DNA from: Octopus vulgaris
Lineage: Eukaryota
NCBI GenBank assembly: GCA_951406725.2
Contig: OX597820.1
Span: 75,268,001 to 75,332,000 of the forward strand
Direction: 5' to 3'
Length of the DNA stretch: 64,000 bases
Part shown: positions 1 through 64,000 of the stretch, piece by piece
How the letters are laid out: every line of letters begins with the position of its first letter
How positions within the stretch are numbered: position 1 is the stretch's first letter
Translations under genes and position numbers: made by a program
The notes under the pieces: model-generated
The model's input: the letters and a program-made list of their open reading frames with translations, nothing else
Told to the model about the DNA's origin: nothing
The model's database searches: none

Positions 1-124
1 GAAAGATCTATTTGATTTCAAAACAATTAGATATACGTAAAAACATTCAAGCAACCTTAAGCATATTTGATATAGTAAAACATGAGCGTTCATTACAAAG
101 TGTTTTACAGAATATCTTTCTCGT

Positions 125-330
125 GATGGCAAGTCGGCAGAATCATTAGCCCATGGAACAAAAATGCTTACCGGCACTTCACCTGCTTCTTTACGATCCG
201 AGTTCAAATCCGGCTGGGGACAACTCTACTATCCATCCCTTGGGGTCGATGGAATAAAGCACAACCCCAGCATTGAAGATGATATAACAGATCGGACCCT
301 TCTCCTTGAAATCGCTTGCTTTGAGCCTTG
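125..330 (+). mobile_element. Degenerate tRNA-derived SINE, family B
   Basis: ggcagaatcattagc A-box-like, gagttcaaatcc B-box and catcccttggggtcgat core; aligns by eye to the copies at 3461-4077. Confidence 0.7.
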
Positions 331-1448
331 CAACAGATCGGTCTCCCTTTCAGGTGGAATGCTGTCACCTCGATTACCCATACGTCATGAAACCTGCTAA
401 TCGGTGTTAAATATCGAAGGAGCTGAGAAATGTTTTACAGACTACTTCTAAATTGAAAAACTCGTTAAGACGAATAATTTCATCTCCTATATTTATTCAG
501 ATTATCATTGGCAGTATTACTTGTATATAACTGATTCTGTACTACTATTGTTATAGCTTCTGCTCATAAGAAATGAATGGCCTCAAGTAACTTCGAAGAA
601 AACTCTCCCCAACACTCGTCACCCTTATCATGTTGCCCTCCTCAACGGACCTAACTGAACATTATCAACATATTTTCCCTTTCTTTGAAGTTTTAATCTT
701 TGAAATGTTTCTTATGCGACATCGATTTGTTACTATCCTAGAAGAATAGAGAGATTTTCCATCTTACTCGTATCGGAAGGCATCCGAATGCCTTGGACCG
801 AATTATTATCCCTAATACAAAGCAGATTTGCTGTCTCCAGATGTTATTGCTAAGCTGTTGCTACACAAGAAAAGCAGTAACAATGACTGTGTTCTGTTTA
901 AAAACGAATGGAAAGTAAACATTCTCAGGTCAATTAAGCCCCACTTTTAGTCTATTAATCTGTCTACTTAAACCATGACTGTGCAGTAGTAATTGAAATC
1001 AATTCATTGTAGCAACCCTGTTATTTTACTCAACATAAAATATTATAAGTATAGAAATATTGAAGCGCTAATACAGGAACGTTCTTTCTTTTTTCTTTTA
1101 ATTTTTGTGAAAAACAAAATTTGCGCTGTAAAAAAATACTGGTGTAGAGCGCTTAACTTGAAGCCTGTTAAAGTGTCTCAAGAATGTCGGAAGCAGAGTA
1201 AGTGTTTCAAAGAATCTACCTAAGTCGATAGCGGTTATTGACTTCAGTTGGAATAACGAAGGCGATGCTTTTTGCGTAACAATTATTTGACTGAATTAAA
1301 CGATTCTGTTCTTCTTCAATAAGCTACTAGCACTGCTTCCTAGTTTCGTGGGAAATAGCATACGTTGAACATAAATGTAAAAGTGAGCACATAATAATTA
1401 GCACAATTTAAATTAATATACAAGTTGCAGCATCCACCCCACAAAAAA

Positions 1449-1492
1449 ATAATAATGATAATAATAACAACAACAACAACAACAACAACAAT

Positions 1493-1535
<43 letters not shown>

Positions 1536-1549
1536 TCAACAAAAATAAA

Positions 1550-1632
<83 letters not shown>

Positions 1633-1635
1633 TAA
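1449..1635. repeat. Compound (AAC)n/(AAT)n microsatellite
   Basis: Direct reading. Confidence 0.97.
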
Positions 1636-1835
1636 AACGAAACAAAGGAATTACTGATTAGGTTACATTTGACGGCATTGTACATATCTTATCTACATTC
1701 ATTAAAAAAAAATACAATTTCTTGTTAACTTTTCCATACTGATTACAGGAAACAACAGCAGATTTTGTCAGTTATACATTGTTCTTCATGCGTACTATCT
1801 GTCCCTCTATTTTACCTTCTACCTCCCTTCCTCTT

Positions 1836-1880
1836 TCTATACCTATCTATCTATCTTTCTATCTATCTATCTATCTATCC

Positions 1881-1924
<44 letters not shown>

Positions 1925-1964
1925 GTATATCTAGCTGTCTGTCTATCTATCCCTCTAGCTATCC

Positions 1965-2019
<55 letters not shown>

Positions 2020-2212
2020 GATCTATTTTCTATCTATACCTATCTATCCATCTATCTACGTATCTATCTACCTATCTCTTTATCTATCTATCTTTCAACC
2101 TACCTATCTATTTGTCTATTTTTCTGTCTATCTATCTCTTTATCTCTCTATCTCTCAATCTATCTATCTATCTATTTATCAATCTATATATATGTCTATC
2201 TATCTATCTCTA
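1836..2212. repeat. Interrupted (CTAT)n microsatellite
   Basis: Direct reading. Confidence 0.97.
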
Positions 2213-2334
2213 TGGATAGAATTGGTCACGACAGTGAACTTCCATCGAAAACTCATGGACATAGGTGACATAATAATCCAACTGCTTGTTTCTTGCACAA
2301 TCCTGTGCAATAAACTCGATCAAATAAGCCTAAC

Positions 2335-2690
2335 AACAGATATAGGAATTAGAATCTCCTCTGGTTCAACCCAATTTTCGCTTCGCATGTTTCAACCATG
2401 ATCGTTGGAAAATTTATTACCGCTTTGGACAAACGTTTTCCTAAATGTAATCGATGTCATGCTATTTTTAATCGGTACACCATAAAAGTATCCTACGCTA
2501 AATTAACTCTGCTAATTTAGACCAGCTTATGCTCCGCAAAAACAATTGTAAAATGCGACAAAGTTTCAATAACCCACCTACTAGATCTAGCGAACATACG
2601 CATCTAAATACCAAAGAAGGAGATGTAAAATGCAATGAAAAACACCAATTACCGCTAAGTTGTAATATTAGAAATGTTTATGAAACAGCT
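2335..2690 (+). mobile_element. Decayed Penelope-like element (Neptune-type) ORF fragment, RT thumb to GIY-YIG linker
   Basis: Translates as NLLWFNPIFASHVSTMIVGKFITALDKRFPKCNRCHAIFNRYTIKVSY, matching the PLE motif IIWFNPP...IGK.FL.L.DKHFP....L.KIFNR.T.KVSY; stops and frameshifts are present. Confidence 0.8.
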
Positions 2691-2699
2691 TCCTCGGTA

Positions 2700-2746
2700 A
2701 CAACTGATGAAGATTAAACGAATCTGAAATCAGCGGTGTTATGACT
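2700..2746 (+). ncRNA. Minimal type I hammerhead ribozyme motif, copy 1 (degenerate)
   Basis: CTGATGA(2704-2710)-AGATT/aaacg/AATCT stem II-GAAA-TCAGCGGTGTTA (decayed palindromic stem III). Confidence 0.65.
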
Positions 2747-3041
2747 CCATGTCACTTGTCGTAAGGAGGAAGCTTGTTTCTCTTGTCAATTGTTAGAATA
2801 CTGCTCTCACGTGACTAAGAGTTGTTCTGTCTCTTATTTCTAGCAATGATGATGCTCAGTAGCACCCTCCGTCAGTTTAGGGATGATTCTATCCGTTGCC
2901 TTTCGGTTGTTAACTGAGAATAGCTACCTGAATAATTTATAATTCTCACGTCACCATTTCGGAACTCATTATTTTCTATGGCAGTCTCTATAAGACTGAC
3001 AAGGTGAGATAAGTTCTTTAACCCTCGGTGATAAAGAAAAA

Positions 3042-3090
3042 GGTCCCTGATGAAGATTAATCTAATCTGAAATCGGCGCTGATATAATTC
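3042..3090 (+). ncRNA. Minimal type I hammerhead ribozyme motif, copy 2
   Basis: CTGATGA(3047-3053)-AGATTA/atc/TAATCT-GAAA-TCGGCGCTGA-TA; near-palindromic stem III, predicted AUA cleavage after 3084; stem I weak. Confidence 0.75.
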
Positions 3091-3460
3091 TATCTCGCTC
3101 GTCTTAGGAAGGGAGTTTGTCTCCCTTGTCAGTCATTAGAAAAGTAATTTCACGAAAATATATCCGACTTATAATATAAGCATTAATATTTAATGTTCCT
3201 CAACTTGCAACAGGCTCTCCTTTGAATTTACAACTGACTATACAATAATCTTTTAAAATATTCTCGAGGGAAAGAGTTCGTTGTGACAACCTACAGAATC
3301 TACGTTTATATATAATAGGGCACAGAAGAGGAAAATCTGCCAAGATTAAAATATTACTCTGTGTGTTGGACTTTCAAATAAATTCCCTTTCTTTTATTTG
3401 ATTTAATTTAATCCTCTTTTGTCAACATTTTTACAAATCAGTCAATATATTCTCCTTCTT

Positions 3461-4077
3461 AAGGCGGCGAGCTGGCAGAAACGTTAGCACGCTAGGCGAA
3501 ATGCTTAGCGGTATTTCGTCTGCCGTTACGTTCTGAGTTAAAATTCCACCAAGGTCAACTTTGCTTTTCATCCTTTCGAGGTCGATTAAATAAGTACCAA
3601 TTACGCACTGGAGTCGATATAATCGACTTAATCCGTTTGTCTGTCTTTGTTTGACCCTTCTGTGTGTAGCCCCTTGTGGGCAGTAAAGAAATAGGTATTT
3701 CGTCTGCCGCTACGTTATGAGTCCAAATTCCGACGAGGTCGACTTTGCCTTTCATCCTTTCGGGGTCGATAAATTAAGCACCAGTTATGCACTGGGGTCG
3801 ATTTAATCGACTTAATCCCTTTGTCTATCCTTGTTTGTCCCCCCTATGTTTAGCTCCTTGTGGGTAATAAAGAAATAAGAAACGTTAGCACGCCCGATGA
3901 AATGCTTAGCGATATTTTGTCTGTCTTTACGTTCTGAGTTCAAATTCCACCGAGCTCAACTTTACCTTTCACCCTTTCGGGGTCAGTATATTAAGTACCA
4001 GTTGCGTACTGGGGTCGACATAATCGACTAGCCCCTCCCCCAAAAGTTTGGGCCTTGTGCCTAGAATAGAAAACAAT
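3461..4077 (+). mobile_element. Trimeric tRNA-derived SINE, family B (Meta-domain-like core)
   Basis: Head ggcggcgagctggcagaaacgttagc, B-box gagttcaaattcc, three repeats of the core ttcatcctttcggggtcgataaattaagtaccag; two different tails. Confidence 0.9.
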
Positions 4078-4124
4078 ATATTCTCTTTCATTTTTCACCA
4101 TTCCTTGCCGACCACCTACTAGTC

Positions 4125-4224
4125 CAGTGGTTCCCAACCTTTACACAGTGGTTCCCATCAGTGCTTCCCAACCTTTTTATTTAAATGAGTTTTTCCAATG
4201 GACCGCATTTAATATGCTTATCCT

Positions 4225-4281
<57 letters not shown>

Positions 4282-4371
4282 TTGTATGCGATCTTTAATT
4301 TAGTTCACAAACCCCCAAAACCACCTTTGCGGACAACCAGGGGTCTGCGGACACCAGGTTTGAAACTACTG
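4125..4371. mobile_element. hAT-type MITE
   Basis: TIRs cagtggttcccaacct / aggtttgaaactactg; 8-bp TSD tactagtc / gactagtc (1 mismatch). Confidence 0.8.
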
Positions 4372-5779
4372 GACTAGTCTGTCAATGCATTGACTGCAGA
4401 AATCACCGGATATTGATTCGAAGAATCCAAATAACATGAGAAAGAAACGAACTAATTTATCTAACAACCCAATAGAAGTAGCAGCTGGGCGATAAATTAT
4501 AGTGCATGGTCCTCAGTAAGACGGTCATAAGGTGGCACCAGGATGCTCATGCAACAGCATAGATATCAATCAAAGTTTGAGGATTTCTGACCTATTGTTC
4601 TTTAATTCTAATAACCAGAAATGACTTATATATCTGAAACTTCCAAACATTTCGGATGTTTTTTTATATTCCTAGCTGTAGCACTGACCATAATCATACT
4701 TGCTATATATGAATTCAGCGAACGTTTAACTACCCTATACCTCACGCAGTTATTCTTCCACAGAATTACTTTCCATTTTAACATTTCACACGCGGTAACG
4801 TTACTTCAAAAGCTACAATGAACATTAATCAAACTAACTTCACTTTATTATCCATCTGTCTCGAAAGGTGTGAAAAATTATTGGCAATGTACCATTGTAA
4901 GCAGACTGCCGAAATAAACACTCTTTCAATGACAACAACTGCATGGCTAGCTAAAATATAGAAAACGCCTGCTACTACTGTTTCACTAAAATAAAGAATA
5001 TAGATAATAGCAAGGAAAATAGTGCAAAGTACAGCTGAATGTGACGATAAACAATTACTGCAGAGATATAAATATAGAGAAGAATGTGAAGGTCAGCAAT
5101 GATAGAGGTAATTGCAGACTAAGCAGGAGCAGCTGCTTCAATAATGACCGCATCAAACGGCAAATAAAATAATGTGGATGAGATAAACAACTTCAATAGA
5201 TAACAGAAGCGATTTTCCTGGCGACATTAGTTGCTGAAGAGGCGTTTATCTTGACAGAAAAGACCTTCCATTTTTTTCTTCCTCTTAAGAAGCAAGGATT
5301 CAAGAAGAAAGCTACATTAGCTGTATTTGCCAACATTATTTTTCCTGCCAATTAAACCTACTATAAGTAGTTTGAGAAATATTAAGAGTCTATAAAAATA
5401 TCAATTAAAAGGGATTAACGCTATACCATTCATGTTACCTAAGGGCAGAAATTTTGGACAATAACTACTTAGTGATAGAAAGAACGAGTTCATATATTTT
5501 CTGTATAAGGAGATTTATAAACATTCAATAGCTATAATGTTTTTTTAATAAGAAAAGAAATGCTATATGAGGGGTGGGGCAGATTGATTACTATTTACTG
5601 TATTTTTTATTTTGAACAAAATAATATTTTTTACAAATATTCACTACCTTACAAAAATTATTAGCTAAGCGAATGACCTTCTTTAAATGCAAAAAAGACC
5701 CCACAATAATACATTCAGAACTCTATTTCAAAAAATTATCTCCGTTATCTTTGAGCGTATAAATAACAAACTTTAGCTG

Positions 5780-6200
5780 GGACAAAATGAGTAAAAAGAG
5801 GCAAATTTGCCTCTTTAATTCCACAGAATTACATTTGAAAACAGACTCATACTCATCAATGTTCATCCTTCGTCATCAGTAAAATCAAAAATGTAACCAA
5901 TATTTAAATTGCTAGGTCGAATGAAAGAGGATCAGGGAAAAATAGCACATGATACAAAATTAACGAAATTTGACGAAATCTAAAGACTCAACGTAAAATA
6001 TTCTTTAAATCTCCGCGATCTGTAGGAGTGATTCTTCTTGACATATTCACACACAATGGAGTTATATAGAAACAAATTACTGAAATTAGACGTTATCCAT
6101 TTTGCTCCAGTTCAGACACCATTTTTTGAAAATTGAGAATTATCGAATTGGATATTATGTGGAAAGAAACTGACTTGAAATTGAAAAGTAGAAAAGAATA
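5780..6200 (+). mobile_element. Possible heavily decayed LINE AP-endonuclease remnant
   Basis: Fragments LILINVHPSS and KIFFKSP..VILLDIF...IRRYPFCSSSD resemble INVYAP and LD..SDH motifs; many stops. Confidence 0.25.
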
Positions 6201-6574
6201 TAGAATGTTTAAACACCAAAAACAATCCAGTTACTTTATTAGAAACCTCACTTAAATTGGGTCAAAGTTGAGGAAAAAATTCTTGAAATTCGTGCCTCTC
6301 ATATAACTATGTTGCAAACTCTCTCCATCTCAACAATAACAACTATGCTGACCCATTTTGACTCCCAAAGATGATGCAACAGGACAAAATAATGCTGCAA
6401 CACATGAAAGGAAGTTATTCTTTCAAACGGATAGGAAGAAAATAACGAGAAATCTGAAATTACTCAAAAGACTCGGTTAACAGCCACCCTTACTCGAGAG
6501 AAGAAATATCGCTGTACTTAGTGGAAAGAATCTAACAACATACTGGAACTAAAACAATAACGTAAAGTAAATAA

Positions 6575-6792
6575 GACAAACACATACACACAAACACACG
6601 CAGACAGACACACACGCACACAAACACACACGCACACGCACACACATGCACACCCACACACAGACACAGATACACACACACACATGGACGCACGCATGCA
6701 CACAGACACACGCACAGACACACACACGGACGCACACATGCATACACACACGTACACACACGCACACATCACACACGCATACAGATACACAC

Positions 6793-6832
<40 letters not shown>
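6575..6832. repeat. (CA)n-like plus (TA)n microsatellite
   Basis: Direct reading. Confidence 0.95.
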
Positions 6833-6836
<4 letters not shown>

Positions 6837-7982
6837 TTCATTTGAATTAGGTACTTAATTTGAAGCGCGAAGTCAGTCCGGTATTATCCGCACAGTTCGA
6901 AGTCAGGTGAATAAAATCAAAAGAAGCAACAGCATATCAAGAAGTATTGCAGTACGATCGTTTTAAGGGGTTCCATTTAATTGAACAATGCAATAATTAC
7001 ATCAATTTCAAAACAATGCTATCTTCAGCTGCACAAATGAATAAAGGGAATCTTAACAAGTAGGACACATTAATATAATTTTTTCTTAAATATTTCAACA
7101 GAGTAAGAAGATAGAAGAAATTCATGTTAATCGCTATTGTATCTAGGAATAGACTACAACTTCTAAGAATCGCATGGAGCATTGTGGGGTCATAGGATTG
7201 TGACGGTTGTAAATTAATTCTAATTCTTTATCAACTACTACATCTGAAACTAGAAGATATTCTATTTAAAAAAAGACAAGAATGAGTTGACAACTCATGG
7301 CTAGGTATGGTCATAAGTATTATCATAAGCGTTTCCTTTCCCCAGGGAGGAAATAATACATTAGCAGCAGTCAGCTAGGGGGGGGGGGGGGTTATAAACA
7401 ATATTGTTATGTTATATATAAATAAATTTTAAGAGTTCCAAAAATGATATCATAACCAAATTTGGTAAAAGATGTGTATATTTCAATTAAAAACATTAAA
7501 ACGGAAGAGAGAGAAAGAGAGAGAGAGAGGAAGTTGAATAAGAAGGAAGAAACAGATTACTTAGATATAGAAAGCCCCCTTTCCTACCGAATTGTATGCG
7601 TGGGAAAATAACCAAGGCCAGCCTCTGCAGAGAGACAAATAACACGATTGGTAATAACCTTCATAATTTGGTACACTATAAAATATCTTTGAGATATGTT
7701 GAGATTTCGCCATTGATCTATAATTTACTACAAGCTATATCTGATGGCCAATCAAAAATATTCAATATAGAACGTTAAGTCATGTGCATAGGCATCGATA
7801 TTAAACATTAGTTAATTCGATCATATCCGTCTGTGAAATACACATACACACGCATACACACACATATGCGTATATATATAGGTAATATACACACCTATAT
7901 ATATAAAGTAATATACATACATACACTCACACATACATTTGCAGGTATATAAATGTATAAGCATATATGTATATATATGTGC

Positions 7983-8067
<85 letters not shown>

Positions 8068-9224
8068 TGTTAAATTTTGTATTTTTTGACAATTGTCAAC
8101 TTCTAAAGATTTACAATTTTTGATATATAAATTCATATATGAATTTATGGTCTGGGAAGCGATAGTAATGCTTGCTATGCTGCGAAATTATGAATGATTT
8201 TTGTTATATTTCAGCTGATGGAAATCACACCTAATCCTTCAACAGCCAGAAGTATTATTTATCGAAGATTCAGCAGAAATAATTCTTGACTAACAAAATA
8301 TTTTCTGGTGACAAACAAGTTTCGTTAAACTAGTGTTTTCGCTAGAGACAATGTTTCGTTTTTACCCAATGGCAATCAATATTAAATAGCTGCGCAAGAA
8401 AGCGTTTGTGTGGTGTGGTGGTGGTAGTAATGGTGGTGGTGTGGTGTGGTGGTGGTAGTAATGGTGGTGGTGTGTGTGTGTTTGTGTTTGTTTGTGTGTG
8501 TGTTTGTGTATGTGCGGTCTACATGGCTATTCAAACTCTCGATGCTATAGACGAAAATCCTGCTGGTGCTAAGTATTAAATAGTTTTTACTATGAAAACA
8601 TTTCTGCGTATTATATGTTTGTCATTATACATATGTGTGTACGTGCACGCGGGTGTATGTATGTATGAATGAATGCATTTATGTATGTATGTACGTAGTC
8701 ATACATGTATGTATGTATATATGCATGTATGTATGTATGTGTATGTATGTATGGTATATATATGTAGATTCTCTTCTGGATATATCCTTAAAAATATCTT
8801 AAACTAACACAAACACATAGCCTGGAAGTTACAAAGAGCTTGGAAATTTTTATGACGTATTACAATTAGACAGAGACACATACATGCGAGTACAGTCACA
8901 AAAGCACAGAGCTACGAACACATATGAATATTTTGTTAGATAACACAACTGACGCAATTGGAAATTCAAAACATAAATTCACAATGAACTTAAATATTTC
9001 TTGAAATTTTTCAACACTTTTCCAACCGGTTTCACATCTGATGCGATACTCAAACATAGAACACAGTTAAGAATGAGCTTTTTTATGTTTATCGACATGG
9101 TACGGATAACTGACAACGCATAGCAATCTATACTTTGAAGTGACTTGTTTTCAATGTTCAATATAAATTTCTAACCTGTTATTGATTTGGTGCAATGAGA
9201 AAGATTGATATTTGTGAATTTCTT

Positions 9225-9380
9225 GACTCCACAAAAGTTTGAATTTCGAAGGAGAGTGTAAGTCGATTACATCGATCCCAGTGTTCAAATAATACTCGTT
9301 TTATCGACCCGAAACGGATGAAAAGCAAAGTCAATCTCTGCGCATTTGAACTTATAATGTAAAGACGGATGAAATGCAGA
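9225..9380 (-). mobile_element. SINE family B, partial
   Basis: Reverse complement of the core (tttatcgacccgaaacggatgaaaagcaaagtc) and B-box (tttgaactt). Confidence 0.8.
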
Positions 9381-10289
9381 CGCTTCTGTGCGTAAACACT
9401 TTTCATAAACAGTGTATGCGCAAGTATATACACACATTATGATATTAGTTGTCGAATTATTTTGCTTAATTTTTACTCAATGGTACAGACTGAGAGATGT
9501 CCTACTTCCTTCATTTAAGCTATGATCCCATATATTATAGAGATCGACATTGCCACTCACTTCTTTGCCATATGTTAATAAAATGATAGAAGTATTATTC
9601 TGTGATGATGCATTTTTATGTTTGACTACTCCTCAAATTTCGCTTCGCACCTGAGAAAGCTTTATAAACTCGTCTGGTGGCGCAAAAATTCGTTCAGTAT
9701 TGCCATATATTTTATTCATAATATAAAATAGTATTTTAACTCTTAGATTTATAACGCTAGTGAATTTTTAATTGAACTGTGAAAATAACAACAGCTTTGA
9801 TATATGATCGGATATTATACTAAACCTAAAAGAGAGAAATTGCATTAATATTTTATGATGAAATCACCATAATAATTGGCTTTTAACGAACCACGATGAA
9901 AAGAATTATGAGTGACGTAATGACAATCTATCCTACCTCTCCTGATGTATGACTCTCTTGGTGATAATTTTCAACTAATACCGATCCACAGGAGATGTAT
10001 TATCATTTAATAAACGTTTCCCGAAAAAAGCCTTTATTGAAGCTGGTCTTCTGAGTCAATATTTTAGGCTAGATTTTCCAGAAAAATTATTAAAACAAGA
10101 AATTAAAATACTTCAGAAACAGATAATTTTTATTTAATGCGTATTTTTTCCTTTTTGAAATATAATGGTCCTTAATGTAATGCATCGGATATTGACTATA
10201 TATAATATTTATATTTTTGAGACGTTAGTGTCTTAGCAAAATATTTTTTTAGAAATTTCTGTCGTAGAATTTATACCATTATCGCCATC

Positions 10290-10397
10290 ACAGAATTGCC
10301 GAGCAAAATGCTTGGCAGCAATTCACTTTGATTTAACGTTCTGAGTTCCAGATTGCTTTCCATCCACAGATGTCGATGTGTTGTTGTTGTTGTTGTT

Positions 10398-10429
<32 letters not shown>

Positions 10430-10434
10430 TATCA

Positions 10435-10487
<53 letters not shown>

Positions 10488-10520
10488 GTTGTTGTTGTTG
10501 TTGTTGTTTTTGTTGTCGTC
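10290..10520 (+). repeat. SINE B 5' fragment followed by a compound (GTT)n(CAT)n(TTA)n microsatellite
   Basis: acgttctgagttccagatt B-box remnant, then triplet arrays from 10379. Confidence 0.8.
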
Positions 10521-11370
10521 GTCTTTGCACAGTTTCTAACGCTGAACGCTAGAGATGTACTACGGTGCCACCTGTTCATATCAGTGAACTAAGGTAACAC
10601 CACTTATTTTACGAGCAACTTCTGGAGTATTCGAGCGGCTCTATGCAGTGCTGCTTTCTGAAAGTGCTCCACCCTTATTGCAGGCCCCTATCTGTCCCCT
10701 GTACTTCTCAAGTTTTGAACCACTGTTCCCAAGCTTCCAACAATTAGTGGTACACCTTTTTCATCGATCACAACTACTTAACCTCCAAAGCTAACCTGTC
10801 ATACCTATCGACTCTTCTTTCTATCTTATCGCATATCTTGTTGTAAGCTGGGCATGCTATGTCTATGATCCAGCATCGTTTGCTTCTTTTCTCAATCAAG
10901 ACTATGTTCGGCTTCCTATTCTGTCTCTCATGGCCGCACTGAATCATAAAATCCCACAGGATCTTTGCATTATCATTTTCGATGATGCTTTCAGGTTTAT
11001 ATTCCTACAACTTTTTTTAATCTGTCAAGTCCATACTTGTTGCAAAATGTCCGGAGTACAATCCTTGCTATAACGTCATGACGTCTCTTATATTCTTTCT
11101 GGGCTAGTGGCGTACATTGACTGGTAATATGCCATACGGTTTCACCATTTTGTCCATAGATTCTACATTTATCACTTTCTGATGTGTTGGCTATTCTGTA
11201 TTTGATCTAATTCGTTCATAGTGCTTGCTCTTGGACAGCACAGATTAGAGCCTCCATTTCTGGTCTTAAATCACTTTTAGTCATCCATAGCCATCTTTGT
11301 TTTCTCTGTCTGTCTTATCTTCAACATCCCTATGAAATTGTCCATGTATTGTTTTCTTTATACACGTATT
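10521..11370 (-). mobile_element. R4/Dong-like non-LTR retrotransposon 3' fragment (CCHC zinc finger + restriction-like endonuclease)
   Basis: Minus strand gives CRIYGQNGETVWHITSQCTPLAQKEYKRRHDVIA...ILWDFMIQC...RKPNIVLI and ends FQKAAL..AARILQK; 3' end abuts the triplet microsatellite. Confidence 0.85.
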
Positions 11371-11666
11371 TTCAGGCAGGACGGGTTAGTCTGTCGGCCG
11401 AGTCTGTAGTGATCGACTCACTGCCGCCCACTATCAATCGGGCAGGCAAGGCAGTTTTCCTTTGCTTGGTGGCTGTGGTGAAAGAGGCTGAAAAAAATGA
11501 GGACAGGTACATTCCTCTTTGATAGAGTTCTCATTGACTTCTTCAAGTTTCGCTTGAAAAAGGAAACTGAGAGGGGAGAGGGAAGGACTGTCTTCGAGTG
11601 AGTTTATTGAAAGGTGAGTGAAAGTTAAGGAAATGGCAAGAGTGGATGGTACCTTTCTAAGTTTAA

Positions 11667-11886
11667 GAATCGTTAGCACGTCGGGCGAAATGCTTAGCGG
11701 TATTTCGGTTGCCGTTACGTTGTGAGTTCAAATTCCGCCGAGGTCGACTTTGTCTTTCATCTTTTATGGTCGGTAAATTAAGTACCAGTTACGCACTGGG
11801 GTCGATGTAATCGACTTAATCTGTTTGTCTATCCTTGTTTGTCCTCTCTGTGTTTAATCCCTTGTGGGTAATTAAGAAATAGGTAT
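11667..11886 (+). mobile_element. SINE family B with Tx1-like tail, inserted in the Tx1 fragment
   Basis: Full core; flanked by ggtacctttctaagt (11648-11662) / ggtatctttctaagt (11882-11896), a probable TSD. Confidence 0.9.
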
Positions 11887-12146
11887 CTTTCTAAGTGTAG
11901 AGCTTTGAGTCGTAGAGGGCACTTGCTCCTGGTGTTTCAGGGAAATCTCGGACAGTGGGTTCCTCGATTATCCCTAGAGGCCTTCCCCTATCAGGAGCGC
12001 CACAACTGTATCATCTTCCAGCCACTCATTATTTTAAATTTGTGTTTGCCATGCATATGTCTTTTCCTTTTCAGTGTATAAGTGTATACCTACTTTCTTT
12101 CATTTATTTTTTGTTTTATTTTATCTTTTTTTTTATCATTTCATTA

Positions 12147-12367
12147 CAGTACTCCCTCGCCAAATCGCGTTTCACCTATCGCGGTTTAATATTTAAACTT
12201 ACGTCGTTTCCTCTGTGGTGCTGTTTTGAATTCATAATAATATAAATATATACAAATTATAAAGATAATAAAAATAATGTACAGTACAGTACTGTTTCTA
12301 CTTCGCGGATTTTCACCTATGGCAGATGTTTTGGAACGTAACACCCACGATAGTCTAGTGATTACTA
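12147..12367. mobile_element. Tc1/mariner (Tigger/pogo-like) MITE
   Basis: TA|cagtactccctcgccaaatcgcg ... ccacgatagtctagtgattacta|TA: degenerate TIRs with TA duplication. Confidence 0.65.
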
Positions 12368-12499
12368 TATATGTAAATCCCCACACCTTATGTCTGTCTT
12401 AGTATTGTCCATCTCATCCTTCGCCCTTGTGGCAAATAAATGAAATAATTATTAATATTATGGGTAGTAGTTTCGTGGTGGTGATGGTGGTGGAAATTC

Positions 12500-13085
12500 C
12501 CTTTCTTCTCCTGAGATATCTATAACACTTCTCATCTCATTCTGGCAGCTTAGCTCTACAACACCTTTCTCAACATATGAACTGTCCCGAGCATTGCTGC
12601 TAACTGAGTATTTCCTATGAAGTTTGGTATTTGCAGCTTTTGGTGCAAGAACATTACTTTCTTTGAATTGGTCCCCAGTGTACCGATCGTGATAGTGATC
12701 ACAATCACTTTTGAGGGTGTATGGATTCGTGTTACTTCAAATACTAACTTTTGCTACTTCTCGATCTTCCCGTTCTCTCTCTTCATAATATTCTGGTCTG
12801 CAGGTTTAGCTACGTCGATTAAGGTCCGTTCTTCGAATTCCTTTCGTAAGAGAGTGATACCTGGTCTGTTATATCGCAGCTTCTTTTCTGCTTAGATTGC
12901 TTCGTCAGCTGGAGTTGTAACATCAATCAGAAGAGAAGTGCTTTCAATGTATTTTTTTTCACCTCGAGATCTGGTCGGTTTGCGTATATTTCCCGATCAG
13001 TCTGAACTCTGAAATTCCAAGTAAAGATAATCTTGACGTTCTGGGCAAAATGTGGTGGATTGTGTTCCTACCAACATTGTTTGTG
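12500..13085 (-). mobile_element. R4/Dong-like RLE endonuclease fragment(s)
   Basis: Minus strand WNFRVQTDREIYANRPDL...LIDVTTPAD, a second NRPG..LIDVAKPADQN, and IGTLG...LAAMLGTVHMLRKVL. Confidence 0.75.
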
Positions 13086-13307
13086 AGAGAAGTAAACGTC
13101 TATCCCCCTCCCCACAAATTCCAGGCCGTGTGCCTATAGTAGAAAACATTTTTATCATAACTCTTATTATTATTATTATTAGTGTTGTTATTGTGGTTGT
13201 TATTGTTGTGCTTGTTTTTCTTGTTCTTGTCCTTGCTGATGTTCTTGTGAACTACTAATACCATTGCTACCATGCTGCTGCTACTACTACTACGTCTACT
13301 ACTACTC

Positions 13308-13346
<39 letters not shown>

Positions 13347-14251
13347 GTGCTACTACTGTTAGTTTTGTGATTGTGTCTTTATAATGTCAAATTAATTTTT
13401 GTCTTTCTGACAGAATGTTCCAATACGATTCATTTATCGATTTCCATGCATTGACACAAGTAGAGAAAATTAAAAATTAAACTCGAAAACAAATAATTCA
13501 CATTGATTTCATTATTATGTTTATTTTTATTTCTATTTTTGTTAATGAATACAATAGATTTCTACATTCCTTCTGTGTGATTGCATCGGAATAAATTTTC
13601 TTTAGATTTTAGAAAATCTTAGCAAATGTATGATTCTACATGTGTAATGTCAACTGTTTCTTAAATCTTAAAAGATTACATCATTTATTTCTGTATTTTC
13701 TAACATCAGTTTTATTGTTTACGTTTAAAGAATAAAAAAAAATAACACAATACGATAATCTGGAAATGTAAAAGACATAAAGAAGATACAAATCAGAATT
13801 TTAACGATTTATTATTATCAATTCTCTTATTTCCTTCGAAACTATATGAATTTCTTTTCTATGGCTGATACTTGTCGACATACATCAGAGTAGAAGGTGC
13901 ACGTGTAATGTTTCGTTATTTCGATATTATACATTTTTTTATTCAATGTTCTAGTCGCATTATGCAATTGACACATTGGTTTTAAGTTCATAAGTATCGC
14001 AGAGATGTATTGATTTCCTACTTAGGCAAAAATACAAATATTTAAGGATCTGATCCCATCGATTAAATCGACATAAACACATTATTTATACATATGGCCT
14101 TGATCTCATAAACATAAAATGAAAAGAATGTAGTTTATCTTGATAAGATTTGTGCTCTGCCGCTGGATATTCAAAGCTAAATACCAAAGAAATATATTCG
14201 TAGTTGTGTGTGCTTCAGTGTAACACAAAAAAACAGTTACACACACATGTA

Positions 14252-14367
<116 letters not shown>

Positions 14368-14499
14368 GTATTATACTTATACATACATATATATATACAC
14401 GCACACACGCACACACAGACACTCAAATATACACACACATACATGCACACACAGACACACGCATATACACACACATACACACATAGAAACGCACACATA

Positions 14500-14960
14500 T
14501 ACAGGTGTTCAGTGTGGGAGAAGTATTTGATAGTTTAATAAAGCTGTAATCTATCAAAAGTGTATTTTAATCAATATTTGTGTGCATTTTATCGATAAGC
14601 TTACAATATTATTTTATGAATATGTCTCACCTTCGAACGCTCTTTCATTGTGGGACCGGAATCGCTGACATTCCTGCACGGATTGGTCCTTATTCATTTC
14701 AGATATCCCCTGGACAATGGCAGCCTTCAATGAAGGTGTCGTATTTTGAGAATGTCAATTTGCCTATGTTTCTGCAACACTCCGAACGCTGTAGTCCACA
14801 GAATGTAAATCTACCGAGTATGGAAGCTACAAGTTTGGTGTTACATGATCGTAAATATTGTCTTACATCCATTCTTGGATTGTGTGGCTTTCGTGAGAAG
14901 ATGCTGCAACTTACAGAAACTTGAATGGTCTTCCAATTCATACATCTGTCATAAACAATC
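14500..14960 (-). mobile_element. Decayed Tc1/mariner-superfamily transposase C-terminus and 3' end
   Basis: ASSHESHTIQEW...TPNL*LPYSVDLHSVDYSV...SLKAAIV...CQRFRS resembles APSH..TQEW..WPP.SPDLNP.DY.VW..LKAAI..C.RFR.R; ends at TA|caggtg. Confidence 0.7.
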
Positions 14961-15150
14961 CCTAGTACCTTAATAACTATTTCTATACCCCCAACATATC
15001 CAACAGCATTAACTCTCTGACCCCTTTGCTAGTATTTTATTAGCTACGAGGGTTCTGAATGAAATACATTTTAATTGGTTTGAGGAGAGAAATATACTAC
15101 GAATTAAGTGTCCTCTGATACTCCTCGTTTACTATATATATACATGTATA

Positions 15151-15447
15151 TCTTTATATATAAAAGTCAAGTTGTGTGTCTGTCTCCAACGATTTAGATT
15201 CCTAACTACTCCCACATTTTGCGGTGCAGTTTAACCAAAAGCGGGTATCTTATAGTCATGATTCATATCGAGCCCTTCTGGGTATTAGCGCGCGTCTACG
15301 ATGAGTCTACGATTTAAAAAAAATTTACCATCATTTTTTCCCATTTTTTATGCATTTTTTGCTATTATATAAGGGAAGTAACTCTCGAAAAATGCTTATA
15401 TTGTTATTTCCCTTACAAACCCGAGCAACGCCGGGCGATACTGCTAG
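15151..15447 (+). mobile_element. Non-autonomous Helitron
   Basis: 5' A|TCtttatatataaaa, subterminal hairpin cccgagcaacgccggg, 3' CTAG|T; no TSD. Confidence 0.85.
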
Positions 15448-16529
15448 TATGTAATAAACGATTACTAGAATATTCAATTTCGAAATGCAATGATACGAAA
15501 TTAAAGCATATAGTGGTTAGTTGACATATATAACGCATATCTTATAATAATTCTGATTGATCGCACATTACTGAGCCCCTCCGTAACGCTTTCACATGAT
15601 TAGCTGAAGAGAAAGACGAAGAGTGGGAGGAAAAGGAGAAAGAAAAGATGGAGAGAAAAAAGTCGGAGAGAGAGGCATCTGTGACGTGGAGTAGAAGGAA
15701 CGTAATTGTAACGCTTCACGTGATTGGTTGAAGGGAAAGAGAGAAGAAGCGGGAGAAAGAAATAAAAAAGAGAAAGAAAAAGAGAATACGGTGAAGAGTG
15801 AGACAAAAAAAAAAAAGAGTGAGAGAGAAAAAAAGGAGAAAGAAAAAGGGAGAGAGAAGCGCCCATGATGTGTCATGGGGGAACCTAATATTTATTACGT
15901 GGATAAAAAAAAGTAAGCTGAAACTAGTGACATAGAGAGGGTGAGTTAGAGATATATTTTTAAATAAGGAAGTGATGTTCTGATGGTGAGGTTAAATAAA
16001 GGCACAAAGAGAGGGAAAGAGACGGGGCGAGAGAGATGATGGTGGTGGTTGTGATGGTGGTGATGGTGGTGGAGATGGTGGTGGTGCTAGAGGTTGCGGT
16101 GGTGAGTGTATAGTGAAAATGTATTTTTGTTTTTAAATGGAACTAAGTTTTTTATATTGCCTATCACATAACGCATGGGCATAGAGGCAATTCCGAGAGA
16201 TATTCATGCTTATTTGCGTACAGATATACGCAATTATTCTATAGGTACGGGTACTATTATTATTATTGGGGAAAAAATTATTGAATATTATTTTATGAGT
16301 GTTGTGTTTTATGTCTATAAATTGTGCATTTAATATATAAAGTGTATATATTTCTATACAGACACAACACAGTCTACGCTTTCAGGTTTTTGGGATAACA
16401 TTTTCAGAAATAACCCAATAGGTTTACTATTAATTGCGTGAAATATTCATGGGCCCCGATAGTATACATTACTGTGATTGTGAGTGTGTGTGTATACATA
16501 TATATTCATATGTACATATATACTTATAT

Positions 16530-16790
16530 AATGGGGAGAATTCGCAAAAAACAAAAGACGATAGGTGGTGTAGACAACAAACAGATGTATTGGTATAACG
16601 CTTGGGAAGTGAAAAAGTCTTTAACGTTTCGAACCTACGCTCTTCCACAGAAAGAACACAGAAAGAAACAAGGAGAGAAAATAAAGAATGTGTTGTGGCT
16701 AGCGATCTGTCATGGCGAATGCCGGACAGAAGGGTCGCATAGGAGAGCTAGGGAGAAGGGAAATCGTGGCTGACAGACGTGCTGGTTACA
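16530..16790 (-). mobile_element. Short PLE-derived (pLTR-like) element with degenerate hammerhead-like motif
   Basis: Minus strand cttt-CTGTGGA-agagc gtag gttc-GAAACGTTA-aag (16619-16654); related to 51358-51577; abuts TA repeats. Confidence 0.55.
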
Positions 16791-18027
16791 CAGGTTTTTT
16801 GTTCCTCAATCTTTGCTCAATGAGTCGTCTTTATTTTGAAGATGACCAAATGAAAATTCTTTCTTTTCGAGGAATTCGAAATAAAGATTTTAGCTTGATT
16901 TGAACGTGTGTTCCGATAACGTAGGTTAATAAAAAGCGCTTTTCTCTGCAGACTATATATTTGTTTCAATATTTTGACGTCACTGTCGCATTAAAATGTC
17001 TCCTAGATACACCCCTGAAGGAAATTGCAATAGTACAACAAAACAATAAGATTACTACTCAAAAACAAATTACACCATTGAACGAATGCTAACATAGAAA
17101 TACTATTATTAACATATGAATGAAATTTCCTTTGAATTTTTTTTCTCTGAACAGCTTAACACATATTTGAAAGATAGCGTTGACAAGACTAACATCAAAA
17201 ACGCTCGTTGCACACAAAAATATGTTGAACCATTTCGTTTAGTAGCAGTAATGTAAAAACAGTCAGTTTTGCCTTCTATATTAATCAGTCGGTGATGATA
17301 AACGTGACGAAGTTCCGAGAGAATTAATTAACTCTGAGAATTGTGTAAAATCAGACGGTCTCTCATTGATTTGTATGAGGTGTAATTCAGGAAAGAGCAG
17401 AGAAATAAATAATATATATACGCCTAAGGAAGGAAGCCATTTTCCTCTTGCTGTTTGAACAGCAGATAGAAGTACTCTAGGACAAATTGGGAGATATTAG
17501 CTCCGTTGATGAGTTTAAGGATTCTGGTAATCTTTCCTATATTTTCAGGACCAAAGATGCAAGTAAATATAAGCTGAAATGACTAGACATACTTCCAGTC
17601 AGTAATCTATGATCTAATAATTGGTACGAACACCTACAAGGGGAAGGAGAAGAATTTGTGTTTGGTCGGCACATTTGAAACTGAGTTCGGACTGATGCTT
17701 AATTTAGCTCAGAAGGGAAGCGACATGTAGTCGAGAAAGGCCAGGATAGATTTCCTAGTTCTTATGATTACGAAATCACAAGTCCACACAAAACCAGTGC
17801 CCAGTTGAGAGACTAAAGACGCAGGGAAAAGATCTAATGTGTGTGTGTGTGTGTGTGTTTGTATCTGTATCTTCTAATAATATAATATAAAATAATATAA
17901 TGTAAGGAAATGTTAGAATATTAAATGTCTGTTCTGATTGAACTAGTTCTTTCATGCATTAAACTATGCAATCTTCACGTTCATGTAGCAGTGGTGACAG
18001 TTATGTTTTACAATTTACAACTAAGTT

Positions 18028-18068
<41 letters not shown>

Positions 18069-18150
18069 AAAATTTAAATTACAATGAGCGTAAACAAACA
18101 AACGAAGTTTGCTTTAGAAGCGTTGAGATGTCTTAGAAAGTGAAAGAAGG

Positions 18151-18339
18151 GATTTTAAATTTTAAACGCAGGATAATGCTAATGATATAGCCTGAAGAGG
18201 ATAAGCTACCCCTAATTTGCGGAAAAAAGTGCTGACGGCCGGCTAGCCTGCCGCCAACACTTTTTCTCACAAAATAGGGGTAGCTTATCCTGTTCAGGCT
18301 ATATTACTAGCATTATCCTGCGTTTGAGAATTTAAAATC
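18151..18339. repeat. Spacerless imperfect palindrome (~94-bp arms)
   Basis: Left arm gattttaaat...gacggccggct is the reverse complement of agcctgccgcc...tttaaaatc with about a dozen differences; centred on CTAG 18243-18246. Confidence 0.95.
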
Positions 18340-18346
18340 ACGTGAG

Positions 18347-18383
<37 letters not shown>

Positions 18384-19354
18384 TGTGTGTGTGTATGTGT
18401 GTGTGTGTATGTATGTATACACTTACATACATACATACATGCACACACAAACGCACACAAACACGTATTCCATAAAAAAATATTGCTGAATACCAGTGCT
18501 ACACTAGGGACCAAAATTAAGCTATGACCAGTACCAGAATGTTTTAGATGGTACGTGAAGTTATACTACCTCCTCGTTTTACAGTAATTAGTTACACGAT
18601 CCTTGCTCCCTCAAAAAACGATGGTCACAATCAATTGGAGTCATTATCGTCATCTTTTTAAAAGCAGCATACTTTCTCTCGTTATGCGGGTAGTAGTAAA
18701 AAAAGTGCATTGAGCTTAATGCATATCTGGTCATTCTGTTCCGAAAGGCCGCTTGCCGCACCTACTTTTTCCCTCCCTGAATCTCTTCATGTAAATTTAA
18801 CAGTTGAAAGACTTGGTCAGAGCCTTTGTGTCGTGCAGATGAATCAATTATGAAACGCTGGCTTTTCATTTGGTCATTACATCCCGATTCTCTCGTTCAT
18901 TTGTTCCCTCATATCACAAAATCCGGAAATGATAAATTATGATAATGTTTATTTTGATGTAGCATTACTATAAATGAGCGAACGTCATCATATATAGAAA
19001 CGCCTGCAACTCATATTAAAGCTTGCTCTTTTCTTCTTTTCATATTATCTGAAAGTAAAATTCCTATTCCATTCATTTGCTGTTTGTAATTCCGATATTT
19101 TAATTGTGTCTATATAAAACTCTTACTTCTGAACAAAGAAATCTACTTCGAGGAATACAGGGATATGAAACATGATATATAAGGATATTCCTAGTGTGTT
19201 ATGTTATTGATTTCTTACTTAAAAGGATCATTGTATAATTTAGATAAATGAAACAAAAAAAAACCGGTCTAAGCTCGTTATTAGGAAACGTTCCTTTTCA
19301 TCGTCGCTTGTTTGAATTCATGTCTCATATCTTTTATCTTCCACTAGTTGCAAT

Positions 19355-19492
19355 CATCGGAGTGTGGCCACACCGGAGCATTGCAATGAAGATTTTACTC
19401 CAGAGAATCGAACCATCCACTCCCCGGTACCTATTTTTTATAGCTTGGTAGTTATTCTATCTGTCTATTCTTCTGAACCTCTAAGTTATGTG

Positions 19493-19539
<47 letters not shown>

Positions 19540-19832
19540 CCCCAGCATGGCCACAGATCGTGAGCTGAAACTAGATAAAATATAATATATAAAAATTTAT
19601 GTATATATGTATACACATACCTGTGTGCATATATATGCGTGTATATACGAATATACTGTATATAGATATGGCGGGATTCTCTCAGTTTTCGGCAATCGAA
19701 TCGATTCACGATGCTTCGATCGGCCCGGGACTATAGTAGAAGACGCTTTCCCAAGTTACTACGCAATGAGACTGAACCCGATACCATGTGGTTAGGAAGG
19801 AAGCTTATTACCATGAAGCTACGCCAGCGCCC
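19355..19832 (-). mobile_element. Degenerate SINE family A
   Basis: ctatagtagaagac, actgaacccg B-box complement and ttattctatc core; aligns to 59589-60025. Confidence 0.8.
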
Positions 19833-20416
19833 ATTCCAAATTTAATGCAAGGAACGTCATATTTCATAATTTCTGATGTCTTGGGCAAGTGTTTTAACTT
19901 AGTCTGCAACAATTATTTGCTTTGCTCATTTTAATCTGAATCAGAATTTTTTTTCGTATTGATTGTCAATATTCTTTAAAGCCCACGGCCCAAGAGAAAT
20001 TAATTAAAAACTACTAAAATAGTTTTTAATCTGCTATAATGCTTTTTCTTTAAACGCAAAACTTAATAAACTATAAAACGATAAAGAATAAAATACAATA
20101 TAAGCAAAGTCTAAACGAAAAAAAAAGTCAATGAATAGACAAGACACGTTTAGTCTTTTAGGTTTCTTCAATTCATATAACAGAGTAGTTGTTTATTTAA
20201 GATGTAATGCATATTTAAAGTGCAAAATATAAAACATCTTTGAATCAACACGGTTTAAGTGTGTATATAATATAAAAGCATCTACGAATACTTATATCTA
20301 ATCTATTTTTCTTCAAATGCACTTAATGTCAAATGTTTTTGTCTCTTGTAAGATCAAATTTAGATAAAATGCTTTTTCAGTTCATCCTAATGGATTTTCA
20401 ACGAAGTTAAAAATTG

Positions 20417-20434
20417 TATTATTATTATTATTAC

Positions 20435-20497
<63 letters not shown>

Positions 20498-20525
20498 CAT
20501 TATTATTATTATTATTATCATTATT

Positions 20526-20591
<66 letters not shown>

Positions 20592-20616
20592 TTTATTATT
20601 ATTATCATTATTATTA

Positions 20617-20681
<65 letters not shown>
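20417..20681. repeat. Compound (TTA)n/(TCA)n microsatellite
   Basis: Direct reading. Confidence 0.97.
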
Positions 20682-20683
<2 letters not shown>

Positions 20684-21319
20684 AATCATTTCCCAATCGC
20701 TAGCAATCCATCACATTTTCCATTTATTTCGCTGCTACAGCTTCTAATAGACTTTAGTAATGTGTGAGGATTTAACGATTGCTTTAATAATTCACCAATG
20801 GTTTACGGCACTTTGCTATTTACTTCAATTTCTGATAGTACTTTGTTTAATTTTCTCGCTCGTTATCGTCTTTTCCAAACCTCTATATCTCTCTGCTTTT
20901 GTCTATATGTATTTCTCTTACTCATTACAACTCTGTTTCTCTAACTCCTTTTCAATCTACCCCCATCGCCTCTCTCTCTCTCTCTCTCTCTTACTTTTTA
21001 TCTCAACCCATTCATTATCGGAAATATATTTACTAATACGATAAGATCGCAAATTATTGGTCAATCAATAATGTTAACAGGTGTGGCCGTATTACAGAGC
21101 AAATATATAAAGCAAACAGCAACTGGTTCAAACACTAGCAAAATAGCTTTGCAGTTTGTAATGTAGTTCTATGTTTTCCTATGCTCAAGATCAGTACACA
21201 TTCGTATAGAATGAATTAAAAACAGTAATTAAACAAAAACCAGTAATATCTCCGGATCAAATCAATAATCACTATTCACATATCAGCGAACATTGGATTT
21301 GTACTCCATTTGGTCGAAT

Positions 21320-21447
21320 TTATTTATTTCTTTATTGTCCACAGGGGGTCGAACAAGGACACACAAAGGGATTAAATCGATTACATCATCCCCAGTGCGT
21401 AACTGGTACTTAATTTATCGACCCCTAAAGAATGGAAAGCAAAGTCT
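21320..21447 (-). mobile_element. SINE family B 3' part
   Basis: ccagtgcgtaactggtacttaatttatcgaccc core complement. Confidence 0.8.
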
Positions 21448-21469
21448 CCTAAGACGTCGTGTTTCAGTG

Positions 21470-21765
21470 AAGGCGCGGTAGCTTAATGATTAAGGTATTT
21501 GGCTCACGATCGTAATGTCAGTAGTCCTATAACCGGCGGCACGTTGTCTCTCTGAGCAAGACTTCATTTCCTGTCGCCCTAGTCAATTCAACGGGCAAAA
21601 TTGAGGAGTACCTAGATTTCAAAGGGCTAGTTTTGTCATATTCTGTCTCATAGCAAATCTCCCTGAGAACTGTATTAAGGGTTACAAATGTCTGTGGAGC
21701 ATTCAGCCACCTGCACGTTAATCAGATCAATTGGAACGCTTTACCAACGGGATGCCGCGATACCA

Positions 21766-21768
<3 letters not shown>
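21470..21768 (+). mobile_element. tRNA-derived SINE, family E (degenerate)
   Basis: aggcgcggtagcttaatgattaag head, tgagcaagac motif, and tail ccctgagaac...tgtctgtggag..ctcagc also seen at 54860-55145. Confidence 0.6.
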
Positions 21769-21835
<67 letters not shown>

Positions 21836-22219
21836 TTCACTATTTTCCTCTCATTCCGGTCTAACTATTCTTCATGTTTGTTTTCGTTTGGTCTCCTTGT
21901 ATGTTTATGTCCCTTTTTTAATCTATCGTTCAAATAACCTTCCCAAGGTACGTGTATACATATATACTTATATATACACACCCATTTATGTGTATATATG
22001 TATGTGTGTATGTGTGTGTGTGTGCGTGTGTGTGTGTGTGTGGATACCATTGTCAGGTCACTTGTGAGGTCTCTCGTAATTGCAACTGGTAACACAGAAT
22101 CTAACTTGTTACATGGTCAGATCGTCGGCAACTAGACTAGAACCCTACAAGGCTTGCCTAGTGATAAGAGTTTCCAGAAACCCAGGGGGACTAGAAACAA
22201 GACCTAGGACGGATAAACC

Positions 22220-22620
22220 TAATGAAGATTCAGCGACTATTTAGCAATAACGCGAGCTCTCAGAAATTCTGGGTCGGTTTCTGCCGTACTGCAAGACCAC
22301 CGCCTGTGACGAGCGTCTCAGCATTTGTTAAAACACGCCTCTAGAAGGTCATTCTGATTATGCAGGAAACGACGTTCACCATTTTGGGGATCGTTTCCGT
22401 GTGCATGAGATCATGGTCCTCCCACTTCCTCGAGCCTGCTACCGATATTGGTACTAGATATTATGCCTTGGTTTGCCAATAGAGTATTTCTGAAGGGTGG
22501 AAAGTGTCTATGAGATGTTGCAAAAGCCTTGTTGGACCTAAAGGTCCGGTAAGAGGCTGCGGCGCGGGGCATGCCAGCTGCCGACACGAATTCGGGTGAA
22601 GATGTTCACATGCGAAATAA
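22220..22620 (+). mobile_element. Possible decayed L1/Tx1 endonuclease N-terminus
   Basis: Pieces NxRALRNSG and VILIMQETTF resemble the N.RGL and QET motifs; frameshifted. Confidence 0.35.
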
Positions 22621-22694
22621 TGTTGCATTTTGTACGCATCATGTCTAGTGATGAACAACCAGTGCTATATATATTATTTCGTTCTTTTGTTCTC

Positions 22695-23101
22695 TTATTT
22701 CGTTCAATCCTTTCAGAGCGGCCATGCTGGAGCACCGCCTATAGTCGAACAAATCGACCCTAGGACTTATTATTCTCTATAAGCCTAGTACTTATTCTAT
22801 CGATTTCTATTGCCGAAGGGCTAAGTTACGGGGACGTAAACACTCCAACATCGGCTGTCAAGCTATGGGGGGATAGACACATACACACAAACACATGCAT
22901 ACACACATATATACATACATACATATATATGCATGTATACAATGGGCTTCTTTCAGTTTCCGTCAACCAAATCCACTCACTAGGCATTGGTCGGCTCGAT
23001 GCTATAGTAGAAGACACTTACCCAAGATGCAAAGCAGTGGGACTGAACCCGGACCCATGTGGTTGGGAAACAAGCTTCTTTCCACACAGCTACTCCTGCA
23101 C

Positions 23102-23103
<2 letters not shown>
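22695..23103 (-). mobile_element. SINE family A, full length
   Basis: Aligns end to end with 59589-60025. Confidence 0.9.
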
Positions 23104-23140
<37 letters not shown>

Positions 23141-23159
23141 TTATTTTTTAATCTTGTAA

Positions 23160-24570
23160 CTTTTAAGCCCAAAGGCTGTAGCCATCCTGAGGCATAAACA
23201 GTGTAATCGCTTTTTCAGTGGCCATTCTCATGCGATTAGCTTTTGGTGAAGGGGTTCCACATTGCTACCCTTTAAGTTTCTTGGCATGATGCAGGTTCAT
23301 CTAGGACATTGGACAGCAGGAGGTAAAGTTGTTTCTCGAAAACAACTAATGCTACAACATTTAGATCCCTCAGATGTTAAATTGTTGTGCGTCCTTTAAT
23401 CCCAAGCTTCTGCTGCACATGGTTCTCACTGTAGACGGGATAGTTAGCACCTCTGGAACATCGCAGTGACGTCCAGTTTGGTACCGTCAACTCCCCCAGG
23501 ATCTCCTATACGTATATCGTTGTATATATTTCCTGTCTTTGCTCCAGCGAGTAGACATGTAGTGCTTTCAGTCTCTCTCAGCAGCTCAAATGTTTGATGC
23601 AGTCTCCCTGGTGTAGTACTGCTGAAGTGTCTCAATTCCTCTATTTAACTGACACTGTGGAGTGACCAGCGTTGAGAGAATTAGTTCATACAGCTGTGTA
23701 CAAATGTCCTCCATAGAACCACTATAGTTTCCTGGTTCCTTGTTCTGAAAGTTCTCAGAATCTATCGAGCTATACACCTGTACTTTGCCACTATCTTGGT
23801 GATATTCAGGTGAAATGAGGCATTTTTGCTCATATCATTCCCAAGATCATGTATTGTACTTGACTCTGGAATTTCCACTCCTTTTCATGCAAAGTATCCT
23901 TGTTGGTATATGTGAGCACAAGCTAGACAGCAGAGAGCTTAGAATTCCCCTGCGTTAAATTGCATGTTATTTCATTCAGCCCATTTATATATGACATCTA
24001 GGTATTTCTGTAGAAGATTAGTGTCGGACGTTTCCCTGACTGCTTGTAGTACATTTGTGGCATAGGCATAGTTAATAAGTGTAACTGTCTGAATTAATGA
24101 TGGCATGTCTGAAAGACCTGTCATAAACAGCAGCAGCTTCAAAACTGTTCCCCGATGCACTTCAATCGCTATTACTGTCCTTGGAGAGGATTCCATTTGC
24201 TGGCAAAATCCGGTTTCAGTGTTTTAAAAAGTCATGTAACCACTCTCCCAGTTTTCCGACAATTGCGGATCTCATGACCCTATCAGAAGCCTTTGTAAAA
24301 TCAAGATATATATATCACACTCACGTTTGAGCGAGTCGCTAGTTGTTTCAACATTCGGTTGTTTCAATATTGCTTCAGATGCTGTTCAACACGGCTTCTT
24401 CTTGCCCGGAAGTTGTCAGGCAGCAAATTATTATCTTCCAGGAACTCAAGCAGTTTCCTTCTGACAATGCGTCCCATGACTTTGGTGACAAGTCTAAAAA
24501 TTTTAGCATCTGCTCTGCTAGTACGTCTTTCCCAGATACTATGTGTGGTGAAGCCAGTTCAGCTGCCTAA
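23160..24570 (-). mobile_element. Decayed CR1-group LINE (RT to 3' tail), related to 33770-36610
   Basis: YLDFTKASD, GTVLKLLLF..SDMPS, YAYATNVLQAV, LDVIYKWAE and MQFNAG motifs; tail ggatggctacagcctttgggct. Confidence 0.85.
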
Positions 24571-24799
24571 CAATCTTCTGTGCTCTTTCCAAAAAAAGAC
24601 CGCTGTTCCACAGAGGGACAGCGAGAGCGAGAGAGAAGGTGAAATATATAGAAAGAAATTAGCGTGTAATGTAGCGTCAGAAATGGCTGTGAAATGATTT
24701 GCATATTCGTTTGCTCTCCACAGGAAACGTATTGAAATATTTCGTTATAGTACATTTTGGTCTGCGATTGAACTTCACTGTGTCGTTGTTGTCCTTCAG

Positions 24800-24969
24800 C
24801 ATTCTTGGAGTCATTCAGTTATAATTATTCGCTTACTGTTACCAATAGAATCGAGTGCAGGTGGATGCACCTCAGCTCCAGTCGGTGTCCCGACCGGTGG
24901 TATGGTAGCAAGCTATTACCAAACGGTACACTGATACGGGTGCAGAACCCGAAATACTCGTTCGTATAA
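24800..24969 (+). CDS. Candidate terminal coding exon of an unidentified host gene
   Basis: Acceptor ttgttgtccttcag|; phase-1 frame open to a stop: FLESFSYNYSLTVTNRIECRWMHLSSSRCPDRWYGSKLLPNGTLIRVQNPKYSFV*; GC-richer unique island; no homolog recognised. Confidence 0.25.
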
Positions 24970-26712
24970 CTTGGGATTTCTAAGATGTAATTCGGCTGGA
25001 GATTGGCCTGGACAATGTCTACTGAATCGCACCACCTGATAGCCACCATTAAGTCATTTTCAAACCAAGCTTCGTGTTATCGTGGCCCATTCATACAGGG
25101 AGTTGTTGTTGAATAAAAAATATAGAGATATGAGTGGCTTATCTAGTACTCCTTGAAGAAATTTGCCCTGATTTCGTTTGAAGGTGATGGGATTTTTTTC
25201 CTTCTTTGATTTGTTTTGCAATATTGTTAAATTGAGCAGGGCCTGTAGAGGAAAAGGAATTGAATTTATGTGTATAAATTGTGTAGATGAAGTATGACAC
25301 GTAACCCCATCGTTGGATCACTTCTGAATATGATATTTAGATCGTTTGGGCAATACTCGTGCTACATATTTTCCATATTGTGCAATTGATGTAATGCTCA
25401 TGGCGGAGTGCTACATCATTTTAATGCTTTAAGTTTTAATGCTTTAAGCCGGTTTCAATAATCAAGATCAGTCATGCGTTTTATTCTTTTAGTGATTGCT
25501 CTCTGGGGTGACTCAACTTCGAAACATAAATCCCCAGATTAAATGATCTAATGCATTTAGTTGAGTCTGAATCCGTGAATAATTGATAACTACTTGTCAT
25601 GTATTGGTGTCATTTTATTTGAAGGGAAATATTCCATAAGGAGGCAATGTGAGAAATCGATAATTTTACAATATTTGGCTGTCGCTTGTGATTGTAAATA
25701 ACTGTTAAATTTGATTGTAATGAAGGATGATTTTGTCATTTCCAATGAAGTAAATATTCTTTAAGAAGAACAATAGTCTGCCAGAAGCAAGGAAAAGCAA
25801 GTTGACAAGGTTAGGCATTAAGTTAAGAACACAAAGTTTGGGGGTCAATTTGTAAATAGGTATAGGACATTCATAGCGAATAAGAATTCAAATTCTGGTG
25901 TTAATAAACGGGGCGTTTGTTTACCAATAGATTTGATTGCTGCTAAACTACAACTGTCCGATGTCTTAATGCCTAGAAAAAAATTTAAGAACAAAAAGAA
26001 AACTTAGAGTCATTAAGTATCGTGTGAAAGGTAATCTGGGGAGTTTTGTAAGGAAGTCTACAACGTGGTTCCATTATCCAATGTGATTGTTTGGCTTGCT
26101 AGAAATGGCACTAAATCTCCCTCAAAGTATTGCTAAACATCTAGAAAATACTGAATCATATATTGAAAAAATGCAGTGTAAGAAATATATATATACTTTG
26201 GGACTGCAGAAAAGGTGAAAGTTTCTGTTTTTTTACCATAAGTGTACTAGATCAGTGCTTACATGCAGTAGAACGACTACAGCAATAGCCTGTATATGTC
26301 TCAGATGAGCTAAGACATACACAGGGTGTTAACGGTTCAACACATCGTTATGAGACTTTCAGCTTCTAATGAGAGACTTTCTGCTTTTATTTACTTCGTT
26401 AAATATTGGAACATACGAGTTGCATATTTCATCAAGCGTGGCAGATAGAAACTAAGGCTGATCTTAAGAATATATGAAAAGTGTTCGAAGAAAAACAGAT
26501 GCTGTTTACTAGCAACCATTTAATCTTGTCCGAATTCTCTACAGCCTTCTCTAGAGCAAAAATAAAGTGTAAAAAAATAAATGAATGCTGAACCGACTTT
26601 CAATCATTTGTTAATATAATGACTTCGTATACATATCACTAAATTGATAATGGATACGAAACAAGATTATCTGCTATGTACACTTGCCTCATCTTCATTA
26701 ATTGTGTTACAG

Positions 26713-26820
26713 GAATCTGTTATGGAAGCAGTAAGCTCACTACAATGCTTCTTGCAGCCCGGCAGGACACGGCGTATTCATCCGCTTGATTTCAACGCGT
26801 ATAGCAAGAGGAGAAGATAA
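26713..26820 (+). CDS. Candidate exon of an unidentified host gene
   Basis: Acceptor ttaattgtgttacag|; phase-0 ESVMEAVSSLQCFLQPGRTRRIHPLDFNAYSKRRR*; GC-richer unique island; possible donor gtatgg at 26829. Confidence 0.2.
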   Translation, partial: ESVMEAVSSLQCFLQPGRTRRIHPLDFNAYSKRRR

Positions 26821-27084
26821 GTGGCAAAGTATGGTCGAAATAATGCGTGGGACCACAAAGGAAATAATATAATGGTTTTACCGAATAGGAAGAAATATCT
26901 GGATGCCTTAATGATTCATAGTTCCTTTTAAAACAGAAAAACTATTTAGATTTATATATTTTTCATATAAACAACTCTTTTGTAGAAAAAGACATTCCGT
27001 AAAATGTACAATCAGCTACAATAAAGTTACGAAAAGTAACATAAATATAAAGTTAATAATAATAATAATAATGATAACCTAATC

Positions 27085-27775
27085 ACTTGGGTGTAGAGTC
27101 TAATCTCAGGGTGTAGAATATAAAGCAAGACATGACTGCGTCCGCCAGTATTTACACTGGACAATATGTCGGCATTATAAAACGAAAACCGATGACAAAT
27201 GGTATAAACACCATCCTGAAGCTGTGACTGAGGGAGAAAATGTGTCGATTCTCTGGGACTTCATACATACCGACAAAACTATAAAAGCTAATAAACCGGA
27301 TATTATTATAAAAGATCAGGCAAAAAAGGTGTGTTTATTAATTGACATGGGTATTTCTTGCGACCAGAATATAGCGGCGAAAGAATTTGACAAGATCAGT
27401 AAATATAAAGACTTCCTAATAGACATTGAAAAAATGTGGCGACTACAGTAACAGTGATTGTAGGATCTCTAGGAATAATAATAAAAAAAGGTACTGACAC
27501 CTATTTGAAAATGATACCAGGCTTATCATCCATACAGGAAGTGCAAAAAGTCGTGTTAACTGGAACGACTCATGTACTGAGAAGGGCTTTATCGCTGGGA
27601 AGCAACATCCATTCATGAATTTATTTATTTATTGATTTTTTTCAAACATATATTTTACCTGTGAATTTACGTGTGTAATCTGGGAATGCATACAATGAGC
27701 TTCTCTGCCCTAGGTGTACGGAAAACACTCGGCGAGAAATGAAAGAAAATCTGAAGAAAGAAGGAAAAAAATAAT

Positions 27776-27780
<5 letters not shown>
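27085..27780 (+). mobile_element. R4/Dong-like non-LTR retrotransposon 3' fragment
   Basis: YKARHDCVRQYLHWTIC, ILWDF.IHTDKTIKANKPDIIIKD..CLLIDMGISCDQN..KEFDKISKYKD, VQKVVLTGTTHVLRRAL; flanked by (AAT)n on both sides. Confidence 0.9.
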
Positions 27781-28029
<249 letters not shown>

Positions 28030-28274
28030 AATAATAATCACCATCATCATCATCGTTACTACAGTAGCCACAACGTCTGAAACCTTGAGGCGGGAGCAAG
28101 TAGATTACATAGAACTGTGAAGATCGAACTGCACTCTTCAAAACTTGCACTAAGAGTAAGGACAAGTCAAAATTACTATCTGTTTTTATAGCAAGTTGAT
28201 GCAGGTAGTTTATCCCGTCCTCCTCCGACACTTAGTTCATGCAATTGAAAGAATCGCATTACTTATAGGAGGAA

Positions 28275-28327
<53 letters not shown>

Positions 28328-28330
<3 letters not shown>

Positions 28331-28481
28331 ACGGGTTTCTTTTAGTGTCCGTCTGCTAAATCTACTCACATAGCTTTGGCCGGCCCGAGGCTATATTAGA
28401 AGAGGCACTCCTAAGGTGTCAAGCAGTAGGACTGAACCTGGAACCATGTGGTTGGACAGTAAGCTTCTTACCACATATAGC
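28328..28481 (-). mobile_element. SINE family A, 5' half
   Basis: Head and B-box complement gactgaacctgg; ends at (TA)n. Confidence 0.85.
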
Positions 28482-29174
28482 TCTCACTTTCAATATGTTG
28501 CACTTGCTCTAGAGCGTGTGCGGTGAGATTACTGGAATGCTTAAACGACTTAGCGAGAAAATATGGTACCTACTGTCACACCTTTTCGCTTGTCAATGGC
28601 GGCCAGGATTTTTAATAGATAGTATCTTCTGCTCATGGATTAAATAAACAAATTCTCTCTATGTATAATAGTTGCTAAAACAGCAAGTAGTAGTAGTAGT
28701 AGTAGTAGTAGTTGTTGTTGTTGTTGTGGTGGTGGTGGTGGTGGTGGTGGTGAAAATATGATGTGATGGAGTTATACGTATAATAAACATTTGCTGTGAT
28801 CAAAGATCACGGTAATTTTTTTTTGTTTTTTTTGATATTTTGGTGATTTTCATTTGCTTCTTTCTCTTGTTAAATAACATTGCGTGAATATTCCACATCA
28901 TAAACGTGTACCAAAGTGAAGAACGTAATCATCGCCATCCTTATTATCATCATTATCATCATCATCATCAGCAGCAACAGCAGTGGCAGCGGCAGTGTCA
29001 ACAATGACAAAAAAAAGAAAAGATTAGCAACAAAGACCACTAGAACACCATCATAAACAACAAAATTATAATAGTTAAAAACAAAAACAATATCGTTGCT
29101 GCTGCTGCTGCTACTACTGCTACTGCTGCAGCTGCTACTCTGTGGCAAGATTGTGATGATGCTGATGCTGTTGG

Positions 29175-29215
<41 letters not shown>

Positions 29216-29490
29216 GTGATGATGACGACGATGATGATGATGATTACGATGATGATAATAACGATGAGGTAAAAATATCAATCAAGGTATATATTTTAAT
29301 TAAATATTTATCCTAATATAATTTAATTTTTCAAAAACCGAATGATTTTTCGATAAATGTGATTCTTTATATTTTTAAAAAAAGTTTTATATATTTCTTC
29401 ATTTATATATATTTATTTATGTATTTATATTGCTATACATTTTTTATATATTTAATGCGTATGTAACTTAGTTGGTTACATTTAAAGAAT

Positions 29491-29561
<71 letters not shown>

Positions 29562-30799
29562 GGAAAATTCTGGTGATGAAAGCAATAAATAAAATGTCCT
29601 ATAAAATATTATTGTCGCTGTTGATGCCGGATCTTTTTTCGTCACTTTAATTATTTATTTTTATTAATTTTCATTCATTCGTTTTATTTCCGTATTTTTG
29701 TTCATGCTATTGCATTTTTTGTTTGTTTTTTTTTTCCTTATTATTTTTATTTTTTTATTTTGGCAAAGTTAATTATTTTAAATTGTAAATATTTATGATG
29801 ATTGAAAACTATGTAGTTTTGCAGGAGCAGATCTGTTGTTTAATTTAATTAAAATCTAGCAGTTCTCGAGGCAATAAATTCGTGCCACCAAGCAACATAT
29901 AAAGCAACACGGTAAGAAAACGCAGAACAGTCATGGACATGTAAAGATTGCTGAAGAAAGAGCAGAGCATGGTTTCGTTTCGATGGTAGAACGTATAGAA
30001 ATGAATTTAAAACTACAGACAGCGAAATGGAATATTAGGAGAGAGAGAACACACGCTAGAACTATAACTAAATCGATAAAAAGTATAGAATTTATAAAGC
30101 AAAGAAACGAAGATCAATTAACAGAAAATTGTAATTTTGAAGCTAACAGATGATTCGTTAAAGTCCATTTGCACAAACTTAGAACAAATAAATTTTATAA
30201 AATTCTTAAAATCTTATCAGAAAGAGAAAAAAGTATTTGTAAGATTTCTCATGTGTGATTCGCGGCTTTTAATATCAATACTACAAGGGATGGACGGATA
30301 TTTAACACTCGTCTAGAAGCACACTAACAGCGTTTACTGATAATCATACGGATGATGGGGTAGTAGTAGGAGTAGTAGTAGTAGTATTAATTGTTGTTGT
30401 TGCTATTGTTGTTGTTGTTATAGTAGTGGTGATATTACAGGTGAGATTAGTAGTAACAGTAGTGGTAGTTATTGCAGTGATATTGCTGGTGTTGGTGCGG
30501 GTGGTAGTAGAAGTAGTAGTAGTAGTAGGAGGAGGAGGAGGAGGAGGAGGAGGAGGAGGAGGAGGAGGAGGTGGAGGAGGGGAGGCAGTGCTTATGGTCA
30601 AGGCAAAACTGCTTATTGAATTTCATGATGACGATAGTGATGATAACGATCAATATCATAATGACATTTGTGGTAGAAGCGGTTGTTGTCGGTGGAGATG
30701 ATGGTGGTGGTGGTGGTGGTGATGGTGGCTGAGTTGCGGGCGTGGTCGTTGGTGGTTGCGGTGACGTTATTGTGAGGACAATGGTAAGGACAACGAAGG

Positions 30800-30972
30800 A
30801 GATGATGATGATGATGTTTGTAGTCAGGATGGTGAGAATGAAGATGATGATGATGATGATGATGATGATGGTGGTGGTGATGATGATGATAATGATGATG
30901 ATGATGATGATAATGATGATGATGATGATGATGACGATGATGATGACGATGATGATGATGAAGATGATGATA

Positions 30973-31039
<67 letters not shown>

Positions 31040-31080
31040 CGATGATAATGATGATGCTGATGATGATGATGATGAGGATA

Positions 31081-31119
<39 letters not shown>

Positions 31120-31167
31120 GTGATGTTGAGGATGATGATGATGATAATGATGATGATGATAATGATA

Positions 31168-31205
<38 letters not shown>

Positions 31206-31228
31206 AGGAATGATGATGGTGATGGTGT
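30800..31228. repeat. Long interrupted (GAT)n microsatellite within a triplet-repeat-rich block starting near 30350
   Basis: Direct reading. Confidence 0.97.
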
Positions 31229-31462
31229 CGACAGAAAAATTTAATGATAATTATTTCATCAATATCCTCAGCATCCGTGCTGTGTATATATCGAATCCAG
31301 CTAATTAATCATCGCAATTGAAATTACTCACGAAACAACTTGTTGTACTTGAAGCGGGAGGAAAGCAAATATTTTTACATTCATGCAAATGTCTAACTTG
31401 ATTTACTCAGGATTTTCCGTACCCGAGCGCAAGCGCTTGCCTCCCTGTATGTACACGTTATG

Positions 31463-31526
<64 letters not shown>

Positions 31527-31531
31527 TACTC

Positions 31532-31789
31532 AAGAATGGTTGTATGGTAATGTAAAATTCCCTTCGCAGCCATGTAGATTCGGTTTCCGTCCCAGAGCGC
31601 GATACAATGAATGAGGAACCTGTGTTATAACTCCTATCCGACCAACGCCATATGAGCGATTTTTGGTAAAGGAAAACCGCGCGGAAGCCCGACATATATG
31701 TGTTCGTGTGTGTGTGCGTTTGTGTGTGTATGTGTGTGATTTCTGTGCTTGTGTGTGCTTGTGTGTATTTGAGTGTGTGTGTGTGTGTG

Positions 31790-31855
<66 letters not shown>

Positions 31856-32070
31856 CGTAAGTGTGTATGAGTGCGATTATCTTTGTATTTGCACAATACC
31901 GTTTGAAGACTGGTGCCATTCAATTCACTCCCTTATAACTTAGCAGCTCGGCAAAATACATCCTACAGAGTACTACCAGATTTGAAAAGATTAACTAAAA
32001 AATAAACAACTACTGACTCTTCAGTGTGGAATCCCTGCCAAGGCTGTCATGAAATGAACAAAACAAAAAT
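31532..32070 (+). mobile_element. Highly degenerate SINE family A with an expanded internal (GT)n
   Basis: ccgaccaacgcc..gagcgatttttggta..ggaaa and taacttagcagctcggcaaaa blocks. Confidence 0.6.
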
Positions 32071-32567
32071 ATAAAAACACGTTATTATGGCAGTAAAAAC
32101 AGCATTCTATGTTTTTCGGATAAGAATTCACCAACGACTGACAATTACTGTCCCCATGAGTAGGTCGATAAAATTGTGTTTGCTCTTGATACTTCAGTCA
32201 CTGGTTATTTACGATAAAAACAGACAAGAAAAACATCCCGTCTTTCAAATGTTTTGTATTTACGTTTTCCGTTTAACCAATCGGTATACACAAATTCCCA
32301 ACAATTTTGTCGATGAAACTTTCGTTCTGCCAACGCTTATCATATGTATTATTATTGTTGTTGTTGTTGTTGTTGTTATTGTTTTTATTTTTGTTATTAT
32401 TATTATCCTCGTTATTCTCATTATTATTGTTATTATTATTAACATTATTATAATTACTAATGTTATTATTATTAATATTATTATAATTACTATTATTATT
32501 ATTATTGCCTTCAAGACATTGCTGTCGAAAATTGCAAATAAGCTGTCGAAGAAGTGAAAAATATATT

Positions 32568-32685
32568 TTCTTCTTCTTCTTCTTCTTCTTCTTCTTCTTC
32601 TTCTTCTTCTTCTTCTTCTTCTTCTTCTTCTTCTTCTTCTTCTTCTTCTTCTTCTTCTTCTTCTTCTTCTTCTTCTTCTTCTTCT
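32568..32685. repeat. (TTC)n microsatellite
   Basis: Direct reading. Confidence 0.97.
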
Positions 32686-32696
32686 CCTTATTAGCT

Positions 32697-33540
32697 CACT
32701 CCCAGTGCAGAACACTTTAGGTAAGTGTCTTCTATAGCTCAGGACCGAACTACACCATGCAAGTGAATTTGGGAGGCAGAAGCTTTGTGGAAGCCTGTCT
32801 TATATAGATTTATGTGTGTGTGTGTGTGTGTGTGTATGTATAATTTTGTGTGTATGTGAGAGTGCCTGTGTTTCTATCTGCTTCAGTGTGTGCGTGTGTT
32901 CCTTTTTAGTCCCCACCTGGTGACTGGTGTTGGTTAGTTTACATCACCGTAACGTAGTGATTCGACAAAATGCGACAATACAGTATGTACCAGATTTACA
33001 CAAACAAAAGTATTGGGAACACTGTGTAGTTCCCCAACATGGCTGAAGCCCAATGACTGGCTCATATAAAGATAAGAATTAAAAGATTTACGCATATCAA
33101 TAGTATTGTTCGTTTTACGATTTGTTGCATTCAACAATTTACACAGAGGAACCAAAATAATTTAACGCAAAAAAAAAAAAGAAGGTAAGCAACGATCGAA
33201 CTAAAGGGAGTTTTCCAATGAAGAAAATGCCATGTGTTTATAGCTAAGATTTGCACAACGCCGGACCTTCAGCTGCTGTGTTTACACTCCCGTAACTTAG
33301 CGGTTCAATAAGAGTGACCTCCGATAGAATAAGTACTGGTCTTACAAAGAATAAAACCTGGTGTCGATCGGTTCGAATAAAATAGCTTTAAAACGATTAA
33401 TGTATATGAAAAGCGGAGAAATCGACCACAGCACTTATCTTTGTAAGCGTAGGATTTATTCTATCGGGGTCTTTTGCCGAACCGCTACGGGGATATAAAC
33501 ACAACAACACCGGTTGTCAAGCGGAGACAAGCACGCATAT

Positions 33541-33571
<31 letters not shown>

Positions 33572-33722
33572 CGACTGGTTTCTTTCAGTTTCTATCTACC
33601 GAATTCACTCACAAGCCTCTGGCTGGTCCGAGGCTATAGTAGAAGACACATGTCCATCATGCAGTGGGGTTGAACCCGGAACCATGTGGTTGGGAGGTAA
33701 GCTCCTTACCACACAGCTACAA
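32697..33722. mobile_element. Cluster of SINE family A copies: + 32697-33075, + partial 33275-33390, - 33415-33722
   Basis: Shared blocks gtgtcttctatagc, cccgtaacttag, ccgatagaataagtact and their complements. Confidence 0.8.
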
Positions 33723-33769
33723 CTGTAAATATATATATGTATATATATATATTTATTTTTTTAAAATTT

Positions 33770-36610
33770 TATTTTATCTAGTTTCAGCTCACGAGCTGTG
33801 GCCATGCTGGGCACAGCCATGTGGTGTTACTACATGATTTTACTTTACGAATGCTCTTTAGCAATTGCCATTTGGTGCATGAGAGAGTTCGATGTAGCTG
33901 CCCTCATCTGCACCTCCTGCAGTGAAGTTGGTTCATCTGGGACACCTGAGAGGAAAAGATCCAGTTTTATTTTAAAGACATCTGCATCCACCCCATGCAG
34001 GTCTCTCAGGTCCTTCAGGAGGATATTGAAGATCTATGGGCATCGGAAGCCCAGGCTATCACAGTATCTTGTCCTACATCTTGATGGCAAATTTGGAGTC
34101 CTTGGCACTAGGCAGTGGCGCCCAGTTCTAGCATTTGTGTAACTCTCGATTCCAAAGTTTGGGACAAGACTTTCTAGGATCTTCCAGATGTATATTATGG
34201 CATATCTTTCTCGCCTACGCTCAAATGAATAGTCTTAGTCTCTTGAGTCTTTCCCAGTAGCTTATATTTTGCACAGAGGCTATCTTCTTCGTGTAGCTTC
34301 GTTGGATCGCCTCAAGTTCTGTGATTAACTTGACACTGGATGGTGACTATAGCTGAGAGCAATAGTCAAAGTGGCTTAGGACAAGTGTCCTCCAGAGGAC
34401 CATCATGATTTCTGGTCTCTTGTTTTAAAGGTTCTAAGAATCTATCCGGTCAGCCGTCTACATTTCATTGCCAATTTAGCAACATGCACATGAAAGGTTA
34501 CATCATTACTCATGTAAATACCCAGGTCTCGCACTGATTGTGCCTCTGGGATTGCAATCCCTCCAGATCCAGTGTATTTATTGGGTATTGCATTTAGTTT
34601 TGCATGCTGATAGCATAAAGCTTGAAACTTTTCAGCATTGAACTGCATGCTATTCTTTTCAGCCCACTTGTATATTTTGTCCAGCTCACATTGCAGGTGC
34701 ATAGTGTATTCAGGGTTCTGTATTGCCTGTAAAACTTTTGTATCCTCTGCATAACTTGTGATCATGGCTCTCTGCGTAGCTGAGGGCATGTCTGAACAGT
34801 AGTGGTCCCAAAACAGTGCCTTGCGGAACACTGCTCACTAATTGCGTGTTAATGGAAATGGCCCCATTGGCTATTACCACCTGGATTCTATCCTTCAGAA
34901 AGTTATGAAGCCATTCTCCCAATTTTCCAACTATGCCAAGATCACGCAGTTTGTGACATATCATTCTACGATGGACTTTATCAAAGGCCTTTTGAAAAGT
35001 CGAGATATTTGACTTCCACATTTGAGTGGTTGAGCAGTCGTTTCAGCACCCAGTCATAGTGTTGTAGCAGCTGAGTTAGGCAGCTTCTTCCTGGTCGGAA
35101 ACTATGTTGGGTGTCAAACAGCAAGTCATTTTCTTCAAGGAAGGTGATTAGTTTCCTTCTAACTATTCGTTCCATGACCTTGCTGATGTGTGAGGTCAGA
35201 GAGATAGGTCTGTAGTTCTTGGCCTCCGCTCTGCTACCTCCTTTATGAATAGGGCATATTTTACCTTCCTTCAGTTTTCTTGGAAGTTTGCCAGTTGCAA
35301 GGAAGCTCTGAAAGAGGAACTGCAGTGGTCTTGCTGGGACTCTCTTACATACTTTTAGAAGGATTTCTGGGAATCCATCGGGGCCAGTAGCTGAGTTTGT
35401 TTTCGTTTCATCTATAGCCTTTATTACATCACCTTCCTTTATATTGATGTAATCAATCATCGCTGCCTCTGATTTTATATTTGCAGTGGTAAAGGAGTTA
35501 GTTGGATTGCTGACTTGAAAATGCCCTAGGGGTGGAGTGAAAATACTCTTGAATTGCTCATTTAGTATTTCAGTTATCCCCATTGGATTTCCTGTGAGTG
35601 TGCCATCCTTTTCAAGGAGTGGCCCCATCCTACAGTGCAACGTAGCTGTTTCTTTGGCATACCTGTAGAAAGCTCTGGGGTTAGATTTTATGTTGTCTAT
35701 AGCCCAGGCTTCTTTGTCTGCTCTTTCTTTTTCAATTTCCAACAGTTTTATTTTCCGGCGGACTTTTCACTGCTTGCAATTTATTTGTTTAGGCGATTTG
35801 AAACTTTTGTACGCCGTCTCATTAGAATTTTCCTCTCTCTGGGGATTTTGTTCTTGTGTACAGTGGCCTTTATCTCTGAGACACATTTGTAGCATATGGC
35901 TTGCATTACAGATATGAATTGTTGAAGTTTCATGTCGATGTATGGCGAGGAGAGACATTCAGGCCAGTTTTGTTTGAGGATCTCTTTCTCAATTTGTTTC
36001 CAGTTTGCCTTATGGAAGTTCAAGCTGGAAAGATTCTGAGAGTTTCTTGTAGACTGCATGTCCATGCTTTCCTTTGGCCCGTACATGGTCAACTCTACCA
36101 TGTTGTGATCCGAGAGTAGTGTCGGTGTCACTTTCACATTATGGTTGAGATCCATATTATTTGTGAAGCAGAGATCCAGTATGTTACCTGCCTTGGTTGG
36201 TTGGAGTATTATTTGCTCCATGTACAGAGTGTTGATGAGGTTCAGGAGGGACCTCGCCTGTCCTCGTTCGCATCGTGTCATTCTCGAGAGAGAAAGGCCT
36301 TCGGGCCATCTGACATTGGACAGATTGAAGTCTCCCATAAGAAGTACACTTATGTGTTGTTCTAGTGTGACTAGAACTTCTTCTATTTTCATAAGGCAGT
36401 CTTCAAACTTGCCTACATGGCTTGGAGAATCTGGAGGGCGATATGTAGCACATATAACTACACCAAGTTGCCTCATATGTACAATTAGTGTGTCACACAC
36501 CGAATTTGAGAATGACAAAAAGACATGGGGTGTGAGGTCCTCGTGGATGCACATAGCAACTCCTCCATGACTCATTTCTTTTCTGTCGGTCCGTAGTAAA
36601 ACATACAGTG
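33770..36610 (-). mobile_element. 5'-truncated CR1-group LINE with near-complete frameshifted ORF2 (APE endonuclease + RT) and 3' tail
   Basis: EN: GGVAM, YRPP, MGDFN, NILDLCFTN, SDHN; RT: GPDGFP, NYRPISLTSHISKVME, QHSFRPGRSCLTQL, LDF.KAFDKV, VPQGTVLGPLLF, YAEDTK, VRDLGI. Confidence 0.95.
34442..36610 (-). pseudogene. LINE ORF2 (endonuclease/reverse transcriptase) split over four frames
   Basis: ORF-track pieces 35781-36689, 34981-35742, 34710-35021 and 34442-34831; catalytic YADD reads YAED. Confidence 0.9.
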
Positions 36611-36756
36611 GTATATATATATATATATAACAATAATTATTGTTATAATTATATAAGTTTTTACCGAATATGGACCTTTTCCATACCAAAATACTACTAG
36701 GTGAAAGTTGTTGATTTTATTAAATTAATTATCTTTCACCCTATATCTGTATATGA

Positions 36757-36822
<66 letters not shown>

Positions 36823-36858
36823 ATATATATATATATATATGTATTTGTATATAATATA

Positions 36859-36913
<55 letters not shown>

Positions 36914-37142
36914 ATGTGTGTATATGTATATATGTATATATATATATATGTGTGTGTGTGTGTATAATTGATAAACAATTTTAATAGAGGTTACACGGCG
37001 TACCAGCTTGCTAGAAATAAAAGTTTAAATACTCACAAAGCCACGAAATCTTGATTTGCCCTATAACGGCATCATTGCTTCATGGCCACTAATACTATTG
37101 TTGTTATTAAAAATTATATATATATATCTATATATTTACTGC

Positions 37143-37186
<44 letters not shown>

Positions 37187-37222
37187 TGTATATGACTATT
37201 CATTCGAATATTTACTCATTTA

Positions 37223-37306
<84 letters not shown>

Positions 37307-38497
37307 CATACACACACACACACAAACATACACGCACACATACACACGTATATAGATATATATACATACAGACAGACATAAATAAGAATGCATATTAATA
37401 TATATATATATATATATGTTAGTAGTTGAGGTTATACTTTATTAAACATGATGGACAAGATGTCTACTATATTTGAGCGGTGACTGTAAACAACAGAAAG
37501 CAATCAAACAGATTTCTCACGTTTCCACATATAACATATTTACGAAAACCATCAACAACACCACCGGCCTCTCTATCCCCCACCGCGACAACCAACCCAA
37601 ATAAAACCACCACCGACATTCATATTGTTCTATTGAAACGCATCTATCCAGCAAAGAGAAAAAAAAACAAGAAGAAAATACAGAAATATATATATATGTC
37701 GTAGACTTTTAAAATCGAAATATGTTGATGTAAACAACAGCTCCATTTCAATCAGTAACAACACCAACATCTTCACCAATACAAGAAGCGATGGCAATAT
37801 CAAAACCAACAGCTACATCTCTAATATAACATCGAAATGGAGAATCCTAAATTTATCTTATTCCATCTCCAAATTGATTTTATTTGTTTATTATTTTGTG
37901 CTACTATCGCAAATTATGAAGAATTTGACAGAAATATCTGTTTGCCGAAATATCTCTCTTTAATTACTCGTAGATTCTAAAATAAATCTCGTGTTTATAT
38001 TCTCCGCACGTTCATCTTTTGAATAGCAAGATTTCCTCTAGCATCGTAAACCGCTGATATGACAGATTTTTTTTTCTTTCATTCTCTTTTTGAATTTGTG
38101 TTTCTTTGCTTTGAAAAAGGTAACAATTTTTTTATTTATTTAGTAGTTACTAATATATAAAAAAGAAAAGATAAAATTGTTACGCGATTATTTCCACAGT
38201 ATATACATAAACGCAAATAAACAAGTGTAAACACACATACATATATTTATATATATTTGTGTGCGCGTGCACAAAAACACACACACATTCACACAAAACC
38301 ATACAAACACACGCACATAAGTCTATATATGAATGTGTGCCTTTTCCGTATGCATTCACATATTAAGTTCTATATATATATATATATATATATATTAATT
38401 AGTGCATACATATATACTTGTGAGTGTGTGTGTGACTATGTTTGTGTATGTATATATATCTACCTAAATATATATATATCTCTCTCTCACTCTCTCC

Positions 38498-38539
<42 letters not shown>

Positions 38540-38587
38540 ATGCATATATATACATGCATGTATATATATTTATATGCATATAAATAT

Positions 38588-38646
<59 letters not shown>

Positions 38647-38882
38647 CGTATACATGAGACCCATTAACATAGATAGACGGACAGACAGGTGGTTACATAC
38701 ATAAATTCATTTAGGCACCCAATTATGCACGATGGCACATATATTTGTATGAATTACATATATAAATATATACATACATGCATATACACACGCACACACA
38801 CACATATATATATGTATTTATATATATATAAATATATATATATTTATACATATATGCATATATATATATATATATACATATA

Positions 38883-38937
<55 letters not shown>

Positions 38938-38941
<4 letters not shown>

Positions 38942-39075
38942 GGAGGTCTCTATATTATAACCTATATTATTACAAATTATGTATATCAATATATTCTTTT
39001 ATATACGGAACATATTCGTAAATGACATATTTTGATCATCTCCCTAATTGCATGTAGGTCAATATATATAAATGT

Positions 39076-39126
<51 letters not shown>

Positions 39127-39170
39127 GTGAAACAGATAGATAGATGGATTGATAGTTAAACACTTAGATA

Positions 39171-39220
<50 letters not shown>

Positions 39221-39321
39221 GATACATATGTATACATATATGTGTGTGTGAACATGTGTATGTGTATATTATAAACATACACACAAACATATACTAATAT
39301 ATGCACATGTATATACATATA

Positions 39322-39352
<31 letters not shown>

Positions 39353-39506
39353 GTGTGTACACGTTTGTGTTTCCTTCCTTGAACGTCTGCTAATACTTTG
39401 CATGTACCACGTCCTCGCGTTGTTTCTTTTCTTGTGTTTGTTCTCCGTTTTTTAAAGATTTACTATATATATATATATATACAACATACACACGCACACA
39501 CTGGAA

Positions 39507-39539
<33 letters not shown>

Positions 39540-40649
39540 ATACACACACACACATGCATGCATCGTCAAATAGAATAGAAATTCACGGAACCAGCTTGTT
39601 ATGAATTACTGTTTACATTCATCTCTTCATAGTTTGGCTTCTTTATTGGCTATCATTAGAAGCGAAATTGCTTATGCAAAGTTGGTGATTCTTTTCTATA
39701 AACAACATTGCACCGGCTGCAAGGATATTCAAATCTCAGTTATTTTCCACATACTTCTTTCATAAATAGTTGATAATCGTGACCAAGCCATGAAGTGAAT
39801 TTTTGTTTTTTTCTCATGTTGAGCAGATCTGAAACTAAGAGATGAGAGTTTTGTGTGCCAGGTATCTGAAGTAATCATCATTATCATCGAGATCCATTAA
39901 CTGTTGGAGCCAGTCAATGGGGCACCACTTTGAACGGTTTCATAGGTAGCCGTCGCCACTGGTTTTTGTTGTCTGCTATGCGTAGTATGTTCTCGGTGTT
40001 GTGGCCTGTCCAGTCCTTTCTTTCGCCCTCTTTCATATGTGCTCAGGAGAACGGTTCAGGGAGGTGTGACGGTGTACACGACCGAACAAAGCAAGCTTCT
40101 GTCTTTTCACCAGTCCAAGGAGTGGCTCCAGTCTGCCAGCGTATGTAGTGATTTGCTGCCTGACAGAGCTGTTCATATTGTGCCTTGTGTACTAGATGTG
40201 TAACGGCCTACAGAAGCATTTGCTCTCAAACGCTTGGTGTCTTCGCTCCATGAATTAATACAAACCAACTGTTTTCTATCTGGTCTCACTCTACTGAATT
40301 CCATTGATATGTGGTACAATGTAATGATATTTAAATAAACCAAGCGATAAGCTGAATGTAATGTTTATCGGAGGATATAACAATATCCTTGTTCTGTATC
40401 TTTAAAATAAATAATGTTTATCGCTAAAGTTAAAATAGAGGTGCTACATACTTACTTTGCAAAGTTCCCGCAAAACAACTTCCAAATTTCGTTCATGCAT
40501 TTGTTGCATCTCGGGAGGGTCAACTGGTGCATGATAAACACACGTAGTGTTACTTTTCACTTCTTTATTGATTATTTGTTAATAGTTGAACTATTTAGCC
40601 AAATAAGTAATCGATCGTTTCACCAACGTTTTAATCAATCAGTCAGTCA

Positions 40650-40700
<51 letters not shown>

Positions 40701-40900
40701 GCTACTGCTGCTGCTGCTGCTGCTGCTGCTAGTACTACTGCTACTACTACTGCTACTCCTGCTGGTACTACTGCTACCGCCGCTGCTTCTGCTGCTGCTG
40801 ATACTATTACTACAATTATTACTAGTGCTGCTGCTGCTACTGCTGTTTCCGCTGTTGCTACACACACACATACACACACACACACACACATAAATATATA

Positions 40901-40989
<89 letters not shown>

Positions 40990-41128
40990 GGGGGGGCGTC
41001 TATATTATAACCTATATTATTACAAATTATATATACCAATATATTCTTTTATATACGGAACATATTCGTAAATGACATATTTTGATCATCTCCCTAATTG
41101 CATGTAGGTCAATATATATAAATGTATT

Positions 41129-41162
<34 letters not shown>

Positions 41163-41239
41163 GAGAGAGAGAGACAGACAGACAGAGTGAAACAGATAGA
41201 TAGATGGATTGATAGTTAAACACTTAGATAGATGTGATG

Positions 41240-41293
<54 letters not shown>

Positions 41294-41514
41294 GATACAT
41301 ACGTATGCATATATGTGTGTGTGAACATGTGTATGTGTATATTATAAACATACACACAAACATATACTAATATATGCACATGTATATACATATATGTGTG
41401 TGTGTGTGCGTGTGTGTTTACATGTTTGTGTTTCCTTCCTTGAACGTCTGCTAATAATTTGCATGTACCTCGCGTTGTTTCTTTTCTTGTGTTTGTTCTC
41501 CGTTTTTTAGGATT

Positions 41515-41551
<37 letters not shown>

Positions 41552-42732
41552 ACATACACACGCACACACTGAAGCACACACACACACTGAAGCACACACA
41601 CACACACACATGCATACATCGTCATATAGAATAGAAATTCACGGAACCAGCTTGTTATGAATTACTGTTTACATTCATCTCTCCATAGTTTGGCTTCTCT
41701 ATTGGCTATCATTAGAAGCGAAATTGCTTATGCAAAGTTGGTGATTCTTTTCTATAAACAACATTGCACCGGCTGCAAGGATATTCAAATCTCAGTTATT
41801 TTCCACATACTTCTTTCATAAATAGTTGATAATCGTGACCAAGCCATGAAGTGAATTTTTGTTTTTTTCTCATGTTGAGCAGATCTGAAACTAAGAGATG
41901 AGAGTTTTGTGTGCCAGGTATCTGAAGTAATCATCATTATCATCGAGATCCATTAACTGTTGGAGCCAGTCAATGGGGCACCACTTTGAACGGTTTCATA
42001 GGTAGCCGTCGCCACTGGTTTTTGTTGTCTGTTATGCGTAGTATGTTCTCGGTGTTGTGGCCTGTCCAGTCCTTTCTTTCGCCCTCTTTCATATGTGCTC
42101 AGGAGAACGGTTCAGGGAGGTGTGACGGTGTACACGACTGAACAAAGCAAGCTTCTGTCTTTTCACCAGTCCAAGGAGTGGCTCCAGTCTGCCAGCGTAT
42201 GTAGTGATTTGCTGCCTGACAGAGCTGTTCATATTGTGCCTTGTGTACTAGATGTGTAACGGCCTACAGAAGCATTTGCTCTCAAACGCTTGGTGTCTTC
42301 GCTCCATGAATTAATACAAACCAACTATTTTCTACCAGGTCTCACTCTACTGAATCCCATTGATATGTGGTACGATGTAAATAAACCAAGCGATAAGCTG
42401 AATGTAATGTTTATCGGAGGATATAACAATATCCTTGTTCTGTATCTTTAAAATAAATAATGTTTATCGCTAAAGTTAAAATAGAGGTGCTACATACTTA
42501 CTTTGAAAAGTTCCCGTAAAACAACTTCCAAATTTCGTTCTTGCATTTGGTTTGCAAGATTCATGATGAGAACTCTTGTTTTGAAACGTTTTGTTGCATC
42601 TCGGGAGGTGCATGATGAACACATGTGCTGTTACTTTTCACTTCTTTATTGATTATTTGTTAATAGTTTAACTATTTAAACATGTAAGTAATCGATAGTT
42701 TCACCAAAGTTTTAATCAATCAGTCAGTCAAA

Positions 42733-42805
<73 letters not shown>

Positions 42806-42990
42806 ACTACTAGTACTACTGCTACTACTACAGCTACTGGTACTACTGCGACTGGTGCTGCTTCTGCTGCTGCTGCTGATACTATTACTACTATTAATAC
42901 TAGTGCTACTGCTGCTTCCACTGTTGCTGCTGCTGCTACTGCTACTACTACTACTACTACTACTGCTGTTGCTACTACCACTACTACTAC
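38938..42990. repeat. Tandem duplication of a ~2.05-kb unit (38938-~40890 and 40987-~42990)
   Basis: Both units start tatattataacctatattattacaaattat after a (TA)n run and are colinear through to the (CTA/CTG)n array. Confidence 0.95.
39940..40250 (-). mobile_element. RTE-clade LINE 3' fragment (duplicated at ~41998-42307)
   Basis: ERRHQAFESKCFCRPLHI.YTRH.MN..VRQQI...AGRLEPLL.LVKRQKLALFGRV.RH resembles the RTE C-terminus. Confidence 0.8.
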
Positions 42991-43047
42991 TATTAATGTT
43001 GTTGTAATTGTTGTTAGGGTTACAATAATTACAACCCTAACAGCAAT

Positions 43048-44543
43048 TTACTTTTTGCTATATTGTTTTTGGCGATGCTTCAAGAAGCTTTTGAAGATTA
43101 CCATGAAGATGTAAAGTTTCAGCTTCGCACAGATTGAGATTTACGAAACCTAAATTGGAAAAAACATCAGCCCAAAGACACAGATCCGGAAGAGATGCTA
43201 CGCGATTTTCTCCCAAATTTGGAGTAATTCAGGAAATAGCTAAATGGTTTGTTGCAGGAGCTTGTACATTTGGGCTGATTATCTGCATTGAGAAGACTGA
43301 AGCTTTATTCCAGCCAAAGCCTGCGACAGGATATATTAAATGTGAGGATTCATAATAAACCACTCAAATTGGCCAGGTCTTTTAAATATCTTGGAACTAC
43401 AGTAAACTTTACTAGCACACTTGATGACGAAGTCAATGATAGAATATCTCTCTTCGTTTGTGGGATGAACATGAAATTCCAACCCCGTTTCGTGGTTTGC
43501 TACCTCAACATCTCCTTTATAGGATCCAGTGGCTACATACATCATCAGGAGGAACCACGTCCGGTTTTGGCCCCAACTCCTCTAGCGTTTTCGACGTGGC
43601 GGAGCCCCCCCTTTCGGAGGTGTCTTCAGCTCTGGTGTTCAATGCATTTCTTCTTTCTCTTTCTTTCTCCTTCTTCCTTCTCCCGGCCTCTTCGATGCAG
43701 CGTCACCGAGTGTCAGCGGGCTACTGATCACCCTGTCAAATCTTCTTTTAAATACTCGCTGGAAGGCTCCAGCAACCAGCATCAGCTAGTTGTCACGTGA
43801 CACTGTCTAAACTTCAACCGACCAATGGAGGGGAAGGACGCGTAATCTTAGCCCGCGCCCTCTCTAAACCTGCCTTCCAACAGTGTCGTGTTAATTTCAG
43901 TTCCAGCAGCCACAGCCGACCAGCTGTTTGGTGGTAGACACCTTCGAACCAGGAGGAGAGGGCACTATGAACAAACCAAAAATAATTGCATATATATCTT
44001 GTATTTCGATCACACTTTTTTTACAAGGTAGAAGCATTGACTCCCTACTACAAACATAAACATATAAAGAAACTTGAAAATGTTCACATATGCTACCTGC
44101 GCAATATCTGCAAAAAGAGAAATGGCAAGATATGATATCAAATGTCAAGATTTTTAAACGTGATATCTCTAGTATCGAAATCATGCTGTTGAGAATTCAA
44201 GTTAGTTGAGCAGGGCATATTATTACGATGCATGATGATCGCATTCTGAAAACTCTTGCGTGTGACCAACAGTAGAAGTGTTCTGTGGCAAAGGATGACC
44301 CATCTTTAGGTATAAGAATATACTAGAACGAAAGCTAAAATCCATACGGCATAAATTAACATCTTGAAAGTTATTTTCAATAGGGATCCGAATGGCATCA
44401 ATTGTGTCACGATGCATCTAAACACTTTGAGTTGAAGAAACAGAACAATAAGATAATTATATCCTGGAATCGACAGACATTTTTGTCCAATCTTAGGCAA
44501 CGTCATCAGTGTCCTCGTTGTGGCTCCATAGCAAAATCCATCC
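43048..44543 (+). mobile_element. Decayed RTE-clade LINE (RT C-half), interrupted by an insertion
   Basis: LFAILFLAMLQEAF..FQLRTD, ACTFGLIICIEKTE..QPKP, FKYLGTT...LDDEVNDRIS, RLWDEHEI | TKIIAY...KWQD.I.N...AGHIITMHDDRILK. Confidence 0.85.
43486..43973 (-). mobile_element. Probable solo LTR nested in the RTE element
   Basis: Minus strand begins TGTtcatagtg and ends ccacgaaacg (decayed ..ACA); flanks aaccc/aacca; internal CCAAT, CACGTG and TATTTAAAAG; RTE peptide resumes across it. Confidence 0.6.
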
Positions 44544-45141
44544 CTTCTTCTTCTTCTTCTTCTTCTTCTTCTTCTTCTTCTTCTTCTTCTTCTTCTTCTT
44601 CTTCGTCTTTTTCTTCTTCTTTTTCTTCTTATTCCATTCTTCTTCTTCTTCTTCTTACCCTCCTTCGCCTCTTCCCTCCTCCTCCTCCTCCTCCTTATTA
44701 TTATTATTTTTCTTCTTCTTCTTCTTCTTCTTCTTCTTCTTCTCCTCATCCTCTTCCTCCTCCTCCTCCTTATTCTTTTTCTTCTTCTTCTTTTTCTTTT
44801 TCTTCTTCTTCTTCTTCTTCTTTTTCTTCTTCTTCTTCTTCTTCGTCTTCTTTTTCTTCTTCTTCTTCTTCTTCTTCTTCTTCTTCTTCTTCTTCTTCTC
44901 CTCCTCCTTCGCCTCTTCCTCTTCCTCCTCCTCCTCCTCCTTCTTCTTCTTCTTCTTCTTCTTCTTCTTCTTCTTCTCCTCTTCCTCTTCCTCCTCCTCC
45001 TCCTTATTCATTTTCTTCTTCTTCTTTTTTCTTTTTCTTCTTTTTCTTCTTTTTCTTCTTCTTCTTCCATTCTTCTTCTTCTTCTTCTTCTTCTTCTTCT
45101 TCTTCTTCTTCTCCTTCGCCTCTTCCTCTTCCTCCTCCTCC

Positions 45142-45200
<59 letters not shown>
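44544..45200. repeat. Compound (TTC)n/(CCT)n/(TTA)n polypyrimidine tract
   Basis: Direct reading. Confidence 0.97.
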
Positions 45201-45202
<2 letters not shown>

Positions 45203-45376
45203 GGCAGCAAGCTCGCAGAAATACTTTCGCAACGTTCTAAGTTCAAATTCTGCCGAAATTGCCTTTGCTTTTATCATATCTGCGTCGATAAATTAAGTAC
45301 CAGTAAAACACTGTGGTCGATGTAATCGATTATCCCTTTCCCCCAAATATTAGACCTTGTGCTTATAGTAGAAAGG

Positions 45377-45408
<32 letters not shown>

Positions 45409-45600
45409 CAAGACGACAAGCAGACAGAATTGTTAGCACTACAGATCAAAATGCTTAGCGGCATTTCGCCCGATTTTACGATTTCAATTCGAATTCCACC
45501 AATTCATGCTATCAGTATCGAAAAGATAAGTACCAGTGGAGTACGGGGGAGGGGGGAATTGTAATCAAGTTACCCCTTCCTCTTCTGCCAAATTTTGAAA
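45201..45600 (+). mobile_element. Two tandem SINE family B copies, separated by (TTA)n
   Basis: aaggcagcaagctcgcagaa head, gttcaaattc B-box, gtcgataaattaagtaccag core. Confidence 0.8.
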
Positions 45601-46108
45601 ACAATATCTACAAACTTGAAGCAATTATTGCAGGCTGTAGAATTAATGAAAATAATTTGAACTATGCTCTGACAGTTCATTAAGCAAACATAATCTTTTG
45701 ACTTAACGTCCAGTTCTTGAATATTTATTTCTACGATTCTAATAACAGGTTTTAATATTGGAAAGCATGAGGTTATTTTCCAGTAAATTTTCATCTGAAA
45801 TGACTTCATTAGCAAAAATTAGGTTTGTTTTAAAATTGATTTTCTGGCTTTAGGATTAATAATAGAGATTATCATTTAGCTGTCAATTTTTTTGGTTTTT
45901 CTTGAATTCGTTGCATATTTGCATGTCTACTGCTCTGCGAATCGCATATCTTTTGCTATACCAGCTCACTAAGAAATATGTACTGCTTCATTAAAATGTT
46001 TTTCATGTATAGTAGATATATGTGTGTGCGTGTGTGTGTTTTGTGTGAGAATGTGTGCTTGTGTGTATGTATATGTATATATATGTATACATATATATAT
46101 ATAAAATT

Positions 46109-46142
<34 letters not shown>

Positions 46143-46149
46143 AATTTTT

Positions 46150-47020
46150 TGCGTAATAAGATAAAAGACCAAGGCTGTGTAGATATTAGAGCATTTATTG
46201 ATAGAAGGTCTTACCACTGTTTCTAGAATATTTATTAATAATATCCCTTCATCGGAGACGGTGTGAGAGGATAGTTAAGTCATAGTTTATTTAGAAGTAA
46301 TACAAAATAGAGAGTGAGGTGGAACAAAGAAAATAGAGGCAAGATATGTATGGGTATTGAAGTTGTAAATCCATTTTTTACACATAATGGTATATATGCA
46401 ATATTCCAATATCCTATGAGTAAAGTCCAAAAGTCCAACAGAATTTAAAATGAGTCCTTCCAAATATAGAGTTTATAAGCAATGTAAGATTCCCTTATGA
46501 GTGAGATCCAGCAGATTTTTAAAATTGGTCATTCCCAGTAGAGAATTTATATACAGTGTTGCAGAGTCAAAGTTTTTTTTTTATATTTAAAATAACCTAA
46601 AAATAGGGAGTGTCTTAGTAAGGTCAAATAGAAAACAGGAAAAGAGGAATGAAGAAAGAGAAAAAAGGAAGAGAAAAAAGAGAAAAGAAATAAAAAATGA
46701 AAGAGAAAGGAGAAGAGAAGGAGAAGAACGAAAGAAGAATATTAGTAAAATAATAACAAAATAATAAAGAATAAAAACCCTGAAGAGAGGGATAAAAGGA
46801 ATAAAGAAAAAAGAAAAATGAAGATATAGATCATTCAGTGGTCAGTGCAGAAAATGTGAAAGTAGGAGTGGGGATATGAAGGGTGAAAGAGAGAGAAAGG
46901 TGTTATAGTGTAAAAGATGGAGGAATGTGGTGAGGTTAAGAGGTAAAGGAATGACAAACGTGTAGTAGTAGAGTCTAAGTGTAGGGGCAGAGATTTGAAC
47001 AATTAAGGAATTTATATGTT
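46150..47020 (-). mobile_element. PLE-like terminal-repeat element carrying a hammerhead variant
   Basis: Hammerhead-like motif at 46208-46259 followed on the minus strand by AATAAA and (TA)n; the upstream extent is uncertain. Confidence 0.45.
46208..46259 (-). ncRNA. Type I hammerhead-like motif with CCGAUGA core
   Basis: GTCT-CCGATGA-agggatatt/attaata/aatattcta-GAAA-CAGTG-GTA-AGAC: stem I GUCU:AGAC, long stem II, GUA triplet. Confidence 0.6.
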
Positions 47021-47023
47021 TAG

Positions 47024-47312
47024 CAGTTCGATCCCGGACCGGGCTGCGTGTTGTGTTCTCGAGCAAGGCACTTTATTTCACGTTGCTCCAGTTCACTCAG
47101 CTGTAGAAATGAGTTGTGACGTCACTGGTGCAAAGCTGTATCGACCTTTGTCTTTCCCTTGAATAACACTGGTGGCGTGGAGAGGGGAGGCTGGTATGCA
47201 TGGGCGACTGCTGGCCTTCCATAAACAACCTTGCCCGGACTTGTGTCTTGGAGGGTAACTTTCTAGGTGCAATCCCATGGTCATTCATGACCGAAGGGGG
47301 TCTTTACCCTTT
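47024..47312 (+). mobile_element. tRNA-derived SINE, family C (5' truncated)
   Basis: gttcgatccc B-box, gagcaaggcacttta and cactcagctgtagaaatgagt conserved SINE central motifs. Confidence 0.7.
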
Positions 47313-47389
47313 ACTTAGTAATATGAGAAAAAATATATACATATATATCAACAAAAGGTTGATGGGGGAATACTTAGGCGTTTCTACTA

Positions 47390-47528
47390 TATGCACAAGG
47401 CCTGAAATTTTGGGGGAGGGCGCCATTCGATTAGATAGGATGAATGGAAAAGACGACCGCGGCAAAATTTGAACTCAGATCGTAAAGAGAGACGAAATGC
47501 ACCAAGTATTTCGCCCGGCGTGCCGCCA
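47390..47528 (-). mobile_element. SINE family B, internally deleted
   Basis: cacaaggcctgaaattttgggggaggg tail and tttgaactcag B-box complements. Confidence 0.75.
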
Positions 47529-47737
47529 TAGTGAGAATACATAATAACATTTAAAAGTAATCACAAACATTTTAGAAAAATTAAAGCATTAACAGGTATA
47601 GTCTTTCATTTAGATACTTTGCCCACCCGCCAATTTTTATTTCTCTCGCTTTTCTATTTTTTCATACATATATACACAGTCACAAGCAGAACGATACAAA
47701 CACACGTACATACTCATATGTATATAGTATATTTATA

Positions 47738-47882
<145 letters not shown>

Positions 47883-48272
47883 CTCTTTACTCTTTTCTCT
47901 TACTTGTTTCAGTCATTTGACTACGGCCATGCTGGAGCACCGCCTTTAGTCGAGCAAATCGACCCCGGGACTTATTCTATGTAAGCCCAGTACTTATTCT
48001 ATCGGTCTCTTTTGCCGAACCGCTAAGTGACGGGGACGTGAACGCACCAGCATCGGTTGTCAAGCAATGCTAGGGGGACAAACACACACACACACACACA
48101 CATACATATACATATATACATATATACGACAGGTTTCTTTCAGTTTCCGTCTACCAAATCCACTCACAAGGCATTGGTCGCCCGGGGCAATAGCAGGAGA
48201 CATTGCCCAAGATGCCACGCAGTGGGACTGAACCCGGAACCAGGTGGTTGGTTAGCAAGCCACTTACCACAC
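47883..48272 (-). mobile_element. SINE family A, well conserved
   Basis: Close match to the reverse complement of 59589-60025. Confidence 0.93.
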
Positions 48273-48453
48273 ACATATATATGTACGCACATATACTCAC
48301 TAAAACACACACACACACATACACACACACACACATACACACACACACTCACATATATCTCATACAGCTGGAATACCTCGCAATTCTAAAATATTAAAAT
48401 CAAATACTGAAAAATTTCTGATACTATTAAATTATATTTTGCGTCACTCTTTG

Positions 48454-48527
<74 letters not shown>

Positions 48528-49635
48528 AAGCATTCTATAGGGGATTAGTGGAGGGGAGGTACGACGACGAGCTCGGGGCGAACCTGGACGTCGACGAGGA
48601 GTACCTGACCCGCCTGTTCAGGACGACTTTCGGGCCAGGGCCCATGGACAACTTCCAGAGATCCCTGGCCTGGCAGTGCTACCGAGAAGCGCTACCCGTT
48701 CGGGATAAGCTCTACAGACACGGCTCGAGAAACACGGGGCCGACCTGCCCGAGATGCGGTCAGAGCGACGAAACCGTTCTGCACGCACTCGTGCAATGTC
48801 CAACAATTTCCGACCTGTGGGCTTATGTCGAACAACTGCTGTCACGTGTGGGACGAGTCGGTTTATCAGCTGAGTCTATCGTCAATATTGTCACGCCTCC
48901 TTCCTTCAAACGGGAAGGAAGAGCTATTTTCATCATCCTTGTGGCTATGGCGAAAGAATGTATCTGGTGGACGCGTCTGAAAGGATTGGAAAGAAACACT
49001 TTCCTCTCTGGTCAATCTCTCATCAACTTCTTCAAGTACCACTTGAAAAGGAAAGTGAGAGTAGAGAGGCAAGTTTTGTCTAGCGAATGTTTTAAAAAAA
49101 GATGGGTGAATGTAGCAAGGATGGCACGTATGAATGACGAAGCCACCTTGAGCATAATCCTATGAACCCAGAAATTGAAAACAGAGGGTTACCCACTTGC
49201 AAACAAATGTGGTAACATATAACAATATTGACCAAGGTTACCGTGGTCTTTTTCGTAGGCTTTTCTTCCCACGGATAAACCTTACTTGCTTTCCCCTTTA
49301 CACCATATATCATAACACTGTGATACACGATCCCTATTGATCGTTCTTTTTTTTTTTTTCCTCTTCCTCTTTTTTTCCCCTTTATTCTTCTTTTTTCATT
49401 TCTCTTTCCTTTTGTTCCTTTTCCTTTTCTTTTTTTTTCCTTTTATTCTTTTTATTTTATTCAATTTGTTTTTGTTTTTGTTCTTTTCTTCCCTTTTACG
49501 ATCCCTCTATTTCGAAAACCTACGCCACCCCCTTCTTTTTTCTTTTGTTTTTTGTTCTCTTCATCACCCAAAAGAAAAGCTCTACCTTGTAACTTGTCCC
49601 ATCTGTGTGCAGCCCTGTGTGGCCAATAAAGAAAC
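48528..49635 (+). mobile_element. 5'-truncated Tx1-clade LINE inserted in a (CTAT)n array
   Basis: ORF2 C-terminus, T-rich 3' UTR and aataaagaaac end; (CTAT)n on both sides (48455-48527, 49637-49762). Confidence 0.9.
48548..49165 (+). CDS. LINE ORF2 C-terminal fragment with zf-RVT CCHC knuckle (uninterrupted, 205 aa)
   Basis: LAWQCYREALPVRDKL...CPRCGQSDETVLHALVQCP...LW...AKECIWWTR pattern of L1/Tx1 ORF2. Confidence 0.85.
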   Translation: MEGRYDDELGANLDVDEEYLTRLFRTTFGPGPMDNFQRSLAWQCYREALPVRDKLYRHGSRNTGPTCPRCGQSDETVLHALVQCPTISDLWAYVEQLLSRVGRVGLSAESIVNIVTPPSFKREGRAIFIILVAMAKECIWWTRLKGLERNTFLSGQSLINFFKYHLKRKVRVERQVLSSECFKKRWVNVARMARMNDEATLSIIL

Positions 49636-49685
<50 letters not shown>

Positions 49686-49701
49686 CATCTATCTATCTAT
49701 G

Positions 49702-49764
<63 letters not shown>

Positions 49765-49771
49765 TAATTTG

Positions 49772-50158
49772 CAAGCCTAGTACTTATTCTATTGGTCTCT
49801 TTCGCTGAACATTTAATCGAGCAACTCGACCCCGGGACTTATTCTTTTGTAAGCCCAGTACTTATTCTATCGGTTATTTTTTGCCGAACCGCTAGGTTAC
49901 GGGGACATAAACACACCAGCATCGGTTGTCAAGCAATACTAGGGGGACAAATACAGACACACAAACACACACGCACATATATATATACATATATACGACG
50001 GGCTTCTTTCAGTTTCCGTCTACCAAATTCACTCACAATGCTTTGGTCGGCCCGATGCTATAGTAGAAGACACTTGCCCAAGATGCCACGCAGTAGGACT
50101 GAACCCGGAACCACGTGGTTGATAAGCAAGCTACTTACCACACAACCACTCCTGCGCC
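49772..50158 (-). mobile_element. SINE family A with a locally duplicated core block
   Basis: aagcc.agtacttattctat occurs at both 49773 and 49851. Confidence 0.9.
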
Positions 50159-50164
50159 TCTCCT

Positions 50165-50243
<79 letters not shown>

Positions 50244-50739
50244 GTAGATTGAGAGAGATGCTGACACACACACACACATTCACCCAAAATGTATATATGC
50301 ATGTGTGTGTGTGTCTAAATGCGTGTGATATTTCATATAACAATAAGGTCATCGTCTTGAGATTTGTTTTTCGACAACAATTTACATCAACAATGAATTA
50401 GACCTGTTTACATTCTATTAAATGTTTTTCTGTGGTCGAAACAAATAAATTTAAAAAACGAATAAAACCACGGGGCATTTCAATGAGCGCAGCAGAAATG
50501 TATTTTCAAAAAACAATATGGAAAAAATGGAATTTTATTTTATTTATTTATTGTTGAGTACTACGTATTTGTTTATAGATTTTATGAAAATTTCTGCGAA
50601 AACTTTTGTTTTAACTGAATAACAGTTTACATTAGTAATTTCGTACAATAATATTTAATAAAAGTTTTTGACGAAGCACTTAACCAACACCGTCTGTTTT
50701 CGTGAGTATATATATATAGGATATTTACATGAAAGTATG

Positions 50740-50968
50740 AGGAGGCACATAGCCTAGCGGTTTTGGTCGTACGATTTTGGTTTTGATTTCTCGAGTGGGC
50801 GATGTGTGGTGCAGTTCAACCAAATGCTTCTCTTCACGCCGCTGTTGTCCACTCAGCCAATAAATAATGAATAAAGTTATGAAGGACCGACTTCCCACTA
50901 AGGAGGGAATACATACGCCACAGAATCTGGGAAAGTGGCCTTATGAACCTATGACTCTGGAAGGATTT
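50740..50968 (+). mobile_element. Degenerate tRNA-derived SINE related to family D
   Basis: ggaggcacatagcctagcggtt head; tail atacgccacagaatctgggaaa..ccttatgaacc matches 57688-57994. Confidence 0.55.
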
Positions 50969-51137
50969 CTGATAATCAAATTATGGTAATTCACTGGTCA
51001 CTATATTCTCTATTACCACAAAACAAAATGCGGTTCCCCCTACGTTATGATCTTCCAACGTAAATTTGTGTTGCACTACATTTTGCCACTTCGGCCATTT
51101 TGTAAACAAGTGATTATGGTTAATTCTGTTTTCTTTT

Positions 51138-51330
51138 ATTACTTTATTTGTTTCAGCCATTTGATTGCGGCCATGCTGGAGTACAGCCTTTAGTCGAACA
51201 AATCGACCCCAAGACCCCTTGCTTGTAAGCCTAGTACCTATTCTATTCTGCTCTTTTGCCGAACCGCTAAGTTACGGGGACGTAAACACTTCAACATCGG
51301 TGGTCACGTGATGGTGGGAGGACCAACGCA
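51138..51330 (-). mobile_element. SINE family A, 3' half
   Basis: gcggccatgctggag and gccgaaccgctaagttacggggacgtaaacac. Confidence 0.88.
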
Positions 51331-51357
51331 TACACATAAATATACATACATATATAT

Positions 51358-51572
51358 ATGACCTCGTGTGTACCGTTGGCGATTTTTTTTCCTGTGTCTT
51401 CCCTTCTTTGGATCTTTGCTTCTCCTATGTTTCCGACGAAGAACTCCGCTCGAAACGTTAAACCCTCCTTCTTCCCTTCTTTCTTGAGCGTCCAAAAATA
51501 CGTCCAAAAATATGTTTGTTCTACGTCCTCGAGTTGTGTTTTTTTGTTGTGTTTTCTTGTTTGGATTAACTA

Positions 51573-51577
<5 letters not shown>
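51358..51577 (+). mobile_element. Short PLE-derived element with hammerhead-like motif, embedded in (TA)n
   Basis: gttt-CCGACGA-agaac tcc gctc-GAAACGTT-aaac (51429-51463); its 3' part recurs at ~39370-39465 and ~41430-41520. Confidence 0.6.
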
Positions 51578-51625
<48 letters not shown>

Positions 51626-51626
<1 letters not shown>

Positions 51627-52200
51627 TAGCAAATATACCCGGCGTTGCTCGTGTTACATGCAATTGAAGAATTAGACTTTTCTGTTACATTTTCTGTAAT
51701 GAACTGGAGTATATATATGAACTGGAGTATATATGTTTCGAATTTCATCAAAATTGCAGATGAGGGTTATTTCCCTCTTTACACAACCTAAATAAATTGT
51801 AATCGTGCCACATGTATCCCATACTACTGATTTTTATGCGCATATTCCAAAATTCCAGTCTTATTGAACCTGTTAAAAGGATTTGGCTCCTGAAAAATGA
51901 AGGTCATGGAGCTCTAAAATGTGAGAGTTAAGGCCAATGTTGGGGGTGGGTGTCTTAATTTCAAGCAGAGAAGTTGAATTGTTGATAATCTTTTTAACTT
52001 GGGCCTTATATCTATTGTTTGAATTTCTTTGAAATAGGAAATATATGTTCCCTGGGTTTTTAAAAGAGAGCAAATCCACAGGAAACGGAAAGATGAATGA
52101 TCACAGTAAACAATTCGTTACCATTCCCAATGTACGATTCCTCACCATCCAGGTGACAGGCACAACCGTAAGATGCATTACGAATTTATAGCAATTTGAA
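51626..52200 (-). mobile_element. Helitron 3' end (internal extent uncertain)
   Basis: Minus strand cacgagcaacgccgggtatatttgCTAG|T, the same hairpin family as 15420-15447. Confidence 0.65.
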
Positions 52201-52674
52201 GAGCATGACCCAACTGAAATAAGCATTAACAACTGTATGACGTGAGAGCTAAGGAGAAATGAAAGTGTCACGTCAGGAGTTTGGAAATCACCACTATACT
52301 GATACGTAACTGGACAGAATAAATTTACAATCTATAAATGTCTTTGAAGAACCAGTCACTCATCTGGGAAGGCCTTGAAATCAATGTTACCATCTGGGGA
52401 CAAAGTGTGACCCAGTGAAAATAAAAAGACTGAAAGGGGGTCTGCAATCAAATAACTTTACTCAACATTTTGCAATTCCGGTGTGTAAAAGATTCTCACT
52501 GCTCACCGATTTATCGATTTCATTTGGCCGTGAATTTGTGTCATCGATCTCAAAAGTCCGAAACGGAAATTTTGTCTGGCCTGCATTTGAACCTAGAACA
52601 TAAACTCCTTAGATAAACACTACAATATATTCCATCTCACCTGTTAACGATCTTCCGCTCTTTCTGTTTGCTAA

Positions 52675-53114
52675 TATTGGTTTCAAATTTTGGCACAAGG
52701 CCAGCAATTTCGGAGATGTTAATAGATGATAACATCGACTCCAGTACACATATTATTCATCAACCACAAGAGGGTAAATGACAAAATCAACCTTTGTGGA
52801 TTCTGAACTCAGAACGTTAAGACGGACAAAATGCCACTATGCGTTTCATGCGGCATGCTAACGATTTTGCCAGCTTGCTGCCTTGATAAATATAATAATG
52901 ATTTCAACCTTTGATACAAATTCAGCAATTTCGCGGGAGGAGGTAAATCGATTACATCGACCCCAATACTCAACTGGTACTTATTCTATCGACCTCGAAC
53001 GGGTGAAAAGCAAAGCCGACCTCTGTGGAATTTGAAGTCAGAACGTAAAGATGGACGAAATTCTGCTACGCATTTTGCCCGGCGCTGCTAACCGTCCTGC
53101 TAGCTCGCCGCCTT
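52675..53114 (-). mobile_element. Two tandem SINE family B copies
   Basis: Two sets of gaactcagaacg and ttattctatcgacctcgaacgggtgaaaagc blocks; heads agctcgccgcctt. Confidence 0.85.
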
Positions 53115-53147
53115 CATAACAATAACAACAAGAGAAACAACAACAAC

Positions 53148-53239
<92 letters not shown>

Positions 53240-53271
53240 TGATGACAATGATAATAATGATGATGATGATG

Positions 53272-53302
<31 letters not shown>

Positions 53303-53303
53303 G

Positions 53304-53402
<99 letters not shown>

Positions 53403-53443
53403 ATATATATATATAAACATACTTGCATATACATACTTCTATA

Positions 53444-53509
<66 letters not shown>

Positions 53510-54859
53510 CACACATATATAAATGTATATATTATTTATAAATGCATGTATGTATATGTGTGTGCGTGGGAGGGTGAGTATGTGTGTGTGTGTTTTCAAG
53601 GCTCTTTGTATATCGCTGTTAAAAGTTTGAATTAAAAGCCACGTAATTTATAGCCCATAAATAATTGGTGAGTGCAACCACCCACGGATCTATATCGCTT
53701 CAGATCCATGTCGCTACACGCCGCTGTGCAGCATATTCCTTCCGTTAAATCAATTAAATTTACGTCGTTTCTTGAAGGGCACTCGAACTAAGACCCCAAG
53801 TGACAATTAATCAATTATAAATCGTATACAAAGATCTGAAAGAAACCTGCTCTTACTTGTTGACTCACCTTCCAGCATATAAACACAATATATTCATAAT
53901 AAAATGCTGTTATTGATTTCTTCCCTCAAGGAAAGTCAATTGTAAAGTTATCTATCTAGTTACAGGCCTCCATCTGTCTCAATAGACAACAATATTTGTC
54001 TCCATAGAGGCAACTCAATTCAGTTTTATTTTATTTAGATCCCAAGAAAATTCAGTTCTCTGCCTTTTAAAGTTATCAGATCAATATCTGCAGCATCAAG
54101 ATGGCTGCAATATCAAATGTTATCAAACCTCATTGGGACCAGTCTTCATACTTTATATCACGTATATCTTTCATTTTCAACATCATCCTTACCTTCCTAC
54201 ATACATTCACAAAGATACTGAACTGATTTGATCCTTAATTTATTGGAGTCTTCTTATTTCGCAAATCTTTGAGAAACAGAATAGGATATGATACAATGCA
54301 ACTTTCATTCATATGTCAAACATTCTGTATATTTAATAACGTATTATGTTGTCCCAATGTAGCATAAACTTTATACCCTTTTAACAAGATACCTTGGGAT
54401 TATATTGAAAATAAGGCGACAAAGGGCAAATTTGTTCGAATACCGGAAGCAATATGTTGCGATATTTGACACCTTCACATTATAGTCTAAGATCAAATCT
54501 TGCAGATACCTATTTCGACATTTATCCTTTTAGGATCGATCGAAAACAAAAGCGTTTATCAAGGGAAATGTATAGACGAAATTGTTAGAGTCGGAAGAGT
54601 ATTCTCACTCCGTATGATCCGTCTCGATCAGTTACGACATTAAGTCTTGCGACCTTGCTAGCTCCACACCTCGGAAAGCTTTTCGCTTGAAGATTGTCGT
54701 CGGCAGCGGCGTGGTATTATTGAACACAAATATATACACAACCGCTATCATTTAAAAAAAATATATACTAAATAAATTGTTTTACTTTGAAGAAGCAGAG
54801 TAGAATAGATCAAATAGATGCGTTTCGTTCGATAATTATGATAAATTTTTTGCTAGATG

Positions 54860-55145
54860 AAGGGAGTTGTCTGTTCCTGAGTTAAAGTACAAAGTGCTGA
54901 GAATTCCACACACGCGCACACAGTTAACGTCTTTCTCAGGTCGAATCAACACGACAGAGTTTGTAAAATCGAACGTTTCCAATGAAAAATACGATTTCAC
55001 TCCCACATTTGATAATGAGGACTCGTTTGTTGGCTCAACGGAGTTTTCTGCTCCTGAGTTAATGCATAATTCACCGAGCATTCCACAGTCATTGCGACTC
55101 CTAACGCATTTCTCAGGCTAAATAGACATGATACAGGATGTGATA
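54860..55145 (-). mobile_element. Two decayed tandem copies (177-bp period) of the SINE family E tail
   Basis: cctgagaaa..gtt...tgtggaat.ctc.g...ttaactcagga occurs twice; similar to 21650-21730. Confidence 0.6.
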
Positions 55146-55904
55146 GGGATGGTCGTTTTTTAATTAGTTACAATCCACTCCACGAAATTCCATAACATTT
55201 CCACCTACCCAGTTTCACACACAGGTATGAGACGACTCGAGGACATAGAACAATGCTTGTCGACGATTTTTATCCATAGATCCTTTTTATTCATATTCTA
55301 CTCGACTGGAGTCTCATAGACATTCGGTGTTCAAAAATTCCTTTTATATTTTTATAAAATTTTATTCGGAATTGTATTTGAAAAATTCTTAAATTAATTC
55401 AAGTATAACCAAATTATTGTACAGAAATCTTAGCAATAAAATCTTCGATGGATACCCAATGGTTATATGAACCCCGATTGAGGACCACTTATTTAGAACG
55501 TAGCATTTGCTGAATTGAGACCTCATTGTTATAAAGTGAACTTTGAACCATTCGGCCTTCTACACAGTCTCTAATGGTTTCATATTTTGGCACAATAGCA
55601 GCAGATTTAAAGGAATGGGTTACATTGATCCCAGTGCTTAACTGGCACTAATTGTAACTATCCCGAAATTATGAAAGTAAAGTTGACCCCGGTAGTGTTT
55701 GAACACGAAACGTAAGGAACCAGAATACACCCTCTATAATGGACACTAAAAGTTATTAATATTCAAATGTAATGGATAAATTTCATATTTAATAAAAAAA
55801 AAAAAAACCACCAGAGATCATTAGATGCAAATTATTTCGATTCACTGTAAATATAGTTTTGGAAGAGCAGTTATTGTTTGTTATGGTATCTTGTTTTATC
55901 CTTA

Positions 55905-56620
55905 TTTCCTACTCGTTTCACTCATTGGACTGCAGCCATTGTAGAGTGTCACCTTCAGGAATTTTAATCGTATGAATCGACCTAAGCCTGTTTACTTTTA
56001 GTATTCTTTTCTTTTGAGGAGCCGCTAAGGAGGGGGGAAGGGCGTAAACGCATTAACACCGGTTGTCAAGCGGTGATGAGAGGCAAACACAGAGACAAAG
56101 ACACACACACACGACGGGATTTCAGTTTCTGCCTTCCAAATCCACACATAAGGCTTTGGTCAGCCCAAGGTTGTAGTAGAATACATTTGCCCAATGTGCC
56201 ATACAGTGGAACTGAACCCGAAACAATCTAGCTGGGAATCAAACTTTTTATCTCAGAGAGACGATTAGAAAAAAAAATATACCGATACTGAAGGAACAAA
56301 ATATCAAATCTTGAATGATGCCCCAAACCTACTTACAGTAATGGCTCTGCTACAGTCACAGTTATCTCGTTAAATTTAATGGATGCATCACGATCCACAC
56401 ATTATATTAGTTTTCAGACGACGCTCTGTGGTTAAGAAGTTGGTTTTGCAACCGTATATTTGATGGTCACCCTCACTGCGCGCCGCCTGGGGCATGTTTG
56501 TTATGCTAAAGCTCCAGCCCGACTAATGAGAGAATTTGTTAGACGAGAACGCTGAATTATACATATCCGTGTGTGCGTTGTGTGTGTGTATGTGTGTGTG
56601 TGTGTGTGTGTTTGTCTCCC
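55905..56620. mobile_element. Head-to-head SINE family A copies (- 55905-56255; + 56425-56620)
   Basis: Family A blocks on opposite strands. Confidence 0.7.
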
Positions 56621-56654
56621 CAAAACTGTCATTTACATACTGGTATTCTTTTCT

Positions 56655-57045
56655 ACTCTTGGTACAAGGCCCGAAATTTTTTGGGAAGAGTGGAGCCAGT
56701 CGATTAGATCGACCCCAGTACGCAACTAGTACTTAATTTATCGACCTCGAAAGGATGAAAGGCAAAGTCGACCTCGGCGGAATTCGAACTAAGAACGCAA
56801 AGCATTTCATCCGGCGTGCTAACGTTTCTTATTTCTTTATTACCCACAAGGGTTAAACATAGAGAGGACAAACAAGGACAGACAAAGGGCTTAGGTCGAT
56901 TACATCGACACCAGTGCGCAAATAGTACTTAATTTATCGAACCCGAAAGGATGAAATGCAAAGTCGACCTCGCGGGAATTTGAACTCAGAACGTAACGGC
57001 AGACGGAATACTGCTAAGCATATCGCCCGGCGTGCTCGCCGCCTT
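56655..57045 (-). mobile_element. Dimeric SINE family B, well conserved
   Basis: Two cores; junction identical to 3863-3891. Confidence 0.92.
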
Positions 57046-57289
57046 ATTTATATGCTGGTATTCGTTTCTTTATGTACACGGTGCGGTAAAAAAGCCAGAT
57101 AATAATCATCCGACTTTGCAAAATAAATACTTTTCGTCTAATCCGTTCAAGGCGGTGCCACCGAATGGCCACAGTCCAATGACCAAAATAAGCAAAGAAA
57201 AAGCATAAGCGAAAGCATTCGTCTTAATCACATTTGTGAGCGTGTTTCTTTCCTCAGCTGAAGTCAGCATTTTAATAGTATTGAGGCTG

Positions 57290-57665
57290 CCATCTAGCAG
57301 AACTTTTAGCACGCCAGGAAAAACGGCTTAGGGGCATTTCATCCGCCTTTTCTTTCTCTGTTCAAATTCCACCGACATTGATTTTGCCTTTCGTCTTTCC
57401 AGGGACGATAACATAAGAACCAGTTGAAAGCTGGCGTCTATGTAATCAACTTACCCTCCCTCCACAAATTTCTGACCTTGTGCTAGATATTTAAAACCAA
57501 TATTATAATAGTAGTAATATCCCTAAAGGCGGCGAGCTTCAGAATTGTTGGCACGTCGGCAACTGGGATTAACGACATTTCTACCGACTCTTTACGTTTG
57601 GAGTTGAACCTCCATGAAGGCTAACTTTGCTCTTCATCCATCGGGATTCATAAAATAAAGTGCTT
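57290..57665 (+). mobile_element. Degenerate SINE family B copies
   Basis: gttcaaattcc, ttttgcctttcgtcttt and aaggcggcgagc heads. Confidence 0.7.
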
Positions 57666-57687
57666 GTTCCCCAAATCCCTGATCTTG

Positions 57688-57994
57688 TGCATGTTTGCTC
57701 CTTCTCAAGCCATGCCTGGCTCATAGGGGCTGGTTTTCCGGTTTCCTTGGCGTATAGGTTCCCCACCTGGACGGGACACCAATCCGTCACAGGTGAGCTG
57801 CAAGATGCAGGACGAAAGAGAGAGAGAAAGTTGTGGCGAAAGAGTCAGCAAAAGTTCGCCATTACCTTCTGCCGGAGCCGCGTGGGGCTTAGGTGATTTG
57901 CTCATAAAAACACATATCGCTCGGTCTGAAATTCGAACCCGCGATCCCTCGACCGCGAATCCACTGCTCTAACCACTAGGCCATGTGCGTCCAC
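57688..57994 (-). mobile_element. tRNA-derived SINE, family D (V-domain-like core), full length
   Basis: Minus strand tggcctagtggttagagc A-box, gggttcgaattt B-box, and gtgacggattggtgtcccgtccagg resembling the V-SINE core. Confidence 0.85.
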
Positions 57995-58989
57995 CTTGTG
58001 CATGTTGTAGAAATAATTATCAATGTTTATAAGGGCAGCGAGCAGGCAAAACCTGTTGAACAAAATACCTATCTTGGCCTATGGCTTCCTGAGTTCAATT
58101 TCCGTCGTGTTCAATTTTGTCTTTCATCGCTTCGGCTTCAATAAAATAAAGTACCAGCTCAGTGGTGGTTTCATAATAATTGATTTTTGAATCTTTACCT
58201 TTTGACCGACAGATTTTAAAAATTATGTTTTTGTTACAAAAATCTATTTTGTAAATCTGTCGGTCAAAAGGGAAAGATCCTCGATTTTTACTCATCCATC
58301 AATATTGCTAGCCCTGTGCAAAACCAGAATGAATTATTTATTCTTAGAAATATATTCAAACATGAAATCTGCATCTCAATTTCTTAAATACATACTGCTT
58401 GTGTCAAGTCAGTATTTAATTTACGTTAGTGCTTTGAACCTTGAATATAAGACGCATTAATTAAATGTAAACAGTTCAACAGGAATTTAAAATGAATCCC
58501 TTCAAATATATGATTTTTTCTTACTGTCACGTGATAATCATTTTCGATTGCATTCATATTTAATTAAATTTGATTTCAAATATTTGATGAAAGTCTCAAA
58601 TTTTTTTCTTCTTTCGAAGAATTTGAGTAAATATTTCACCAATCAGAGAAGAGAAAAAAATAACTTTGGCATTCGTGATATTAGAATTAAAGTTTTAAGA
58701 AATATAACTACCTATCAAATTCAGTTTTTCGATTACTGCACTTGTGCTAATTACTATTTTCCGGTTAATTAGGCTTTCCTTTAAAATTAGAAAAAAATAT
58801 TGAATTATCTTTGTCTTCGTAAATTTCAAGCGATTTTTTGATAACGAATTTTCTTTAGTTTTCAAACGAGATAAATCTATTCACCACACACATACGTCAT
58901 GAAAAATAGGAGAATACCCTTCATATTTTGCTATTCATATAAAACATTTAGTTGTAGGACATTGATAAATATTTTAATTACGATTAAAA

Positions 58990-59383
58990 TATTGGTTTCA
59001 TGTTTTGGCACAAGACCAGCGTTATCGGGAGAGTGGTTAAGTCGATTAAACCGACCCCAGTGCTCAATTGGTACTTAATTTGAACTCAGGACCTAATGAC
59101 AGACAAAATGCTGCTATGCAGTTTGCCTGGCGTGCTAACGATTCCGCCAGCTCACCACCTGAATGACAATGAAAATATCGGTTTCAAATTAGGCCAGCAA
59201 TTTCGGAGAGGGTTTTATTCGATTAGACAGATCTCCACGTCCGGCAGGTACTTATTTTATCGGCCCTGAAAATTTGAAATCAAAATCCGCCTCGGCGGAA
59301 TTTGAACTCAGAACCTGAATGAGGCAGAAATGCCGTTAAGCATTTTGCCCTGCGGACTAAGGATTCAGCAAGCTCGCCACCTT
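58990..59383 (-). mobile_element. Two tandem SINE family B copies
   Basis: tttgaactcag twice; heads agctcaccacct / agctcgccacctt. Confidence 0.85.
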
Positions 59384-59588
59384 AATTATATTTAAAATAT
59401 TAACAGTAAGTCACCAAAAATCCTTCCTATCCAAACGTTAACCTCTCTGTATTGAACAGCTGGATACAGAGACACCTACGTCAAAGTTCGACCGACTTGG
59501 AATTGCAGCACTTTATGTCATGTTTTTGACTTGCTCCTTTGGGACTGTCCATTTGGTGTCGCAGAATCGATGCTAACATATTTGTCAT

Positions 59589-59751
59589 CGGCGTAGGAGT
59601 GCCTGTGTGGTAAATAGCTTGCTTACGAACCACATCGTTTCGGGTTCAGTCCAGCTGCGTGGCACCTTGGGCAAGTGTCTTCTACTATAGCTCCGGGCCG
59701 ACCAAAGCCTTGTGAGTGGATTTAGTAGACGGAAACTGATAGAAGACCGTC

Positions 59752-59791
<40 letters not shown>

Positions 59792-60025
59792 GTATGTGTG
59801 TGTATATGTTTGTGTGTCTGAGTTTGTCCCCCCAACATCGCTTGACAACGGATGCTGGTGTGTTTACGTCCCCGTAACTTAGCGGTTCGGCAAAAGAGAC
59901 CGATAGAATAAGTACTAGGCATACAAAGAATAAGTTCCGGGGTCGATTTGCTCGACTAAAGGCGGTGCTCCAGCATGGCCACAGTCAAATGACTGAAACA
60001 ACTAAATAAGTAAAAGAGTAAAGAG
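59589..60025 (+). mobile_element. SINE family A, full-length reference copy
   Basis: tRNA-like head (tgcctgtgtgg A-box, ggttcagtcc B-box), internal (TA)n(TG)n, core ccgatagaataagtact, tail ccagcatggccacagtcaaatgactgaaac plus taaaagag repeats. Confidence 0.95.
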
Positions 60026-60710
60026 ATGCTTTAATCTTTGTTGTAAGGTTTATTTCGTCTCTCTCTCTCCCTCTCCCTCTCTCTCACTCCTCCAGTCTTT
60101 CACTCCCTTTTTCTGTTTATGTATACGAGCATATTTTTCTCTATGTGAACGGAGAGAGAAATTATTTATGTCAGTCATATTCAATTAATAAATTGCAATG
60201 AACTGTTGCGCTTCAGAACACAACGCATCCGCTCGCCGCCTGTCCAGGAACCAGCAACACGATCTTGCAATCTTCATTATAACAACATGACACAGGGGCC
60301 ACGTATCTTCACATTCCAGCGCATTGTGGGTCTCAATATCTGGCAATACACACAATTAAATATAATGTTGATAGAATGAATGAATGAATGTTATATGAGG
60401 AGACTAAACGCTGGACGGTGTCTTTGTTACTAAACCGGATGACTTTGTTTGCATGGAGTCTTAGCTTTATGAGATGATCTCATCTGACTAGCAGCTAACC
60501 TCCGAAATCATTTAACCACAAACATTTAGTGCATGGTGCTATAATTCACCGATATGAAAATAAATTGAAGCTCAATAACAGAAAAAGAATTATTTACTGT
60601 GGAACGTTCTAAATTTAGTTACTTCAGAAAAATAAAGTTACCTGGTTTGTACTCGTCTTCCTGATACAGCGAGGCAGAGAGGGAGAGCGTGAAAAAGTGA
60701 GCGCGAGAAA

Positions 60711-60745
<35 letters not shown>

Positions 60746-60892
60746 GGGGGTATGTGTGTTTGTGTGTGAAAAAAGCAAGAAAAAAGCAATCATCTCTCAT
60801 CCGATCGTTGCATCCTACGAAAAATGGTGATAACCATTATTCGAGAAGCCAGAAAGTGTCTATATAAGAAAATAGTAGTAGTAGTAGTAATA

Positions 60893-60950
<58 letters not shown>

Positions 60951-61346
60951 GTAAAGAAGGGGAGGAAAGCAGAAGAAGAAGAAGAAGAAGAAGAAGAAGA
61001 AGAAGAAGAAGAAGAAGAAGAAGAAGAAGAAGAAGAAGAAGAAGAAGAAGAAGAAGAAGAAGAAGAAGAAGAAGAAGAAGAAGAAGAAGAAGAAGAATCT
61101 ATTATCGATATAATGCAGTGCATTCACGGGGAAAAGAATTTTTGCATGAATCTACTCAAGCAAAAGAAAAAAAAAAAGTTGCGCAGAGCAGACAGATCAA
61201 TAGTTACTTTATTAACACATAATATAACATCGGGCACCGGCCATCCCGAGCGCAGACTATTCATTTTACAGTTATATGACATATGCTACAATTGTATGGA
61301 AGATAGCCACTTAGCTATAAGCACAGTTATGGTTTAAATATATATA

Positions 61347-61382
<36 letters not shown>

Positions 61383-61630
61383 TGTATGAATGTATGTATG
61401 TATGTATGTATGTATGTATATATATCGATTTTAGAACAGATCGAATTGATAATAATTCAAGGAAGTGCTAAATATGTTGTGGAAGATGGGTCGATAATAC
61501 TTTTATGAGACAGGTGATGATTGAAGTGTGTACAATTGTTTAAACACATTTTATGCATTTCTCGAAATACCTTTGAAGGTAAAGAAAATGGTATGGAAAC
61601 AATAACCAGTTGAACTAAAATTACGCACAA

Positions 61631-61682
<52 letters not shown>

Positions 61683-61949
61683 AGAGAAAAGGTTGAAAAT
61701 GCATTAAATTTTTATATATAATTTTTTTCATTCACTTTGCTTAAACCAAGATGAACTTTTAAAAATAAAGGGTAAATAGTTTTCTTCTGTGTATGTAAAC
61801 AAAAGTAAATAAATACATGTATCTATGTCTCCGCCACCACCGTTTGACAATTGGTGTTGGTGTGTTTATGACTTTGGAACTTCTGAGGTTCGGCAAATAG
61901 CTATCGACAGAATAAACACCAAGCTTAAAATAATAATAAATACATGAAT

Positions 61950-62005
61950 CGGTACTTTAGCCTCGTTAATATGCCAACAGTCCGGATACTTATTGATCAA
62001 ACTAC

Positions 62006-62010
<5 letters not shown>
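61950..62010. mobile_element. Mariner-like terminal inverted repeat remnant
   Basis: tccggatacttattgatcaaactacgtg|TA resembles mariner ends. Confidence 0.5.
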
Positions 62011-62050
<40 letters not shown>

Positions 62051-62119
62051 AATTTAAAGGTAATGCTATGCACTTCGTAATAATCCTTTTTATATGTGTG
62101 TGTGTGTGTGTGTGTATAA

Positions 62120-62520
62120 TGCAGGGCGTGGCGTATAATCCCCGTCTAAACTCAATGTCGCCAACATTTCTCGGGTAATCAACAATACTCGATGAATGTC
62201 ACGTACAAAGCGGTGTTCCGTTCCAGTGAATGTTCGATGATTATTCTAAATGTGGTTATCTCATCTGTGCATGATATCTCCTATCAGAAACCAGATAGTT
62301 CATTTCGTTAAAATCTTCCCCTTCATCTTTCATCCTTTCAAGAAACGCCCGGTTAAACTTCTTTCCTGCGATAGAAAGGAATGTGGTCTTCCTGTAAGCG
62401 TAGTCCTTTATGTTATCTTCCTTTTAAGCTTCGAGGAAGTGACCACGTTTACAGTTTTATAATAGCATCTCTGTATCCCATTTCTACTTCAGAGAAGTTA
62501 CAGTCCGTGCTACTGTAGCA
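62120..62520 (-). mobile_element. Decayed RTE-like LINE RT fragment
   Basis: YRKTTFLSIAGKKFNRAFLERMKD...SCTDEITTFRIIIEHSLERNTALYVTFIEY matches RT domains 1-3 of RTE elements. Confidence 0.85.
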
Positions 62521-62637
62521 TCTAACCAATATCAAAAAATGTTTGGCAGAATTTAAGATATATATATATTATTCGAAATTTTACTGAAGTTTCAATGCGT
62601 GGCATGAGTAGCCTCTCTCCTAATGTTTCTATGTATT

Positions 62638-62790
62638 AAGGCGGCAAGCTCGCAGAATCGTTAGCACGGCTGGCAAAGTGCTTGGCGGCATTCGTCTGTC
62701 TTTACTTCCTGTGTTCAAATTCTTCCGAGGTCGACTTCATCTTTCGTCCTTTTGGGATCGATCAAATAAGTACAAGCTGAGCACTTTGTT
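62638..62790 (+). mobile_element. SINE family B
   Basis: aaggcggcaagctcgcagaatcgttagcacg head, gttcaaattc, gaggtcgactt. Confidence 0.85.
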
Positions 62791-63524
62791 GGAAATATTA
62801 GTGGCCTTGTTCCAAAATATGGAAGGAATATTTCCAAATATGCATTATTGCATGACATTCGTTCGCTTAAACGGCTTGAGACTATGTTCATTGATCGTCT
62901 ATCTCTAATTGGAACACGGACTTGTCTTAAATCTTATTACTTCTCCCAATGCGTCCACTGGTGTATAACAATAACATTTTTGTTAAAACACAGGCATATT
63001 GCACTCAGTTGATGTTTTATGTTGTTGTTCAACCTCAAGTCAAGATTTTCCATGTGAAGAGACATTTTCTCCTGAACATACAGTGTATTTCTATGTTTAA
63101 GCCTATTGGGTTTTCAGATAAATTCGTTTGCCTTTATTCTAGTTGGCTTCCTGTCGTCATATGTCTGAGATAAGCAAAAGTTATTTAAATTCTAAAAACG
63201 ATAAACATTAGTTGTAAAATAAGACAAAAGCAACAAAAATTCATAAAACCACTAAGAAAAATAGTTTTCGTATTCATTTAATTAACATCGGAAATGATTA
63301 AAATAGATGGAGAAAAAATTTAACTAGCAACCGAAAGTCGGTATGGAGAGATGGGAGAGAATTTAGACGTTGTAATTAACAACACGTAAACGACAACTCG
63401 TTATTCCATGAGCCTTCACAGTCAGTTTAAGATGCCAGCACACTTGTATCTATATCAGTTCTGAGGTGACCATCATTAGATGACAATTGGTATATCTATT
63501 TTTTTTGTTTATCGTTTATCTTTT

Positions 63525-63770
63525 GCTTGCTTTTGTCGTTAGATTACGGCCATACTGGGGCACCACATTGAAGGATTTTAGTTGAATGAATCGATCCACA
63601 GTACTTATTCAATCGATGACTTTTGCTGAACAGTAAAGTTAATGGAACGTAGACTCACGAACAGCGGTCATGAAGCAGTGGTAGAGGCACAGACACGGAC
63701 ACAAATAACAAACACACAAACATACAATCATACACACAGGCGCACATACACACACGCGCGCACAAATATA
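63525..63770 (-). mobile_element. SINE family A, degenerate 3' half
   Basis: cggccatactgggggcacc tail and agtacttattc core complements. Confidence 0.7.
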
Positions 63771-63779
63771 TATATATAT

Positions 63780-64000
63780 TGTTGTTTGTTCCTTCTCGAG
63801 TCATGCCTGGCTCATTACGGCCGGTTTCCCGGTTTCTTTGGCGAATAGGTTACCCAGCTGGACGGGACTCCGGTCCATCGCAAGTGAGCTGCAAGATGTA
63901 GGAGGAAAGAGTGAGAGAAAGTTGTGCCGAAAGAGTCAGCAGATGTTTCGCCATTACCTTCTGCCGGAGCCGCGTGGCGCTTAAGTGCTTCGCTCATAAA
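63780..64000 (-). mobile_element. SINE family D, cut by the window end
   Basis: Colinear with 57688-57910. Confidence 0.88.

What the first reader, a model, noticed from the sequence alone, without database searches (positions are those of the whole stretch)
2692..3154. Two hammerhead ribozyme cores 343 nt apart downstream of a Penelope-like ORF: possible retrozyme/pLTR unit
Seen: CTGATGA-stem II-GAAA occurs at 2704 and 3047 inside a diverged direct repeat of about 110 bp. Stem II is kept in both copies (AGATT:AATCT and AGATTA:TAATCT) with different loops. Stem III reconstructs to the palindrome ATCAGCGCTGAT followed by A. Known: PLE terminal repeats carry minimal type I hammerheads with palindromic stem III that act as dimers, and tandem hammerhead units of a few hundred nt give circular retrozyme RNAs. 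Inference: the 343-nt interval is a self-excising unit of this family. These particular copies have a weak stem I and may be dead.
Basis: partly seen in the sequence, partly recalled or inferred. Interest (0 to 1): 0.75.

Follow-up and report, generated by a model that had tools for sequence, protein, structure and literature searches.

The report
Fossil hammerhead retrozyme with Penelope footprint
This is one old, broken copy of a scattered non-coding repeat that carries a predicted self-cutting RNA motif and was likely pasted around this animal genome by Penelope-type jumping genes; it belongs to a known kind of element, and the jumping-gene fragment beside it comes from a different family.

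Summary
The two hammerhead cores (2704, 3047; 108-nt repeat, 76%) are real. They are 1.3 laps of a dispersed, protein-free repeat family with a 347-nt unit (the window copy lost 4 nt). The family majority is a well-formed type I hammerhead: long stem I, palindromic stem III whose two central letters covary, AUA cut site. It folds as a strongly self-paired circle (z -8). Insertions show the Penelope-like-element (PLE) footprint: partial tandems, head-to-head inverted arms (24 of 90 loci), two preferred 3' ends 40-50 nt apart, TA-type microsatellite flanks. Copies read through the predicted cut site 95 times and start at it 3 times, which fits a circular or uncut template. The family looks extinct here (best copy 92.8% to majority), and both window hammerheads are broken in stem I. 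The upstream ORF piece is a Hydra-clade PLE. Its 29 other sampled copies continue into their own endonuclease and 3' end, so the repeat is not its pLTR. Verdict: new, fossil member of the metazoan non-LTR retrozymes. This scan already noted younger families of this kind, also in this genome. Cleavage, circles and the partner enzyme are untested.

The parts
1834..2214 (.). (TATC)n microsatellite at the truncated 5' end of the PLE piece
2218..2704 (+). 5'-truncated, broken piece of a Hydra-clade Penelope-like ORF (RT thumb to linker), cut off before its CxCx5C linker and GIY-YIG domain; a separate family from the repeat
   Evidence: translations; family copies; DKT, YRDD and CxCx5C motifs in other copies; 12.1% non-CpG divergence from its family majority
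2703..2704 (+). junction: 2 letters shared by the PLE piece and the repeat
2703..3154 (+). retrozyme-type repeat copy, 1.3 laps of the 347-nt unit, 84.6% to the family majority; it lacks the family's usual 3' end and TA flank
2704..2753 (+). hammerhead 1: core and stem II intact, stem III damaged, 5' strand of stem I absent; predicted cut after 2741; predicted inactive
2742..3084 (+). cut-to-cut monomer equivalent (343 nt here, 347 nt in the family); its circular fold is no longer better than shuffles (z -0.6)
2889..2901 (+). position matching the family's second preferred 3' end (unit 186-198); read through in this copy
2928..2951 (+). AU-rich stretch, predicted unpaired in the circle, holding the family's main 3' end (unit 232-241; window about 2941); read through in this copy
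2987..3140 (+). hammerhead 2 with its long stem I rod: core, stems II and III nearly intact (AUA triplet), proximal stem I mismatched; predicted cut after 3084; predicted inactive

Best explanation
The stretch is a decayed 1.3-lap copy of a dispersed, protein-free 347-nt repeat family carrying a type I hammerhead motif, which was likely spread by the enzymes of a TA-targeting Penelope-like retrotransposon, probably by copying a circular RNA. Shown: the dispersed family, the unit length, the lack of an ORF, the hammerhead fold with compensated changes, the insertion anatomy, the age, and the broken state of both window hammerheads. Inferred steps: (1) A tandem source copy was transcribed through two hammerheads. 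(2) Two hammerheads paired through the 12-nt palindrome and cut after AUA; a lone hammerhead is predicted to be blocked because its core pairs with the 5' half of the palindrome. (3) The monomer was closed into a circle, by a host RtcB-type ligase by analogy with PMC7229834. (4) A PLE endonuclease nicked (TA)n DNA and its RT primed in the unpaired AU-rich loops (unit 186-198 and 232-241), then ran round for 0.1 to 2.1 laps, often leaving two head-to-head arms, one ending at each site. The neighbouring Hydra-clade piece is a different family, joined here by a deletion or by a template switch. Odds: family identity about 0.9; PLE mobilisation about 0.85; circular rather than uncut linear template about 0.6.
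For: Dispersed family: 73 matches from 40 scored of 470 candidates; 1686 candidates with a better copy; 28 exact matches to a 30-letter core pattern against 0 for the reversed control. No ORF: longest stop-free frame 37 aa. Circular fold -114.4 against -79.8 +/- 4.3 kcal/mol in 60 shuffles, z -8.0. Two subfamilies differ at 16 sites, 6 of which form 3 compensated pairs; 137 of 200000 random draws reach 3. The central stem III letters covary, G..C 55 against T..A 14 of 97; they cannot pair in a monomer hairpin but keep the palindrome. Energies: blocked -17.5, active -11.9, palindrome duplex -19.5. Insertions: 25 head-to-head junctions in 24 of 90 loci; in 9 of the 25 one arm ends at 225-241 and the other at 186-198, and in 0 do both arms end in the same class (read). 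56 of 66 ends at 232-241 are followed by a microsatellite, against 666 of 3169 control positions. This matches the partial tandem, inverted copy and one-ended tail described for PLEs (PMC8557442). 95 crossings of the cut site against 3 of 127 segments starting there. The 238|239 lap junction is clean (1 gap opened in 56 passes). Laps of one insertion share subfamily alleles (0.72 against 0.51 in controls).
Against: No cleavage, circle or partner enzyme was observed. No autonomous PLE sharing the unit's ends was found: flank comparison and comparison with the Hydra 3' end (best E 0.66) were blank, and each search scored only 40 candidates. The same fold forms in a linear unit opened at the AU-rich loop, so structure does not prove a circle. 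Private variants shared between laps were not above control (29 against 21.7 +/- 4.3, control maximum 33). No A>G over T>C excess overall (263 of 7597 against 360 of 10568, p 0.84). The compensated pairs stem from one subfamily split, and one of the three involves CpG letters; two pairs alone are reached by 3303 of 200000 draws. The stem III covariation may be a single event. 55 of the 111 fetched loci were chosen by a 3'-end pattern or query; in loci not so chosen, 29 of 78 segments end at 225-241, 14 at 186-198 and 35 elsewhere. No segment has two intact hammerheads (21 of 91 spans intact). Rfam's hammerhead models do not score it.
Confidence: 0.7

Rival explanations
1. Same family and PLE mobilisation, but the template was an uncut linear tandem transcript, or a linear unit re-entered by template jumps as for PLE pseudo-LTRs. 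The hammerhead rarely cut during mobilisation.
For: Read-through of the cut site (95 against 3) fits this equally well. The monomer hammerhead is predicted blocked. PLE hammerheads cut weakly in vitro (PMC4209133), and 8 of 9 Xenopus dimers did not cut (bioRxiv 10.64898/2026.07.22.740005). No excess of private variants shared between laps.
Against: Only 5 of 127 segments hold two complete hammerhead spans and the longest is 2.14 laps, so long tandem source copies were not seen in the sample. Lap junctions are clean. The core, stems and palindrome were kept through a subfamily split, which argues that cutting mattered.
Confidence: 0.22
2. The repeat is the pseudo-LTR / 3' end of an autonomous PLE: either the ORF upstream or an unseen one.
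For: Same strand, direct junction and similar age (12.1% against 13.7% non-CpG divergence, p 0.48). Retrozymes resemble pLTRs in Xenopus.
Against: 0 of 29 other copies of this PLE carry the repeat. They have their own endonuclease, 3' end and a different hammerhead-like motif. Upstream of the hammerhead, repeat copies continue into the previous lap or stop, and no shared non-unit body was found.
Confidence: 0.05
3. A DNA-level tandem duplication or satellite with a chance resemblance to a hammerhead, or a locus-specific working ribozyme.
For: No Rfam hammerhead match. The locus is kept in two related runs.
Against: Dispersed copies with permuted ends, inverted arms and TA flanks. Complete core, three stems and compensated changes in the family. 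Both window copies are broken in stem I and their circular fold has decayed to z -0.6.
Confidence: 0.03

Closest known systems
Metazoan non-LTR retrozymes (Cervera & de la Pena 2020, PMC7229834; parts 2-4 of 6 read, supplement not read)
   Same: Non-coding unit of 170-400 nt (347 here; mussel 350-390), one type I hammerhead per unit, GC under 50% (43%), highly self-paired predicted circle, no LTR, coexisting PLEs.
   Different: Copies here are dispersed 0.1-2.1-lap insertions with inverted arms, two preferred ends and TA flanks rather than arrays. The monomer hammerhead is predicted blocked by self-pairing, whereas the paper says most metazoan circles leave it free. The family is old, and expression and cleavage are not shown.
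Retrozymes as non-autonomous PLE derivatives (Li, Clavereau & Pollet 2026, bioRxiv 10.64898/2026.07.22.740005; parts 1-3 of 5 read, supplements closed)
   Same: PLE link; monomer and dimer copies spread over chromosomes.
   Different: Their evidence is co-occurrence and pLTR similarity in 35 species without a mollusc. Here the link rests on insertion anatomy, and no pLTR homologue was found. By their rule (two consecutive intact hammerheads) no sampled copy is active.
PLE hammerheads in pLTRs (Cervera & de la Pena 2014, PMC4209133; parts 1-2 of 4 read)
   Same: Type I, palindromic helix III suited to dimers, a letter between position 9 and the G10.1-C11.1 pair, proposed circular template for more-than-unit copies.
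   Different: Not minimal: 4-bp helix III, helix I extended to about 50 bp, and no ORF between the hammerheads.
PLE insertion anatomy and the Hydra clade (Craig et al. 2021, PMC8557442; passages and the Hydra section read, supplements not read)
   Same: Partial tandems, inverted 5'-truncated copy, tail at one end only, (TA)n targets. The upstream ORF family has the Hydra marks DKT, CxCx5C, CxxC/CxH and no CCHH.
   Different: The tail here is 40-50 nt against the 30-40 described. The repeat encodes nothing and shares no sequence with the Hydra family's 3' end.

Membership tests
Non-LTR retrozyme | Head-to-tail unit of about 150-450 bp with one type I hammerhead per unit | tested here: met
   347-nt unit; 51 of 127 segments exceed one lap
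Non-LTR retrozyme | No protein-coding frame, no LTR | tested here: met
   longest stop-free frame 37 aa; no shared body beside the unit
Non-LTR retrozyme | Highly self-paired predicted circle | tested here: met
   z -8.0 for the family majority; z -0.6 for the window copy
Non-LTR retrozyme | Self-cleavage in vitro | not testable with these tools
   needs a transcription assay
Non-LTR retrozyme | Expressed as linear and circular RNA | tested here: inconclusive
   only contigs of runs guessed to be RNA were available; these cannot show circles, strand or level
Non-LTR retrozyme (active, as defined by Li et al. 2026) | Two consecutive units with complete hammerheads | tested here: not met
   0 of 127 segments hold two intact hammerheads; the window copy has none
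Type I hammerhead ribozyme | CUGANGA, GAAA, NUH and three helices closed by helix I | tested here: met
   family majority and 21 of 91 spans; not met in either window copy
Type I hammerhead ribozyme | Match to Rfam hammerhead models | tested here: not met
   no hammerhead family at E <= 10
Type I hammerhead ribozyme | Loop 1 / loop 2 tertiary contact | not testable with these tools
   a UA bulge in helix I is placed for it, but no test was possible
pLTR of the adjacent PLE | Other copies of the PLE end in this repeat | tested here: not met
   0 of 29
PLE-mobilised element | Partial tandem, inverted 5'-truncated arm, one-ended tail, microsatellite target | tested here: met
PLE-mobilised element | Identified autonomous partner sharing terminal sequence | tested here: inconclusive
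   none found, but only the top candidates were scored
Hydra-clade PLE (upstream piece) | DKT motif, CxCx5C linker, C-terminal GIY-YIG with CxxC/CxH and no CCHH, (TA)n 3' flank | tested here: met
   motifs read in other copies against PMC8557442; no tree was built, and Pfam gave no relevant match

The most novel reading that the evidence does not exclude
The window locus is a frozen template switch: one Hydra-clade RT copied the retrozyme circle past its cut site, then jumped at 2 shared letters onto Hydra RNA. That would name the enzyme that moves an animal retrozyme, and the covarying palindrome with a self-blocked monomer would be the switch that lets only dimers cut. It fits the same strand, the equal age (12.1% against 13.7%), the shared TA targeting, and a junction that is not a TA site. 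It is a single case, however, and the copy has also lost its 3' end, so a deletion that fused two neighbours explains it as well.
Probability: 0.2. Interest if true: 0.6.

Novelty: new member of a known kind. Interest (0 to 1): 0.3.

Why it matters
Which enzyme moves animal retrozymes, and whether it copies circles, is proposed but not shown in the papers read. This family adds footprint evidence for a PLE enzyme and a covarying palindrome that favours dimer cleavage. It is old and dead here, so younger families that this scan has already noted are better test systems. I found no cephalopod retrozyme in four literature searches; Repbase and Dfam could not be checked.

Tried and rejected
Rfam scans found no hammerhead family, only weak microsatellite miRNA and C/D-box look-alikes, taken as chance. 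Pfam found nothing relevant in the PLE pieces, and the Atlas look-up could not be run. I first read the upstream ORF as Neptune from memory and changed to Hydra after reading the clade's motifs. No RNA holder was listed for the window copy. Contigs of four runs guessed to be RNA matched parts of a better copy, with a depth peak at unit 110-154, but contigs cannot show strand, level or circles, so this was not used. Runs X2 and X3 did not cover 3166-3450; not interpreted. An editing signature (A>G over T>C) was sought and not found overall; three rod sites show about 25% A>G, unexplained. No pile-up of 5' ends at the cut site and no ligation scar were found. RNAalifold on 20 decayed copies recovered stems II, III and the distal rod but not proximal stem I, with a small covariation term (-0.53). 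No earlier finding matched by sequence. Duplicate loci were merged before counting (111 to 90); L090 and L091, a near-identical pair, stayed as two. The copy number is only bounded: 28 exact core matches at a hit rate of 8 of 37 in the best loci (0 of 8 in another set) gives at least about 130 hammerhead-bearing copies, and the first look gave 1686 candidates.

Full report
Observation. The window has exactly two CTGATGA-stem II-GAAA cores, at 2704 and 3047; 200 shuffles gave a mean of 0.03 comparable cores and never two. They lie in a 108-nt direct repeat of 76% identity, 343 apart. Rfam gave no hammerhead match here or in a better copy, so the identification rests on motif and fold.

The family. 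The window lies in a 2.8-Gb genome in 227 contigs. That it is a cephalopod is my recall from the SINE at 3477-4029, and agrees with wording in earlier scan notes. A search with 2640-3200 gave 73 matches from 40 scored of 470 candidates, at about 72-81% identity for the long matches. A better copy gave 1686 candidates, best non-self full-length match 88%. A 30-letter core pattern matched 28 places, its reversed control none. I fetched 111 loci, 90 after merging duplicates, holding 127 segments. The unit is 347 nt; the window copy lacks 4 nt. Of 90 segments over 150 nt the median identity to the majority is 86.3% and the best 92.8%; the window copy is 84.6%. There is no ORF (longest stop-free frame 37 aa). 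No young copy was seen, though each search scored only its top 40.

The ribozyme. The majority sequence has the full core, a 5-bp stem II, a 4-bp stem III inside the 12-nt palindrome, an AUA triplet, and a stem I that extends into a rod of about 50 bp. 21 of 91 complete spans keep the core and three stems; none of the 127 segments has two such. The cut-to-cut monomer folded as a circle gives -114.4 kcal/mol against -79.8 +/- 4.3 in 60 shuffles (z -8.0); the window's own monomer gives z -0.6. Two subfamilies differ at 16 sites, of which 71:309, 87:292 and 167:182 are compensated pairs; 137 of 200000 random draws reach three, but the third pair involves CpG letters and all come from one split. 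The two central letters of the palindrome covary (G..C 55, T..A 14, others 28 of 97). They cannot pair in a monomer hairpin, so the simplest reading is selection for pairing between two hammerheads; it may be one event. In a lone hammerhead the core is predicted to pair with the 5' half of the palindrome (-17.5 against -11.9 for the active fold), while two palindromes give a -19.5 duplex. A dimer-gated cut is therefore my inference, in line with dimer behaviour reported in PMC4209133 and PMC7229834.

The window copies. Hammerhead 1 has no 5' strand of stem I and a damaged stem III (duplex -6.7). Hammerhead 2 keeps stems II and III but is mismatched in proximal stem I. The copy stops at unit position 108 without the usual end or TA flank. 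Both hammerheads are predicted dead. Contigs of runs X2 and X3, labelled as other organisms but from one study, span the locus with 12 differences and 1 gap in about 556 nt, so the arrangement is real and much older than that split.

Insertion footprint. 3' ends cluster at unit 232-241 and 186-198. 56 of 66 ends at 232-241 are followed by a TA-type microsatellite, against 666 of 3169 control positions. Because 55 loci were chosen by their 3' end, I recounted in the others: 29 of 78 segments end at 225-241, 14 at 186-198 and 35 elsewhere. There are 25 head-to-head junctions in 24 of 90 loci; in 9 of them one arm ends at each site and in none do both end in the same class (read). Both sites are largely predicted unpaired in the circle. 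Partial tandems, an inverted 5'-truncated copy, a tail at one end only and (TA)n targets are the PLE marks described in PMC8557442. Copies cross the predicted cut site 95 times and start within 2 nt of it in 3 of 127 segments, about what a uniform spread gives. The 238|239 junction is clean. Laps and arms of one insertion share subfamily alleles above control (0.72 against 0.51; 0.82 against 0.49). Private variants are shared above control between inverted arms (26 against 10.4) but not between laps (29 against 21.7, control maximum 33). The template was thus continuous across the cut site, either a ligated circle or an uncut tandem transcript; these data do not separate the two. I favour the circle at about 0.6, by analogy with the circles shown for coral, mussel and axolotl.

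The upstream ORF. 2218-2704 is a broken piece of a PLE ORF from a large family (358 DNA candidates; 10764 protein candidates). None of 29 other copies carries the repeat within 1.5 kb. Most go on into a CxCx5C linker, a GIY-YIG domain with CxxC and CxH, their own 3' end with a different hammerhead-like motif, and (TA)n. With the DKT and YRDD motifs this fits the Hydra clade as described; no tree was built. Of 89 other repeat loci, one (L029) has a piece of this PLE about 570 nt away on the other strand and none is joined to it. The window piece matches its family up to 2704 and overlaps the repeat by 2 letters; the two parts are equally diverged (53 of 439 against 57 of 415 non-CpG sites, p 0.48). 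The repeat is thus not this PLE's pLTR. A deletion that fused neighbours is the plainer origin; a template switch is not excluded.

Comparison and novelty. It works like, and by the tested sequence features belongs to, the metazoan non-LTR retrozymes; cleavage and circular RNA, which also define them, were not testable. A PLE origin is already proposed (PMC7229834) and argued by phylogeny (2026 preprint). Four searches listed no cephalopod retrozyme; unread supplements, Repbase and Dfam may hold this family. The scan has 180 notes with these words, including younger families with the same two-armed anatomy in this genome; these are unchecked notes and I do not count them as support. One suggested an RNA-editing test, which was negative here.

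Verdict. A real, old, dead copy of a new family of a known kind. Interest 0.3.

Noticed in passing
3' end of the Hydra-clade family, e.g. L056:2796-3018, L053:2757-2984: A hammerhead-like motif with C in place of U4, a very long stem II insert and an 8-nt palindrome at stem III lies about 50 nt before the (TA)n end. Four of the sampled ends (L039, L051, L054, L057) run on into a shared extension (a tail).
   Followed up: partly
L025:25, L040, L046, L048: A third, minimal hammerhead family (core CTGACGA, short stem II) turns up by chance in four flanks, so it is probably very abundant in this genome.
   Followed up: no
window 3477-4029 and 162-255: Three tandem copies (spacing 184, 217) and one more diverged piece of a SINE-like repeat; recalled, not checked, as a common octopus SINE.
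   Followed up: no
L009/L012 (G000:C4:30141101-30141871): Two complete two-armed insertions face each other 3' to 3' as a large inverted duplication with near-identical short arms.
   Followed up: no
unit positions 292, 299, 309: About 25% A>G in subfamily A at three paired A's of the rod; two of them are fixed as G and compensated in subfamily B. Possibly old editing sites, but there is no overall A>G excess.
   Followed up: partly
L027:1585-1629 (unit about 110-154): Depth peak in contigs of all four runs guessed to be RNA, and in DNA runs at window 2788-2871; may mark a more abundant related family or one expressed copy.
   Followed up: no
L076 (G000:C14:18589239-18589562): Head-to-head arms both starting at unit 336, separated by a short (TA)n and identical over 57 sites despite the family's age; suggests conversion or hairpin repair.
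   Followed up: no
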